A DNA stretch of 64,000 nucleotides. Source: Pseudomonadota bacterium. GTDB taxonomy: Bacteria; Bdellovibrionota; Bdellovibrionia; Bdellovibrionales; Bdellovibrionaceae. The notes beneath the pieces are model-generated. The model had not been told where the DNA came from. It made no database searches and was given only the letters and a program-made list of their open reading frames with translations. The number at the start of each line of letters is the position of its first letter. The stretch's first letter is position 1. Shown here in pieces: positions 1 through 64,000 of the stretch. The stretch spans positions 96,001-160,000 of the forward strand of contig JBEGVH010000040.1 in NCBI GenBank assembly GCA_041178425.1, written 5' to 3'. The position numbers and the translations under genes are program-made.

Positions 1-20
1 TTTCAAGAGATTTTAAATGT

Positions 21-80
21 TCGTTTAAAAAAGTTAAATAATCGTTTAAAAAATGAGTTGGTCTAAAAAATGGGTTGGTC
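21..80. repeat. Direct repeats upstream of the first operon
   Basis: TCGTTTAAAAAA at 21-32 and 42-53; tandem 17-mer TAAAAAATGRGTTGGTC at 47-63 and 64-80 (1 mismatch). Confidence 0.7.
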
Positions 81-94
81 ATTGAGGTGAAAAA

Positions 95-616
95 ATGCAG
101 TTAAGTTTCTTGCGCTATCTCCTCTTTGTGCTTTTGATCGTCCCCATCAGTTGTGCTGATGGTGTTGATTTGAAAAAACACAAACAAAGAATCTCAGAAC
201 TAGAGGATCGTGAAGATTTGCGGGCGACATTTGAATCATTGGTGGGAATTTACGACGGCCTCATTGTAAATAAGCGCCTCAACGAAGACCCTTATCCCGT
301 GATTCTTGAAGTTTTTATTGGAGAAGAGCCAGACGGACTTAACGAAAACGGGGAGCTGCGTTTAAGGCCTGAACTTCGAGCTTGGTTTATGCGCACCGAT
401 CAAGGACGCGACAACACCTCCTCCGAAAAATATATGATCGGACGCTTTTATAAAGAAACCTCTGACATTACGTTCGTTTCGCAGTCACGATCGTTTGGCG
501 GTAAAGACGCGGTGACTATTAGTGGCGCTGTTCGTGGAGACTCCATCATTGGCGAAGCCAGCAACTTTCGTGGTTTTATGGGAACCTTCACGGTGAAAAG
601 ACGGAGACTTCTATGA
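95..616 (+). CDS. Hypothetical exported protein, probable lipoprotein
   Basis: SD GAGGTG; hydrophobic N-terminus ending PISC; ATGA overlap with the next gene. Confidence 0.75.
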   Translation: MQLSFLRYLLFVLLIVPISCADGVDLKKHKQRISELEDREDLRATFESLVGIYDGLIVNKRLNEDPYPVILEVFIGEEPDGLNENGELRLRPELRAWFMRTDQGRDNTSSEKYMIGRFYKETSDITFVSQSRSFGGKDAVTISGAVRGDSIIGEASNFRGFMGTFTVKRRRLL

Positions 617-1848
617 TGAGAGCGATCGGCCAGTTGATTTTAGTGTTCAACCTAATGATGATGAGCGTGGGTTGTGGAAAAGCAGTAACGATCTCCGCAA
701 AACCGGTCCCCTCTGATCTGTCTGATTCCGGCAAACCAACAACTCCGGCACAGCCCAAACCAAAAGATCCAAAGACTCCCATTGAACACAAAGATTTAGC
801 CCCCTGGCGCTTTTTTTGTATCGATGGTCAAACCCGGTCTAATATTTTAACCTTTCGTGGAGATATCGGATTTGAAGGGCAGCCCAATCACCTGTTAGTT
901 CGTGATGAAAACAGCCTTCCCATCACCGACATTCGCCGTCTTCACGCACTTACTTTTTCTGATCTCTTTGGACGTTTTGTTTATACTGGTAAAAAACTCG
1001 AAGTTGATACCATTCGCCTCACCCCCGACAAAACATCCATTCAAATCGCCGAAATGGATTTTTTTAAGGGAGAAACCTATTTATTAGGTGACTTTCCAAT
1101 TTACGAAATTCCCAAAGCCGTTTTAAAAGAGCTTCCATGGGCTTCAAAACGCTATAATCTTTTTGGATGGAACCCTCTTTCCAAAACGCTTCTTTTACCA
1201 ACGAACCAAGGAGTGTGGACAGCGGCTTCTCTCGAAACCTTCAAAGAAAAATCATTAGCCATGTTCCCGCTCAAGGAATTTTATAGTCCGATGTATTGGC
1301 AAAAAAAATGGATTTGGTGGCATTGGTTGCCTGACAGCAAAGTCGGGCAACTGGAGGCGTGGAATATCAGTACCCAAGGAGACTATACCTTTAAAAAAGT
1401 TCTGTGGTCTAAGGGTAAGCTCTGGCATTTTGAAGCTTCTGATCAATGGATCAATGCTCTCTTTGTTACAGGGAATCAGTTTGAATGGGTGATCTTTGAT
1501 CGTGATCTCAAGGTGAGATTCCAAAAAACGCTCCCTGGGGGAGAGTGGTTTTTGGGGATTGATCGTGACTTGGGGCGACCGTGGGTTGCGTTGGGAGAAC
1601 GGGACGAACTTTCCATTTACGAGTTTAATGGTAACGACTTAAAACTTTTAAAGTTAAAGGTGCCTCTCAGAGCGTCCGAAAAAGAAACCTCACTCGGACA
1701 GCTGGCAAAATTTGGTCAGAATCTGATCATGCAATACCTCAAAGGTGAAAACAGGGTTTGGAAGAGAAAAACGGCTGAGGGATGGAGTTCCCTCGACAAC
1801 TTGGGATGTAAAGATCTTTCTTTTATAGCAAATGAGGAAGGGCAATAA
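613..1848 (+). CDS. Hypothetical lipoprotein, Pro/Lys linker then Trp-rich beta-rich domain (possible beta-propeller)
   Basis: Lipobox-like SVGC; 411 aa ORF coupled to both neighbours. Confidence 0.7.
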   Translation: MMRAIGQLILVFNLMMMSVGCGKAVTISAKPVPSDLSDSGKPTTPAQPKPKDPKTPIEHKDLAPWRFFCIDGQTRSNILTFRGDIGFEGQPNHLLVRDENSLPITDIRRLHALTFSDLFGRFVYTGKKLEVDTIRLTPDKTSIQIAEMDFFKGETYLLGDFPIYEIPKAVLKELPWASKRYNLFGWNPLSKTLLLPTNQGVWTAASLETFKEKSLAMFPLKEFYSPMYWQKKWIWWHWLPDSKVGQLEAWNISTQGDYTFKKVLWSKGKLWHFEASDQWINALFVTGNQFEWVIFDRDLKVRFQKTLPGGEWFLGIDRDLGRPWVALGERDELSIYEFNGNDLKLLKLKVPLRASEKETSLGQLAKFGQNLIMQYLKGENRVWKRKTAEGWSSLDNLGCKDLSFIANEEGQ

Positions 1849-1850
1849 AA

Positions 1851-3185
1851 ATGTCTCGTTTAAAAATAATTCTTATTTGTTCCTTTTTGCTTCCTTCGAG
1901 TGTGGGGTTTACTCAGGCTAGATCACCCCTCTTTAAGGTGTCTCCGGCGACGATTCGAAATCAATTGGTGAATAGTGGCTTAACGCTCAAAGAGACGGCC
2001 TTACGAGTCAAACAAGCAAAGTTGAGCGTTGAAGTGGCTCGAGGGAAGCTATTGCCGTCGCTCAATTTAGGGGTTATGGTAGGAAGTATGGCCAACCCCG
2101 CCTTCCTTTTGGGGTCGGTGGATTATGTGGTGCCCTTTCTTTTGCCCTCTCGTTGGTTTGATTTTTACAAGTCAAAAAATTTAGTCGATGCAGAAAAACA
2201 AGGTTTTTTGATCACCGAACTCAATCTTTATGCATCGACAGTCTCGATGGCCGCCAATTTACTCAATGACCTCAAGACTCGACAGATTCTCTACTATGAA
2301 ATGCGTGACTGGATCGAAGTTGAAAATCTCGTGCGTCAGGCCGTCGAGGATGATCGCGCTGTTCTTGCCGACTTAGATCGCGCTCGCAGTCAAACGGCAG
2401 GCGTAAGAATTCGTATTGGTCGGCTCAATGAGCTGTTGGTTCAGGAAATGGCTTCGTTAAAAAAAATACTGAACCTGCCTGTAGAAACCGAGATTCAGTT
2501 TTTACCCTTTGAGTTTGAGAGATCACAATTAGAAGATCTTGAGCTTGCTCAGGCTATTAAGAAAGTCTTTGAAATTTCGCCTGAACGAAAACAGGTTTTT
2601 TCTTTTATTCAGGCGGCCAAACAAGATCGATTTAGTAAGATCTTTGCCTTCATGTCTGGAGCCAGCGCTGGAAATGTCACGCGAGGTTTAAACCCGAATG
2701 AGGGTGCCAGCATGGCGTTTGGTGATCAGGTGGGGCGCTTTAACTTTCAATTCGGCTACGATTATTGGCCCACGATCAAAATTGCAGAAACCCAAATCAA
2801 AATGCTGCAGATTCGCGAAAATGAAATTCGAAATGAGCTTTCTCGGGTTACGACTGAGGCGCTGGCCGATAAAGAGTTCATCGAAGAGCGAATGGCACAG
2901 GCAAGCAGTGCGGCTGAACTCTTAGAGCGAGTTTTTATTGCCGATCAAAAACGCTACGGCGAGGGGTTAATTCCTCTTATTCAAGTGTTTGAGAGTCAGA
3001 GGCAATGGCGGGCGGCACTGGTTGAAAATCTCCGTGCTACCACGGATTTGATGCTGATGAGAATTAGCATGGATCGATTGATTCGGGCCGGGCAGTTTTC
3101 GTACCTTAAAGGGTGTGAAACGATGACGGCTTACGGTAAAGGCGGGTGCACCACAAAAGGGGCCACCGCGCGATTTGGCAAATAA
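1851..3185 (+). CDS. TolC-family outer membrane efflux protein
   Basis: Signal peptide; ARGKLLPSLNL motif; two long helical repeats; RYGEGLIPLIQV resembles the TolC Y..G..s..dv motif. Confidence 0.8.
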   Translation: MSRLKIILICSFLLPSSVGFTQARSPLFKVSPATIRNQLVNSGLTLKETALRVKQAKLSVEVARGKLLPSLNLGVMVGSMANPAFLLGSVDYVVPFLLPSRWFDFYKSKNLVDAEKQGFLITELNLYASTVSMAANLLNDLKTRQILYYEMRDWIEVENLVRQAVEDDRAVLADLDRARSQTAGVRIRIGRLNELLVQEMASLKKILNLPVETEIQFLPFEFERSQLEDLELAQAIKKVFEISPERKQVFSFIQAAKQDRFSKIFAFMSGASAGNVTRGLNPNEGASMAFGDQVGRFNFQFGYDYWPTIKIAETQIKMLQIRENEIRNELSRVTTEALADKEFIEERMAQASSAAELLERVFIADQKRYGEGLIPLIQVFESQRQWRAALVENLRATTDLMLMRISMDRLIRAGQFSYLKGCETMTAYGKGGCTTKGATARFGK

Positions 3186-3250
3186 TTCACTTTTTTGATC
3201 AGTCTGCTTTGACGGAAGTCTAGTTGCGAGTTCTCCCGATCGTTGGAGCT

Positions 3251-3279
3251 TTGACCCCCTCTTTTGGTCTTGTTAGGAT
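3251..3279 (+). promoter_or_regulatory. sigma70-like promoter
   Basis: TTGACC-17 bp-TAGGAT with extended TG, upstream of the ORF at 3298. Confidence 0.55.
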
Positions 3280-3297
3280 TATCGGGGGAGGGGCCGA

Positions 3298-3876
3298 ATG
3301 AATCTAAAAAGATTTTATTTATCCTGTTTCATGGTTTCGGTTGTGATGTTGTCTGAGGCACAAGCCTTGGAGGGCTTATCCATTTCGGCGAACCCCTTTT
3401 ATAAGCCTGAGTTTGCCCTTGAAAATGAGGTGACTAGCAACTCCTGCGCTCAGTTCGCTGGTGAGTGGCAAGGTAGCTGTGATGGCGCCGAGGGGAAAAA
3501 AGAGATTCAGATGAAGATCGCTCAAAAAGAATGTTTGAGTCTCAATGTCGATGGTCTCAATTTTCCAATCGATGGAATGGAAACAGGAGCCAGTCATCAA
3601 GGCTCTTCAATGAGCAATGAGAGCACAACCCTTAATTGGGATCCAGATCGAAATAAAATCGTCGGTAATTCTCAGTCTAATGGTCAACTTTTGGGTAAAC
3701 GAAAAACGTTTAAATACCAATTCAAGAGCAAATTCACGATGGAGCGAGATAAGTCTGCGTTGGTCGTAAAAACAGAGGCTTTTGTGGACACGTTTGTGAA
3801 TGATTTTAAAAGGGTTGAAAAAACTGATTCTGTTTGTCGACTCGAAAAAAAGTCTGATCAGACGAAAGTAAAATAA
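3298..3876 (+). CDS. Hypothetical secreted protein (beta-rich, Cys-containing)
   Basis: Signal peptide ending AQA; FAGEWQG lipocalin-like GxW start; SD GGAGG. Confidence 0.75.
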   Translation: MNLKRFYLSCFMVSVVMLSEAQALEGLSISANPFYKPEFALENEVTSNSCAQFAGEWQGSCDGAEGKKEIQMKIAQKECLSLNVDGLNFPIDGMETGASHQGSSMSNESTTLNWDPDRNKIVGNSQSNGQLLGKRKTFKYQFKSKFTMERDKSALVVKTEAFVDTFVNDFKRVEKTDSVCRLEKKSDQTKVK

Positions 3877-3898
3877 TGGTCCGAAGACGGAGGAACGA

Positions 3899-4843
3899 AT
3901 GAAACTAAAAATAACTGCGGTCATCGCCATTCCTTTATCACTCTTCGTGGGCTGTGCCTTGCCGTCGAGCCGTGCTCGTTTAGCCGATAAGTTGGTGCGT
4001 CCAGTTCCCTTTGAGGCGCGAGGCCTAGCTGAAGCAAGTCAATTTAGACCGAGAGTTTTAGTGATACGATCAAAGATGGATGAAGGAAAAGTTCCGACCG
4101 AGTGGGCAAATAAGGCTGAGGATGAGTTTTGGAGATCGGTCGAACGTGCCGGTTTTTCAACGCTCTTAAAGCCCAGTGACATTGGGATTAATCTCAGAGA
4201 TTTTTTTGATCGAGGAAAACTTGATGTGGCCAAAATCCAACAGACTGCACGAGATAAATCGATACCAATCGTGATGGAGTGGGAATTGGCACCCATTCAA
4301 ATTCACCAAGATGCCGACCCAGTGGGGATGGTAAGACAACGTCGTCGCCAGGTGGTGGTGCAATTTAAAGTAAAACTCGTCGACACTCGAAAGGGCGCCG
4401 AAATTGCCAAAGAAACGGGAGAAGGGCACCATGAGGATCGTGACCTTCTGTGGTTAGAAAAAACAGATAGAAAAACAACTGTGGCCGATTATGATTCGAT
4501 GACCTTGGAGTTTCTCGTTAAACAGGCGGTGGATGACTTGCTGCCTAAGTTGATGGCCCATGTTCAACGGGTGTCTTGGACGGGCCGCGTGGCCATGCTC
4601 AAGGGTGATCGTGTTTATCTTAATGTAGGGCGCCAGTCGGGTGTTCAAGTGGGAGATATCTTAAAAGTGCTCGAAGTGGGTGACGAAGTTTTCGATCCCG
4701 AAACAGGGGATTCTATTGGTAAGGTCCCCGGTCGAATGAAAGGCACTCTAGAGATCATTAGTTATTTTGGCCAAGATGGTTCTGTGGCGGTGGTTCATTC
4801 GGGGGCAGGGTTTCAAGAGAATGATGCCGTTGAGTATTATTGA
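3899..4843 (+). CDS. Lipoprotein with CsgG/FlgT-like middle region and FlgT C-terminal-like domain
   Basis: Lipobox LFVGC; C-terminal GRVAMLKGDRVYLNVGRQSGVQVGD; SD GGAGG. Confidence 0.7.
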   Translation: MKLKITAVIAIPLSLFVGCALPSSRARLADKLVRPVPFEARGLAEASQFRPRVLVIRSKMDEGKVPTEWANKAEDEFWRSVERAGFSTLLKPSDIGINLRDFFDRGKLDVAKIQQTARDKSIPIVMEWELAPIQIHQDADPVGMVRQRRRQVVVQFKVKLVDTRKGAEIAKETGEGHHEDRDLLWLEKTDRKTTVADYDSMTLEFLVKQAVDDLLPKLMAHVQRVSWTGRVAMLKGDRVYLNVGRQSGVQVGDILKVLEVGDEVFDPETGDSIGKVPGRMKGTLEIISYFGQDGSVAVVHSGAGFQENDAVEYY

Positions 4844-5555
4844 GTTTTGCTGAAGAATTCTTATTTAGTTGTGCCTGTTGATAAACGTGAACAGCAAGGG
4901 GAGGCGCTACCCAGCGCCTGACAAAGTATCGGGGGGCCATAAGGCCTATCGAGCAGCCCATGGAGGCTAGGCCCGGAGCCAGAACATTACAGGCAATATA
5001 GGCGCTCCAATAGAAGGAGGCCGTGGCAAATGGTACGAAATGCTTTTTATATTCTTTTTTGTCCCAAGTCTCATGGGTGATGGGGTCGCCATTGGGATAG
5101 TACGTGACAACATAGCCGTAGTTAAAGGCTTTAATGTCGTCGAGATGAAAAAATTCACAAAATGGTTTCGTAAGAAGTCGCTCGAGTTCCTCATAGAAAG
5201 CGCCGAGCCATTCGCAAACGGGGCGGTGATCGCCAAGATCCAATAAGCCCACTGGGCCCATTGCCAACTTCTGGGCGTAAAAATTCCATTCGGTCTCTCG
5301 TTGCGTAGCGATGTCGTGGTATCCTTTTTCTCTTAGGCTCTTCAAAGCAAAGTTCATGACTGCGGAAAACGAACTCAACCAAACCTTTTGAGCGTCTCCA
5401 TGACGAATGGCTCTTATTGCCTGCATTCCATGGGGAAAGAATTTTCTCGCTTCATGGCTTTGACTCATGATCGTTAGAGATTCCTCCGAAGAGGCTAGGG
5501 CCGTTGTTGAAAATAGCAATTGCATTGTAAGAAACAGGGCAGACAGTCGTTTCAT
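4758..5555 (-). CDS. Hypothetical secreted helical protein
   Basis: Start moved to ATG 5555 (SD AAGGAG, signal peptide MKRLSALF...ALA); 3' end overlaps the convergent gene by 86 nt. Confidence 0.7.
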   Translation of the reverse strand: MKRLSALFLTMQLLFSTTALASSEESLTIMSQSHEARKFFPHGMQAIRAIRHGDAQKVWLSSFSAVMNFALKSLREKGYHDIATQRETEWNFYAQKLAMGPVGLLDLGDHRPVCEWLGAFYEELERLLTKPFCEFFHLDDIKAFNYGYVVTYYPNGDPITHETWDKKEYKKHFVPFATASFYWSAYIACNVLAPGLASMGCSIGLMAPRYFVRRWVAPPLAVHVYQQAQLNKNSSAKLNNTQRHHSLETLPPNEPPPQNHLGQNN

Positions 5556-5751
5556 GGTCAGGCTCCTTTTTTGGCCAGAGCGAATTTGAAATAATATTGA
5601 AGAGTAATTTGTTCCGAAATTCAAAAATAAATAGAAAGTATTTAATTATGACCAGACTTAAAAAGGGAGGACCTCGCCTTAAAACGGTTAAGATAGGGGT
5701 TTTTTGATAAAAGTCCTGGATTGAAGATGGGATCTGATGCAGCATTGAATT

Positions 5752-6585
5752 ATGTCTTTATTGATTCAGTGGTTATTTTTCATTCAGGCCTGTTGGGCGG
5801 TTCAGATCGCACAACAATCTCCCGACGTTGTTGCGCAAGAAGAAAAATCGGGCGCAAAGATTTTTTCGGTCAAAGAGGGCGGACTAAAATTTCAAGAGGG
5901 TAACGTTAAATTTGACCTTTTTCCTAACAGTGAAGCGAGAGACGAAGACGGGCATATTACTCTGGCAAAAGGAAGTCTGAGAGTGCGGGGCTCTGATTTT
6001 ACGGCCCTCAAAGTGGAAACGCCGGTTGCAAGGGTCACCCTGACCGGAAGTGACTTTCTTATTGAATACATTTTCGACCGGGCGACCATGCAGGTCACTG
6101 TTCTTGAGGGTAGTGCTCTCCTTCAAGGTCATTATCGCGACGACATTTTGAACATTCAGGTGGGTGAAAAGGGCGAGTTTGTTGGTGTGCCAGAAGCCGA
6201 TGGGCCCGCCTTTGATATTCTCTTAAAAGGACGCAAGGCTATTCGTGGACATTTAAAAGGCCCCGAGACGATGACTGCAGAAGTCCTGTCGAGTCTCCGT
6301 TCCAAGTACGAAATTGCCCAGCGCAAGGCCGAGAAAAAAGTAGTACCGAGGCCCAAGCCGGGCCAAATCTGTGTGTCTCCTTTTGCCAAATACAATGAAT
6401 GCCTTTGGGTCTGTAAGAACAATCCCTCCGGTAAAAAAGAGTGTCAGGTTCAAAGTCCAAGGGTTGAGTGTATCCGTGAGAAATGTCTCGCCAACGGCCA
6501 GTGGGGTGATCGAAAAGCCCTCAAAGGAGCCGCTAAAATGTCTTGCAAAACGGCCGTTCAAAAATTGGGTCCTTGCGACTACTAG
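5752..6585 (+). CDS. FecR-domain protein with 8-Cys C-terminal domain
   Basis: LAKGSLRV...VETPVARV..GSDF...VTVLEG FecR-like motifs; eight Cys in the last ~75 aa. Confidence 0.7.
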   Translation: MSLLIQWLFFIQACWAVQIAQQSPDVVAQEEKSGAKIFSVKEGGLKFQEGNVKFDLFPNSEARDEDGHITLAKGSLRVRGSDFTALKVETPVARVTLTGSDFLIEYIFDRATMQVTVLEGSALLQGHYRDDILNIQVGEKGEFVGVPEADGPAFDILLKGRKAIRGHLKGPETMTAEVLSSLRSKYEIAQRKAEKKVVPRPKPGQICVSPFAKYNECLWVCKNNPSGKKECQVQSPRVECIREKCLANGQWGDRKALKGAAKMSCKTAVQKLGPCDY

Positions 6586-6675
6586 CGATGGAATCCTATA
6601 AAAAACCAAAGACTCGTCTAGACCTCTAACGGGGGCCAGGTTGTCATTGTTTATTCGCTCGGGCACAATGAGGGT

Positions 6676-7818
6676 GTGAGATTACTATCGTTGATACTTT
6701 CGTTCATTTTTACTTTGAATCAAACGCTAGCGGTGGCAGCTCCTCCTAAGCCACCCATCGAATTTCGTTTGGCTTTTGAAAATAAGATTCAAGAGGGTAT
6801 GGCCGTCTGGAATCGTGTATCGAGTTACGAACAGTTGATTAAAGAGCTTCCGATCATGCCGGAAGAGAAAAAACAAATGAAGAGTCTTTTGAAAGCACAG
6901 GGACTCCTAAAAATGAAGCCGGTGCCAGCGGAATTCATTCCCCAGCAAAGAAAGTTTGTTATGCATTTCTCTAAGGGCGATGAATCGATTATTCTGCTTT
7001 CAATGGCCCCGACGGTGATTGCTTTTAATGGTGAATCTATTATTGAAGTGTTTCCGAAGAGTTCGATTCTTGATATTGTAAAACCTAAAAAAAATAAATC
7101 AATTAAAAAACCGGTGAAGGGAGCGTTCCTCTGGTGGACACTTGTTGTTCCCGAAGCCCAGGCGCAACTCTATACCAACGAACAAATCATCGCGATGGAG
7201 CAGCAGAATCAACAGCTGGCTCAACAGCAAACCAGTTTAGCAAAAAACATTCTTTTGGCTGCTGGTCTCGCCTTTGGTGGCTTTCTGCTTGGTGCTTGGT
7301 TATGGGGACGCTATGCTCATCACCTCAATCCCAACTGGGGGCTCGAAGCCAAAAGCCGAGAGCGAGAAGACTGGCAACAATTCAATCGCAACAAACAGCA
7401 ATTAACCCAGCAGTACCCAGAGTTAGAGAGAGTTCTATTTCAAGACACTGCGAAGTTGAGGTTTTTTAAATGCGCTGAAACGCCAGCGGAAGGAAAGGCG
7501 AGTCGGCCTTCACCCGTTGAAAAGCTCAGTTTTATCTCTGGAGACCTAAAAGAAAAAAACTTTGATTTTATGTCTAAACCCGAAGAGTTGAACAAGTCGA
7601 TTCAAGCTAAAGATGAGTATTCGGAAAAAATAGACAAAGTTAATTTTTGTTGTATGACTCCACCCTGCGGCCAGTGGCTGGCAGAGCAACTCATTTCAAG
7701 ACCTCCTCCTAATCCAGAAGGTCCGGCCGAGTCCGTGCCGAGCTCAGAGGCATCTTCACAAAAAGAGTCTCCCCCTATAACTTTTGAATCTTCTGAATCG
7801 TCTCCAGGGAATAAATAA
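6676..7818 (+). CDS. Hypothetical exported/membrane protein
   Basis: GTG start with SD GAGG; signal peptide, Gln-rich segment, one internal TM, CC..C motif, Ser/Pro/Glu tail. Confidence 0.7.
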   Translation: MRLLSLILSFIFTLNQTLAVAAPPKPPIEFRLAFENKIQEGMAVWNRVSSYEQLIKELPIMPEEKKQMKSLLKAQGLLKMKPVPAEFIPQQRKFVMHFSKGDESIILLSMAPTVIAFNGESIIEVFPKSSILDIVKPKKNKSIKKPVKGAFLWWTLVVPEAQAQLYTNEQIIAMEQQNQQLAQQQTSLAKNILLAAGLAFGGFLLGAWLWGRYAHHLNPNWGLEAKSREREDWQQFNRNKQQLTQQYPELERVLFQDTAKLRFFKCAETPAEGKASRPSPVEKLSFISGDLKEKNFDFMSKPEELNKSIQAKDEYSEKIDKVNFCCMTPPCGQWLAEQLISRPPPNPEGPAESVPSSEASSQKESPPITFESSESSPGNK

Positions 7819-7842
7819 AGTACTCATAGGTTTGATAACGCC

Positions 7843-8346
7843 TTAGTAAATTTGAAAAGGGGCATCCCCCTGATTTTTCTTCTCCTTGATTTTTAAGGGA
7901 GCTTCGATCATGAGGTTGGGGAGAAGAAGTGTTAGTTCACTTAAAAAGGTTTCAAGAAAATCTGCCATAGGTTTTTTTGTTGAATTAAAGTCGACGAGAT
8001 GGAGTTGAGAGCAAGTTGTCATAGCCGAAATCGCGACCGCATCTACAAAAACACTGGGATCACGTTGGTCACAGATCCTAACACTGATATAATCTTCAAT
8101 CGCCCCTTTGCCGCAGCAAACGAAAAATCTTAGATTAAAAGGATTAAGATTGTGATTTAAAATAAAGGCCATTGACTCAGTTGAAACGAGGTCGCCACTG
8201 TCTTCCTCCAATGGAGGCTCTGCGGCGATTGAAAAGCCAAGAGGCAAAAGATGGTCTTTGGAATAGGTTAAAATTCGGTTCATCGAGGCATTCAAGATCA
8301 CTGCGTCCATTCTTTCATGTTCTGATGGCACAAAGGCGATAGGCAA
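7843..8346 (-). CDS. Hypothetical protein (start uncertain)
   Basis: 167 aa ORF filling the gap between neighbours; no recognised motif. Confidence 0.55.
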   Translation of the reverse strand: MPIAFVPSEHERMDAVILNASMNRILTYSKDHLLPLGFSIAAEPPLEEDSGDLVSTESMAFILNHNLNPFNLRFFVCCGKGAIEDYISVRICDQRDPSVFVDAVAISAMTTCSQLHLVDFNSTKKPMADFLETFLSELTLLLPNLMIEAPLKIKEKKNQGDAPFQIY

Positions 8347-8485
8347 GAAGAACTCTCTCTAGGAATGAAAAATCTTTTTAGAGCCCTCCTTTGGCGGCCT
8401 TTAAAACCATTATAAGAGAACTCCCTCGGGTGCCGAGGGGATTGGCATTGACTCGGCCCGCGAGGCTCTGTTAGCTCAAAATCCT

Positions 8486-10366
8486 ATGAGCATTGAATTA
8501 TTGCCCTCAGACGTTGTTGATCAAATTGCTGCTGGAGAAGTGGTTGAGCGTCCAGCTCACATGGTAAAAGAAATTCTCGAAAATAGCCTTGATGCCGGAG
8601 CCACGGAGGTAGCCGTTGAGTTCGCCCAAGGGGGGCGATTCGTTAAGGTCACTGATAATGGATCTGGAATTGCTATAGAGGATTTGCCCAAGGCTTTTAT
8701 GCGATTCGCGACGAGTAAAATTCGCGAATCCGAAGATCTATGGCGACTCGCTAGTTTTGGATTTCGGGGAGAAGCACTGGCTTCTATTGCGTCTGTGAGC
8801 AAGGTGACTCTTTTTTCTTCGAACAATAATTCCGGACAAGGCTATCGACTCACCAATCACTTCGGCAAGCTGTCTGTGGTTGAACCGGTGAGTCGTTCAC
8901 GAGGTTGTACTGTGCTCATTGAGGAGCTCTTTCAAAATGTGCCTGCGCGATTAAAATTTATGAAAGGGGATGCCGCCGAATCCGGTCAAATAAAGCAAGT
9001 CATCAAGGCTCTCGCCATGGCGAATCCGTCGGTGGAATTCCGAGTCACACAAGATGGCAAGTTACTTTACTATTGGCCTGCAACCAATGATCACAAGAGT
9101 CGTATTGAGTCTGTTCTCGAAATAAAGCCCCTGTATGAGGGAATCGCTGTTCGAGGGCGCGTCACTGCAAGGGCTTTTTTTAGTGATCCTCATCAAGTAA
9201 GTCGAGTCTCGAAGAGTCTTTGGTTCTTTGCGCAAAACAGATATGTGCAAGATCGTTCACTTCAGGCCGCTGTGATGGAAGCCTATCGTCACTTATTGAT
9301 GCACGGAGAGTATCCGTACGCTGTTTGTTTTTTGGAGACCGACCCCTCCGAAATCGATGTGAATATTCATCCTACTAAGTCGCAAGTAAAATTTGTTAAT
9401 GCTCAGGAGGCCTTTAGAGCGGTTCAAGCCTCTATTCGCGACGTGCTAGCCACGGCTCCGTGGTTGCAACAAAATCCTGAAACCTCTATTGGGGTGGCTT
9501 ACAAAGAGGTTGCGAGCAAAATTGAAGGAAGGGCGGAAATCGTTGCCAAAAATTTAGAGTTCTCAGATACGGCCTTTCAAACGACTCAGTATCGCCAAAA
9601 GAGGGAAACGATCTCATCGACATCGGAGGCATCGTCGGTGCTTACTCTGAGCGATCTTGAGGCTCTGGGCTCATCGAGAGACTTCAGCTTTGTTGCAAAA
9701 GAACAAAAATCAAAAATCGCCGAGACAACGATTGTGGTCAATACGGGTTCTGAGGTGAGCAGAGTAACGCCCCTTGTGAGACACTGGAGCCTCTTGCAGG
9801 TGGTCGGGCAAGTAGGGCTCACCTATGTAGTTTGTCAGAGCGAAAAAGGATTAGTGCTAATTGATCAGCACGCAGCTCACGAGAGAGTGGCCTTTGAAAG
9901 ACTCATGAATGCTTGGCGTGGAGGGAAGATCGAGGTGCAAAACTTTTTGTTTCCTCTCTCCGTTGATTTAAGCGAAGAAAAAATGGAAGTTTTGCGTACA
10001 AGAATGTCAGAGTTTTCAAAACTTGGCATCGATCTCGAAGAGCTAGGGCCTTCCACTATGGGAATAAAGTCGGCACCGGCTCTTTTAAAAGATCGCGTTC
10101 TTGTCGAAGAAATGGAACGAATTGCAACGGCGATGCTCGAATGGGGTGATTCCGATTTGATGGAAAATGCTATCGGCGATGTCTGTGCGAGAATGGCCTG
10201 TCATTCGGTTCTGAGAGCTGGTCAGAGTTTATCAATGCCTGAAATGGTTCGATTGTTAGAAGAGATGGACGAACATCCGCTCTCTTCTTTTTGTCCGCAC
10301 GGTCGACCTGTCAGTGTGACTTACTCTTGGCCTGAGTTAGAAAAAGATTTTGGAAGAAGGGTTTAA
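8486..10366 (+). CDS. mutL: DNA mismatch repair endonuclease MutL
   Basis: IAAGEVVERP, GFRGEAL, DVNIHPTK, endonuclease motif DQHAAHER, ACH and CPHGRP. Confidence 0.98.
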   Translation: MSIELLPSDVVDQIAAGEVVERPAHMVKEILENSLDAGATEVAVEFAQGGRFVKVTDNGSGIAIEDLPKAFMRFATSKIRESEDLWRLASFGFRGEALASIASVSKVTLFSSNNNSGQGYRLTNHFGKLSVVEPVSRSRGCTVLIEELFQNVPARLKFMKGDAAESGQIKQVIKALAMANPSVEFRVTQDGKLLYYWPATNDHKSRIESVLEIKPLYEGIAVRGRVTARAFFSDPHQVSRVSKSLWFFAQNRYVQDRSLQAAVMEAYRHLLMHGEYPYAVCFLETDPSEIDVNIHPTKSQVKFVNAQEAFRAVQASIRDVLATAPWLQQNPETSIGVAYKEVASKIEGRAEIVAKNLEFSDTAFQTTQYRQKRETISSTSEASSVLTLSDLEALGSSRDFSFVAKEQKSKIAETTIVVNTGSEVSRVTPLVRHWSLLQVVGQVGLTYVVCQSEKGLVLIDQHAAHERVAFERLMNAWRGGKIEVQNFLFPLSVDLSEEKMEVLRTRMSEFSKLGIDLEELGPSTMGIKSAPALLKDRVLVEEMERIATAMLEWGDSDLMENAIGDVCARMACHSVLRAGQSLSMPEMVRLLEEMDEHPLSSFCPHGRPVSVTYSWPELEKDFGRRV

Positions 10367-10368
10367 CA

Positions 10369-11247
10369 ATGAAGGTGACCTTTGTTGTTGGAGCTACGGC
10401 TTCTGGTAAATCAGAATGGGCCATCAAGAGAGCAGAAGCCTGTGGCGGTGTTATCGTGAATTGTGACAGCGTGCAAATTTACACTCACGTGCAAATTGGT
10501 GCGGCTAAACCCACGGCCAGCGATAGGCATCGCTGTGCTCATTATCTTTTTGATTTTGTTCAGCCCCCGAATGAATACACGGCCGGAGATTATCAGCGCG
10601 ATTTTTTTGCATTAATGCCCCAGCTAGAAAAGCAGGGGGCGGATCAGGTCTTCGTGGTTGGTGGTACAGGCTTTTATTTTCAAGCGCTCGAAAAAGGAAT
10701 GTACTCGGTAGACAAGGCCCCTGAGGAATTGGCGCAGGAGTTGCGCGAAAAAGCCGGCACCTCGGATGGGCTATCCGAACTCTACCAAGAATTGCAGAGC
10801 TTTGATCCTGCAAGTTCCGAAAAAATCCATGCCAATGATCAGTATAGAATTGTGAGAGCGCTCGAAATCATCCGCACAACAGGGCGTAAACCGAGCGATC
10901 TAAAAAAAGAGAAAGCAGCACAGGTCTCGAGTTTTCCCTATGCGCTTGAAAAAGTAGGAATTCATTGGGAAAGAGGGGAACTGCACCAGCGTATTCATCG
11001 AAGAGTAAAGACTATGCTGGAGGAAGGCCTCATTGAAGAAGTGAAAGAGCTCAATAAATTGGGTTTATCAACCTGGGCACCAATGAGTAGCGTCGGTTAT
11101 AAAGAAGTACAGAGCTTCTTAAAGGGTGAAATAAAAACCATGGCCTCTTTGGAGGAAAGTATTCTTATCAGCACAAGACAGCTCGCTAAACGCCAAATCA
11201 CTTGGTTTAGAAGAGATCCTCAAATTCAGTGGATCACTGTCTCATAG
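10369..11247 (+). CDS. miaA: tRNA dimethylallyltransferase
   Basis: GATASGKS, DSVQIY, VGGTGFY, RALEI, TRQLAKRQITWFR; conserved position after mutL. Confidence 0.97.
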   Translation: MKVTFVVGATASGKSEWAIKRAEACGGVIVNCDSVQIYTHVQIGAAKPTASDRHRCAHYLFDFVQPPNEYTAGDYQRDFFALMPQLEKQGADQVFVVGGTGFYFQALEKGMYSVDKAPEELAQELREKAGTSDGLSELYQELQSFDPASSEKIHANDQYRIVRALEIIRTTGRKPSDLKKEKAAQVSSFPYALEKVGIHWERGELHQRIHRRVKTMLEEGLIEEVKELNKLGLSTWAPMSSVGYKEVQSFLKGEIKTMASLEESILISTRQLAKRQITWFRRDPQIQWITVS

Positions 11248-11433
11248 AACGCCTCAGAGTGAGACGAGGAGAAGGCCTCTGTTTGAAAGATGACCACCTC
11301 AGAAGCGATATAAATCATAATACAGCTCCAGCTCGTTGACCTTTTAGACAGTTGTAAAACAGTGGAATCAAACTTTTGTTTTCGTAGCGAAGGTTCACAA
11401 AATCCCCTATCCTAATAGAAACCGGGGGACACC

Positions 11434-11910
11434 ATGCAAAAGGTTAAATTAGCCAGTATCGGTACATCCTTAATGTTACTTTTATTGAGCTTTCAAAATT
11501 GCTCTAATCGCAACTTTCAAAGCGGCAATTTTTCCACTCCTGAAAAGCGCAAGGAGTCCCTTAAATCGATTGAAACGCTCGATCAACAGATTGGTCGCCT
11601 CATCGCTGATAAGAGTTGTAAGGTGAACGATGATTGTGAGGCCTTTGGGTACGGCGCCAAGGCCTGTGGTGGTCCAGAGAAGTATCTTGTTTACTCGACG
11701 TATACGACGGATCCACAAGAGCTCGGTCCGCTTGTTCAGCAATTTAATCAGCTCTCGAACGAAAAAAATCTGTCTTCGGGCGCCGTGAGTACCTGCGAGT
11801 ACAGAGAAATGCCGCCCGTTGCCTGCATCTCTAATCAATGCTCAGAGAATCTTCCTGTGAGCATCAATAAAACAGCGGCCTTGCCGGGAGAAGACTCTTC
11901 GGTCCATTAA
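11434..11910 (+). CDS. Cys-rich lipoprotein
   Basis: LSFQNC lipobox; C..DDC...YGAKACGGP..Y domain with 6 further Cys. Confidence 0.8.
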   Translation: MQKVKLASIGTSLMLLLLSFQNCSNRNFQSGNFSTPEKRKESLKSIETLDQQIGRLIADKSCKVNDDCEAFGYGAKACGGPEKYLVYSTYTTDPQELGPLVQQFNQLSNEKNLSSGAVSTCEYREMPPVACISNQCSENLPVSINKTAALPGEDSSVH

Positions 11911-12932
11911 GTGGTGCTAGTTCTTTCTTGTAATGAAGAATAGAGTGAAAGCCCAATAAAAGCAGCCCCGATAATTCCTGTAACCACTTCTGGAATGGGA
12001 ACAACCGTGTTTAAAAACATAATAACGGCCAATGCAAGAATGGCGTAAAAAGCCCCATGCTCGAGATATCTAAACTCTGTCAGTGTGTCTTTTTCAACAA
12101 AAAGGATCGTTAGGCTTCGCACAAACATAGCGCCAATGCCCAGACCAATCGCGATGATAAAGAGATTGTTTGATATGGCAAAGGAGCCAATCACGCCGTC
12201 AAAACTAAACGAAGCGTCTAAGACTTCGAGGTAGAGAAACATCATCGCACTCGCGCGATGCACGTTTTGCTCGGCATCTTCGGAGAGACTCAGAAAGGCA
12301 CCAATACCATCGACACCGATATAGGTAATCACACCAAAGAGCCCTGCCAGAAGAAACGACATCTTTTCATGCTCGGGGATCCATCGAGCCATGAGCGCGA
12401 GACCTAATGTTACGAGGGCTATCTCAATGGATTCCATTTTTCCCAATTTTGATAACGGCCGTTCGATTAACCGAATCCAATGGACTTCTTTTGAGGTATC
12501 AAAAAAGTATTTTAAGGCGACCATCATGAGAAAGGCTCCACCGAAGGCCGACACTGGTACGTGCGCCGTCAGCATCGTTTTGGAGTATTCATCGGGGCTC
12601 AGGGCTGCCAGTTTGAGGGCTTCCCAAGGACTAATCGATGTTGCCACGCTCACGACGATGAGTGGAAAAACAAGTCGCATTCCAAAGACGGCAATAAGCA
12701 TTCCCCAGGTAATAAATCGGTGTTGCCAGAGGGGGGTCATCTTCTTTAGAACGGTAGCATTGACAACGGCATTATCAAAAGAAATCGAGACCTCGAGGAT
12801 CGAAAGAACAAAAGCCAAAAAAAGCGCTTCGAGAGCTCCTTGTGTTGAGTGCTGATACTCCCAGCCTACAAAGGCGGCGAGTGCTAAACCAATCACTGTA
12901 ACCCAAATCGAACTATTGAAATAGCGAATCAT
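11907..12932 (-). CDS. DUF475 / TerC-superfamily membrane protein
   Basis: LEVSISFDNAVVNA, GMLIAVFGMR, LEVLDASFSFDGVIG, YLEHGAFYAI. Confidence 0.9.
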   Translation of the reverse strand: MIRYFNSSIWVTVIGLALAAFVGWEYQHSTQGALEALFLAFVLSILEVSISFDNAVVNATVLKKMTPLWQHRFITWGMLIAVFGMRLVFPLIVVSVATSISPWEALKLAALSPDEYSKTMLTAHVPVSAFGGAFLMMVALKYFFDTSKEVHWIRLIERPLSKLGKMESIEIALVTLGLALMARWIPEHEKMSFLLAGLFGVITYIGVDGIGAFLSLSEDAEQNVHRASAMMFLYLEVLDASFSFDGVIGSFAISNNLFIIAIGLGIGAMFVRSLTILFVEKDTLTEFRYLEHGAFYAILALAVIMFLNTVVPIPEVVTGIIGAAFIGLSLYSSLQERTSTT

Positions 12933-14821
12933 TAAACGATAACCTCACTTTTATGGTGATCAATAAATTGAGGAAGCACTTCGTTGGGTGTTCCTAACAT
13001 TTTAATCTCACCGTTGTGGAGCCAAAGAATTCTGTCACAATGTTCCAGAGTTGATAGTCGATGTGCAATGATCAATTGCGTGCGTTGTGCAAAAAACTTT
13101 TCAGTGGCAGTGAGCATAATTTGCTCACTTTGTGGATCGACCGCAGAGGTGGCTTCGTCCATAACGATAATGGGAGCGTTTTGAACCAAGCTTCGTGCCA
13201 TGCAGATAAGCTGCCTCTCACCTTGGCTGAGATTTTTACCCCGCTCTTCAATTCGATAGTCTAAGCCATCGGGTAGAGCTGAATACCACGGCATTAGCCC
13301 GACCGATTCGATAGGAGAGAGGAGTGTCTGATCAGAAGGAGATCCTTGCATTTGCAGGTTCTCCCTCAATGAACCTCTAAATAAAACTGGATCTTGGGGG
13401 ATCAAGGTGATGAGTTGTCGATAGTCAGTCAAATTGAGTTGATTAGGTTTGGGGGGCGAAGAGGCGTCGAGATAAGGACTCTGGCCATCAATTGAAATTG
13501 AGCCCTCTGTTAACGGGTAAAGATAAAAGAGGATCTGAATGAGGCTAGACTTTCCACTTCCTGTTTTGCCTACAATACCGAGTCGTTCTCCCGCACGAAC
13601 GGAGAGATTAATGTTTTTCAACACCCAAGGGAGGTCATCTCGATAACGAAAAGAAACATTTTTAAATTCAATTGTTGCTGAGGCCTTGCTTGAGGTGCTT
13701 TCGTCATTTCGGCAGGGAGGTGGACTTTTTGCGCTCCAGTGCGGGGTTGGAAAATCAGCTGAGGCGGGTAGCCGCTCGCCGATCTCAATCGGAAGATGTA
13801 AATATTGATCGAGTCTTTCTGCGCCCACGAGAGCCTCATCGAGTTGGGCCAACCATTCAAAAAAAGTCTGAACGCTATTTCCTGATAAGGTAATAAAAGT
13901 GAAGGCAACACCAATGTCACCCACACTCACTAATTGATGTTGCAGAAGCTCAAATGAAGTCCATCCCGTGATCAAAAGAAGCAATGCCGTGAGGGAGTTG
14001 ATTTGAAGTGAGAAAAAAGTCAGTTTCTTGAAAGTTTTCATCCTCTGATCAAGAAACAAATCGTTGAGGTGTTGAAACTTTTGCATAAACACAGACTGAC
14101 GGAGGTAGGTTCGGATCGTTGAGGCTCCTTGGGCGGTTTCTGCAAAATGCGCAATCGAGGGCGCTCGATTGAGAGAGAGCTCTCTTCGCTCCTTTCTCAT
14201 TCCCTCGCGATGAGAGCGATACACAAAAAAATTGCAGGCGATGATAGCGATAACGAGAAAAAGGTAATAAGGGCTAGCCACCGTGATTAAGACGACCATG
14301 ACAATAAGATCAAAAATAATCGCAATAAATTCTGCGAGTGGGCCTCCGAAGAGTCTGAACACGTTGCCGTAGTCACTTGAAAAGCGAGTGATAATGCGAC
14401 CGGCAGGTGTGGTGTCAAAAAAGGAAAGTGGAAAACGTGAGGTGCGATAGGTCACCTCATCATAGAGGCGACTAATGGCCACGGCCGAGTACCGACTAAA
14501 GCCAATCCGAAAGAGAAGCGTGAGAAAAAAACCAAACAAGCAAAGGTAAAGAATATTTTCGATATAGTCACTCGGGTTCCAGTTTTGTAACCAAGCCGGA
14601 AGTGGGCGACAGTGATCCATTTTACAAAAAGAATCGACCCAGTACCCAAAGAGGTTTGTATTGAGCAGCAGACTGAGGCGACCTAAGAAACCTAAAAGGA
14701 AAAGCCCGTAAAGGGGGGTGAGAACGGGTTGATAGGCGAGCCGAAGAGTTTTAAAGAGGCTTCGTTGGTAAGTTCCCTGAAAACGGGTTTCTTCTTGTTG
14801 AAAATTAATTTTCGACTTCAT
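12932..14821 (-). CDS. ABC exporter half (TMD+NBD), resembling the ABCC/MRP C-terminal half
   Basis: FFDTTPAGRIITRFSSD; Walker A GKTGSGKS; IPQDPVLFRG; degenerate signature LSQGERQ; DEATSAVD; IAHRL. Confidence 0.9.
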   Translation of the reverse strand: MKSKINFQQEETRFQGTYQRSLFKTLRLAYQPVLTPLYGLFLLGFLGRLSLLLNTNLFGYWVDSFCKMDHCRPLPAWLQNWNPSDYIENILYLCLFGFFLTLLFRIGFSRYSAVAISRLYDEVTYRTSRFPLSFFDTTPAGRIITRFSSDYGNVFRLFGGPLAEFIAIIFDLIVMVVLITVASPYYLFLVIAIIACNFFVYRSHREGMRKERRELSLNRAPSIAHFAETAQGASTIRTYLRQSVFMQKFQHLNDLFLDQRMKTFKKLTFFSLQINSLTALLLLITGWTSFELLQHQLVSVGDIGVAFTFITLSGNSVQTFFEWLAQLDEALVGAERLDQYLHLPIEIGERLPASADFPTPHWSAKSPPPCRNDESTSSKASATIEFKNVSFRYRDDLPWVLKNINLSVRAGERLGIVGKTGSGKSSLIQILFYLYPLTEGSISIDGQSPYLDASSPPKPNQLNLTDYRQLITLIPQDPVLFRGSLRENLQMQGSPSDQTLLSPIESVGLMPWYSALPDGLDYRIEERGKNLSQGERQLICMARSLVQNAPIIVMDEATSAVDPQSEQIMLTATEKFFAQRTQLIIAHRLSTLEHCDRILWLHNGEIKMLGTPNEVLPQFIDHHKSEVIV

Positions 14822-16589
14822 TTATTTTCTCTGTTTCCAAGGTCTTTATAAATTGCCGAAAGGGTTCTGAGGTCTTTATGAGCTCAGCTAGAGTTCCTTG
14901 TTCGCGTAGGGCTCCATTTTCGATAAAGAGGATTCTATCTACCTCTTTAAGGACCGATAATCGATGAGTGGCGAGAATTCTGGTTTTACTGACCCATCGC
15001 CCCTTTAGGAGAGATCGAATCATTGCCTGCTCCGTATTTATATCGAGGGCACTCAAGGAATCATCCATTAAAACCACCGGGCAATCATAAAAATCGGCCC
15101 TAGCGAGGTTGACTCTTTGTTTTTGCCCTCCAGACAAATTGACCCCTCTTTCTCCGATTTCTGTTTCTAGTTGCTCAGGAAGATTTTCGCCATCGATTCG
15201 AAATTGAGCCAGCTGAAGGCATTGAGTAACTCGGGCATCTAATTTGTTCGTGACTTGATAGTCGAAGGCAATGTTGTCGCGGAGGTTAGCACTCATTACA
15301 AAGCCCTCCTGCGGAACGTAGGCAAAATGCCGACACAACTGCTCTTGAGAGCAAGAAAGAACACTTTCGCCATTGATACGATAGGTGGCAAATTGAGCGC
15401 CTGTCTCACCTATAAGAGAAAGAAGGAGAAGAGATTTTCCGGAGCCAACCTCTCCCACAATGGCAACAAACTCTCCTGAATCGATTGAAAAACTAATATC
15501 TTTTAATAGGTTGGTACCATTGAGGCTTAGATTCAGATGAGCGATGTCAATGCTAGGGCCTGAGGTTTCCATTCGAGATATATTTCGGTCTTCGGTGGCG
15601 GGCCAATCTCTCCCCTGATTTTGGAGGCTCAAAAAAGCTGAAATTCTCTTGAGGGAGGTCCATCCATCAAATCCAAAAGTGAAGAACCAGGGTAGCTGGC
15701 GAAAAGGGCGGGTTAAGAAGATTCCCAGTATCCATAGTAAACTGAGGAGCTCTCCTGGCGTAACGGCTCCTTCTCTCTCATGTACGAGTATATAAACTGC
15801 GACTATATTGATGACAAAGGTAACGGTCGAAGAAACAGAATTCATTGTTTGGCCGTTGGTCACCATGGCAATTCGATTATTTGTTTCAGTCACTCGCATG
15901 GACTGAATTTTTTTTTCATAGGCTTCGACCCAACCCAAAATTTTAAGGGCCTTTATATTTAGAATCCATTCATTGACCAGTCCAATTCTCTCAGAGGCCA
16001 GTTGCTTAAAGCGAGTGAAGAAAACGGCCTGTCTCATCGCCAAAAAACTATTAATCGCAATCACAACGGCCATCACAAATAAAATTTTGGACAGCGGTAG
16101 ATGAAAGAGCCACTGAAGGCCGAGGGGAGCTAACAAGAGTGGAAATAATGTGGCCGCTCCGGTGGGCAACGATTGCTCAATAAAAATGGTTGCACCCATC
16201 ACGTCGGTGGCATAGAGCGCGACGATCTCACCAACCGTTTTTCCTTGGAGGCTGTCAGGTCGGAGGTTCAGAGTTTTTTGGTATATTTGCTCCCCCAATC
16301 TTTTCTGCAGAACAACAGCTTCTCTCATTCCGATGTAGTTGGCCGCGAAGCCAAAGAGCTGACTGAGCAGCATACAAAAAAAAGCCACAAAAACGAGGCT
16401 AAGAGGAGAGAGACTATTTTCGAAATCGAAAAAAGTGGCAGATGGTACGGAGAGGAGTCCGTCAATGAAATGTTTCTGAAAATAGGGGCCTAAAATACCC
16501 GTGAGGGCTCCCAAGAAGCTGAGAAAAATGATCAAAGCTCTCCAAGGCCATCGGTGCAAAAAGATTAAACGAAACAAGTGTAACGTCAT
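14805..16589 (-). CDS. ABC exporter half (TMD+NBD), resembling the ABCC/MRP N-terminal half
   Basis: Walker A GEVGSGKS; EIGERGVNLSGGQKQR; Walker B VLMDD (no catalytic Glu); ATH. Confidence 0.9.
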   Translation of the reverse strand: MTLHLFRLIFLHRWPWRALIIFLSFLGALTGILGPYFQKHFIDGLLSVPSATFFDFENSLSPLSLVFVAFFCMLLSQLFGFAANYIGMREAVVLQKRLGEQIYQKTLNLRPDSLQGKTVGEIVALYATDVMGATIFIEQSLPTGAATLFPLLLAPLGLQWLFHLPLSKILFVMAVVIAINSFLAMRQAVFFTRFKQLASERIGLVNEWILNIKALKILGWVEAYEKKIQSMRVTETNNRIAMVTNGQTMNSVSSTVTFVINIVAVYILVHEREGAVTPGELLSLLWILGIFLTRPFRQLPWFFTFGFDGWTSLKRISAFLSLQNQGRDWPATEDRNISRMETSGPSIDIAHLNLSLNGTNLLKDISFSIDSGEFVAIVGEVGSGKSLLLLSLIGETGAQFATYRINGESVLSCSQEQLCRHFAYVPQEGFVMSANLRDNIAFDYQVTNKLDARVTQCLQLAQFRIDGENLPEQLETEIGERGVNLSGGQKQRVNLARADFYDCPVVLMDDSLSALDINTEQAMIRSLLKGRWVSKTRILATHRLSVLKEVDRILFIENGALREQGTLAELIKTSEPFRQFIKTLETEKINEVEN

Positions 16590-16594
16590 ACCTG

Positions 16595-16623
16595 ACTTTA
16601 GCCAACAGACCAGAGGGTGTCAA
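16595..16623 (-). promoter_or_regulatory. sigma70-like promoter, probably giving a leaderless mRNA
   Basis: Minus strand TTGACA-17 bp-TAAAGT-caggt-ATG(16589); no SD. Confidence 0.6.
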
Positions 16624-16766
16624 AGGAGGCTTCAATGTTTTGGAGGGAGAAGATAATGGCGACTCTGAGTCCTGAGTGTCCTCGAACTATTTGCCCTTTG
16701 GATGAAAAAACGTCACTCTTGAAAGGAGAAGCTATTCAGGCTGTATTTTGAGGTGGGACTGCACTT

Positions 16767-17675
16767 ATGGCATATCAGTTTTTGGCTGGTGACCGGCACG
16801 AAGGTTACTCTAGCAGTATTGTTAAAAAGCTCATGGTTTTTCCGCAAGGCAAAGTAACTCATGTAAAAGAGTTTATAGACGTCTTTAGAAAGGCTCGCGC
16901 GCAGAGTTTCGATGGTATTTTTCTGACAGAAGACATCGGAACAATGAATTTGGGTAAATTGGTTACGGCTTTGCGAGATATCGAAATTAATCGAAGAACT
17001 CCTATTTTTATTTTAAGTTCCAATCCAGCTCAATACGGTGATTTGGCTCGTGAATTTGAACATGTTATGGCCATTCACGTCGAAACGGGAATCAGCGACG
17101 CGATTCAGTGGATTGAAAATTGGTTGTTAAGGGGCCAAGGACAAGAAGATCAAGAGACTCATCCACCAGTTAAAATTGATATGAGAATTGTAAAACAATT
17201 GATTGACGCCACCAAATATTCGATTGAAATTTTCTCGGGCGTTTCTTCTGTGCGATCGATGCCTACTGAAAACTTCTACAAAAGCACCCGATACATCGAC
17301 CATGTTTCTGTGGCGGGAGTGACGGCCATTTTGTCGACGGTTTTTGCTGGGAGTATATTGATTGCCTTTCCCACGGACACATTATTAAGAATCGTTAGTG
17401 GAGCTCTTGGGGAGACGTGTTCGACATTCACCGACGAAGTCAAATCAACAACCGGTGAACTCATCAATATCATTTATAGCCAGGCAAAACGGACCCTCGT
17501 CGAAGATATGAACATGGACTTCATGAAATCGAGACCTTTTGTGATCGATGAACAATCCAGAATCCGAAGCTACCATGGCTCAGCCTCTTATATTGTTCCT
17601 TTTGAAAGCGAAGCTGGTCGATTTTTTCTTATTGTTGCCTTTGAGTCGATTCGTTCTTCAGCAACGGCCGAATAA
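16767..17675 (+). CDS. CheX-domain phosphatase with degenerate N-terminal receiver-like domain
   Basis: GELINIIYSQAK (ExxN), VPFESEAGRF; N-terminus FDGIFLTE...TPIFILSS is receiver-like; SD GAGGTG. Confidence 0.75.
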   Translation: MAYQFLAGDRHEGYSSSIVKKLMVFPQGKVTHVKEFIDVFRKARAQSFDGIFLTEDIGTMNLGKLVTALRDIEINRRTPIFILSSNPAQYGDLAREFEHVMAIHVETGISDAIQWIENWLLRGQGQEDQETHPPVKIDMRIVKQLIDATKYSIEIFSGVSSVRSMPTENFYKSTRYIDHVSVAGVTAILSTVFAGSILIAFPTDTLLRIVSGALGETCSTFTDEVKSTTGELINIIYSQAKRTLVEDMNMDFMKSRPFVIDEQSRIRSYHGSASYIVPFESEAGRFFLIVAFESIRSSATAE

Positions 17676-17795
17676 GCTTGAGGTCCATGCTAAAGTCCAT
17701 CCCAACTACATTGGTCTAGAACCTTTTAGCCTCTCTCCAGACTTTTTGAGGGGCGAGGTCGCTTGTGCTAGTGTGATGGAAAGAGGAGATCTGAC

Positions 17796-19052
17796 ATGCC
17801 TTTGCTTCGAGCGTTTTTGGGGATCTGTGTGCTCATAGGTTTTTGTTATGTTATCAGTTCCCATCGTAAAAAGATTTTGTGGTCTGAAATTGTGTATGCT
17901 CTCCTGCTTCAAATTCTTTTCGCTTTTCTGGTTTTGAAAGTTCCTGGGGTCGTCTCTGTTTTTGATTTTATATCGAGCTTTTTTGTCAAAGTCTTAGATT
18001 ACACCCGAGAGGGATCAGAGTTTCTCTTTGGTCAGTTAATGAAAGTTGATTCCGTGGGATTTATTTTTGCCTTTCAAGTTTTGCCCACGATTGTCTTTTT
18101 CTCGGCCCTCACGACCCTGTTGTACTATTTCGGGATCCTACAGAAGGTTGTTTATGCTTGCGCCTGGGTGATGTCCAAAGGAATTCGGTTGTCAGGGGCT
18201 GAAAGCCTGTCGACAGCGGGAAATATTTTTCTAGGTCAAACAGAAGCCCCACTCTTAATTAAGCCTTATTTACCAACAATGACACGGTCGGAATTGCTGT
18301 GCGTGATGATTGGAGGAATGGCTAACATTGCAGGAGGAGTCTTGGCGGCGTATGTGGGCTTTTTGGGAGGAGAAGATCCTGTTCAACGGCAATTATTTGC
18401 CACCCATCTGCTCTGCGCCTCGATCATGTCGGCGCCGGCGACTATTTTGGTCTCCAAATTAATCGAACCCGAGACGGCGCGCGAGAAGCTCGACACCAAA
18501 CTGCGACAAGTCGATATCCCTGCCGGGCATAATGCCTTAGATGCAATTTGTTTAGGAACGACTGAGGGAATGGGGCTCGCGATGAATGTGGGGGCCATGC
18601 TTCTCGTTTTTACTGCGGTCATGGCCATGGCCAATTCTTTGATTGGGGGATTGGGGACGCTTGTAGGGGGAGAGGCGACGCACTGGAGTCTTCAGGCCGC
18701 CTTAAGCTATTTGTTTTCCCCAGTGGCATGGATAATCGGGGTTGATGGCAGTGACATCACTAAAGTGGGACAGCTGTTGGGTGAGAAGACTATTCTCAAT
18801 GAGTTTTATGCTTACGGAACTCTGGCAAAATTTAAGGCCGCTGGCGCCTTCGAGAGCCAACGATCTCTGATTATTGCGACCTACGCGCTTTGTGGATTCG
18901 CAAATTTTGCGTCGATTGGTATACAAGTCGGAGGGATCTCGCAAATGGCCCCCAGTCAACGAAAAACACTCACCCAACTTGGCATTAAAGCCCTGGTGGG
19001 GGGTACCATCTGCACGCTCATGACGGCCACCATTGTGGGTGCCATCTATTAA
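17796..19052 (+). CDS. nupC: CNT/NupC-family nucleoside transporter
   Basis: FAFQVLPTIVFFS, NIFLGQTEAPLLI, ASIMSAP, NEFYAY, ALCGFANF. Confidence 0.93.
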   Translation: MPLLRAFLGICVLIGFCYVISSHRKKILWSEIVYALLLQILFAFLVLKVPGVVSVFDFISSFFVKVLDYTREGSEFLFGQLMKVDSVGFIFAFQVLPTIVFFSALTTLLYYFGILQKVVYACAWVMSKGIRLSGAESLSTAGNIFLGQTEAPLLIKPYLPTMTRSELLCVMIGGMANIAGGVLAAYVGFLGGEDPVQRQLFATHLLCASIMSAPATILVSKLIEPETAREKLDTKLRQVDIPAGHNALDAICLGTTEGMGLAMNVGAMLLVFTAVMAMANSLIGGLGTLVGGEATHWSLQAALSYLFSPVAWIIGVDGSDITKVGQLLGEKTILNEFYAYGTLAKFKAAGAFESQRSLIIATYALCGFANFASIGIQVGGISQMAPSQRKTLTQLGIKALVGGTICTLMTATIVGAIY

Positions 19053-19108
19053 ATCTCTAATTCTGCACCCACTTTCAGAGGGCTGACGGTGAGTGTGATT
19101 GGTTTGCT

Positions 19109-19594
19109 TTAAGCTGCTTTTTGTTTTTTCTGAATAAATCGAAAGTATTTACTTTCAATCACATCGATTTCCATGGGTTCATTTTTTGAATCAACAACAG
19201 ACTCTGGAATATGAAGAGCACCGTGGTCATCGTATTCTTTTCCTAAGGTGAAAAGAACCTGTTTTTCTTCTCCCGTTCCATCAGAATAATAAGGAACAAA
19301 AAATGATTCAACCTTGCCCGTCGCAGGTAAAAAACCATCTACCATATTTATTTGATCAACAATAATTTTTGGACAATGGCGATAGACAACCTTTGTTTTT
19401 GGGAACGGGCTGAGCCATTTGATCCACTCTCTGATTCCACACGAATTAATCCCTTTGACCTCTTTAAAGTCAAAAATAAGAGTGTTGGCTCCATTGAGAA
19501 CATCGCTCGAGAGAGTCACCTCTTCGTCGATAGAGCCCGACACATCGATAAGAAGAGTGTCCTGAGTTTTCTTAATGTTAAAATTATTTGCCAT
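19109..19594 (-). CDS. STAS-domain (anti-anti-sigma-like) protein
   Basis: SGSIDE...IFDFKEVKGINSCGIREW with Ser at the usual phosphoacceptor position; SD AGGAGG. Confidence 0.75.
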   Translation of the reverse strand: MANNFNIKKTQDTLLIDVSGSIDEEVTLSSDVLNGANTLIFDFKEVKGINSCGIREWIKWLSPFPKTKVVYRHCPKIIVDQINMVDGFLPATGKVESFFVPYYSDGTGEEKQVLFTLGKEYDDHGALHIPESVVDSKNEPMEIDVIESKYFRFIQKKQKAA

Positions 19595-20411
19595 TACGTC
19601 CTCCTGTTGGGGGAATGTTTAAAAATTGTAGGTTTTTACCAATAGCGCAAAATTGTTTGTAGCTGGTTCTTAGAGGAAAAGTACAACTCACTAAAGTGGC
19701 TTCTCCTTTTTTGACAGCGATTGTAATGCCGGTAGAGTAGCGATGGAGAAGTGAACAGCCGATCCCGGCTCCACCGGGTTTATCACCAAGATTGATGATA
19801 TTTTTAGTACCGCTCAATTCAATATCGCGCATTCGCTGGATTATTTTAGGAATATGAAGGCTGCCATAAGCATCAATACAGGTGATGGTTGCCTTGTGCT
19901 GATCGTAAGCGGCAATGATCTCTGATGTTTTAGTCGACTTCTCTAAGCCCATTTTGATGGCCTCTTGGGGGGCATCGTAAACGGCGTTCATGAATAATTC
20001 TTCGAATGCTATTCTCATATGATCAGAAATAGTTGCTGACTCAGCCGCTGCGAAAAAAGGTTCCAACTTGTTAAGAATCAAATCTTTTTCTTTGGCGAGT
20101 GAAAAGGTTAAATTCACAGATTTAGGTTTTTCCTCATAGAGGGCCAGAAGGGGATTTGCGAGAAAGCCTTCTGGGTCAGATTTGACCTTAAGAGCCACGA
20201 GGAGTTCTTCGAGAAAGTTTCGATTATTGCTGTTTAGAAAAGTATTAAAGGGTCCGCGTGTTGCCAGTTCTAAAATTTGTCCCTCTGCCCATTGTGACGA
20301 ATGGAGCACTGTTTTTTCTGGGTCTGAGTATATTATTTTTCCTTGCCGATATTCGGTGACGTCAAAGGATGAAAAAGAGTCCATAAATTCGAAGAGTTTT
20401 GGGGCACTCAT
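19584..20411 (-). CDS. GHKL/HATPase_c Ser kinase (RsbW/SiaB-like)
   Basis: N-box EELFMNA, D.YGS and GAGIG motifs; no His-box; overlaps both neighbours. Confidence 0.75.
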   Translation of the reverse strand: MSAPKLFEFMDSFSSFDVTEYRQGKIIYSDPEKTVLHSSQWAEGQILELATRGPFNTFLNSNNRNFLEELLVALKVKSDPEGFLANPLLALYEEKPKSVNLTFSLAKEKDLILNKLEPFFAAAESATISDHMRIAFEELFMNAVYDAPQEAIKMGLEKSTKTSEIIAAYDQHKATITCIDAYGSLHIPKIIQRMRDIELSGTKNIINLGDKPGGAGIGCSLLHRYSTGITIAVKKGEATLVSCTFPLRTSYKQFCAIGKNLQFLNIPPTGGRNGK

Positions 20412-22243
20412 GCGGCGTCTCCATATTTTACACAGAAAAAGGTAACATCATCAACAAGGGTTGTATTCGTTCGGTAAGACTGTAGGGAGTTGTTCATCAT
20501 GTTCACAAACTTAGGAGGATTGGATCTTTCGGGCATCGTCTCGAGAATAATCCTCAGAAACTCTCGTTCTCCCAGTGATTGCCCCGAAGGGCTTTGAATG
20601 TCGGCGATTCCATCCGTGTAAAAAAAGATAAAATCGTTAGGGTCTAATTGAAAACTCGTTTGCTCGTACACGGTGGCTGGGTCTTGGCCTAGGCGGGCAT
20701 TATTGACATCAATCAGAGGTTTGAGATCTTTTTTTCTTGGTTTCTGAATGTCGGCTTTTAGTAAATAAGGCGCTTCATGACTGGCATTGCAATAAGTAAA
20801 AACTCCTGTTTCGGTATCAATGATTCCTAGAAAAAAAGTCATCATGACTCGACCTCGTGAAACGTCGTAAATCGAGCGATTAAGAAGGCGCATAATTTGT
20901 TTGGCATCGAGGGTAAAGTGTTCCATCACACTCGCAGCACTGCGCGCGGCACTCGTGATAAGGGCTGCGGGGGCACCGTGGCCGGTGGCATCTCCTATAC
21001 AGAGCATGATCCTTTTATTGATTTTAGCGTAGTACCACCAGTCGCCTCCGCATTCGCTGGCAGGTTCGTAATGGCCGGCAATATGAACGTTGCCAAAGAC
21101 TTGTGTGGTCGGGGGAAAGAGAGTTTCTTGAACGGTTCTGGCGGTTTGCAGTTCCCCTTCCATCCTGGCTTTTTCAGCCGTCTCATTGAGGAGTCTGGCC
21201 ACTTCGGTCGACATGAGGTTAAACGAAGTCGCGAGGGAGCCAATCTCATCTTTCGACGGTACATTCACCCGAAACGTGAACTCCCCCTGAGCAATTCGTT
21301 GAGTGGCACTCAGGAGATCTCTGAGGGCTTTCGTAAGAGTTTGCGAGCCAATGATGCTCAAAAGTAGAGTAATACTCAAGAGAATGCCCGCAAAAAGCAA
21401 AGATTTAGTGACGAGAGTTTTGATAGCGGAGAGGGCCTTTTCTCTGTCAACGATAGATGTCACAATGAGTTTTCCGAAGCCAATTTTGTTATAGGACACC
21501 AGATAGCCTGATTTTTTTCTTTCGACGAGTTCTGTGCCTTCGGTGCTGTTTTTCTTTTTGAGGACTTTGAAAAATTCTGAATCGAGAATAGTCGGTGTGT
21601 TTTTTTTCTGAGTCACTTTTTCCTGGTAACCAAAGAGAAAATCACCGGAGTCTGTGGCCAGAAAGAGAGATTGGTTAGCTTTTGCGGAAAATAGATCAGC
21701 AAGTTCCTGACTCCTAAAAACGATTGCAAATTTTAAAACGCTTTTGTCAATAGGGTTTTCGATACTTTCAATCAAAAGAATATTTTCGTTCTTAAAAGGC
21801 GTGCGAACGAGGTGAGTTTCGTCTTTGTACCCATTCACCAACTGATTGATTTGTTGGAGGCTGGCAATAAAATCTTCGAGATCTTCTGGGTTTTTCTTTA
21901 AATGGTCTTTCAGCGTCAGTGGGGATTTCGAGCTATCAAGAAGCCCTATAAAAAGGAGATTGCTCTCGCCATTAAAAGTTTCGCGAGAGAGCATCCCAAA
22001 TTCACCATTGCCGACTCGATCTTGAAGAACTGGTTTCACCGAAGCTAAAATGGTCTGAAAGGTTCCCCTGGCTTGAGAGGCCAAACTTCGGTTAACATTT
22101 GAATTTGTATCGTAAATGTAAGCAATTTTGTCTTTTTCGAATACATTGATAACGAGTAACAAATAGGAGCCAAGCAGCAGTAGTGGAACTACTGTCAGGA
22201 GTATCATCACCTTGTATTTCAGCGAAAGGTCTGACCAACTCAT
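20408..22243 (-). CDS. Membrane sensor with HAMP and SpoIIE/PP2C phosphatase domains
   Basis: 2 TM, periplasmic domain, HAMP (DEIGSLATSFN), GGDWW, GDATGHG, YTDG, DDVT. Start is likely 22243 or 22261; the 22483 extension overlaps the divergent gene. Confidence 0.9.
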   Translation of the reverse strand: MSWSDLSLKYKVMILLTVVPLLLLGSYLLLVINVFEKDKIAYIYDTNSNVNRSLASQARGTFQTILASVKPVLQDRVGNGEFGMLSRETFNGESNLLFIGLLDSSKSPLTLKDHLKKNPEDLEDFIASLQQINQLVNGYKDETHLVRTPFKNENILLIESIENPIDKSVLKFAIVFRSQELADLFSAKANQSLFLATDSGDFLFGYQEKVTQKKNTPTILDSEFFKVLKKKNSTEGTELVERKKSGYLVSYNKIGFGKLIVTSIVDREKALSAIKTLVTKSLLFAGILLSITLLLSIIGSQTLTKALRDLLSATQRIAQGEFTFRVNVPSKDEIGSLATSFNLMSTEVARLLNETAEKARMEGELQTARTVQETLFPPTTQVFGNVHIAGHYEPASECGGDWWYYAKINKRIMLCIGDATGHGAPAALITSAARSAASVMEHFTLDAKQIMRLLNRSIYDVSRGRVMMTFFLGIIDTETGVFTYCNASHEAPYLLKADIQKPRKKDLKPLIDVNNARLGQDPATVYEQTSFQLDPNDFIFFYTDGIADIQSPSGQSLGEREFLRIILETMPERSNPPKFVNMMNNSLQSYRTNTTLVDDVTFFCVKYGDAA

Positions 22244-22332
22244 CGCATTGCTTATCGTCATTTTAGGGGGAGTCAATAGTCCTGAAGTTTTAACTGACGG
22301 GTTGTTGAAAAAAACCAAGACGAAGGTCCAAT

Positions 22333-22359
22333 TTAAAGGCTCAAAGAAAAGTCCGATAG
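22333..22359 (+). promoter_or_regulatory. sigma28 (FliA)-like promoter
   Basis: TTAA-15 bp-TCCGATAG, ending 7 nt before ATG 22367. Confidence 0.5.
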
Positions 22360-22366
22360 TGGCTGT

Positions 22367-25153
22367 ATGCAAACGTCTTCGATTCGGCGGCCTGAAAATC
22401 TCGATAAAATACTGGTGGGAGTGGCTCTTTTTGGGTTTGCTTTTCTTCTCTACTTTTTGATCAATGATTCTTGGATGCATCAACGCAAAGAGGATGGCTC
22501 GAGAACTAAAATTGGATCGGTAGTAGAGTTATCTCTTGATGTGCGTCGGCGTTCAAAAGATGAATTTATTTGGCTTCCCATCGAGAAAACCTTACCAGTC
22601 TTTGAAGGCGACTCCATTTTTACCGGTTCGAAAAGTCATACGACCATCAAATTAGATTCAGGCGTTCGTTTGGTGGTCGACCCCGATTCTCTTATTGTGC
22701 TTGAGCAAACTGCCGATGCGATGAAGCTCGATTTAAAATTTGGTCAACTCCGCGGAAGCCTCGATGACAAGAAAGCCGGGCTTTTAAAAATAACAGTGAA
22801 TAACAATGACATGGCTCTCGCTGGCAAATCAGTGGAATTTGCAATGGAAAAAGTGAAGACAAAGGAGACCAAACTCAAGGTAACAAAAGGAACGGCACAG
22901 CTTCTTGATGTGAAATCTAACAAGAAAATTGAAGTGAACCAGAATCAACAAATCCGCCTCACTCAAGCACCGACGGGGACCGTTCAGCAGCCAGTGGCGG
23001 TGGAAACTTCGATGGACTTCATTAATTTGAGTCGTTGGGCCATGCCGCGAAACCTTTGGTTGCCCCAAAGGCAGGCTTTAAAATTCTCTTGGGAGACCGA
23101 GGGGCCTGTGGACGCCTATGAGTTCACGCTCTCAGAGTCAGCCGATCTGACGAAGCCTTTGGTAAAAGAGCTAGTTCGTCGACCGGCGTATGTTTGGACA
23201 CCCACAGACGATTCAGGAAAAATCTTTTGGCAGGTCAAAGCTCTGAACAGAGCCAAAAAGCAGTCGATTGAGTCTGAAGTGATTCAGTGGTCCTACACGC
23301 TTCAGACGCCTCCCCACTGGACGAATCTCCAGGAGCCAATACTTATCTCTAAGCTAGATCTCAAGGGCATCGATTCGCAAAAGCCTTTGGAGTATTTTGT
23401 GTCTTGGGATGCGCCTCTTAAAACGGCGCAATTTCGTTTGGAATGGGCTCGAAATGCAAAATTCATCGATGCTCAGAGTTCGGAGTTTATGGATCATCGT
23501 TGGCGAATTCCTAAATGGGATACCGGTCAATACTTTCTGAGAGTGCGAAGTGAATCAATCGGGCGGCCGCCATCTCTATGGTCTAGGCCTTTGGTAGTTA
23601 CCATTACGGATCAAGACTCAGAGGGGTTAATTCCTCCCGCACTAGCGGTGACGGAATTGGAGACAGAAGCGAATAAAGGGATAGCCAAAATCGACTGGAA
23701 GCCACAAGAGAAAGCTGTCGACTATGTGATTGAGGTTGCTGATGCTGAGGATTTTGCGAATCTTTTAAAAACGACTCAGTTGAAGAAGTCACCTTGGTCG
23801 AGCGAGAGCCTTCCACAGGGTAGCTACTTTGTGAGAGTGGTTCCTCTCTCCGAAAAAGGGCGCCGTGGTCCGGCGTCAAAAATAATCAAATGGGTCTCTC
23901 GTTCCTCTGGACCTCAATGGTTGTTAGAACAAAAAAAGATAGACGTCGAAATACCACGAGATAGTGCTAACCATTTGATGGCTTTTCCTGACACGATCGT
24001 TCAATGGAAAGAGATGGGTTCTCAAAAAGCCACTCTTTACTATTTAGAGCAAGATCGGTCGCCTGATTTTAAAAATAAGCAAACCAATAAAATATCGGCA
24101 AATCAAATGGTGCTAAAAAATTTGGACGCAGGCGACTATTATTACCGACTTCGTTCTTACTACGCTGATGGAACTTTTTCTGTACCTTCAGAGCCGCTCC
24201 ATCTTCATGTCACAGAGAAAACAGCCATTGGTGTGCCTCAGCCTGTGATGATAACAAAAACCCTTGAGAGCTCGCTCAACTTAGAAGATCAGTCGATGGT
24301 GAAACTAAAGTGGAAAAAAATGAAAGAGGCGGTCCAATTTGTTGTTCAAATGAGTGAAACGGAAGACTTTAAAAATCTCCTCATTGAAAAGAAAGCGGAT
24401 CTTCAGCAGATTGATCTCTCGGTACAAAAAATAGGAACCTACTTTCTCCGAGTGGCTGGTATCTCAAAAAAAGAAGAGCAGGGCCCGTGGAGTGAAATTG
24501 TACCCTGGAAGGTGTCGATGGGAGCTCCGTTATTAAACCCTATGAGCAATGTTCTGATTGAAGTGGAGAGCTCAGAGTCGGCGGTGCCTTTGACTCCTTT
24601 GTTGATAAGTTGGAAGGCTCACAAGAGCTTGACCGACTTTCAATTGCAAATCGCCGAGGATGATGAGTTTAAAAATGTGGTCTACAATGAAAGAGTAAAT
24701 GGTAACGAGTATAGATACAATCTCACAAAGGGCGGAAAATATCGAATCAGAGTGAAGGGGATTGATCCTGGAGGAAGCGAATTAACGTCCTTTTCGGCCA
24801 TGGAATCCATGAGTTTTATAATGAAGCGACCACTGATTGCACCTCATCTGCTGTTTCCAAAAAATAAGACATCCTACGTTCTTGCAAAAATGAAGACATC
24901 AGAGCTTTGGTTAGCCTGGGAAAACAAAGACAAGGGGTCCACTTCTTATCAGGTGGAGTTTTCAAAAGACAGTGAGTTCAGTGAGGTCACCTATACTCGA
25001 AAAACAAACGAACCGCGCCTTCTGCTAGATCAAAAAATTATTAAAGGAAAAATCTACTGGCGGGTTAAAGCTATCAACGACGACCAACAGCTCAGTTCCA
25101 ACTGGAGTGAGGTTTGGAGTATGGCTGTGGTCGATGTGATGAGCGAAGATTAG
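22367..25153 (+). CDS. Membrane-anchored FecR-domain protein with tandem FN3-like repeats
   Basis: N-terminal TM; VFEGDSIFTG FecR-like motif; about 7 repeats of W...Y..E.S...DF...Y..RV. Confidence 0.8.
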   Translation: MQTSSIRRPENLDKILVGVALFGFAFLLYFLINDSWMHQRKEDGSRTKIGSVVELSLDVRRRSKDEFIWLPIEKTLPVFEGDSIFTGSKSHTTIKLDSGVRLVVDPDSLIVLEQTADAMKLDLKFGQLRGSLDDKKAGLLKITVNNNDMALAGKSVEFAMEKVKTKETKLKVTKGTAQLLDVKSNKKIEVNQNQQIRLTQAPTGTVQQPVAVETSMDFINLSRWAMPRNLWLPQRQALKFSWETEGPVDAYEFTLSESADLTKPLVKELVRRPAYVWTPTDDSGKIFWQVKALNRAKKQSIESEVIQWSYTLQTPPHWTNLQEPILISKLDLKGIDSQKPLEYFVSWDAPLKTAQFRLEWARNAKFIDAQSSEFMDHRWRIPKWDTGQYFLRVRSESIGRPPSLWSRPLVVTITDQDSEGLIPPALAVTELETEANKGIAKIDWKPQEKAVDYVIEVADAEDFANLLKTTQLKKSPWSSESLPQGSYFVRVVPLSEKGRRGPASKIIKWVSRSSGPQWLLEQKKIDVEIPRDSANHLMAFPDTIVQWKEMGSQKATLYYLEQDRSPDFKNKQTNKISANQMVLKNLDAGDYYYRLRSYYADGTFSVPSEPLHLHVTEKTAIGVPQPVMITKTLESSLNLEDQSMVKLKWKKMKEAVQFVVQMSETEDFKNLLIEKKADLQQIDLSVQKIGTYFLRVAGISKKEEQGPWSEIVPWKVSMGAPLLNPMSNVLIEVESSESAVPLTPLLISWKAHKSLTDFQLQIAEDDEFKNVVYNERVNGNEYRYNLTKGGKYRIRVKGIDPGGSELTSFSAMESMSFIMKRPLIAPHLLFPKNKTSYVLAKMKTSELWLAWENKDKGSTSYQVEFSKDSEFSEVTYTRKTNEPRLLLDQKIIKGKIYWRVKAINDDQQLSSNWSEVWSMAVVDVMSED

Positions 25154-27045
25154 AAGCGAAAGCCTAGGCCACCCTGAAGTTCAGTCGTCGAAGTTGTTGC
25201 TGTCGTGGTGGTGTTAACTTTTGTTTGTAGCGCCTCAACGATAAGCTTCCAACTCCAATAGCTCTTTTTGTTTCTGTTGTAGCGGCTCTGCCAAGAGGCA
25301 GAAACAAGGCTTCCACCCTTGCATTCTTCATTCAGGCAGGCCGGATAAACGCCAAGCTGGGCCGAGTGAAAATTTCCAAAGAGTATCGATGTAGTCTGAT
25401 GGGGGCCATCATGGGCTATTTTTAATCCGGCCCATTGGTTTTGAGTGGAGCGACCAGAGGCCGTGCTATTGGTCACGCTCCGATAAGCAACCCGAAGGCT
25501 GGTGCTTGGTTGAACATAATAAAACCCTGACGTGAATCGATAGATCAGATCAAAATCAACAAAGCTAGAGTTTGTTTTTGCCGCTGAAAACGCTTGTGCT
25601 CCGAAGGTCATCGCGGTTCCCCAGCGAAGTAAATTGGCTGCGCCCGTCATGCCAAGTAATCCGTCGAAGTATTTTTGAAAGTAAAGATCCCCACGGAAAG
25701 AATTGTCGCTGCTTGAAAGAGTCGTTGTTTCTGATTTAACAGATGACCCCACAGAGCCACCACCTAGACCAAGGCCAAGATCCCAACCCTCCGCACGTTC
25801 AACTTCATAAGAACCGAGAAGTTTGATTTTATTAATTCCAATCTCTAGTAAGTGAGCCTTGTTATAGCCAAGAGCAATTTTATTGAGTGTCCATTCAAAT
25901 TCAGAGCCGCTGGTCTCAACGGTGTCACCCTCGGTTTTGGTAACCAGATTGAGGCCATCAGCATTTTTGAACTTTATTGTTAAAGACGACGAATAGGTTT
26001 TGGTTTGGTTATTCAAAAGGATGGGGCGCTGATCTTGCGTTGGAATCATTTGGGTGTTGATAGATAAAGCTTGTCGAAGTGGAACCTGTCCATAGGCTTC
26101 TATAAAAAGGGAAGACTCTTTGGTATCGACATTTGCCTCCCAAGGGATCGCTTTTTTGTTACCAGGAATTTTTTCGCGAGCTTTGAAATTCACCGAAGAA
26201 TTGGCTCGATTAAATGTGACATCTAAAAGTTGGAGCGGTACAAAATCACTACGCATTTCTACAGAGAGGCCCGAGATGAGTTGGGCGGCGAGGGACGCTG
26301 TTCTGATGTTTTGATCAAATTGGATAATACCGCTCTCACCAACTTCGGAGCCATTAACAAAAAGAGAATGATCTTTACGAACCGTCTTAATAAGAACGGG
26401 CTCCCAGCCATCCCCTTTTTGTTTCAGAGTATAATTGGGTGTACAGATCTGGATACGGTTCACTCTTGATTCTGAAAACAGGCAGAGAGTGAAAAATGAA
26501 TTTTTGGCTAACTGTGCTTCAATCGCTGAAACGTCATGCAAATAAAATAGTCCAGAGGATGTGCGCCCCTCTGAGCCTTTTTGGCGATCTTCTTCGACTT
26601 TTTCAATTTCGTTGATGTCTTTGATGGTCTGACTCCAGATGGCTCTACCATGGGGATCTTTAAGAATCAGAGTGCCACCCACGAGAAACTGCATTGGTGC
26701 TTGAAAAGTCATTGTCTCCGGGTCTTTTTTGAAGAGCTGCATATTTTTCGTAGAAATAACGATATCGCCGACAAGAATAGAATCATTATCGATAACCTTG
26801 TACTCAAGAGTCTGATTGAGAAACTTAATTTGTTTATCAGTGACGATGATATAGAAGTTTTCAATCAGATTGAGGCTGTCATCATCATTGCCTGCCGTTG
26901 ATTCGGAGGCTTCTGGCGTGGTTTTTTCTTTTGATTCAACTTCGGCTGTTTTGCTTTCAGAATTTTTACTATCGGCAGCAAGAGTGAGGATCGGTGTTAT
27001 CAGTAAAAAAAAGAGAATTTTTGAAAGTAAAAAATATTTATTCAT
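25150..27045 (-). CDS. Hypothetical outer membrane protein, paralog of 27134-29176
   Basis: Signal peptide; alternating C-terminal strands ending GLGFRF. Confidence 0.7.
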   Translation of the reverse strand: MNKYFLLSKILFFLLITPILTLAADSKNSESKTAEVESKEKTTPEASESTAGNDDDSLNLIENFYIIVTDKQIKFLNQTLEYKVIDNDSILVGDIVISTKNMQLFKKDPETMTFQAPMQFLVGGTLILKDPHGRAIWSQTIKDINEIEKVEEDRQKGSEGRTSSGLFYLHDVSAIEAQLAKNSFFTLCLFSESRVNRIQICTPNYTLKQKGDGWEPVLIKTVRKDHSLFVNGSEVGESGIIQFDQNIRTASLAAQLISGLSVEMRSDFVPLQLLDVTFNRANSSVNFKAREKIPGNKKAIPWEANVDTKESSLFIEAYGQVPLRQALSINTQMIPTQDQRPILLNNQTKTYSSSLTIKFKNADGLNLVTKTEGDTVETSGSEFEWTLNKIALGYNKAHLLEIGINKIKLLGSYEVERAEGWDLGLGLGGGSVGSSVKSETTTLSSSDNSFRGDLYFQKYFDGLLGMTGAANLLRWGTAMTFGAQAFSAAKTNSSFVDFDLIYRFTSGFYYVQPSTSLRVAYRSVTNSTASGRSTQNQWAGLKIAHDGPHQTTSILFGNFHSAQLGVYPACLNEECKGGSLVSASWQSRYNRNKKSYWSWKLIVEALQTKVNTTTTATTSTTELQGGLGFRF

Positions 27046-27133
27046 ACCGTCAGGATCAGAGAAACCAGGCAGAATTTCAAGTCATTTCGGCCCGGTTCCT
27101 GAATTTATTGATCGGTAAAAAAGGTCTTCTTTT

Positions 27134-29176
27134 TTAAAAGTTTAAACCCAGTCCTGCTGTTCCGTAGAGGGCTTGAACGTTCACATTGGATTTGCCTACG
27201 GAGTAGTTGTAGGCTTTAATTCCAAAGCCAGCCTCACCAAAAAAGTACTTTTTCCATAAAACTTTTCCGTGGAAGTTCAGAGCGTAATTGGGATTCGGAG
27301 TTGTTTTTACTCCTGAAGTGAGTGGTAAAACATAATAGACCAGTTCCATGTCAACCCACTTTGGATAGTTCATATACGGAAACCAACTAATGATGCGGTC
27401 AAAAACGAGGGGCATCGAACGGGCCCAAAATAGTCCTGTTCCGGCAAATGAACCCTTAATATCGGTGATCGTGATGTCTTCAAAACCAAGAATAAGTCCC
27501 CAGGTTTCATCGCGCTCCCACAACCCGGGAGTGAATCGGTACTTCATATCAACGGTCGTTAGCCCCAGTGACAGGGGCGTACCAGTGCCGCCATTGGGTT
27601 GAAAGGTTTTAAGGCTCGAAAGGCGCTTGGCTGAGACTCCCCAACGTTGTTTGCTCAAGAGGGGGCTTTCGAGTCCGAGCAAAGTTTCAAACCACTGATT
27701 ATAGGCAAATTCATTCAAGAGATTGAGCTGCATATCTTTTGACAAAACACCCGCCAGGCGAAAGCTAAACTCTCCACTATAGCCTCGAAAGAGGTTGTAA
27801 TAGGCGGTAAAGTTTTGGTTGTTTTCAGTGGCGATAAGGCCTCCATCTTGTTCTTCGCCTTTAACGTCGGCCGGAAACTCCCAGGTGAAGTTATTCGTAT
27901 TGCTCACTAAATTTAATTTACCTGGAGGGGCTGCCTTGAATTGGCCACCATTGATGGAGGCCCCCTTAATTGCCGGACGACTGCTGTAAGTAGAAAGAGG
28001 AGGATTGATGAGTGTGATTTTTGAGAGGGCCGTAGGGGCTTTTGAAATCTCTAAATTATAGCGAAATAAGCCACCACCTGCACCGGGAACAATAAAATAG
28101 GTTTTATTTGATGGCATCATCGATACCCAAAAATCTTTTGGAGCGGCGATGGTTGCTTGCCATTGCAATTTAGCTGTTAAGCTTTTAGGGTCAACACCCG
28201 GAAAAAAACGTGTTTCGGGAAAAGTGGGAATATTTGAGTGGCCGGTGAAGAAATAGGCTTTTTTAGTCTCCTCGTAGGCAAAATCGAGAAGGTTAAGAGA
28301 ATTGGGCTTGCTGAAAAATTCGACGGTGAAGCCTTGTTTTGAAACGGCGAGAAATCGAACCGGAGTTTCTGGTTTAATTTCAACCAAAGCTTCGGTGCTC
28401 GTTTCTTTTTGATCAAGAAAAACTTTTGTCGATCCTGATTGGATCTGTAGTTTCAGAGTTCTGTCTTTGTTTGAGTAACGATAATAAGGCGTGCAGGCCT
28501 TAAAAAAGTATTCGCTATCGGCCTTTTTCCAACAGAAGCGATAACCGCTTTTCATGTTCATGCCCATGAGAGCTCGCTTCATCTTTTCCGCCGACAACAG
28601 GGCGCTGGTTTGTTCTTGAGGGTTAACGTCTTTCCAGAAATTGTTGCTGAGGGTTTTGGCGAGCAGGCTTCCTTGATTGAACTGTTCTTTGGAAAACTCT
28701 CGTTCGGCAAGCACTTGCCCGCTTTCGCCAACCACTTCTAAAGTTCCGCTGGTCCCGAGGGCCATGGGAGCCGTAATAAAAAGAACCATGGTGTTGGGGC
28801 CGTAGGGGATTCCCGCAGGAATTCCCAAATTCTTCATTGGAGTGATGAGAGCCTGAAAGGTCGTTGGGTTAAAAGTGGCACCTGAAATGACCATGTCTTC
28901 AGCGCGATCAATACCAAAACTCAATTGGGGACCAATCACCTTGACGCCATTTTTTTCGGGCCTGAATTTTAAAACGTGAGGCTGAACCTGAAAGTCGGCC
29001 AGCGACAAGGGTTTGATCGGTGTGAGGGGCGTCTTTTTTTGCGGGAGCTCATTTTTCGCCGGTGCCGGAGCTGCAGGAGGCTCTTGGGGGACCGTTGGCG
29101 AGGGGGTCTCTTGAGCGAAAGCTGAAAGAGAGAGAAAAGAAAAAAAGAGGACGAGATTCAAATTAAAAATTTTCAT
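27134..29176 (-). CDS. Hypothetical outer membrane protein, paralog of 25150-27045
   Basis: Signal peptide SAFA, Pro-rich linker, C-terminal beta-signal-like GLGLNF. Confidence 0.7.
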   Translation of the reverse strand: MKIFNLNLVLFFSFLSLSAFAQETPSPTVPQEPPAAPAPAKNELPQKKTPLTPIKPLSLADFQVQPHVLKFRPEKNGVKVIGPQLSFGIDRAEDMVISGATFNPTTFQALITPMKNLGIPAGIPYGPNTMVLFITAPMALGTSGTLEVVGESGQVLAEREFSKEQFNQGSLLAKTLSNNFWKDVNPQEQTSALLSAEKMKRALMGMNMKSGYRFCWKKADSEYFFKACTPYYRYSNKDRTLKLQIQSGSTKVFLDQKETSTEALVEIKPETPVRFLAVSKQGFTVEFFSKPNSLNLLDFAYEETKKAYFFTGHSNIPTFPETRFFPGVDPKSLTAKLQWQATIAAPKDFWVSMMPSNKTYFIVPGAGGGLFRYNLEISKAPTALSKITLINPPLSTYSSRPAIKGASINGGQFKAAPPGKLNLVSNTNNFTWEFPADVKGEEQDGGLIATENNQNFTAYYNLFRGYSGEFSFRLAGVLSKDMQLNLLNEFAYNQWFETLLGLESPLLSKQRWGVSAKRLSSLKTFQPNGGTGTPLSLGLTTVDMKYRFTPGLWERDETWGLILGFEDITITDIKGSFAGTGLFWARSMPLVFDRIISWFPYMNYPKWVDMELVYYVLPLTSGVKTTPNPNYALNFHGKVLWKKYFFGEAGFGIKAYNYSVGKSNVNVQALYGTAGLGLNF

Positions 29177-29239
29177 ACCTTTAGTCTTAGTGAAAAGAGT
29201 TCGGTTGTCTAGAAAAGATTGAATTCGAAGAGAGGCTAA

Positions 29240-30226
29240 TTAGCGAGTCATTCGTTTTAGTTTATAAATAAGATCCCATTTGGGGGCGAACTTGGCGATT
29301 TCATCGCAAGAAAATGTCACGTAAACGCCGGTCTCTTCCATTATTTTTTCAGAAATTACCTTTTTTTCAATCAATGAGTTGACGTCGTCCATCCGAACAA
29401 GAAAATCGAGTTCTTTCATAGACTCATCTTGCATGTCTTTCAGAGAGAGCTTTACTAATCCTTTTGCGTTAGGAGTTAACTTTTGTCCAAAATGAAGGAC
29501 CGCTTTTAGAATGGTCAGCTCATCTTCTCTTATTAGAATTCGATCTTTTTCTTGTTTAAAAAGCCAATCGTTGTACCAATCGACAAATTCGAACAGTTGA
29601 TCGGGCTTTTTATTGACGATCTTTTGTTTGCCTTCGCCTAAATCTTCTACCGAGAATAAACCAATTTCATTGAGGGCAGAAAGAAGCTTTTCCATTTTGT
29701 GGGTGGCTTCTTGAAAGATCTGAATCGTGTAATTACGCAAGCGAAACTGTGGAACGATTAGGCCATCTTCGGTGCTTTGTCCATAACGGTGACCCACAAA
29801 ATTCAAAATAGAGAGTAATTTGTTAATGGTATGTGGGGGGAAGAGATCCTCTTCTCCGGGTGGTTTTTCGAGGTTTTTAATTCGCATATTCGCTTCACGA
29901 AGATGGTCGTTGACCGTTCTCATGACGGCCTTGCACCACTCAGGAAAGTTTTGAAATTGTGCGTGTAGCGCTTTAAACGGAAGTACAATCACCTCGGAAT
30001 CTTTGATGGCTTTCACAGAGGCGCTGCGGGGGCGACCGTCAAAAAAGGCCATTTCGCCCACCATCGAGCCAGGCCCTAATTCGGCGAGAATGATTTCATT
30101 GGTATTTTTAGCTTTAGTAACAGCGAGACGGCCGCCTTTAACAACGTACATGGCGTCGGATGGATCTCCATCGCGAAAAAGGTAATGGCCTGCAGGTATC
30201 TTTACTGATGCTGAAGACAAACTCAT
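29240..30226 (-). CDS. Cyclic nucleotide-binding (Crp/Fnr-like) protein
   Basis: LFRDGDPSDAMYVVKGG and phosphate-binding cassette GEMAFFDGRPRSA; long C-terminal extension. Confidence 0.85.
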   Translation of the reverse strand: MSLSSASVKIPAGHYLFRDGDPSDAMYVVKGGRLAVTKAKNTNEIILAELGPGSMVGEMAFFDGRPRSASVKAIKDSEVIVLPFKALHAQFQNFPEWCKAVMRTVNDHLREANMRIKNLEKPPGEEDLFPPHTINKLLSILNFVGHRYGQSTEDGLIVPQFRLRNYTIQIFQEATHKMEKLLSALNEIGLFSVEDLGEGKQKIVNKKPDQLFEFVDWYNDWLFKQEKDRILIREDELTILKAVLHFGQKLTPNAKGLVKLSLKDMQDESMKELDFLVRMDDVNSLIEKKVISEKIMEETGVYVTFSCDEIAKFAPKWDLIYKLKRMTR

Positions 30227-30283
30227 CTCCCCATAATGAAAGGAAGTTTCCTCTTACTATTGTGGGGGAGTGTTAGTTGTGGG

Positions 30284-30949
30284 TCAAATGCCTTTCAGTG
30301 GAATGGGACGAACATCGGTAGCCACTCGACAATGACCCTCGGTGGCTTTAACGACCTGTTCAATACTGAGGTCAGGGGCATGCTCGAGAAGCACAAATTC
30401 CCCCTTTTCAATTTTAAACACACCGTAGTCGGTAAAAACCTGATCAATGCACGATCGTCCGGTGAGAGGGAGATCGCATTTCTTAAGGAGTTTCGAATTT
30501 CCATCCTTATCGGTCTGTTGCATCGCTACAAGAACTCGTTTGGCTCCTGCCACAAGGTCCATAGCGCCGCCCATACCTTTGACCATTTTACCCGGAATCA
30601 TCCAGTTCGCGATATTACCTTCTTGGTCCACCTGCATTGCACCCAAGATGGTAAGATCGACGTGACCACCTCGGATCATGGCGAAGCTATCGGCGCTCGA
30701 AAAAAAACTTGCACCAGGAATGGCCGTAATAGTTTGTTTTCCAGCATTGATGAGGTCGGGATCAATGTCAGTTTCGCGAGGAAAAGGGCCAATCCCTAAA
30801 AGGCCGTTCTCGCTTTGCAAAAACACTCCTGAATCTGCGGGAAGAAAGTTGGCGACCAGAGTCGGAATTCCGATTCCTAAATTGACCACGCTACCCGCAG
30901 GGACTTCTAAAGCTAATCGTTGCGCAAGTTGTTCTCGATTGAGTGGCAT
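30284..30949 (-). CDS. scoB: 3-oxoacid CoA-transferase subunit B
   Basis: VNLGIGIPT, catalytic SENG, GMGGAMDLV. Confidence 0.93.
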   Translation of the reverse strand: MPLNREQLAQRLALEVPAGSVVNLGIGIPTLVANFLPADSGVFLQSENGLLGIGPFPRETDIDPDLINAGKQTITAIPGASFFSSADSFAMIRGGHVDLTILGAMQVDQEGNIANWMIPGKMVKGMGGAMDLVAGAKRVLVAMQQTDKDGNSKLLKKCDLPLTGRSCIDQVFTDYGVFKIEKGEFVLLEHAPDLSIEQVVKATEGHCRVATDVRPIPLKGI

Positions 30950-30969
30950 ATTAAATCCTCAAAAAAATA

Positions 30970-31671
30970 TTATTTACTAATCGTACGCTGTTCGATTCGT
31001 TTTTGATAATTGGTACCTTGAATGATACGTTGAACAAAGACACCCGGGGTATGGATTTGATCTGGGTCTAACTCGCCAACTTCAACAAGCTCTTCAACCT
31101 CAGCAATTGTTATCTTTCCTGCGGTGGCTACCATAGGATTAAAGTTTCGCGCCGTTTTTCTGAAGATGAGATTGCCAAACTTATCGCCCTTCCAGGCTTT
31201 GACAAGAGCAAAGTCTCCAGTGATTCCTTTTTCAAGAACGTAGTGACGTCCGTTAAATTCGCGGGTTTCTTTGCCTTCGGCCACAAGGGTTCCGTATCCT
31301 GTGGGCGTGTAGAAAGCAGGAATTCCAGCTCCGCCCGCACGCAAACGCTCGGCGAGAGTTCCTTGGGGTGTTAATTCCACTTCTAGTTCGCCACTCATGT
31401 ATTGTTTTTCAAAAGTGGCGTTCTCACCCACATAACTAGAAACCATTTTGCGAATTTGTTTAGTTTGCAAGAGAAGGCCCAGGCCCCAATCATCAACACC
31501 CGCATTGTTAGAAACGCAAGTGAGTCCCTTCGCTCCTGAGTCGCGAAGAGCAATGATGAGATTTTCGGGAATTCCGCAAAGGCCAAAACCGCCAACTAAT
31601 ACCGTCATATTGTCGGCGATGCCTTCGAGTGCCGCTTTCGCATTAGGGTAAACCTTTTTGAATGCGGACAT
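30970..31671 (-). CDS. scoA: 3-oxoacid CoA-transferase subunit A
   Basis: [33 protein letters not shown]. Confidence 0.93.
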
Positions 31672-31675
31672 AGTC

Positions 31676-32857
31676 TTAGATCTCCGTTTTTTCGATAATC
31701 ATAGCAACGGCCTCGCCGCCACCAATACAGAGAGTGGCTAGTCCGTATTTTTTCTTATGAGTATGAAGAGCATGTGTTAGCGTCGTCAGAACGCGAGCTC
31801 CGCTAGCTCCAATCGGATGGCCAAGAGCTACGGCTCCACCATGGGGATTAACTTTCTCTGCCGCGATGTTGAGTTCTTTCATCGCCACCATTGTTACTAC
31901 GGCAAAGGCTTCATTGATTTCCCAGAAATCAATATCATTGACGCTGAGTTTGGCCATTTGAAGTGCTTTTTTGATGGCACCAACAGGAGCTGTTGTGAAC
32001 CACTTTGGATCTTGAGCAAAGGTGGCATAACTCACAATTTTTGCTAAGGGCTTCAGGGAGCGTGCTTTCACCTGTGATCCAGACATTAGAACCAAGGCAC
32101 TGGCACCATCATTAATTTTACTGGCGTTAGCGGCGGTAATGGTTCCTTGTTTATCGAAGGCGGGCTTCAAGCCGGTCATTTTATCGAAGCGGGCGTTGCC
32201 TGGCTCTTCATCTTTATCGATGGTGACTGTGTCTTTCTTGCCTGCAATAGAAAGATTAATAATTTCGTTCTTAAAAAGACCTTCTGATTGAGCCTTTTGT
32301 GCTTTCTTATAGCTGTCGATGGCGAATTCGTCTTGGCCTTCTCGAGTAAAGTTATGCTCCTTCACGCAAAGTTCTCCGGCATTTCCCATATGCCAGTTGT
32401 TGTAAGGATCCCAGAGACCATCCTTAATCATCGAATCGATGAGAGATACATTTCCCATGCGATATCCAAGGCGGGAATTTTCCATTAGGTGGGGGGTTTG
32501 CGACATATTTTCTTGTCCGCCCGAAACAACGATGAGCTCAGGGTTCAAACGAATGGCATCGGCGCCGAGCATTACCGCTTTGAGGCCTGATCCACAAACT
32601 TTGTTGATAGTTAAACAAGCGACAGATGTTGGTAAGCCCGCATGAATGGCTGATTGGCGTGCGGGGGCTTGGCCGACTCCGGCGGTAAGAACTTGGCCCA
32701 TGATACATTCAGAGATGTCTTCGGGTTTTACTTGACTCCGAGCGATAGCTTCTTTGATGGCAGCGGCGCCCAGCTGGGGAGCACTTAAGGTGCTCAGAGT
32801 TCCTTGAAAAGATCCGATGGGGGTGCGAACAGCACTTGTAATATAAACATTTTCCAT
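31676..32857 (-). CDS. atoB: Acetyl-CoA acetyltransferase (thiolase)
   Basis: [24 protein letters not shown]. Confidence 0.92.
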
Positions 32858-32940
32858 TGATGATCTCCTTATGCCTGTGGGTGGAGTAAAGTTTTGTTGG
32901 AGTCCACCGAGTTTTCAAAGTTTTGTCAAGGAGGAAGGTC

Positions 32941-33891
32941 ATGAGAGCTCTGCGATGGTTTTCTGCTGCGAGCATTTATTTTTTAAGTTCAGTTTTATTG
33001 GCAATGGATTGGGAGATTCCTTCTTCTGGTGTACAGGTTGTCCAAGTTCGAGCGCGCGCAGCAAAAGTGGTGGTTGAAAAAAATCATGGAAGCACCATCC
33101 GCGTTTCGATTTCAGGCCTGGGCGAACAATCGTGGCAACACGAATTGCAAACTTCGAACTTATTAATTTCTGGCCCTGAGGATCTCGGAACTACCGAAGA
33201 AACAAAAATAACCTTGGGAATTCCCGATTCAATCACTCAGACGCAGTTAGTTTTTGAAGATATCCGAGCTGACCTCAAGTCAGTCTCGCGGTTGGTTGTG
33301 ACTGCTCTCAAGGGGAGAATCTCTGTGAGTGCGGCTGGCGAGAACGTGAAGTTTTTCATGGAGAAGGGTGAAATCATCAGTGCTCAGCATTTGGGCTCCA
33401 TGGAAATTGAGAGTTATGGAGGAAAAATCACGATTAACGATGGGCAAGGCCCTTTGAAAATCAGACTTTTTGGTGGCGATTTAGCAGTGACTAAAAGTCA
33501 GGGAAGTATCAATCTGGAAAGTAACGCATCTTCGGCAAAAATCAACGGACTCCAGGGCAACCTATCGCTTCTCTGGGGAAAAGGAACATTTCAATTGATG
33601 GATTTTAGTGGGCGATTTGAAGGGGTCAGTCGCGATGGGCAGCTACAACTTCAATTAAAACCAGAGGCGATGGTTGATCTCCAAGCGGAGCGAGGCAAGG
33701 TTAACATTAATTTACCGTCAGACAGTGGTGCCGCTGTGAATGTAAGAACGGTGAGTGGAAGCCTTAGTGTTCCAGGGCCCATTAAATCAGGAAGAGAGGG
33801 GCGATTCCGAGTGGCCCGTGGTAAATTGGTGGGCGCCTCAAAAGGAAGCATAACGATTCGATCGGATGATGCCTCCGTTGGAATCAGATAG
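32941..33891 (+). CDS. DUF4097 / putative adhesin beta-solenoid protein
   Basis: Start moved to ATG 32941 (SD AGGAGG); signal peptide; repeated G.I.I..S..G.I units. Confidence 0.7.
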   Translation: MRALRWFSAASIYFLSSVLLAMDWEIPSSGVQVVQVRARAAKVVVEKNHGSTIRVSISGLGEQSWQHELQTSNLLISGPEDLGTTEETKITLGIPDSITQTQLVFEDIRADLKSVSRLVVTALKGRISVSAAGENVKFFMEKGEIISAQHLGSMEIESYGGKITINDGQGPLKIRLFGGDLAVTKSQGSINLESNASSAKINGLQGNLSLLWGKGTFQLMDFSGRFEGVSRDGQLQLQLKPEAMVDLQAERGKVNINLPSDSGAAVNVRTVSGSLSVPGPIKSGREGRFRVARGKLVGASKGSITIRSDDASVGIR

Positions 33892-33944
33892 TTTTGATCA
33901 AATCCATTGACAGAGACCTAAAAATAACACAAGCATCGAAGACT

Positions 33945-34889
33945 ATGGGAAAATCGACTCAAAAATCAGCTAAAAAAGATTCAAAATCAGCCAAGGTGTC
34001 TGCCAAAGCGGCAGCACCTAAAAAAGCCGTGAAGGCTGCGCCTAAAAAAGCCGTTGATAAAAAGGCTTTAGATAAAAAAGCAGCCGATAAAAAAGCGGCG
34101 AAAGCACCTGTCAAGGGGGCGTCAAAAGGGGCTATAAAACCGGCTACCAAAAAAGGTCCGGCTCCGAAGACGGTTGTTAAACCTCCAGTGGCTTCTAAAA
34201 AAGTAGAAGCTAAAAAAACCGTCCCAGCGAAAGTCGAAGAACCGAAAAAAGGTAAGGCACCAAAAACTCCAGCACCCGCGGCTCCGGCCCCTACTAAACC
34301 TGCCAAAGCGGCATCGAAAAAGAAAGGTGCTGCCAAAAAGGAAGAATTTGAGCTCGAAGACGACTTGGTAGGTGAGGGTGATGATTTTGCTTCTGATGAA
34401 CTTTCCGAGTATCAAGCTGAGTTAGAGAGTGCTGAAGAAGAAGTTGAAGAGAAAGAACTTCCCATAGAAGAGACGCCTGTGGTGGTTGCACCAACTTCGA
34501 TTAAAGAAAAAGGCGACGATATTATTCTCACGGATGCTGAAGGGCGCCGTTACTGTCGTGTGAAGGACTGTGATCAAGTAGCAACAGTCGATGGGTATTG
34601 CCGTTTTCACTACCTTCTTTTGTGGAAAAAAATCCAAGTTCGTAAGAAGATTCTAACCGATGGTAAACTTGAACGTTACATCGAAGAATTGACGTCTCGT
34701 TATCCAGATAAGTTTTTAGAAGTTATCCGTCGTGATTTGCGAACAGAAAAAGATTTCGTTTCTGCCATCCAAGAAATGGAAATTGATGAATCTGGCGGCG
34801 ATAGTGATTTTGAAGATGAGTCATCTAACTTCATTGAAGAAGTACGCGGCGCATCTCCCGAAGGAATTGTGGAAGACGACGAATACTAG
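33945..34889 (+). CDS. Histone H1-like Lys/Ala-rich protein with acidic region and C-x4-C-x9-C-x2-H motif
   Basis: KKAxxKKA repeats, Glu/Asp-rich linker, YCRVKDCDQVATVDGYCRFH; ATG 33945 preferred as start. Confidence 0.75.
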   Translation: MGKSTQKSAKKDSKSAKVSAKAAAPKKAVKAAPKKAVDKKALDKKAADKKAAKAPVKGASKGAIKPATKKGPAPKTVVKPPVASKKVEAKKTVPAKVEEPKKGKAPKTPAPAAPAPTKPAKAASKKKGAAKKEEFELEDDLVGEGDDFASDELSEYQAELESAEEEVEEKELPIEETPVVVAPTSIKEKGDDIILTDAEGRRYCRVKDCDQVATVDGYCRFHYLLLWKKIQVRKKILTDGKLERYIEELTSRYPDKFLEVIRRDLRTEKDFVSAIQEMEIDESGGDSDFEDESSNFIEEVRGASPEGIVEDDEY

Positions 34890-34912
34890 GGTCTTTAGAA
34901 ATTTAGTTTCAC

Positions 34913-34947
34913 AAAAAAAAAGGGTGCTGAGGAAGCACCCTTTTTTT
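34913..34947. terminator. Bidirectional intrinsic terminator
   Basis: A-run, GGGTGCT-gagga-AGCACCC, T-run, between convergent genes. Confidence 0.9.
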
Positions 34948-34966
34948 ATTCTCTTGATTGCAGGTT

Positions 34967-35593
34967 TTAATGCTTTACCGTGTTGGAGTCATAATTTTGG
35001 CAATGCCCTGAGTCTTCATCCTCTTCAGTGCCATCATCGCCTTCGAAATTAAGGTCATCGAGATCATCCGCTTCATCGTCTTCTGGGCTCACCTGAATAC
35101 GCTCCTCGACAACGTAGTCGAGAGCGTCTTGGCTTTCTTGTTCATGAACCAGTTCGCTGTCAAGGGATCCTAAGAGTCTATCGGCCTCAGCCTCAAGGTC
35201 TGTATTCACTGTGGTGTATTGCACGAACAAGGGTGTGCCCTCGAATTTGAACTCCGTCCATTGGCGAGGAAAGTCCGCCTCACCATCGAAATCAAAATAC
35301 TCAGCCATCATCGACGCTGCCGCTTCAATACAATGGTGCATCACTTTTTTGGCATTTTGAGCTTCGGGATTGTAGTGGGCTGAAATTTCAAAATTATCCT
35401 GTTTTAAGCTACCCTCCGTGCGAATTCCAAGGCGAAAGAGGATCTCCTCGGGGTAGATACGGCCGTCGAGATGGAGGCCTGCGCCTTCGATGAGGTTTTC
35501 TTCAAAAGTTTCGGCAACAAGGTCTTGTACCTGCTCGAGGAACTCTGGTGGGAAATTTGTCCATGTTTTCGAGTTACTGAGGCGTGGATTCAT
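34967..35593 (-). CDS. Hypothetical cytoplasmic protein with acidic tail
   Basis: Start moved to ATG 35593 (SD AAGGAG), which removes the overlap with miaB. Confidence 0.75.
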   Translation of the reverse strand: MNPRLSNSKTWTNFPPEFLEQVQDLVAETFEENLIEGAGLHLDGRIYPEEILFRLGIRTEGSLKQDNFEISAHYNPEAQNAKKVMHHCIEAAASMMAEYFDFDGEADFPRQWTEFKFEGTPLFVQYTTVNTDLEAEADRLLGSLDSELVHEQESQDALDYVVEERIQVSPEDDEADDLDDLNFEGDDGTEEDEDSGHCQNYDSNTVKH

Positions 35594-35688
35594 CGTATTT
35601 TCTCCTTGGCGTTGACCCGTTTGAAGGAATGTCTTATAAAGCATGATCAAATTTGAGGCAATGCGAAATTTCGTGCCAGGAGGAATTC

Positions 35689-37062
35689 TTGATCGAAACT
35701 CAACCAGCGGATTCAGTCGTTCCCAAAACCCAATACTCCAACCATGATATCGGTCAAGGCCGTGGGGTTTATGTTTCAACCTATGGTTGTCAGATGAACG
35801 TCAATGATTCTGAGAGGATGTATGCCCTATTAGAAATGGCTAATTTCGTACCAGTGCCTGCTCCAGAGCAAGCGTCGCTGATCATCATCAATTCTTGCAG
35901 TGTTCGTGAAAAGCCAGTTCATAAAGTTTTTTCTGAAGTTGGCACTTTTCGTAAACTCCGTGAAAAAAATCCTAGTTTAAAAATCGGGGTCGGAGGGTGT
36001 GTAGGCTCTCAAGAAAAAGCTAATCTGGTAAAAAAACAGCCTATGATCGATTTCGTATTTGGAACCGATAATATCGATCAGTTGCCTTCGATCATTGCCA
36101 AGGTTTATGAGTCCGATAAAGCTACAATTCAAACGAGTTTCGAGCATAGAGCGCCATACTATATTGAAACTCTGGTGAGAAATCCTGGTGTGGCTTCTTT
36201 CGTGAACGTAACAAAGGGCTGTGATAATTTCTGTACCTTCTGTGTTGTACCTTACACGCGAGGGCGTGAAAAATCGCGTCCCTATGAGCATGTCATAAAA
36301 GATGTCAATGAACTCACGGCCCGAGGAGTGAAAGAGGTTACTCTTTTAGGACAAAATGTAAACTCCTATGAGTCGGAATGCGGAAAGGATTTTGCTGACC
36401 TTCTGAAAGGCCTGGCTGTTGAAACTAAAATTGAGCGCATTCGCTATATGACGAGCCATCCAAAAGATTTTGATGAAAAGCTCATGCAAGTAATGGCGGA
36501 TCACCAAACTAAAATTTGTGAATACATTCACTTGCCCGTTCAAAGTGGAAGCACTCGCATTCTCGAAAAAATGAATCGCGGCTATAGTCGTGAGGAGTAT
36601 CTCGCAAAGATTGCTCAGATTAAAAAAATTATTCCTAATGTTGTGCTTTCAACAGATATCATTGTTGGCTTTCCGGGCGAATCCGAAGAAGACTTTCAAG
36701 ATACGGTGAATATGATAAAAGAAGTCGGTTATGAGACCATCTTTGCTTATAAGTATTCACCGCGACCATTCACTAAAGCGGCGCGTTTTGAAGATCAAGT
36801 TCCAGAAGACGTAAAAGATCGTCGATTGAGCGAGCTCTTTGATTTTCACAACGCCATGGGGTTTGAATTAGTGAAGCGATACGAGGGTCAGGTTTTACAA
36901 GTCCTTGTTGAGAGTTTTTCTGAAGAGCGAGGAAATCTACACGGACGTTCAATACAAAATAAAAATGTTTACTTTAATGGCCCCAAAGAACTCGTTGGGC
37001 AAACGGTGCCCGTTCGAATCACTCGAGCCGCTCCTGCCACTTTCCGTGGAGAAATGGTGTGA
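35689..37062 (+). CDS. miaB: tRNA methylthiotransferase MiaB
   Basis: TYGCQMN, radical SAM motif CDNFCTFC, STDIIVGFPGE, YSPRP, TRAM domain; TTG start after AGGAGG. Confidence 0.95.
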   Translation: MIETQPADSVVPKTQYSNHDIGQGRGVYVSTYGCQMNVNDSERMYALLEMANFVPVPAPEQASLIIINSCSVREKPVHKVFSEVGTFRKLREKNPSLKIGVGGCVGSQEKANLVKKQPMIDFVFGTDNIDQLPSIIAKVYESDKATIQTSFEHRAPYYIETLVRNPGVASFVNVTKGCDNFCTFCVVPYTRGREKSRPYEHVIKDVNELTARGVKEVTLLGQNVNSYESECGKDFADLLKGLAVETKIERIRYMTSHPKDFDEKLMQVMADHQTKICEYIHLPVQSGSTRILEKMNRGYSREEYLAKIAQIKKIIPNVVLSTDIIVGFPGESEEDFQDTVNMIKEVGYETIFAYKYSPRPFTKAARFEDQVPEDVKDRRLSELFDFHNAMGFELVKRYEGQVLQVLVESFSEERGNLHGRSIQNKNVYFNGPKELVGQTVPVRITRAAPATFRGEMV

Positions 37063-37625
37063 TTATGAAAGAAGATATCAAGATTCCAGAAACCCTCACT
37101 CAGTTTTTATTCCATCAACCCCTTGATGAGAACGAGTCGATATCAGACAATGAACTCATCGAAGTACTTCCCTATGGATTATCAGTGGGCCCAGAAATGG
37201 GGCAGTCCATTCTTATTCTCAAGGCCGTCAAGCAGGATCTCACTTTGCCAATTCCGGTAAACCCCCTCGAAGCAGGAATTACTCTGGCTCAATCGAATAA
37301 GACGATTGCACCAGTGAGCCCTCATAAGGCGACGGCGGCTCTTTTTAAAGCTCTTGGAATGACCATTGAAAAATGCGTTTTTGTTGAAATCAAAAACTCA
37401 CATCAATATGTGAAGCTCTTTATTACGGGGCACCCAGAAGTGCGTTCACTAAAAGTAAAAGCTGAGGATGTGTTGTCTCTTTGCCTTTATTTAGAAGTTC
37501 CGTTGTATTCGACGCGAGAATTCATTGCTCGAAGTCGGGTGATGGTGGCAGAAATTGATGAGCAGCGACGTGAGTTAATGAGTAATCCTGCGATTGCTTC
37601 CAAAAAACATCTATATATGAATTAA
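37059..37625 (+). CDS. Bifunctional nuclease (DUF151)-like protein
   Basis: ILILK...LPIPV..LEA, AEDVLSLCL...VPLY; position downstream of miaB. Confidence 0.65.
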   Translation: MIMKEDIKIPETLTQFLFHQPLDENESISDNELIEVLPYGLSVGPEMGQSILILKAVKQDLTLPIPVNPLEAGITLAQSNKTIAPVSPHKATAALFKALGMTIEKCVFVEIKNSHQYVKLFITGHPEVRSLKVKAEDVLSLCLYLEVPLYSTREFIARSRVMVAEIDEQRRELMSNPAIASKKHLYMN

Positions 37626-37653
37626 ATCTCGGTTTTTTTAAGGGGGCGCACTC

Positions 37654-38160
37654 ATGGAAATTCCTTGTCGAGGATCGAAGCCAAAGCTAGAGGCCAATGT
37701 GTTTATTGCCGACGGAGCCAAGATTGTTGGAGATGTTCAAATTGGTGAACAGAGCTCGATCTGGTTCAATGCGGTTCTTCGTGGCGATGTTGCGCCCATC
37801 AAAATTGGAAAAAGAACCAACATCCAAGATAATGCCGTTGTTCATGGAACTTGGAATAAGGCGGCGGCCACAATTGGAGATGGGGTCACCATTGGACACA
37901 CCGCTATTTTGCACGGTTGCACCATTGGTGATAATTGTTTGATTGGTATGGGTGCTATCATTATGGATCATGCCAAAGTCGGCGCAAACTCGATTGTTGG
38001 AGCTGGCTCGTTGATAACTGAGGGAAGTGAGTTTCCGGAGGGATCTTTGATATTGGGTCGTCCAGCAAAAGCGGTTCGACCACTTAAAAAAGAAGAATTG
38101 GAATTTCTCCCAAAATCGGCAGCCAACTATATTACCTATACAAGTTGGTACAAAGATTAA
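37654..38160 (+). CDS. Gamma carbonic anhydrase family protein
   Basis: VLRGD, TNIQDN..VH, IGH.AILHGC; hexapeptide repeats. Confidence 0.92.
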   Translation: MEIPCRGSKPKLEANVFIADGAKIVGDVQIGEQSSIWFNAVLRGDVAPIKIGKRTNIQDNAVVHGTWNKAAATIGDGVTIGHTAILHGCTIGDNCLIGMGAIIMDHAKVGANSIVGAGSLITEGSEFPEGSLILGRPAKAVRPLKKEELEFLPKSAANYITYTSWYKD

Positions 38161-38176
38161 AACGGACTGGATTAAG

Positions 38177-38704
38177 TTAAAGAATTCCGAGTTTCTTCAT
38201 GAGTTCGTCGATATCCTCTTGCCCCAAGGCTTCTTCTGGGTTTCCTGTATCTTCACTCACTGAGCCGCGAACGTCTTTGCCAAATTTACCTGAGATCCAG
38301 CGCAGGCGATCAAGAAAAGCGTGATTGAATAATGCTTCCATATCGAGTTTGTCTTCAGCACCCATATTGTTAACCATGGTTTCTAAAACCTCTGTAGCAT
38401 CGGCTAAAAAAGCCACAGACACAGCAAGGAGATTTTCATTGTCGGTTATCTGAGAGGCTTTGTAGGCGACGGTTTTGCAGATTTCTGTATAGGCCGCAAT
38501 TTGGTGGGCAATGTGATCTTCGGGTAAATCCAAGGCAATAATTTTTACTCCCCCCATGATTCGATCAACGTATTGTCCGAATGTTTCGAGGTCCTTCGCC
38601 TTTGAAAGATCATCATCAACGTGGTCAACGATCTGAAAAAGAGATTTTATTAATTCGAGAGATTCTTTTTTAAAGGATTCAATATAGTGAGTGCTATTTG
38701 ACAT
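38177..38704 (-). CDS. Helical signalling protein, Hpt-like with CheZ-like C-terminal peptide
   Basis: FKKES.ELI, FGQYVDRIMGG, C-terminal LGQEDIDELMKKLG. Confidence 0.6.
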   Translation of the reverse strand: MSNSTHYIESFKKESLELIKSLFQIVDHVDDDLSKAKDLETFGQYVDRIMGGVKIIALDLPEDHIAHQIAAYTEICKTVAYKASQITDNENLLAVSVAFLADATEVLETMVNNMGAEDKLDMEALFNHAFLDRLRWISGKFGKDVRGSVSEDTGNPEEALGQEDIDELMKKLGIL

Positions 38705-38781
38705 GCTCTCTATAGTATTTGTTTATTGGTGGGAGCGAAACTCCGAAAGCGGTATCCAAGACCTAAGGCGTGGGTCTTTTT

Positions 38782-39603
38782 CTAAGCGCCTTTCATTTGT
38801 ATTATTTGTTGGATCAAAATAAAGCTTCCCATCAAGAGAACAAAATAACCAAAAGCCTTTTTAAGAAATTTTTCATCGGTTTTGGACGCCATTCGGGTTC
38901 CCAATTGTATGCCTATGGTGGCAATCAATGCCAACGTCAAAAGGAGTCTCCAATCGGGCGTTAGGCCCGTCGCAAGATTATTGGCAAACCCAAAGAGTGA
39001 GTTGATCGTAATGATGACGAGTGAGGTACCAACCGCCAATCTCATTGAAAGTCCCCGAAAAAATATGAGGGCAGGGATGATGAGAAAACCGCCACCAGCT
39101 CCGACGAGTCCAGTGACTCCACCGACGAAGATACCCTGACCAATAATAGGTAGCTTTTTCTTTGTGGCGGGTAGGTCTTGGCCCTGGGTCTTGGTTGGCT
39201 GGGGCGTAGCTTTTGCTCTGATCATCGAAATTGAGGCCAGCAGCATTAATACGGCGAATATCACCATTAGAAGTGCATCCTTGGTGAGTTGCATGGGGCC
39301 AAAGCTAAAGAGCACCGTGGGGATAGAGGGCACGATGTAGGTGCGCATGAGAAAAACCCCTGTTAGACTTGGGATCCCAAAAAGGGCCACCGTTTTAAAG
39401 TCAACGGTTCGGGAGCGCATGTACGAATAACTTCCAAGAAGGGTTGTTGCTCCAACAACAAAGAGAGAATAAACGGTGGCTGTAGCCGGTGGAACTTTGA
39501 ATAAGTACACCAGAATCGGTACAGTCAGGATGGAACCACCACCACCAAGAAGTCCGAGAGTGACTCCCATAAAAACACTGGCTAGGTATCCTAAAAAAAG
39601 CAT
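38782..39603 (-). CDS. TauE/SafE (TSUP) family exporter
   Basis: GLLGGGGSILTVP and GLVGAGGGFLIIP repeats; AVGTSL. Confidence 0.92.
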   Translation of the reverse strand: MLFLGYLASVFMGVTLGLLGGGGSILTVPILVYLFKVPPATATVYSLFVVGATTLLGSYSYMRSRTVDFKTVALFGIPSLTGVFLMRTYIVPSIPTVLFSFGPMQLTKDALLMVIFAVLMLLASISMIRAKATPQPTKTQGQDLPATKKKLPIIGQGIFVGGVTGLVGAGGGFLIIPALIFFRGLSMRLAVGTSLVIITINSLFGFANNLATGLTPDWRLLLTLALIATIGIQLGTRMASKTDEKFLKKAFGYFVLLMGSFILIQQIIQMKGA

Positions 39604-39673
39604 GGAGTCCTCTTTTTTAAATGGGGGCGTTGCAAAGTTTTCAGTTCCTATTAGAGCTCAATTTGAATAAAAA

Positions 39674-39695
39674 AACGATGTTCTAGAACATCGTT
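39674..39695. promoter_or_regulatory. Perfect 22-bp palindrome, candidate operator
   Basis: AACGATGTTCT|AGAACATCGTT in the divergent tauE / beta-barrel intergenic region. Confidence 0.7.
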
Positions 39696-39815
39696 AGACC
39701 TGAGGCTAAATGACTCGTAAAAAAGTGTCATCATTGGCAGCCGTTTCGCCGTCCTGTAGAGCTTAATCCACCCTAATTTGAGCTGGGCACAATCCTAAGC
39801 GTGGAGGACATCCTT

Positions 39816-40868
39816 TTGATTCGGCATTCCCTTATTTTTTTTCTGGTTTTTGTAGGGATCGAGGCAGTAGCCGTCGAAGAAGATCTCAATCTCGATAAAA
39901 TCACCGAACTATCCGCTCCGGTAGTGATCCCGAAAACTCCCGAATCTAAGTATTCGCTTATGGGGCGAATGGATCTAACATTAGAAAGTAATCCGGTCAC
40001 GGCCGCAGCCAACGGCAACCGATCGGACCTCAAGAATTGGCATGGATTGCGCCTCTTTTTAAAATTAAAAGCTTCGGCCAAGACTCATTTTTTCGGTGAA
40101 GTAGCCAATCAAGATTTTTACTACGTTGATTACAAGACAACTGATCACACCACGGTGAGTTTTGGAAAGATTATTGTTCCTTTTGGAGACACCCGGTATT
40201 TTCACCATTTCTACGGTGGGATCCAAGGAAAAGGAGCCACTGGAATTATGTTTCCAAATGTTTGGGCCGAGTCAGGGGTGAGTGTTCAGACGCAAGCAGG
40301 TCGTGACCTTGTTCTTGATACTTATGTTGTTAATGGTTTTAAGGCTTCTTCAGCAACGACCTTTCCGGATCTCAATCAAGCGGCCAGTGATAATCCCAGT
40401 GGCACCAAACGCCAGGCCCTCGGGGCTCGTCTTCAATGGCAGGGCCAGGAACGACTTACGGTCTTGGCTTCGGGCTACCTCGATGTTTATTGGGATAATC
40501 GGCGGTTAAGCTTGCTGGGTCTTGATGCTTTCTCTGATTATGGGTTTTTTAGTTGGCCCATTCGTTTTGGTTTAGGGGTTGCCGATGCGACCGCCGAAAA
40601 AATACCGCAACAGGGAACTTTGCATCGACGAGGCGATTATATTTTGCTCGCAGGAAACGACTTTGGGCCAGGAGAGTGGAGACTTCGTTACGGAACCTAC
40701 AATCATATTACCAAAACTCAGTCCGATGATGACAGTCATAGTTTTGATATGGCCTACATCTGGAACATCGACGTCATCCGCATGATGATTCAGAGGCAAT
40801 GGAATTTCGAGTCGCAAAATGAAAAAGACGACGATCTCTGGCGTTTGATGACCAGTATCGATTTTTAA
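39816..40868 (+). CDS. Outer membrane beta-barrel (porin-like)
   Basis: TTG start after GGAGG; signal peptide; amphipathic strands; FGKIIVPFG; terminal Phe. Confidence 0.7.
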   Translation: MIRHSLIFFLVFVGIEAVAVEEDLNLDKITELSAPVVIPKTPESKYSLMGRMDLTLESNPVTAAANGNRSDLKNWHGLRLFLKLKASAKTHFFGEVANQDFYYVDYKTTDHTTVSFGKIIVPFGDTRYFHHFYGGIQGKGATGIMFPNVWAESGVSVQTQAGRDLVLDTYVVNGFKASSATTFPDLNQAASDNPSGTKRQALGARLQWQGQERLTVLASGYLDVYWDNRRLSLLGLDAFSDYGFFSWPIRFGLGVADATAEKIPQQGTLHRRGDYILLAGNDFGPGEWRLRYGTYNHITKTQSDDDSHSFDMAYIWNIDVIRMMIQRQWNFESQNEKDDDLWRLMTSIDF

Positions 40869-40891
40869 AATGAGAGAGGAATAAAAGAACG

Positions 40892-41470
40892 ATGACATGG
40901 ACTCAAGTGAGTAGCCTTCGATTGCGAAACGCCCCGAGGGCTTTTAAGGCCTTAGCACTAGGCTTTGTATTTTCTATTTCATTGGCCTACCTCTATGCGC
41001 TTGGAAATATTGTGATGGTCGTTGGTCTCACACCCAAAGACATAGCCGTTCATTATTATGGAGCAACAACGAATATCACAGAATCGCCTGTTGCATCCGG
41101 TGAAGAGACCATCAATCTTGAGGATCTGGGGGAGCCGTCAGAGGCTGCACCGATAGCCCCTGGTCCTCGGCCGTCCTTTAAAAATCTGGTTGGCGAGGGT
41201 CATTTTCATTTGTTTGGAATGAGTAGTTTCTTTTTTGGTTTATGTCTTTTGGCGCTTTTCACTGGTATCAATGAGACCCTCAAGAGTTTTCTTGTTGGAG
41301 GAGCTTTTGTATTTGTTGTTCTAGATAACATTAGTTTTATGGCGACACGGTTTCTGGGGCCGAAGTTTGCGATGATGACGGCAGTATCTGGGGGCATTAT
41401 GGGGCTTTGTTTTGCGGGTCTCTGGTTATCGATTGTTTACGAACTGTTGCAAAAAAAGGAGTTAAAATGA
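40892..41470 (+). CDS. 4-TM inner membrane protein with HxHLFG motif (candidate heme b binding)
   Basis: TM1, acidic/Pro loop, GEGHFHLFGMS at the start of TM2, two more TMs. Confidence 0.65.
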   Translation: MTWTQVSSLRLRNAPRAFKALALGFVFSISLAYLYALGNIVMVVGLTPKDIAVHYYGATTNITESPVASGEETINLEDLGEPSEAAPIAPGPRPSFKNLVGEGHFHLFGMSSFFFGLCLLALFTGINETLKSFLVGGAFVFVVLDNISFMATRFLGPKFAMMTAVSGGIMGLCFAGLWLSIVYELLQKKELK

Positions 41471-41988
41471 AATGGCTTATTCTTTTGATGGTTTTTCTCA
41501 GTGGAATCGCTCAAGCTGAGGAATTGATCTCAATGAAAGATTATCTCAAAAAAGAACTTTCAGGTTATAGTAAACTGACCAAAGAATCTTTTGCGTTGAG
41601 CGTTGAACAAAAAGCCGAATTCGGAAAAGTAGCACCGAACTCTGATGAGGAGTCGTATACCTTCTTTTTTGGGAAGACCGCCGAAGGGCAGGTAGAGAAA
41701 GCCTGCACCATTGTTGCTCAAAAGGGAAAAGAAGGCCCTATATCGCTTGGGGTTTGTTTTGATCCAAAAGGACTTCTTCAATCGGTGACCGTTCTTTCGC
41801 ATGAAGAGGAACGAGGTCGTCGAATCACCGAAGAAAGTTTTTTAAAACAATTCAAGGGAAAAAAGGCAACTGACGCTTTCGTTCTTGGTGCTGATGTTGA
41901 TGGAATCAGTGGTGCCACTTACTCATCGAAAGCTATTTCGGAAGCTCTTCGTAAATCGGCCTTTGCATTCAAAACATTTGTGAAATGA
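41467..41988 (+). CDS. Periplasmic FMN-binding protein (ApbE substrate)
   Basis: ATG 41467 (ATGA overlap, SD AAGGAG); signal peptide; GKEGPI; flavinylation motif VDGISGATYSS. Confidence 0.88.
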   Translation: MKWLILLMVFLSGIAQAEELISMKDYLKKELSGYSKLTKESFALSVEQKAEFGKVAPNSDEESYTFFFGKTAEGQVEKACTIVAQKGKEGPISLGVCFDPKGLLQSVTVLSHEEERGRRITEESFLKQFKGKKATDAFVLGADVDGISGATYSSKAISEALRKSAFAFKTFVK

Positions 41989-42512
41989 GAGATTCAATGA
42001 ATAACGATCGGTTAGGATCGACTTTAGTTCTTTTTGTAGGACTCACTTTGATGGGAGGTTGTGGAACCAAGGCTCCTTTTCAAAGGGGTAAAGTGGTCAT
42101 CGAAGAGTCAGGTCAAAAAAATGAAAAGCCAAATACCGTCCCGACTGCGACCCCGACGCCTCTTCCTACGGGCGAGCCGAAAGCCTCTGAAACTCCGGTA
42201 CCAACGGTACAACCCTCACCGGAGCCCCTTCCTGCGGTGACTCTCAATAGAGCCTATTTTAACAGTGAAATATTACCGTTGTTGGCTGCAAAGAAAATTA
42301 ATGGGACGACGAAAGGATGTTCGATGTGTCACGGCAATCCTGCAAGAACCTTCGAAGACGCACAAACCCTCGTAGTGCCCGGGCAACCTGAGAAAAGTCG
42401 TCTCTACATGAAGGCTACCGGTGCTGCGGGGTCCGGACATATGCAGATCTGGGCTTCGGATTCCCCGGAGGCGATGAAACTCCTGTTTTGGATCAGCGGT
42501 AAGGCTCAGTAG
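41985..42512 (+). CDS. Monoheme c-type cytochrome lipoprotein (Planctomycete cytochrome c-like)
   Basis: Lipobox MGGC; Pro/Thr linker; F..EILPLL...CSMCH...VVPGQPEKSRL...HM. Confidence 0.8.
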   Translation: MRDSMNNDRLGSTLVLFVGLTLMGGCGTKAPFQRGKVVIEESGQKNEKPNTVPTATPTPLPTGEPKASETPVPTVQPSPEPLPAVTLNRAYFNSEILPLLAAKKINGTTKGCSMCHGNPARTFEDAQTLVVPGQPEKSRLYMKATGAAGSGHMQIWASDSPEAMKLLFWISGKAQ

Positions 42513-42517
42513 GTCGC

Positions 42518-43525
42518 TTGATATTTATGAGAAAAAAACAACAATCGTTAGTGATTGGATTTTTAGTTTTTATTTTTACGTCGGCCTGTCAGCACAAGCC
42601 GACGTTTTTTTTATGGAATCAAAAAGTAAAGAGCTGTGTCTCTGAACACCGAATTCCTAGCATGGGTACATTTTTTGAAATGCAACTGGTGCATGCGTGT
42701 GACTTTAACCCCGAAAAGGTTGTTGTATCTGCCAAAGAAGAGCTCGATGCCATCGAGTCTGAGTTGAGTCTCTACCAAACGTCGAGTCAGCTGTCCCGGC
42801 TCAATCGTGATGGATTTCTTTGTCCCGCTTCGCCCCATCTGTTAAGAATGACCGAAGTGTCTATCGACTTTTACGAGAGAACGGCCGGAAGGTTCGATGT
42901 TTCTATTTTACCAGTGTTAAAGGCAATTGAAAAAAGCTTCGAAAAAACAGGCAGGTCTCCGAAAGACCTTTCAAAGTTCCGCGCTCTCGTTAATGGTGCG
43001 GGTGTATCCCTTACTAACGGGTGTCTGCGTTTCAAAAGCCCAGGAATGGCTCTTACCTTTGATGGTGTAGCAAAAGGGTATGCCGTCGACAGAGTAGCAG
43101 AAGCATTAACGAATAATATCGATGGTTATCTTCTTAACTTCTCAGGAAATATGCGTTGGTATGGTGAAAAACCTGAGGGGCCATGGAAAATTGCTGTATG
43201 GAATCCCGTGGCTCGCTCTTTGATTTCGCTAGCACCGACAACGAGCGGGGCGATTGCATCTTCTGGTTCAGAACATGTTCACTATGATTCGAATTCTATG
43301 TGGCATCATTTGATTGATCCGAAAACTCTTCGCCCTTCGAATCGATACCAATCGGTGACCGTCGTTGGAAGCCGTGCCATGGAGTGCGATATTCTTTCGA
43401 CGACTTTTTTTGTGCTCGAGTTAACGGAGGCGAGACGATTGCAAAAAAAACAGTTTCCCCAGGTCTCTCTTTACTTGATCAATAAAAAAGGGGAGCTCCA
43501 GTGGCTCCCCTCATTGAAAAACTAG
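42518..43525 (+). CDS. apbE: FAD:protein FMN transferase ApbE
   Basis: MGT, SQLSRLN, FDVSI, GVAKGYAVD, ASSG, HHLIDP; lipobox TSAC. Confidence 0.92.
   Translation: MIFMRKKQQSLVIGFLVFIFTSACQHKPTFFLWNQKVKSCVSEHRIPSMGTFFEMQLVHACDFNPEKVVVSAKEELDAIESELSLYQTSSQLSRLNRDGFLCPASPHLLRMTEVSIDFYERTAGRFDVSILPVLKAIEKSFEKTGRSPKDLSKFRALVNGAGVSLTNGCLRFKSPGMALTFDGVAKGYAVDRVAEALTNNIDGYLLNFSGNMRWYGEKPEGPWKIAVWNPVARSLISLAPTTSGAIASSGSEHVHYDSNSMWHHLIDPKTLRPSNRYQSVTVVGSRAMECDILSTTFFVLELTEARRLQKKQFPQVSLYLINKKGELQWLPSLKN
43484..43510 (-). terminator. Intrinsic terminator of the diheme cytochrome gene, inside the apbE 3' end
   Basis: Minus strand GGGGAGC-cactgga-GCTCCCC-TTTTTT. Confidence 0.7.
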
Positions 43526-43539
43526 CGTTCTAGTCTCTT

Positions 43540-44337
43540 TTAGAGTGATCTAAAAGAGAAACTTCTATTCGCGCGAGTTAAATTGCCATGACATTGCATG
43601 CACGATTGAGTGATCAGAAGTCCTTTTTCGAAGGCTTCAGGTCGCTCTTGAGAGGCCAATTGAACGGTTTCTTCCGCACGAAGATGAACTTCTCCCACCA
43701 TGATATCAGATCCGTGCATCATTTTTTTCTCTTTTAAATCTGCGGCGATGCGAGCGATCTCCATCGCGCTCATTCGTAGAGTAGCGAAGTTTTGACGGCC
43801 CAATTGCGAAGCCGCAAAAATTCCTGAATAAGCTGACATCATGCCATTCATGCTTTTGCACAAGTAGGGGGTGCGGCCTTCTTTGTTGCAATTTTTTGAA
43901 ATCACATCCCAATCATTTTTAAAAATTTGATCCCATCCGATTCCGCTCGTAGCAGCCGTTTGACTATGGCAGGTCGCACATTTTTTCTGAATAGTATTTG
44001 CAACCGTCAATGTCATAGGATCTTGATTGTTGGCGTATTGGGACAGCGTCTGAGCTTGGCTCATCACTGCCATGATTCCCTCTTGGTGATCAGTTCCGAG
44101 GAGCTTACTTTCAGCTAGATTTTGAGTGATGGCGTTAATTTCGCCTGCGATACTTCCCATATAGGGGTAGTTCACTTGCATTAATTCACGCTGTTCACCC
44201 AAAGCCATCACTTGGCTCCTCAGGTATCTCATGTTGTAGCACAATTCTCCAGTCAAAGGATCGGAGCAGAGTGACGCATTGGCAGTATTAAAAAATAAAA
44301 TCGCAGTAAATAAGCTGAACATAAAAGACTTTTTCAT
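43540..44337 (-). CDS. Secreted diheme c-type cytochrome (two helical-bundle repeats)
   Basis: Signal peptide; CATCH and CMQCH, each at the end of a ~125 aa helical repeat; SD GGAGG. Confidence 0.82.
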   Translation of the reverse strand: MKKSFMFSLFTAILFFNTANASLCSDPLTGELCYNMRYLRSQVMALGEQRELMQVNYPYMGSIAGEINAITQNLAESKLLGTDHQEGIMAVMSQAQTLSQYANNQDPMTLTVANTIQKKCATCHSQTAATSGIGWDQIFKNDWDVISKNCNKEGRTPYLCKSMNGMMSAYSGIFAASQLGRQNFATLRMSAMEIARIAADLKEKKMMHGSDIMVGEVHLRAEETVQLASQERPEAFEKGLLITQSCMQCHGNLTRANRSFSFRSL

Positions 44338-44461
44338 AGTCCCCTCCCTTTGGTTTCATAGAAACAAAAAACACCCCCAAACTCAAAGAGATTGAAAGTA
44401 AAAGCTGAAACCAGCGGTTGCGCGTTGTTCGAATGGTTAATTCTGTCCCATTTGGTGCGAA

Positions 44462-44488
44462 GGAGCTTTCAGATAACCTGAAAGCTCC
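44462..44488 (-). terminator. Hairpin downstream of the TPR gene (terminator-like)
   Basis: Perfect 11-bp stem GGAGCTTTCAG/CTGAAAGCTCC; weak U-tract. Confidence 0.55.
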
Positions 44489-44515
44489 AAGCCAGTGAGG
44501 AGGTTCTAGGAGGCT

Positions 44516-47500
44516 TTAATTGGCTGGAACATCGGCGCGAGTCACCGTTTGAGGGGCCGGAGGGGGGCAAGCTTCGGAGACCATTTTCGCTATGCCTGTT
44601 GTTTTCCAATAGTCAGCCTTGAGTCTTCTCATGGTCTCAGTGGCTCCTTCACATTTTTTTTGTTGAAGAAAATCAACCGTTGCTAAAAACGGCTGCTCTT
44701 CAATTTGATTCCAGAAGTCTCCCATTTGTTTAAGATCATTCAATAGGCTGGCATCGGGCTTTTGCGAAAAGCGCGTTCTTAAGTCCTCATAACTAAGAAG
44801 TGGCTCTTGCGCTCTCTGCTGAGCCAGTTTGAGGTACCAAACGGATTGTTCGAGGGAATTTGTTTGCCAAGCAGCGACCGAAAGGTAGTACGGCCCCCAG
44901 GGTGCATCAGGAAACAAATCAGAAAGCCTTAGGGCGGCCACCTCCAGTTCTTTGTAAAGCCCCTTTGAAAGACAGGCATTGGCCTCGCGACCGAGGGCTG
45001 ATAGCGAATTTAACCGACTGATGTTTGAGAGGACACAACTCTTTTTGCCGACAGTGAGATCGAGGAGGGGACGGTAGGCAATGGCTTCTTCCCAGGATGG
45101 AACGTAGATTCTCAGCTCGCGGCCATTGAGATCGGAGCGAGACCCTTGAAGGTTGTTTTGTGAGACCAGGGTAGTTTTTGTTATCTGTTCAAGGTCTGCG
45201 AGCGCTTTCTCGATGTCTCGCGGACGGTTTTGTAAGGTTGGTAGAATTTGTGAAATTTCCTCCTTCAGTGCCATGAGGTCTTCGTTCTTAGTATCAAAGG
45301 AGTCTGCAGACGTTTGCAGTGCTTGAGTATAATCGGCGTACAGGTTTTTAAGATCGAGAAGAGCTTTTTTACGGATGTCGAGGTCGTCTGACTTGCCACC
45401 GAGTGTTTCCAGGAGCTGCGCGGCCTTGGCAAATTTTTCTGCTTTAAACGACATGACCATAGCCATACGACCGGAAGAGGCCTTCAGCCCTTGCTTGAAG
45501 TATTCACTCACAAGTACTTTGGACTGAAGATACCGAGCTTGTCGGCGGATATCAGAAGGAGTCGTATCTTTGTTGAGGTTCAGAGCGATTTGGTAGCAAT
45601 CAGACAACTTATTTTTTGAACAAAGCTCTTCTCCTCTTTTGAGTTCCGCTTTGCTAAAGTAGGGTTCTACCCCTTTTTCGATCAGGGTGTTCTCGAGCTT
45701 TTTTGCTTTTTCAGGAGAATACTGACCAAAGAATTTCAAGCGCTTTGTTAGGAGCACTTGTTTTTCGCTGGCGCTCATTTGTTGCTCAAGGGCCTGCCAT
45801 GCCTGGTCAGTTGATTCGACATCGCCAGACCAAGAGGAAAACTCTGCTAATAGCTCATTTAACTCGCGTTTTTTTTCGGGGGTTTGAACCAAAGATAAAG
45901 CGAGCGACATAGACACTCTTGCTCGATTCAGATCGCCGAGTTTTAAAAATAATTCATTGGCATGAAGACTGAATTTCTCTGCGTCTGTCGACTTCTTTAT
46001 TTGCGCCATTTCTTTGGCTAACACTTCGGATTGCTCAGCGGCACGACGAAACTGCTTTCTTTTTTCTAAAAGCTCTATAGCCAAGTGAAGGGCATCAAGA
46101 GCCTTGATTTCTGGGCGATGCTCTTTATAGAAAAGCTCCGATAAGGTAGCCGCCTCACCGAATTTATTTTTTTCGACCAACTGTTGAATAATCGATTGTT
46201 GTGCTTCTTGATAAATTCCTTTGATTTTTAAGGCTCTTTCGCCGGTTGATGACTTGAGAATAATTAGACTCGCGGATGCGAGCGATGGATAGTCTTTTTT
46301 CGCTCGGTGAATTTCGAGAATTAAATCGTCTCTTTTGTTGATGAGAACTGAGGTTTTTGGAATCATTTTCGATAATGTGATCAGAGACTGGGAGAAATCT
46401 CTCGCCTCATAGAAGAGATAGGCTTTTTTGAACATGACATCTTGGGTGAATTCTCCTGTTGGCATTCGCATCAAGTATTCATTGAGCGCCAAAGACAGTT
46501 TTTCACGAAGAACCTGATTCTTATTGTCTGTCGCTAGCTGACGGTCAAGACTGACAATATGCCCATAGAGGGCCGTATGAAGAATCGGGTTTTCGGCCTT
46601 CTCATTTTTTGAAAGCTCTTCGTATTGAAGGCCTGCGGCTTTAAATTCGCCTTGAGAAAAGAGAAATTCAGCATAAGCCAGGTGAAGGGGAATATTGGGT
46701 TCCTTTTGTTTCTCAAAATGGAGGTATTCACCAAAAATAAAATGAAGCTGTGAAATCATGTCTTTGCTTCGATTGAGTTTATTCCATGCCTGCCACCATT
46801 GGCTTGTGTACTCAGTGAGAAAATCTGGGTAGCTGGTTTTACAGAAGGCTTCTGAGTCCTTGCTTTTCGACTGCCATCGAGGGTCGTTACAGAGCTTTGA
46901 TGCGTCTTGAATAATACTGACAACGGTGGAGGTGTGCTGTTTGTCGTTGTGGTAGTGGGCTCTTTTAATCAATATGGGCCCGGCGCTTTCATCTTGAGGA
47001 TTGTCTTTGAGGAATTGAGCAAGAACAGAATCCATTTCGAGAAGTTTGCCGTGGCGTTCATAAATTGCAGACAAGTCAAGGACGGTTGGTCCAACTTCAT
47101 TTGGAAGAAGCTTCTTGTTAAAGTATGTGATCGCATTTTCGACTGTTCCAACTTCGCTGTAAAAGAGGGCGAGATCGCGCCGCGCCTCAGTACGAACGTG
47201 CGAGATGGTGGCAATTTTCTGAGATTGAAGAAGAAGTTTTTCTAATTTTTTTAAGCCATCGCTCGTCTCTTTTTGATTGTAGGAGCACCAAGCACTTTTG
47301 TAGAGCGCAAGGGGGGCAATGGGTGTGCGAGGCCATTTTTGTACGAGATCGAAATGGGTCATCGCTGTCGCATAATTTTGTTTCTGAAAATAGAGTTCTC
47401 CCAGTGCCATGTTCGTCTCTGGCAGCAGAACTGATTTTGGAAACTTCTCAGGAATCATCAGGAATTTTTGTAAAGCAAGGTCTCGTTCTCCTCTCTGATC

Positions 47501-47968
47501 ATGGGCAAACGCCCGATTGAAAAGCACTTCATCCATGGCTGCAAATTGGGGGTGCTGAGCTTCAATGATTTGATAGTTTTCTATCGCCTTACCAAGATAG
47601 TTTTTGGCACTGACCGAGGTTAAGTCACTCTGGAAGAGATCACGGAGTTTTTTTTCACTTCTGTAGAGGTCGATGAATCGCCCTGTTTTGGCTCGTCGGG
47701 TGTAGAGTTCGGCAAGGCGAAAAAGCAGGTCAGGTTGCTGGGAGCTCCCTTTGTATTTTTTTAGAAGGGCCTCTAATTGTTTGATGGCCATGTCTTCGCT
47801 TCGCGAGATTAGTGCTTCGGCTTCGGCCGCCGTTTTGACATTAGCCGCTTCAGTTTGTTTGTTTAGTTTGATCTCAGGAAGCACTCCCTTGGGGGTGTGT
47901 TCGGCGGCAAAAAGAGAGGTCGAGACTGATAATGAAAGTAACGACAACTGAAAGCGTTTCATAACCAC
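44516..47968 (-). CDS. Large periplasmic TPR protein, GltD/AgmU-like
   Basis: Signal peptide; DLLFRLAELY; many TPR repeats; immediately downstream of motA/exbD/exbD. Confidence 0.72.
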   Translation of the reverse strand: MVMKRFQLSLLSLSVSTSLFAAEHTPKGVLPEIKLNKQTEAANVKTAAEAEALISRSEDMAIKQLEALLKKYKGSSQQPDLLFRLAELYTRRAKTGRFIDLYRSEKKLRDLFQSDLTSVSAKNYLGKAIENYQIIEAQHPQFAAMDEVLFNRAFAHDQRGERDLALQKFLMIPEKFPKSVLLPETNMALGELYFQKQNYATAMTHFDLVQKWPRTPIAPLALYKSAWCSYNQKETSDGLKKLEKLLLQSQKIATISHVRTEARRDLALFYSEVGTVENAITYFNKKLLPNEVGPTVLDLSAIYERHGKLLEMDSVLAQFLKDNPQDESAGPILIKRAHYHNDKQHTSTVVSIIQDASKLCNDPRWQSKSKDSEAFCKTSYPDFLTEYTSQWWQAWNKLNRSKDMISQLHFIFGEYLHFEKQKEPNIPLHLAYAEFLFSQGEFKAAGLQYEELSKNEKAENPILHTALYGHIVSLDRQLATDNKNQVLREKLSLALNEYLMRMPTGEFTQDVMFKKAYLFYEARDFSQSLITLSKMIPKTSVLINKRDDLILEIHRAKKDYPSLASASLIILKSSTGERALKIKGIYQEAQQSIIQQLVEKNKFGEAATLSELFYKEHRPEIKALDALHLAIELLEKRKQFRRAAEQSEVLAKEMAQIKKSTDAEKFSLHANELFLKLGDLNRARVSMSLALSLVQTPEKKRELNELLAEFSSWSGDVESTDQAWQALEQQMSASEKQVLLTKRLKFFGQYSPEKAKKLENTLIEKGVEPYFSKAELKRGEELCSKNKLSDCYQIALNLNKDTTPSDIRRQARYLQSKVLVSEYFKQGLKASSGRMAMVMSFKAEKFAKAAQLLETLGGKSDDLDIRKKALLDLKNLYADYTQALQTSADSFDTKNEDLMALKEEISQILPTLQNRPRDIEKALADLEQITKTTLVSQNNLQGSRSDLNGRELRIYVPSWEEAIAYRPLLDLTVGKKSCVLSNISRLNSLSALGREANACLSKGLYKELEVAALRLSDLFPDAPWGPYYLSVAAWQTNSLEQSVWYLKLAQQRAQEPLLSYEDLRTRFSQKPDASLLNDLKQMGDFWNQIEEQPFLATVDFLQQKKCEGATETMRRLKADYWKTTGIAKMVSEACPPPAPQTVTRADVPAN

Positions 47969-47970
47969 CT

Positions 47971-48465
47971 CTAATTTCCTGAAATAGTTGCAAGGCGAAC
48001 TTTTAAAAAACCAGCCATGGAGGCCGTCGATAAAATTTGTCGGACATTGGGGTATGGCGCCTCTCGATCAACTTGGAGAATGATTTCCTCTTTATCTTTC
48101 TTAGACTTTTTTATTTCTTGAAGGGCCGCAAGAAGTGGCTTGATGATCTCACCTTGGTCGATGTCTTTTGAGGCGACCATAAAATTGTTAACTTTTAAGA
48201 GCTCCTTTTCATTAAGGCTCAAGAGATCCTTTGAAAGGCTTACCATGGGGGCTTCTTGAGGTTGTTGGTCCGAAACAGAAGTGGGCATTCGAACTCCCAT
48301 TTGAGGTTTTACATCGTAGGAGTTCGTCGAATAGGTTTGTAAGAGAAACACCAACATGATGGTAAACATGTCGGTCATAGAGTTTATATTTAACGAGAAT
48401 GTTGTATTGGGTTTCTTTTTAAATCGGATTCTTCTATCCACTTTATCCCTCCAGCGTGTTGGCAA
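47971..48465 (-). CDS. ExbD/TolR-family subunit (AglS-like)
   Basis: LNINSMTDMFTIMLVFLL TM with Asp; ILQVDREAPY...AGF. Confidence 0.85.
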   Translation of the reverse strand: MPTRWRDKVDRRIRFKKKPNTTFSLNINSMTDMFTIMLVFLLQTYSTNSYDVKPQMGVRMPTSVSDQQPQEAPMVSLSKDLLSLNEKELLKVNNFMVASKDIDQGEIIKPLLAALQEIKKSKKDKEEIILQVDREAPYPNVRQILSTASMAGFLKVRLATISGN

Positions 48466-48988
48466 AGACTACATCAGGATACATATACTCAGTTTCTTCC
48501 AACGTGCCGGATTGAGGATTTGTAAACTTAAATTTTTCGTTCTTGGTTGGGCTCTTTCGAGCGGCATCAATTATTTTAACAATTGTATCGTAGGGAACAT
48601 TCCCCTGAGGCAATAGATCGAGTCGAAAGAGCTGAGGAGCTTGTCTCTTGAATCTCGCCAGTGACTCTTGAACTGTTTTGAATTCGTCCTCCTTTTGGGG
48701 ATACGCCATTTTTAATTCACTGAGTGTTTTTCCCCCCGAAGACAACTTCATTTGAATACCCCTCGAAGGGTGTATTTGAAGCTCCAATTGTGGCATTTCA
48801 TTGGGTTTAGCCTCGCTGACAGCAGCCGCCACCGGGGCGGGGAGTTCGCTTTGAATGACAACGATAGGAACAAAAGCGGATGAAACAATTAACACAGGAA
48901 CCAGCTTGACCATCACCGCCAAGAGCGGCGCGAGGTCTAGCTCGAATTCATGCGATAGCCCATCGACGGGTAGTGATCTGCGTCTCAT
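48443..48988 (-). CDS. ExbD/TolR-family subunit (AglQ-like), TM Asp absent
   Basis: ELDLAPLLAVMVKLVPVL; P..NVPYDTIVKIIDAAR. Confidence 0.78.
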   Translation of the reverse strand: MRRRSLPVDGLSHEFELDLAPLLAVMVKLVPVLIVSSAFVPIVVIQSELPAPVAAAVSEAKPNEMPQLELQIHPSRGIQMKLSSGGKTLSELKMAYPQKEDEFKTVQESLARFKRQAPQLFRLDLLPQGNVPYDTIVKIIDAARKSPTKNEKFKFTNPQSGTLEETEYMYPDVVFANTLEG

Positions 48989-49002
48989 GATAACCCCCTT
49001 TG

Positions 49003-49716
49003 TTACGAGGCTCGGTAGGCGCCGGCGCCATTTAATTTTGGTGCTTCTGGACCAAGGTCATCTGTGCCCGCGGAGTTAACCGAGAGGAGAGGCCCTGCGC
49101 CCGTCAAGGTTTCTTCTAGTTTTTGCACTTGCTCATAAAGTTCCTCTCCTAGCTGGTTTTGTCGAGACACTAAAAATGAGTACACGATCATCACCGGTAT
49201 TGCGACAGCGAGACCAAGAGCGGTGGTGTACATCGAAACTGAAATACCATGGGCGAGCAAAGCCTGCTTTTGAGAGGGATCCGCTGTTGCCACCGCTTGG
49301 AAAGAAAGAATTAGACCATGAATGGTTCCGAGTAACCCAAGAAGTGTTGCGACGTTGGCTAACATCGACAGGTAGTGAATTCGCTTACTAAACTGTGGCA
49401 TATTTTCTGAAAGCGCAATATCAGTGGCTTGGTGAATCGCTTCTTCTTCACGATCAGCCTTGAGGAGAATCGTTTTAAAGGCCTTGGCGAGAGGTTTTTT
49501 TGCGAGACCCTCGCAAAGAAGAAGAGCCTCTTCGTATCTCTGTTGTCCAACGAAGTGTTGGATCCGTTTATTGAACTGATCGGTGTTCAAATGAAAATCA
49601 AAGAAAAGCGTCTTAATGCGCTCAGCAATGATGGCGATTGCAAAGAGGCCGGTGGCTATGATAGTCCAGCCAACGACTCCTGCATCGACGATGAAATTAA
49701 CGATTTGTTGTAACAT
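49003..49716 (-). CDS. MotA/TolQ/ExbB proton channel (AglR-like)
   Basis: ANVATLLGLLGTIHGLI, GISVSMYTTALGL.VAIP. Confidence 0.92.
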   Translation of the reverse strand: MLQQIVNFIVDAGVVGWTIIATGLFAIAIIAERIKTLFFDFHLNTDQFNKRIQHFVGQQRYEEALLLCEGLAKKPLAKAFKTILLKADREEEAIHQATDIALSENMPQFSKRIHYLSMLANVATLLGLLGTIHGLILSFQAVATADPSQKQALLAHGISVSMYTTALGLAVAIPVMIVYSFLVSRQNQLGEELYEQVQKLEETLTGAGPLLSVNSAGTDDLGPEAPKLNGAGAYRAS

Positions 49717-50296
49717 GGCTTACTCCTTTTGAGGTGTTAATGTTTTCATTAACATTGTTTCGTACCCAGTCTGCGAGCTGAATGTCAGCGCCTTCGTCTT
49801 TTTCCTCAAAACGTACAACATATTGAATGGCTGTATTAAATCGCATTCTTTCGTTTATAAATCGTTTTCCAGTGACCACTGCAAGGCAGCTAAAAGAGCT
49901 GTGGCTACCCTCTGATGTTTGAAAGTGCAGATGGATTTTATCACCTGGTTTAAGAGAGGGACTTGTGATCTCGATAAGGGCTCCACCCTGGCTTAAAGAG
50001 ATCGAACGCCCTTGCCAGAGTAGTTCCTCATTATGAGCCACCAGGTTTACTTCTTTTCGAGTTCTCTCCCATTGGCGACGATTAAAAAGGGCACACGTCT
50101 CTTGCCTTTTTGTTTGTTCCGCCATCGCTAAGGGTGAAAATTCATCGGTGGTTACCAAAGTTTTCCACTGCCGCAATCCGTTCTTCCACACCAGATCACC
50201 TTCAAAGCATTTGCCATTCTGTCGCAACTGGATAATTTCTCCAGTTGTGTAAGGACCATATTTTTTTTGATTTCGCGAAATGAACCATTCCTTCAT
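49697..50296 (-). CDS. GYF_2 (DUF4339)-PilZ protein
   Basis: WF......YGPY...VWKNGLRQW GYF_2 pattern; RQWER (RxxxR) and SLSQGG. Confidence 0.82.
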   Translation of the reverse strand: MKEWFISRNQKKYGPYTTGEIIQLRQNGKCFEGDLVWKNGLRQWKTLVTTDEFSPLAMAEQTKRQETCALFNRRQWERTRKEVNLVAHNEELLWQGRSISLSQGGALIEITSPSLKPGDKIHLHFQTSEGSHSSFSCLAVVTGKRFINERMRFNTAIQYVVRFEEKDEGADIQLADWVRNNVNENINTSKGVSHVTTNR

Positions 50297-50306
50297 TTTG
50301 TGCTCC

Positions 50307-51365
50307 TTAAATCTTTACGCCGATAGGATCAAAGTCGATCACGATATTGGCACCCGCTGCAGGAATATAATTTCCATGAAACAAAATACTGTTATCACTA
50401 GGGCGGTAGGTCCAACCGTTAGCTTCATCGTTGGGAACGACCTTGCTGTCGACGCTCACTCTGATTGTTTCAACGATCGGTTTACGAGTGAGAGCGAAGA
50501 CGGTTGAATAGGACGCGATCGAATCGGAAATCATTGATAGGGTGTCGCTGAAGGGGGCGCAGAGGCTTCCTATTTTTCCGCCGGTCTTGTTGGCGAGTTC
50601 CATGTACCGAACTCCAGGGTAACGCACAAATCCGTCTTGGTTCAGTTGGTTCTGGCAGGCGAGATCGGTGACTGTGATCGTAGACACTGAATAGTTGGCG
50701 GGTGTATCTGCGGTTGGGCGCTGAGTGTATTCATCGAGAAATTCAACATATTTTTGTACCGGTTCCAACTCAGGGTCATTGTAGTTGTTGTTGTTAAAGG
50801 TTCGACTGCTATGGCTAAAATCATCTTCGTCACTCACAACGATGATAGCAAGAAAGGCATCGGGCCTTCTAAAGCCAGCATTGGCTGGATCGAGGAGGGT
50901 GGCTTTGAAGGATTGAAAAGCTCGCTCATCGCCTGTTCCTCGTGTGCCTAGTTTCGCGTTAATGGTGAACGTATTAACTAGGTTCGGTGTGTTCTTGTCG
51001 AGAACGAAAGAACCCGAGTGTTCATTAGTGTCGACACCATCGCGAAGCCTCGAAAAGTCCAAGGTGTCGTCGAAAAGATTTTTCCAGGCATCGGTAGCAC
51101 CCACGCCGATGTGAAAATCAAAATTGTTTTTTTGAAAACTTTGAATGAAAGATTGAAAGTTGTTGGCAAGATTTATTTGTGAGGTTTCCATAGAACCGGA
51201 GTTATCGATAATCCACAGAACGTCAATTTTGCGGGGCTCGTAAACAACGTTTTGTGCGTAGATGTTGGAGTCAGCAAGAATTGAAAAATAATGGGCTCTC
51301 TTAGGCTCACAACCAGCCAGTGCGATGGCGCCGATCACCAATGACTTGAGAATTGTTTTTTTCAT
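50307..51365 (-). CDS. vWA/MIDAS-domain lipoprotein
   Basis: ATG 51365 (SD AAGGAGGTG); lipobox LAGC; IDVLWIIDNSGSM (DxSxS); IIVVSDEDD. Confidence 0.82.
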   Translation of the reverse strand: MKKTILKSLVIGAIALAGCEPKRAHYFSILADSNIYAQNVVYEPRKIDVLWIIDNSGSMETSQINLANNFQSFIQSFQKNNFDFHIGVGATDAWKNLFDDTLDFSRLRDGVDTNEHSGSFVLDKNTPNLVNTFTINAKLGTRGTGDERAFQSFKATLLDPANAGFRRPDAFLAIIVVSDEDDFSHSSRTFNNNNYNDPELEPVQKYVEFLDEYTQRPTADTPANYSVSTITVTDLACQNQLNQDGFVRYPGVRYMELANKTGGKIGSLCAPFSDTLSMISDSIASYSTVFALTRKPIVETIRVSVDSKVVPNDEANGWTYRPSDNSILFHGNYIPAAGANIVIDFDPIGVKI

Positions 51366-51416
51366 CCGAACACCTCCTTCTAACAAAATTCATTTTTATT
51401 AGTCCAGCACCTGCTC

Positions 51417-51446
51417 AGTGTAGGATGGGTTGCTTGGAGTTCTCAA
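51417..51446 (-). promoter_or_regulatory. sigma70-like promoter of the motor operon
   Basis: Minus strand TTGAGA-18 bp-TACACT. Confidence 0.5.
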
Positions 51447-51699
51447 ATTGGTGATTAAGTCTATGGATCAACTCAGAAAAAAGTCTAGGTGTCTCAAGTT
51501 GACTACATGTAAGTTATCGAAAACAGGGAATAATCAAATTTTGTTTAAAAAATAAAAAAAAATGTTTGAAAACAAATTTTACAAAAAACACAAATTGTGA
51601 AACGAGTCAGTCTATACGCCGTCAGGAATTTAAAAAAAGTGTTGAAGCCTTGGCCGCTTTTCTTAAAATTTATTTTTTGTTCGTAAAAGCAAGGTTTGT

Positions 51700-52173
51700 T
51701 TAAAAGAAAAACCGAGCGCCGATCCCAGTATCGATCGAGACTGTCGTGCTTGGGATAAGTTCTAGTTGGGTTCCTAGTTCACCGTAAAGTTCAATGGATT
51801 GTCGTTGCCAGTGATGACTGAGCCCCACGGGTATGCGAACACCGAGAGAAGTTTCGGATTTATTTGTTTTGGCCCTGGTTTGGCTCTCGATACTGGCGCC
51901 AAGGCCATAGTAAAAATCAACAGGCGATAATTTTATTTTTAGGTCCGACGGCTGGTGAACTAAGTAACTACCGTAGATAGCGACTTCTTTGTTGTCATCG
52001 AGATCCCAAGAGAGGATCCCGTCGATTGCGTTGATTCCGTTAAGCCAGTACTTGAGAGAGATTCCGCTAGGACTGCCGATTCGAACTCCAACTCCGAAAG
52101 GTTTTGCAAAGGCTTTAAGGAGATGGGGCTGGAAAAGAAAAAGCAGGAGGAATGCAGTAATCGATTTTTTCAT
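51700..52173 (-). CDS. Small outer membrane beta-barrel (DUF3996-like)
   Basis: FGVGVRIGSPSGISLKYW, GVRIPVG, terminal GARFFF. Confidence 0.75.
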   Translation of the reverse strand: MKKSITAFLLLFLFQPHLLKAFAKPFGVGVRIGSPSGISLKYWLNGINAIDGILSWDLDDNKEVAIYGSYLVHQPSDLKIKLSPVDFYYGLGASIESQTRAKTNKSETSLGVRIPVGLSHHWQRQSIELYGELGTQLELIPSTTVSIDTGIGARFFF

Positions 52174-52399
52174 TTTGAGATACTTCCGCGGTTATTGCAA
52201 AGAAATCGTTTTGTCGGAGTTTGGCGAAGTTCTCAAAACGATGCAAATAAAAAATAATTTATCTGATTGTGTTGGGTTGAATTTAAATTTCGCTCTAATT
52301 TTTGAGGGGTTAAAGAGGATGTCTCAGACACGAACAGTTGCAGGTGGTTCTCTTAGTTAGGTTTTGAGGTAAGATATTTGAAACGGAGGAAGTGGGCTG

Positions 52400-54313
52400 A
52401 TGTGCGTCTTTAGAACCCCATCGATCAGTAGTATTGTGATGCCCAAGGCCCTTGGAGCCCTCCTAGTGATGTTCATTTCTAATCTTGGTGTTGCTCAGGA
52501 ATTTGTTCCCGGAGAGCTCATCATAAAAACTAAATCAAAAATGCTCCCTCGAACCAGTCCCGCTTTTTTTGGTAAGCTTTCGGCCAAGGGAATGAGTCTA
52601 AAGGGGTCCTTCGGCCGCTCCCAGGTGCACCATTTAAAACTTCAGGCGTCGCAAGATTTAAAAAAGACAATTGAAGAACTCAGTCGCGACCCCGATATAG
52701 AGTACGTTGAACCCAATTACATTATTAGAAAGTCGGGTAAACCACCGGGGATTGAAAAGGTTTTTTCAGCCCCTGAAGAAATGGTTTCTGCTCTAGCCAC
52801 TGTGGGTGGAACTGGCTATCAGCAATCTTTTGCACCGGTCGCTGTTAATGAGGCGTGGCTTGAAATCACACCCGTCACAGCGACAAAGCCAGTGGTGGCA
52901 ATCTTAGATACAGGAATCGACGATACCCACTATGTTTTTACCCAATCGGGAGGGCTTTGGACGAATTCTGATGAAATTGCCGGTAACGGGGTTGACGACG
53001 ACAACAATGGTTATATCGATGATATCAACGGTTGGAATTTTTATGCGGGAAGAAGTCGGCCTTGGGACGACGATGGCCATGGAACTCACGTCTCGGGGAT
53101 TGTTCTTGGTTTGTCTTTGGATATTTTTAAAAACCCTTTGCTTGAGGCTAAGATTCAGGTGATGGCGCTTAAATTTTTAGGGGCTGATGGAAGTGGTGAC
53201 ACGGCCAGTGCCGTTCGTGCTGTCGATTATGCCGTGGCTAATGGAGCGAAAGTGATTAATGCTTCTTGGGGTGGAAGTAGCTATAGTAGAGCACTTCATG
53301 AGGCTATGTCGAGAGCCTATTCCAGCGGAATCTTGATTGTGACTGCCGCGGGGAACTCGGGCAGCAATAATGATCAAATGCCCATCTACCCGGCGAGTTT
53401 TGAAATTCCGGGTTTGATTGCTGTTGCGGCCTCCAACAGCCAGGATAGCCTCACGTCTTTCTCTAACTTTGGCGCCAATTCCGTTCATGTGGCCGCCCCC
53501 GGATTATCGATTGGTAGTACGTATCCACGAAATACTTTTGGATACGCCAGTGGAACCTCAATGGCGTCTCCGTTTGTGGCGGGGATGGCGGCGATGATGC
53601 TCCGAGAGTCGAATCAGTTGTCGGGGTTTCAGTTAAAAGATTTAATTCTTCAATCCATCGATACTTCGATTAAGTTTTCAGGTAAACTCTATGCTCCCGG
53701 ACGCGTAAACGTGCTCAAGGGTATTCGCTCTGCAAAAAATTTAGCGAATGCCTCCACTGTTGTTCCCTCGTATAGTGCCACGGTACCGGACCGGGTCCTT
53801 GCATCGGAAAACGGCGGTTCGTCGGGCGGGGGCTCCGCCGGAGGGGGCTGTGGAACCATCAGTGTCATCAAGGCCTTTGGTGATAAGGGATCATCTACAC
53901 CGAGTGGAGGGGCGGCCGCTCCTGTGATTGTTCTGTTGTTTTTGCCGGTTATCGTCTGGTTGTTGATAAGGAGTGGAGTTCGTGAAGCTAAAGCAGTTGT
54001 TTCTGGAGAAGACTTACGCCTTACAGAGCGAGTTGATGTTTCGGAGACAATTACGATAAAAACCAAAAATGGAAACTTCGAAGTGCAGTTGAAGAATATC
54101 TCTGGTGGTGGTTTAGGTTTTCATTTTCAGGATCTTGAGTTGGATAAGGATGAGTGCGTGACCTTTATTTTGAGAAGCAAAAATGGCGGCGAGAGCGTTG
54201 AAGTCTCAGGCCGTATAGCCTGGACGGATGCAAAATCTCATGCCGGAGTGCAATTTAATGCACTCAACGATTACATTCACAGTTTTTTGTTAAGATCGTA
54301 TGCGCGCATTTAA
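52400..54313 (+). CDS. S8 subtilase with C-terminal TM anchor and PilZ domain
   Basis: ILDTG, HGTHV, AAGN, GTSMA; prodomain YVEPNY; GGGCG plus TM; RLTER and NISGGG. Confidence 0.92.
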   Translation: MCVFRTPSISSIVMPKALGALLVMFISNLGVAQEFVPGELIIKTKSKMLPRTSPAFFGKLSAKGMSLKGSFGRSQVHHLKLQASQDLKKTIEELSRDPDIEYVEPNYIIRKSGKPPGIEKVFSAPEEMVSALATVGGTGYQQSFAPVAVNEAWLEITPVTATKPVVAILDTGIDDTHYVFTQSGGLWTNSDEIAGNGVDDDNNGYIDDINGWNFYAGRSRPWDDDGHGTHVSGIVLGLSLDIFKNPLLEAKIQVMALKFLGADGSGDTASAVRAVDYAVANGAKVINASWGGSSYSRALHEAMSRAYSSGILIVTAAGNSGSNNDQMPIYPASFEIPGLIAVAASNSQDSLTSFSNFGANSVHVAAPGLSIGSTYPRNTFGYASGTSMASPFVAGMAAMMLRESNQLSGFQLKDLILQSIDTSIKFSGKLYAPGRVNVLKGIRSAKNLANASTVVPSYSATVPDRVLASENGGSSGGGSAGGGCGTISVIKAFGDKGSSTPSGGAAAPVIVLLFLPVIVWLLIRSGVREAKAVVSGEDLRLTERVDVSETITIKTKNGNFEVQLKNISGGGLGFHFQDLELDKDECVTFILRSKNGGESVEVSGRIAWTDAKSHAGVQFNALNDYIHSFLLRSYARI

Positions 54314-55119
54314 TGAAGTACCGTGCTAAATTTAATAACGATCGGATAATGGTCTGAAGTCTTTATTGATTCTAAAATAGTTTTTGTCTGTATTTTTAAT
54401 CCTCTAAAAAAAACATGATCGAGCGGCATAAAGCGTTGGTCATTTTCGAATTCAACATGTTGGATATTCAGGCGAGTCATTTTTCGTAGTAAATAATTCA
54501 ATCGGCTCGAGTTCCAAGTGTTGAAGTCGCCAGCAAATAGGATTGGCCCCTTGTGCTCTTCGAGTTTTTGAAGGACTTGGTCGATGTGGCGGTAAAAAGA
54601 GGAATTGGTCACAAAGTTAATAGCATGAATATTAATAGCTAACAGATTTTCGGGTTGGTTCTCGAGATCAAATTCTGAAAAGAGAGCCATTTTGGGTGAG
54701 TTCGCTATGGGCTCTCGAACAGGACTTCTTAGCCATGTTGTTTTTAACGGAGTGGTGGAAGCGCCCGTGACCACACCTGTGGCGCGTCCTTGATAAAGAA
54801 AACTGGTTGCAAACGACCACAGAAAATCTGGCAGCTGCCCCGTGACTTCTTCGTAGTGCGGGACTTCGTGACCTTCTTGTAGGAGAATAAGGTCACTCTG
54901 GCTGGAGAGCCTATGAAAATCGTTCTGCCACGCTCGTCCATCCTGGGCCTTATGAATATTCCAAACGAGTATTTGAATTTCAGATGGGAGTGCCTTTCGT
55001 TTTGCATGGCCTTTTTGGATGAGGACCTTTTGATCCACGGGAATTTGGTTCTGAGCTTTACTGGCCGACGCTAATACAAGGAGAGAGCTACTTAAAAGAA
55101 ATTTGGTCATCTTGGTCAC
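54310..55119 (-). CDS. Exported endonuclease/exonuclease/phosphatase (EEP, YafD-like)
   Basis: VWNIHK, LLQE, NIHAINF, AGDFNTW, LDHVF, SDH. Confidence 0.9.
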   Translation of the reverse strand: MTKMTKFLLSSSLLVLASASKAQNQIPVDQKVLIQKGHAKRKALPSEIQILVWNIHKAQDGRAWQNDFHRLSSQSDLILLQEGHEVPHYEEVTGQLPDFLWSFATSFLYQGRATGVVTGASTTPLKTTWLRSPVREPIANSPKMALFSEFDLENQPENLLAINIHAINFVTNSSFYRHIDQVLQKLEEHKGPILFAGDFNTWNSSRLNYLLRKMTRLNIQHVEFENDQRFMPLDHVFFRGLKIQTKTILESIKTSDHYPIVIKFSTVLH

Positions 55120-55218
55120 GAATCAGCCTCCCTTATTGAGAATACGGCGTATCTACTCGCAAAGGAAGGTCCTGATCAAGGAATAATTCGAGGAACCTAA
55201 CATGAACCAATTCAAGAT

Positions 55219-56550
55219 TTAAAGGTCTTCACAGTCCTTAGGATCGAAGACATAAGGCTTATTGAGGTCACGAAGGCTCAAATCTAATTTAAGAGCTCCT
55301 GAACGACAGTTCTTTTGGAGAATGCGTTTTGCTGCAAGCGCATTATTTATGAGCCCCTTGTCGGTATCAAATAAATCCTGTTTGGTTAGGAGAAGCTCTT
55401 TTTGCAGAAACTGTGCGGTTTCTGGCTGGCGAATCTCATTCGCCCAGACCATCAAAGTTTTATAGGTTTTAGGCGTCATGTGGCGAATTTTTTCTAAAAC
55501 ACCAAAGGCTTTAAATCTATTTTCTTTTGCGATACCACAATCATTATCCTTTAAAATCATTTGTTTAATAGGATTTGATCCTGAAAAAGGCTCACGCTCA
55601 ACCCTTACGTTGTTGTTTTCGATGCTATAGTAATACTCAAGGTAATGGATATTGCCAATGCGATCCTGCTGATTCAAGAGGTAATCAAAAAGAACCATAT
55701 TTGAGATATCTTGCATTTGTACAATATTTTGAATTTTCTCGTGGAGAGACAATCCTTCGTTCAATTGATCAATCGATTGAGAGGAGGCCACCTTCAAAAA
55801 GGGCGGCTGTTGCTGAAATCGAAGCTCCCGAGTGTCGTAATCCCCGCGGCCATTCACTTCGCTATAATATTGCTCCCCATTAGTGTTAAATAGAATCGCA
55901 CCATAAATATACTTTTGGTCTTCGGTGAAGAGACGTGGGTATTTGGCAGGACTCTGGTGTGCTTTTGCATATTGCTTCCAAGTTTGGTGAATGAGTTCTT
56001 GATTGAGAGGGCCAAAATACGAAAGAGCTTCTTCGGTCCATCGATAGTGGGCCTCTTTATCGACGGTTCTAAGCACCGACACAGGAATATTAAGTATACC
56101 GCCAAATCGTCGCGACAAATGATAGTACATAAGTATGGAGGGAGTGTAGGAGCAAGAGATGCTCTGTTTGTATTTAGCAATGAGAGTAAGGCGCTCGTCT
56201 TTTTTTTGGCAATTCACCGAAAATGAAGGAAATTGTAAATTGGATTTGTCGACCAAGAGATTGATACCAGGGTTGGTGCTACTGATTTTTGGGCAAACGG
56301 CCACGCGCTTGGTATTCGAAGTGAGGCCATAAAGATCAAAGCGGCATAATTGCTGTTCCGACTGTAGATCGGCCTCTGAAAATTGACTATTGGGAAGCTT
56401 ATGGGCCCGAACGCAGATTTCTTTTTTCTGATGGGGAGAGGAGAATGAAACAATTTCTTCGCCGAGGCTGTCCTCACTATTGTAGGCGAGAGCTTTGGTT
56501 GCCGCGGTATTAATAGAAAACACAGAGACTAGCGCAAGTAGCAAGTTCAT
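55219..56550 (-). CDS. Secreted protein with atypical kinase-like motifs
   Basis: ATG 56550 (SD GAGGTG); signal peptide; YHLSRRFG...IPVSVLR, FDYLLNQQDRIGN, LKDNDCG. Confidence 0.65.
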   Translation of the reverse strand: MNLLLALVSVFSINTAATKALAYNSEDSLGEEIVSFSSPHQKKEICVRAHKLPNSQFSEADLQSEQQLCRFDLYGLTSNTKRVAVCPKISSTNPGINLLVDKSNLQFPSFSVNCQKKDERLTLIAKYKQSISCSYTPSILMYYHLSRRFGGILNIPVSVLRTVDKEAHYRWTEEALSYFGPLNQELIHQTWKQYAKAHQSPAKYPRLFTEDQKYIYGAILFNTNGEQYYSEVNGRGDYDTRELRFQQQPPFLKVASSQSIDQLNEGLSLHEKIQNIVQMQDISNMVLFDYLLNQQDRIGNIHYLEYYYSIENNNVRVEREPFSGSNPIKQMILKDNDCGIAKENRFKAFGVLEKIRHMTPKTYKTLMVWANEIRQPETAQFLQKELLLTKQDLFDTDKGLINNALAAKRILQKNCRSGALKLDLSLRDLNKPYVFDPKDCEDL

Positions 56551-56677
56551 ATTCACCTCGTTGCTGAAATCAACAGAGATTGTTTTGAAGCCTCTTGGTT
56601 TAGTTGGGGAGATTTATTTATAAATAAGAAGTTTTTACCTGTTTTTGCAAAAATTGTTACCCGTTTAAACGGATGAT

Positions 56678-56721
56678 AAAACCCAATGTAAAAACCCAAG
56701 GAAAAGCCCATTGGGTTTTTT
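56678..56721 (-). terminator. Inverted repeat after purA (terminator-like) with a duplicated arm
   Basis: CATTGGGTTTTTT can pair with AAAACCCAATG (56678-56688) or AAAAACCCAA (56690-56699). Confidence 0.55.
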
Positions 56722-56729
56722 AAATTTCG

Positions 56730-58037
<1,308 letters not shown>

Positions 58038-58186
58038 TTAAAAGACGGATCCTGTTGAAAATACATTACAAACTCTCTTATGAGCCTCCGCTTTTCAAGA
58101 TTCATTGCTCTGTGCGACTAAAAAAATAGTTGTCAGAGACACGGACAAGGCAAAAGGTGCGTCTAAAAAAGCACACTTCCATCTTA

Positions 58187-59161
58187 TTAGAGACTGTTCC
58201 CAGGTCTATACCAAGCTACTTTTGGTGGCAGTTCATCCCCCAAATCTTGGTTTTCAAGAAAACGTGGCAGCTTGAGGTAGGCTTCTTGGCTGGCCTTTTC
58301 AAAAGCTTCTCGGGTGGAGGCTCCCACGTGTGGAGTGGTGACTACATTTTGAAATTGGAGCAATTTAGAGTCTCGGGCAAGGGGTTCGTACTCAAAGACA
58401 TCGAGCCCGACGGCTCCGATTTTATTTGCCTGAAGCAATTGAACAAGAGCCTTTTCGTGAACCACCGGACCGCGACAGGTGTTCAGGAGAATGGCATGGG
58501 GAGAAAGTGAGGCCAAAAACATTTCACCGAGCATATGCCATGTTTCTTTCGTTAATGGAACGTGGAGGCTCACGACATCAGCCTGGGTGAGCAGCTCTTC
58601 GAGGCTGACTCGTTCAATATTTTGATTGAAGCTCTCGTCTTCTTGATAGGGGTCGAACGCCATGATCTTCATTCCAAAAGCTTGAGCAATGCGCGCCACG
58701 TGGCTGCCAACTCGCCCTAGCCCGACCACTCCAAAGGTTTTTCCCTGAAGCTCGATGCCAAGAATTTTATTGCGATCCCAGTCACCCCGCTGAACGGCCT
58801 TTTGGGCCTCAATAAGGCGTCGGGTGCAAGCGAGAAGAAGGGCCCAGGTGAGTTCAGCGGTGCTGGCCGTGTGGCTTGAAGGGCAGTGACTCAAAAGGAT
58901 ATTTCGCTGGCAGCACAATTCAATGTCAATGTGGTTAAAGCCGGCAGTGGCGGTGATGATGACTTTTAACCTTGGAAAAAGTTCGAGAAACTTTTGATCC
59001 ACTTTAGTTTGAGACCGAATGATAAGGGCCTCAATGTCTTGCCATGTTTCTTTTGGTTTTTGAAACCATTGCATGTCATGGACAATGTGAAAACGAGAAT
59101 CGGTTTGCATCTGCACCAAAGAGGTCAGGGCAAAGCGCTCCGTGATTAAGACTTTAACCAT
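58187..59161 (-). CDS. D-2-hydroxyacid dehydrogenase, SerA-like, without ACT domain
   Basis: GLGRVG, SLHVPLT, LNTCRG, LDVFEYEP, TPHVGAST. Confidence 0.85.
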   Translation of the reverse strand: MVKVLITERFALTSLVQMQTDSRFHIVHDMQWFQKPKETWQDIEALIIRSQTKVDQKFLELFPRLKVIITATAGFNHIDIELCCQRNILLSHCPSSHTASTAELTWALLLACTRRLIEAQKAVQRGDWDRNKILGIELQGKTFGVVGLGRVGSHVARIAQAFGMKIMAFDPYQEDESFNQNIERVSLEELLTQADVVSLHVPLTKETWHMLGEMFLASLSPHAILLNTCRGPVVHEKALVQLLQANKIGAVGLDVFEYEPLARDSKLLQFQNVVTTPHVGASTREAFEKASQEAYLKLPRFLENQDLGDELPPKVAWYRPGNSL

Positions 59162-60276
59162 GCTTGCATCTCGCTTTCAGAAACGGGTTTAAACTGAATG
59201 TGGTTTTGATCGAGTGCGGCCTGTAAATCAAGCATCAAACGAATCTGGTCGCTGGGTTCGATATAGCCCATGTGACCAATTCGAAGAATTTTTCCTTTGA
59301 GTTGATCTTGGCCACCCATGATGGTGATATTAAATTCCTTCTCGAGGGTGGTGCGAACCTTTTGGCTATCTGAGCCCTCAGGAAGATAAAAGGCAGTGAT
59401 GGAATCGGCTGGTGCTTGAGCTAGAAGTTTGAATCCCATTTGCGTAATGAAATGACGAGTGAACTCCGCTCTTTTTCGAATTTCTGCAAAATGCTGGGAG
59501 AGGCCCTTTTGCAGAATTATTTCAAGAACGACATCGAGCGCTTTGACGAGACTCACGTTGGAACTGAACCAAGACTCTCCTCGGCGGTTGGCTTTGTCCT
59601 CTTCGCGAATGTCCATGTAGTATCGTGGGGTCGTGACGTGCGGAATTGTTTTCCATGCTTTTTCTGAAAAGCTCAAAAAACTCATGCCGGTTGGTAGCAT
59701 GAACGCTTTTTGGGAGCCCGCAACCAAGCCATCGATATGCCATTCATCCATGGGCACAGGAAACGCCCCGACGGCGGTGATGCCATCAACCAAAAAAAGA
59801 ATGTCGGGATAATTTTTGATAATTTCACCGAGGCTTTTGAGTGGGTGTTTAACAGCGGTGCTCGTCTCGCAGGCTTGGCAGAAAACGGCACGAAGAGGGT
59901 ATTTCTCGAGGTAGGGAACGATCTGCTCCGGAGTCACCGCCTCGCCCCAAGGAACTTTTAGCTCGTGAACCTTAAGTTGAAAGGCCTTGCCCATTTCGAC
60001 CCAGCGCTCGCCAAATTTTCCAGAGTTGATAATAAGAACTTCATCACCCGGATTGCATGTGTTCACCATGAGACACTCCATTCCTCCGGAGCCCGTGGTG
60101 GTGAGCATATATACCCGTTGCGTCGTTCCAAAAATGCTTGGTAATCTCTCTAAGACCTTCTTGAAGGTTAGATCAAAGAGTGGCGTGCGGTGGTGAATCA
60201 TTGGTTCGCTGAGAATTTCTCGCACTTTAGGGTGAAGATTGACGGGGCCTGGTGCTAATAATAAATAGGGTTTCAT
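59146..60276 (-). CDS. Class V PLP aminotransferase (serine-pyruvate/alanine-glyoxylate family)
   Basis: APGP, CETST, VDGIT, GSQKAFMLPTG, RIGHMG. Confidence 0.9.
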   Translation of the reverse strand: MKPYLLLAPGPVNLHPKVREILSEPMIHHRTPLFDLTFKKVLERLPSIFGTTQRVYMLTTTGSGGMECLMVNTCNPGDEVLIINSGKFGERWVEMGKAFQLKVHELKVPWGEAVTPEQIVPYLEKYPLRAVFCQACETSTAVKHPLKSLGEIIKNYPDILFLVDGITAVGAFPVPMDEWHIDGLVAGSQKAFMLPTGMSFLSFSEKAWKTIPHVTTPRYYMDIREEDKANRRGESWFSSNVSLVKALDVVLEIILQKGLSQHFAEIRKRAEFTRHFITQMGFKLLAQAPADSITAFYLPEGSDSQKVRTTLEKEFNITIMGGQDQLKGKILRIGHMGYIEPSDQIRLMLDLQAALDQNHIQFKPVSESEMQAWLKS

Positions 60277-60334
60277 AACTCGCAGCTCTTGTTATAGTGT
60301 TTTGTGAGCAGTTTCTTCAATTTATGAAACAAGT

Positions 60335-60892
60335 TTGAGGGGTTTGCCAGTGAAAGCTTGGATTTTGCTTATTTTCTTTTGTGCATCGTGTGCCTATCGG
60401 CAGGGTGCCCCTGAGCGAACTATTCCTGGAGGCTATCGACAAGTTCGTGTGCCTATGTTCAAAAACTTAAGCCAAGAAGTCGGCATCGAGACCTCATTCA
60501 CTAACGCAGTGATCGATCAATTAGCGCAATCTCGGGTAGCGCAATTAAGTCCGGAGGCGGAGGTCGATGTGAGTGGAACCATAGAAAGTGTTCAGTATTA
60601 TCCTTCTGGAAACGTCCAAATCGGTAAAATTGGAAATGATCAAGTTGTTCGCGCCACTGATTATCGAGTTGTTATCGTTATGGAGATGTCGGTAAAAAAA
60701 AGAAGTGATGATCAGACCCTATGGACAGGAAAATTCACGGGGCAAAGGACTTTTTCGGCCGCTCAAATTTCTGCTCCTGTGGTTAATAGCGCAAACCCGC
60801 TTTACAATTTGTCTGCACGTCGTAGAAATATCGGGGAGCTAGCCATCGACATGGCGGCTCAAGCGACCGATAAAATGACTGAAAATTTTTAG
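60335..60892 (+). CDS. lptE: LptE-family lipoprotein
   Basis: Lipobox CASCAY; VPMFKN; conserved position upstream of holA. Confidence 0.72.
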   Translation: MRGLPVKAWILLIFFCASCAYRQGAPERTIPGGYRQVRVPMFKNLSQEVGIETSFTNAVIDQLAQSRVAQLSPEAEVDVSGTIESVQYYPSGNVQIGKIGNDQVVRATDYRVVIVMEMSVKKRSDDQTLWTGKFTGQRTFSAAQISAPVVNSANPLYNLSARRRNIGELAIDMAAQATDKMTENF

Positions 60893-60900
60893 GGAACACG

Positions 60901-61899
60901 ATGGCAACGATCGATATTCAACAGGCAATGCGAGCCATTGGTCAAAAACAGATCGACCCCCTCTATCTTTTGATCGGAGAAGAAAGATATTTTTCTGAGA
61001 GATGTTTGGCGCAGCTTCGTCATACTTTGGTGAGTGAAGATCTGCGGGAGTTCAACGAGGACCTTTTTTATGCCTCCGATGTAAATATTGAAAAAGTTAT
61101 CGACTCTCTCCAGACTTTTCCGGTGATGGCCGAGAAAAGATTGGTCATTTTAAAAGAAGCCCATTTATTGACTGAGAAATCATGGGCCCAATTGGATGAG
61201 ATCAAAGAGTTGAATAAGGATACAACTGTTTTTGTGATTTTGGCTCATCAACTCGATAAGCGTAAGAAATCTATCAAAAAGTGGGTCGACTGGGGGACTG
61301 TCATCGACTGTGTTACGCCTCAAGAGGCCTCTCGTTCAGGATGGATTCGATCCATGGCCAAAGAAAAGGGTTTAGAGCTTGATAATGAATCTCTCGGGTA
61401 TATGGTTCAGATGGGAGCCAATACGTTAGAGGAACTTGATCGTGACTTAGATAAACTGTTTTTGTTTTTTGGCGAACCACGAAAGATCACTATTGGTGAT
61501 GTGGCTCGAGTGCTTGAGCGATCAAGAGAAGAGAGCATTTTTTCATTGGCGGAGGCCGTCGCTAAAAAGGATCGACCGCAAGCCCTTTTTCTCTTTCACC
61601 GATTACATGCTCAAGGTGAGAGCGAAATAGCTTTGGTCGCATTAATTGCTCGCCACCTTCGAATTTTACTCAAGTTAAAAGAAGCCCAGTCTTTGGGCTT
61701 AAAGGGACCTTCGCTCGCGCAAAAAGTGGGGGTTAATAATTACTTTTTATCTAATTATGTACAGCAAAGTTCTCTATGGACGGAAAAATCTCTGGCCGCT
61801 GCCCTCATGTCGTTGGCGGATATCGATCGTCAACTCAAGTCTTCGTCTTTGGCTCCGGATTTGTGGCTAGAGCAGTTTTTGCTTTTCGTGGCTCGTTAA
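60901..61899 (+). CDS. holA: DNA polymerase III delta subunit
   Basis: LYLLIGEE, FPVMAEKRLVI, DLDKL, IFSLAEA, D.QLKSS; lptE-holA-rpsT context. Confidence 0.92.
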   Translation: MATIDIQQAMRAIGQKQIDPLYLLIGEERYFSERCLAQLRHTLVSEDLREFNEDLFYASDVNIEKVIDSLQTFPVMAEKRLVILKEAHLLTEKSWAQLDEIKELNKDTTVFVILAHQLDKRKKSIKKWVDWGTVIDCVTPQEASRSGWIRSMAKEKGLELDNESLGYMVQMGANTLEELDRDLDKLFLFFGEPRKITIGDVARVLERSREESIFSLAEAVAKKDRPQALFLFHRLHAQGESEIALVALIARHLRILLKLKEAQSLGLKGPSLAQKVGVNNYFLSNYVQQSSLWTEKSLAAALMSLADIDRQLKSSSLAPDLWLEQFLLFVAR

Positions 61900-61915
61900 T
61901 CAATCTATGAGTTTT

Positions 61916-62275
61916 TTAAACAAAGGGTTCGTTGTTCGTTCGAGCCGAAATAAAAGCTCGTATTCGTCGCTTATCTCCAATGGGGAGAGGCAGAAATTGG
62001 ATGCCAAGTAAAATGGGATGAGGGCCTTCATTGGATTTTTTGCTATTTCTAATCTCTCCACGGAGAGAAATCATTTCGTCGCCAGGGATTTTAAAGGTCA
62101 CGACCACACCGGATTCGATTGGCAGAGAGCTTGGCCAAAAGAACGACATGCCTCCTTCGCCGAGAGAGCGTGCCTGAGTCACCATATACTGGCCCCGATA
62201 GAGCACGCCGACCGTACCCGTAAACAGGCGGCGAGGGTACTTTCGCTTAAAGGTTGCCGATTCTGCTGCGCTCAT
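61916..62275 (-). CDS. Stand-alone PilZ-domain protein
   Basis: RKYPR (RxxxR), SLGEGG, GEIRN, GIQF. Confidence 0.85.
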   Translation of the reverse strand: MSAAESATFKRKYPRRLFTGTVGVLYRGQYMVTQARSLGEGGMSFFWPSSLPIESGVVVTFKIPGDEMISLRGEIRNSKKSNEGPHPILLGIQFLPLPIGDKRRIRAFISARTNNEPFV

Positions 62276-62281
62276 ACTTCC

Positions 62282-62308
62282 CTATCGGCAGAAGGCCACC
62301 TTTAATTA
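62282..62308 (-). promoter_or_regulatory. sigma28 (FliA)-like promoter
   Basis: Minus strand TAAT-15 bp-GCCGATAG, 6 nt before the PilZ ATG. Confidence 0.6.
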
Positions 62309-62331
62309 AGTCCCAGAATTAAAGACCAAGG

Positions 62332-62363
62332 TGGGTCCTTTGGGGACTGGGTCCTTTGGGGAC
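62332..62363. repeat. Perfect tandem 16-bp repeat, two copies
   Basis: TGGGTCCTTTGGGGAC at 62332-62347 and 62348-62363. Confidence 0.85.
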
Positions 62364-62502
62364 GGAGCTTAATCGATTAGCAATCGAGTGAGGATTGACT
62401 TAGTTTTCTCTATGTACATGAAATAACAGGATTAAATTAACTTTTGAGGAGAAGTTTTAAAGGCGCTGAGTGTTTGAGGGCGAAGAGTGCAGGATTCAAA
62501 AT

Positions 62503-62540
62503 AAAAAAAGCACACCGACAATGCCTGGTGTGCTTTTTTT
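62503..62540. terminator. Intrinsic terminator downstream of rpsT (symmetric)
   Basis: AAAAAAA-GCACACC...GGTGTGC-TTTTTTT. Confidence 0.88.
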
Positions 62541-62568
62541 GAAGTCTAAAAATCTTTTACGCAGACTC

Positions 62569-62835
62569 TTACTTCTCGAGTTGAGAAATCTTAGCGGCAA
62601 TACGAGATTTTTTACGATCAGCGTGGTTCTTAGAAACAACGTTTTTTTTCGCAGCGCGATCGAGGAAGCTAACGAAAGCCTTGTAAAGTTCTTTAGCTTT
62701 AGAAAGATCCTTGAGGCCAAGAGCGCTAACAAGCTTTTTTTCAATCGTTTTTACACGGCCTTTACGAGCTGTGTTTACAGCGTTACGGCGAACTGACTGA
62801 CGAGCTCTTTTTTCTGCTGACTTATGATTTGCCAA
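62569..62835 (-). CDS. rpsT: 30S ribosomal protein S20
   Basis: MANHKSAEKRARQ...N.A.RKKSR; TTG start with SD GGAGG. Confidence 0.97.
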   Translation of the reverse strand: MANHKSAEKRARQSVRRNAVNTARKGRVKTIEKKLVSALGLKDLSKAKELYKAFVSFLDRAAKKNVVSKNHADRKKSRIAAKISQLEK

Positions 62836-62933
62836 GGTAAAACCTCCGGAATAGCCTTAAATAATAAAATTTGTTCACAAACGAAGCATAGGGGATAACA
62901 CAGGCCTCCTTAGACTGCAACAAAAAGGTTATT

Positions 62934-64000
62934 ATGAATCAGCAAAGTATTGAAGTTACACACCAAGAGGCCAAAAAAAATGTCGTAATTCACGCTCTTA
63001 GCATGGCCTTGGGAACCCTTTCTAGTCGCGTTTTAGGGCTCGTTCGGGACATGGCTTTTGCCGCTCTTTTTCCAAGGGCGGTAACTGATGCATGGACCGC
63101 CGCATTTCGGCTACCAAATCTCTTTCGACGCCTTTTAGGGGAGGGGTCGCTCTCCATTAGCTTTATTCCTGTGTTTGTTGAGGCAAAATTGGGGGATGAT
63201 CAAAGTCACACTCATCAGGCCTCTAATCTTGTGAATGGCTTTTATACCTGCCTGTTATTGGTTCTTACTTTGTTGACGGCCGGTGGTATCATTGCTGCGG
63301 AGGCTGTTCTCAAGGGGCTCTTAGATCCTGCCTATGTTGCTAATACCGAACAGTTTTTGCTCACGGTTCGAATGGCCAGGATTATGTTCGGATTCATTTT
63401 TCTGATGAGTCACTTTGCCTATTTTATGGGTATTCTCAATGCTCTGGGTGAGTATTCCTTACCCGCGATGGCTCCTGTTTTTTTTAATGTCGCAATGATT
63501 GCGTCCACAGTGGTTCCTGCCGATTGGTTCACGAGTCCCGGCGATGGTTTAGCCTGGGGTGTTTTGCTTGGTGGAGTGTGGCAGACGGGTGTTTTGGTGC
63601 CTGCTCTCATAAAGAAAGGCTATTTGCCTCGACCTACCTTGAATTGGAATGTGCCAGGGGTGATGCGGGTTTTTAAGAGTATGGCGCCAGGGCTGATTGG
63701 GACCGGGTTATTGCAGATCACTACCTTAATAAATCTTCGTTTTGCCAGCCGACTTGGAGAAGGATCAATTTCTTATATCTATTGGGCGGATCGGCTCTTG
63801 GAGCTTCCGCTGTCTTTGGTGGCTGTGAGTTTAGGGACCGCACTTTTGCCCACCCTTTCAAAAATGTGGTCCGAAGGTCACAGATCAAAGCTATTAGAAA
63901 CGTCACAGCACTATCTGCGCCTCAATTTGTTTGTTTGTTTGCCGGCAGCGGCGGGCCTTTATTTTCTCTCAGAGCCGATCGTCGAAGTGCTCTTTAGAAG
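62934..64000 (+). CDS. murJ: Lipid II flippase MurJ (partial, runs off the window)
   Basis: Not in the ORF track; manual translation MNQQ...SRVLGLVRD...AFRLPNLFRRLLGEGSL...YWADRLLELP. Confidence 0.95.
   Translation, partial: MNQQSIEVTHQEAKKNVVIHALSMALGTLSSRVLGLVRDMAFAALFPRAVTDAWTAAFRLPNLFRRLLGEGSLSISFIPVFVEAKLGDDQSHTHQASNLVNGFYTCLLLVLTLLTAGGIIAAEAVLKGLLDPAYVANTEQFLLTVRMARIMFGFIFLMSHFAYFMGILNALGEYSLPAMAPVFFNVAMIASTVVPADWFTSPGDGLAWGVLLGGVWQTGVLVPALIKKGYLPRPTLNWNVPGVMRVFKSMAPGLIGTGLLQITTLINLRFASRLGEGSISYIYWADRLLELPLSLVAVSLGTALLPTLSKMWSEGHRSKLLETSQHYLRLNLFVCLPAAAGLYFLSEPIVEVLFR

Follow-up and report, generated by a model that had tools for sequence, protein, structure and literature searches.

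Organisation of the cassette

A compact group of genes was recognised in a 64,000-nucleotide stretch of contig JBEGVH010000040.1 (the whole stretch that was analysed, hereafter the window) from a member of the Bdellovibrionaceae. Five genes, A-E, together span 3.7 kb and are followed by the convergent gene F (Table 1). The open reading frames and their spacing were re-derived and agree with the original prediction of five tightly coupled genes with two ATGA overlaps and gaps of 23 nt or less: A and B lie 23 nt apart, B-C and C-D are joined by ATGA overlaps, and D and E are separated by 5-14 nt. The secreted dihaem gene F indeed converges on E, with 14 nt between the two and hairpins resembling terminators on each strand. 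All motifs noted earlier, namely HFHLFG, SGAT, the lipobox Cys26, the Pro/Thr linker and CxxCH (once in D, twice in F), are present in the sequence. Profile searches of each gene matched C to PF04205 at 47.5 bits (cut-off 22) and E to PF02424 at 195.8 bits (cut-off 25.6), and gave no match for A, B or D with a Pfam set that did not include the PF27139 model; PF27139 is a precomputed label on B, with its name taken from the Atlas. The absence of nqr, rnf and nos genes noted for the window extends to the genome (100% complete), which has no match to NqrB/RnfD (PF03116).

Table 1 Features of the cassette and its surroundings (window coordinates)
Feature	Position	Strand	Characteristics
Gene A, outer-membrane porin	39816..40868	+	Signal peptide, predicted 16-strand beta-barrel, C-terminal Phe, conserved long loop 3 (His130, GG)
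Gene B, four-helix inner-membrane protein	40892..41470	+	PF27139 (Aq_1264_TM); candidate haem b / quinol module
Gene C, secreted stand-alone FMN_bind (RnfG-like)	41467..41988	+	PF04205; predicted flavinylation site Thr151
Gene D, monohaem c lipoprotein	41985..42512	+	Cys26, Pro/Thr linker, CxxCH 42318-42332, second conserved His152, FoxE-like domain
Gene E, ApbE FAD:protein FMN transferase, lipoprotein	42518/42527-43525	+	PF02424
Gene F, secreted dihaem c cytochrome, no named family	43540..44337	-	Two CxxCH; optional partner
22-bp perfect palindrome	39674..39695	.	Divergent tauE / gene A gap; possible operator or hairpin; not conserved

Conservation and spread

A neighbourhood search for the same five genes found them co-occurring in other genomes with their order conserved. 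The order A-B-C-D-E is complete at 12 of 14 GTDB loci, the remaining two ending at contig ends, and is fixed at 30-60% identity, while the flanking genes are unrelated; tauE, upstream of the cassette in the window, is conserved at 0/14 loci. Because the order is kept in other genomes against unrelated flanks, the clustering is not due to chance. Six of 11 metagenome loci show the full order, of which three repeat GTDB loci and one (L046) carries an inserted EB_dh haem-b gene; four further loci, close to contig ends, are incomplete. At L033 and L043 no ApbE gene follows D. The spread is patchy, with five close matches in 301 genomes and none in the 54 other genomes of the family to which the window's genome belongs. 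The five genes are a conserved accessory cassette of the Bdellovibrionota.

In the window, as at six other loci (L001, L004/L037, L010/L042, L014, L038 and L039), F adjoins the cassette, of which it is a recurrent but optional partner. Two stand-alone F paralogues occur in unrelated contexts in the window's genome, and a sequence search of F against the PDB returned no significant solved relative.

Porin A and its module-swapping family

The AlphaFold2 model of A (pLDDT 83.6) predicts a barrel of 16 strands, answering the strand count that the original prediction had left to modelling. In the VIA fold search its best match is OprP (Z 22.2, rmsd 4.5, 286 aligned), with other 16-strand porins scoring nearby (Z 19.8-21.1); its Atlas neighbours are of the Porin_O_P/BBP2/LbtU type, and no significant match was found in the PDB by sequence. 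The porin family is present in 37 of 301 genomes of the phylum; where an ApbE position is listed (32 genomes), the two lie no more than 10 kb apart in 22. Seventeen porin regions were inspected, picked mostly for porin-ApbE proximity and including kin that are not independent: alongside an FMN_bind-fold gene, 11 encode a NapH-like protein (PF12801) and three a small membrane protein rich in His, one of which scores as DUF4405. At the NapH-type loci the FMN_bind-fold protein carries KATG in place of [S/T]GA[S/T] (10/10 listed). NapH-like and DUF4405 proteins are published flavinylation-linked membrane electron modules (PMC8238504, PMC11334425). Since porin relatives pair with one of these modules instead, B appears to occupy the slot of a membrane electron-transfer module.

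Membrane protein B

The PF27139 label is shared by B and 107 relatives (all 108 homologues; Atlas score 0.96), in a family of 728 clusters at 50% identity. Of 128 aligned relatives, all have His106 and 127 have His104; the model of B (pLDDT 91.7) places both at that end of helix 2 which is predicted to face the periplasm, suggesting that B is a candidate haem protein. As the two histidines are two residues apart on one helix and face opposite ways, the haem would probably lie between subunits. The HFH of B recalls the HxH haem-ligand pair in helix X of COX1. In the VIA search B matched generic helical bundles only, COX1 (Z 8.0, rmsd 4.3, 133 aligned) being tied with them, and styrene oxide isomerase (SOI) and MAPEG proteins fell outside the top 50 matches, a ranking that does not exclude a relation. 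Comparison of B by hhalign with shallow COX1 profiles built from 29 loci gave probabilities of 0.2-0.9%, with shuffled controls reaching 0.8%. No significant solved relative of B was obtained by PDB sequence search or Foldseek, none of the class-defining membrane domains PF12801, PF01794, PF03929/PF16357, PF02683, NqrB/RnfD and PF14358 matches B (E<=1), and B lacks any NAD(P)H or Fe-S domain on the cytoplasmic side.

A CxxCH domain is fused into the periplasmic loop in 57 of 150 listed relatives of B. The N-terminal half of the D profile matches 42/57 of these fused relatives vs 1/93 unfused ones, and hhalign of D against the fused domain gave 96.7%, a match that depends partly on CxxCH itself; for a possible circular permutation of the D domain, the C-half profile yielded 0/57 by HMM and 37.6% by hhalign. 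Distant homologues of B adjoin feoB and ApbE at L030 and belong to heavy-metal islands at L026-L029 and L035. A plasmid search with a fused relative returned one weak, uninformative match of 22% coverage in 72,556 records. For a Leptospira lead (LIC11211-LIC11214), the literature matches were vaccine-screen papers.

The probable FMN carrier C, ApbE and cytochrome D

Gly149-Ala150 of C is invariant (16/16), within [S/T]GA[S/T] in 15 sequences and AGAT in one, and Thr151 in the SGAT motif (codon 41917-41919) is the predicted site of flavinylation. Cys80 and Cys97 are also invariant, and C matches RnfG structures at E 1.9e-9. The window's genome (G000) holds one FMN_bind match and one ApbE match, both inside the cassette. 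As in ApbE systems generally, an extracytosolic ApbE (PF02424) is encoded close to its candidate FMN_bind (PF04205) substrate.

CxxCH is invariant in relatives of D and a distal His pattern occurs in 17/17 domains; bis-His haem ligation is predicted, as is outer-membrane anchoring, with no Asp at +2. The best solved relative of the domain is FoxE (PDB 5MAB; full-length domain match, E 7.5e-6), and the distal His aligns with its Met-Pro-Pro segment. FoxE serves Rhodobacter ferrooxidans SW2 as its iron-oxidation cytochrome. A match of D to NF047812 was weak and below cut-off, and identities as SslE, internalin or TonB were rejected because those matches cover the Pro/Thr linker only. Single-ORF signal-D-A fusions were found in two relatives, G104 and P0337 (50% identical); D and A are separate genes in the window and fused only in P0336 and P0337. 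Such fusions are rare, CxxCH being found in 0/49 barrels of the porin set, and their natural existence argues that cytochrome D and porin A are partners.

Regulation, neighbours and genome background

No Fur box was detected upstream of A at 17/17 loci (best 10-12 of 19), though the genome has Fur, and no FNR box at the same 17/17 loci (best 6-8 of 10). A sigma-70 scan stayed at chance level (5 vs 6.4), and no iron-transporter family was found among 51 scanned neighbours of close-type loci. Among the genes adjoining the cassette elsewhere are extra c-type cytochrome genes (L004, L011) and Usp/CBS/PAS-kinase genes (L011, L033); divergently upstream at L004/L037 are two cytochrome genes and one for a 428-aa protein bearing CxxCH near its N terminus. 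Multihaem proteins are few in the window's genome (five ORFs have two CxxCH and one has five), and haem-copper oxidase subunit I gives three matches.

A proposed electron relay and its alternatives

Beyond the gene content, order, motifs, families, fusions and module swaps observed, we infer a haem on B, a quinol donor, an outward direction and the substrate. The reading that we favour, with guarded confidence, is that the cassette is a quinol-linked envelope electron relay to a small acceptor, most probably a chelate of ferric iron or another metal, at the porin. B, predicted to hold haem b on its periplasmic side, would take electrons from the quinol pool; C, to which ApbE is predicted to attach flavin, would carry them over the periplasm to the haem of D; and D, likely located at the periplasmic mouth of A, would reduce the soluble acceptor entering the pore, with F as a possible optional extra carrier. 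This wiring is supported by the D-A fusions, the haem c fused to B relatives and the swap of membrane modules beside porin relatives. Co-occurrence, the slot of B and the D-A partnership partly support the chain originally predicted. Distant B homologues beside feoB or in heavy-metal islands speak for a metal acceptor; against it, the close loci showed no Fur box and no iron transporter. The direction is probably reductive, although electron transfer from quinol to FMN is uphill by potentials, which counts against an outward relay.

The same relay might instead run inward as in Cyc2/FoxE, a reduced small molecule (an Fe(II) complex, a sulfur compound, or a reduced humic or prey-derived shuttle) being oxidised at the porin-cytochrome pair and its electrons passed to the quinone pool. 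We regard this as rather unlikely: the D-A fusions copy the Cyc2 architecture, D resembles FoxE, transfer from flavin to quinone is downhill, the extra cytochromes at L004/L037 would fit and the three oxidase matches could serve as sinks, but the Cyc2 motif is absent from D, the distal His at FoxE's Met-Pro-Pro segment is of a kind that usually lowers the potential, and most characterised flavinylated carriers send electrons outward to reductases. Quite unlikely, in our judgement, is an outward relay that serves low-oxygen respiration or redox balancing rather than metal uptake, with soluble external acceptors and additional transport by F and other cytochromes. It has the same wiring as the favoured relay and differs in purpose; the lack of iron regulator sites and transporters at close loci and the neighbouring c-type cytochromes (F at six other loci), EB_dh and Usp/CBS/PAS-kinase genes are consistent with it, against which stand the one or two haems per carrier, the small pore, the few multihaem proteins and the distant B homologues near feoB and heavy-metal genes.

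Very doubtful is the idea that B is an SOI-like haem enzyme, the cassette importing and transforming an organic or nitrogen-oxide substrate while C and D keep its haem in the proper state. SOI is a trimeric four-helix haem b protein. Its haem is bound at the protomer interface via one His (PMC12502698). The Atlas links B weakly to COX1 (TM 0.54 by query) and to SOI (TM 0.63 by target, short of the threshold for naming), and Foldseek paired it with the MAPEG trimer mPGES1 at probability 0.94 but E 1.6; these fold links are not significant, the two near-invariant His of B could fill both axial sites, and its slot is elsewhere taken by NapH-like or DUF4405-like electron carriers. That the genes form a selfish or stress island, moving as a group but sharing no pathway, would suit the patchy spread and the absence from the other family members, and is nonetheless highly improbable given the fixed order at such divergence, the overlapping stops and starts, the gene fusions and a GC content (45.5%) near that of the genome (44.3%).

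Comparison with known systems

No paper describing the cassette was found in the literature searched, in keeping with the initial failure to recognise the combination as a described system. Like MtrCAB-type conduits, the favoured relay brings a porin, a periplasmic cytochrome and an inner-membrane quinol module into one pathway. However, the barrel of A (330 residues, 16 strands) is too small to hold a decahaem insert, MtrB comes 35th in its VIA search (Z 12.7, rmsd 8.9), and the cassette has no multihaem wire or surface cytochrome, D having one CxxCH; the decahaem periplasmic cytochrome and large barrel of MtrAB/PioAB are absent from it.

Four-helix units of haem-copper-oxidase homology were reportedly described by Pei in 2014. 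B shares four transmembrane helices with such units, SOI and MAPEG trimers (PMC4602095), but neither the profile comparison nor the fold searches showed homology.

FoxE is soluble, larger than D and has His/Met haems, whereas D is monohaem or tandem-repeated, lipid-anchored and provided with a distal His. In Cyc2, as described by Keffer 2021 (PMC8406198), a 16-strand OprO/OprP-like barrel carries a fused monohaem cytochrome; the cassette likewise pairs a monohaem c cytochrome with such a barrel, fused in two relatives. Unlike Cyc2, the pair is usually encoded by two genes, the domain of D is larger, FoxE-like and tethered as a lipoprotein, D and A are linked to a putatively flavinylated carrier and ApbE, and the Cyc2 motif AXPXFAR[Q/K][T/Y] upstream of CXXCH is absent from 17 D domains and the D-A fusions. 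Tentatively, the cassette might be a minimal trans-envelope wire of a new class, a split reductive counterpart of Cyc2 supplied through a flavinylated shuttle by a homo-oligomeric, three-haem quinol module (B) that derives from a single repeat of the haem-copper oxidase core, in which a FoxE-like bis-His cytochrome plugs an OprP-like porin. On that same tentative reading, the porin-FMN-ApbE chassis accepts at least three membrane modules and would therefore be a widespread, unrecognised outer-membrane metal redox route.

As in ApbE flavinylation systems (Meheust 2021, PMC8238504; Huang 2024, PMC11334425), ApbE is combined with a secreted FMN_bind protein carrying [S/T]GA[S/T] and a membrane module, and flavin and cytochrome domains are used interchangeably there too. 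The membrane classes described, NapH-like, MsrQ-like, PepSY-like, DsbD and NQR/RNF-like (PMC8238504) and DUF4405/FezC (PMC11334425), do not include PF27139, and the cassette differs further in its dedicated porin and porin-linked cytochrome; the words porin and barrel have no occurrence in the main texts of the two papers. Flavinylation genes without an assigned membrane partner or endpoint occur in thousands of genomes (PMC8238504), for which PF27139 is a candidate new membrane module and the porin-cytochrome pair, Cyc2-like in architecture only, a candidate endpoint. Since all five genes fit 3.7 kb, the cassette is directly testable by heterologous expression. If true, the proposal would tie flavinylation to redox chemistry at the outer membrane of diderm bacteria, give a function to three unannotated families and mean that cytochrome-porin fusions need not signify iron oxidation.

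Conservation and spread of the cassette

Re-examination of the window sequence recovered all the listed features of the original prediction, a candidate trans-envelope electron-transfer system of a porin (A), a four-helix membrane protein (B), an FMN_bind protein (C), a cytochrome lipoprotein (D) and ApbE (E). The gene-neighbourhood search that it had proposed, run on GTDB contigs with B as query, gave 14 loci, and the full order A-B-C-D-E is intact at 12 of them, L002 and L006 being interrupted by contig ends; a frameshift or gap breaks A at L004, L007 and L009. Six of 11 metagenome loci also carry the complete cassette (L036, L037 and L042 among them are repeats of GTDB loci), with an EB_dh haem-b gene inserted between A and B at one of the six, L046. 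Genes are missing close to contig ends in four of the 11, and ApbE was not detectable at another metagenome locus, L043. At L033 (genome G056), A-B-C-D lie together and ApbE is on a separate contig. The flanking genes vary from locus to locus.

Relatives of the window genes were found in Bdellovibrionota, the nearest in Pseudobdellovibrionaceae. Close B matches occurred in 5 of the 301 phylum genomes sampled and distant ones in 6 more, a deeper B profile matched 17 of 401 genomes sampled, and B was not found in any of 54 other genomes searched from the window's own family. The cassette is real and conserved, and it is rare and patchy among the sampled genomes. In the source genome, G000, where the window spans C40:96001-160000, the only FMN_bind match and the only ApbE match are both cassette genes, and NqrB and RnfD gave no matches, extending genome-wide the absence of nqr and rnf noted for the window; C is therefore the only evident substrate of E.

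The dihaem cytochrome gene converging on the cassette from the opposite strand (F) is an optional partner, matched in 9/301 genomes, 7 of these without the cassette, and present as two stand-alone paralogues in G000 (Table). In the window and at L001, L004/L037, L010/L042, L014, L038 and L039, F adjoins the cassette, in four arrangements. Neither a Pfam name above cut-off nor a solved relative was found for its family. An operon at window:44516-49716, encoding a 1150-aa TPR protein, two ExbD-like proteins and one ExbB/MotA-like protein, resembles gliding-motility motor clusters; the TPR gene is beside the cassette at L001 too.

Table. Coordinates of fusion, paralogue and feoB features
Feature	Location	Description
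D-A cytochrome-porin fusion	L137:2376-3632 (G104:C270)	natural fusion
feoB locus	L030:4258-9182	feoB diverging from an FMN_bind-fold gene and a tandem pair of small membrane-protein genes; ApbE converges
F paralogue	G000:C29:34100-34891	stand-alone
F paralogue	G000:C6:118515-119267	stand-alone

The four-helix protein and its replacements

B belongs to PF27139 (Aq_1264_TM; 728 clusters at E ≤ 0.001), whose members, among those inspected, are named only as hypothetical. His106 is present in 128/128 aligned proteins, His104 in 127/128 and His54 in 54/128. The model has four long helices, with HxH close to the beginning of helix 2, an end that the charge distribution would place on the periplasmic side. 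Because histidines two residues apart point opposite ways, a single haem cannot sit on both in a monomer, and the simplest reading puts the putative haems between subunits. The HFH of B resembles helix X of COX1, a likeness to which Pei 2014 is reportedly relevant. Profile comparison of B with COX1 scored at the level of shuffled controls, Foldseek with the B model gave no significant matches, and VIA returned COX1 tied with generic bundles. A redox role for B has indirect sequence support, stronger than that for COX1 homology. A CxxCH domain is inserted in the periplasmic loop of 57 of 150 relatives, among those listed, and the N-half of the D profile matches 42/57 CxxCH-fused versus 1/93 unfused relatives (profile-profile, 96.7%), with CxxCH itself adding to the score.

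At L030, a distant B homologue adjoins feoB, together with an FMN_bind-fold gene and ApbE (Table); one of the tandem small membrane proteins is a clear B homologue and the other a faint one. At L026-L029 and L035, distant B homologues lie in heavy-metal islands, several of which encode a CsoR-like repressor, a P-type ATPase or a multicopper oxidase; at L026 and L027, the partner joins a CxxCH domain to an FMN_bind fold that lacks the flavinylation motif. Some of these islands hold a porin weakly like A.

The A-type porin profile matched 37/301 phylum genomes, and the porin lies ≤10 kb from ApbE in 22/32, counting one porin place per genome, the best, and the ApbE places among the matches listed (5 genomes have none among these). 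Seventeen regions were fetched, mostly picked for this proximity. In eleven, the porin and ApbE are accompanied by an FMN_bind-fold gene and by a NapH-like polyferredoxin membrane protein of PF12801, and several of these regions also encode an NAD-binding oxidoreductase. Three hold the porin with a small His-rich membrane protein, which in one of them scores at the DUF4405 cut-off, and an FMN_bind-fold gene bearing a GAT motif. D-like cytochromes occur in 7/17. NapH-like proteins and DUF4405 cytochromes are described in the literature as flavinylation-linked membrane electron modules (PMC8238504, PMC11334425). Since such modules stand in the same place at other loci, B takes the position of an electron carrier in the membrane. 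At L122-L126 and L128-L133, where the porin, an ApbE-like gene, a NapH-like polyferredoxin and an FMN_bind-fold protein occur together, a conserved KATG replaces [S/T]GA[S/T] in the latter, possibly as a non-canonical flavinylation site.

The cytochrome-porin end

CxxCH is invariant in D and a second His is present in 17/17 domains, so that bis-His ligation is predicted. The domain is doubled or tripled in several relatives, and among solved structures FoxE matches it best (E 7.5e-6, match spanning the domain). The strand count proposed for A gave 16 barrel strands in the model, with OprP as the best fold match (Z 22.2, rmsd 4.5, 286 aligned) and DcaP, PorB and further 16-strand porins scoring no more than about 2 Z units lower. 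The long third loop carries a conserved His-x3-Gly-Gly segment predicted to line the pore; an MtrA-type insert would not fit in so small a barrel. A TauE/SafE sulfite-exporter gene (window:38782-39603) diverges from A, and the gap between the two holds a perfect 22-bp palindrome (window:39674-39695); neither the exporter gene nor the palindrome is conserved at the other loci.

In genome G104, a single ORF joins a signal peptide, the D domain and the A barrel (Table). A second such fusion, P0337, is 50% identical to it and P0343 is possibly a partial third, yet fusions are rare (0/49 in one set of barrels). The following gene in G104 encodes what we take to resemble a fumarate-reductase cytochrome b subunit; a Pfam scan of its cut fragment gave no matches. 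A divergent operon upstream of the cassette at L004:3935-6581 and L037 encodes a 428-aa secreted protein with an N-terminal CxxCH and a Cyc2-like start, one trihaem and one small monohaem cytochrome. The fusions share the layout of Cyc2, which pairs a monohaem cytochrome with a 16-strand OprO/OprP-like barrel, but the motif that defines Cyc2 is missing from D and the D-A proteins (PMC8406198). With the layout present and the motif missing, D with A appears to be cytochrome-porin-like in its working and distinct from Cyc2.

Proposed direction and purpose of electron flow

We lean slightly towards a reductive relay in which electrons from quinol would enter B and pass to C and then to D, which would deliver them at the A pore to a small soluble, probably metal, acceptor. 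Outward flow is favoured by the distal His of D and by the precedent of characterised flavinylated carriers (PMC8238504), both of which speak against inward flow, an unlikely direction; respiratory dumping of electrons is less probable still. A plain iron-uptake reading is consistent with the likeness of D to FoxE and of D-A to Cyc2, the feoB and heavy-metal neighbours of distant B relatives, and the Atlas neighbours of A, which include LbtU-type porins. Against it, 17 upstream regions contain no Fur or FNR boxes, and 51 scanned neighbours of the loci with cassette-like B (a selection of the ORFs listed) include no iron transporters; extra cytochromes and Usp/CBS/kinase genes occur among such neighbours.

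Comparison with known systems

No publication describing the cassette was found in a search mostly outside subscription journals, in line with the original prediction, which did not recognise the combination as a described system. The module is not listed in the consulted parts of Meheust 2021 (PMC8238504) or Huang 2024 (PMC11334425), whose supplements may hold such clusters, and the words porin, barrel, Bdellovibrio and Aquif do not occur in either main text. The cassette is apparently an undescribed variant of ApbE-flavinylation electron transfer, differing from the published systems, as far as these two sources were covered, in ending in a porin-cytochrome.
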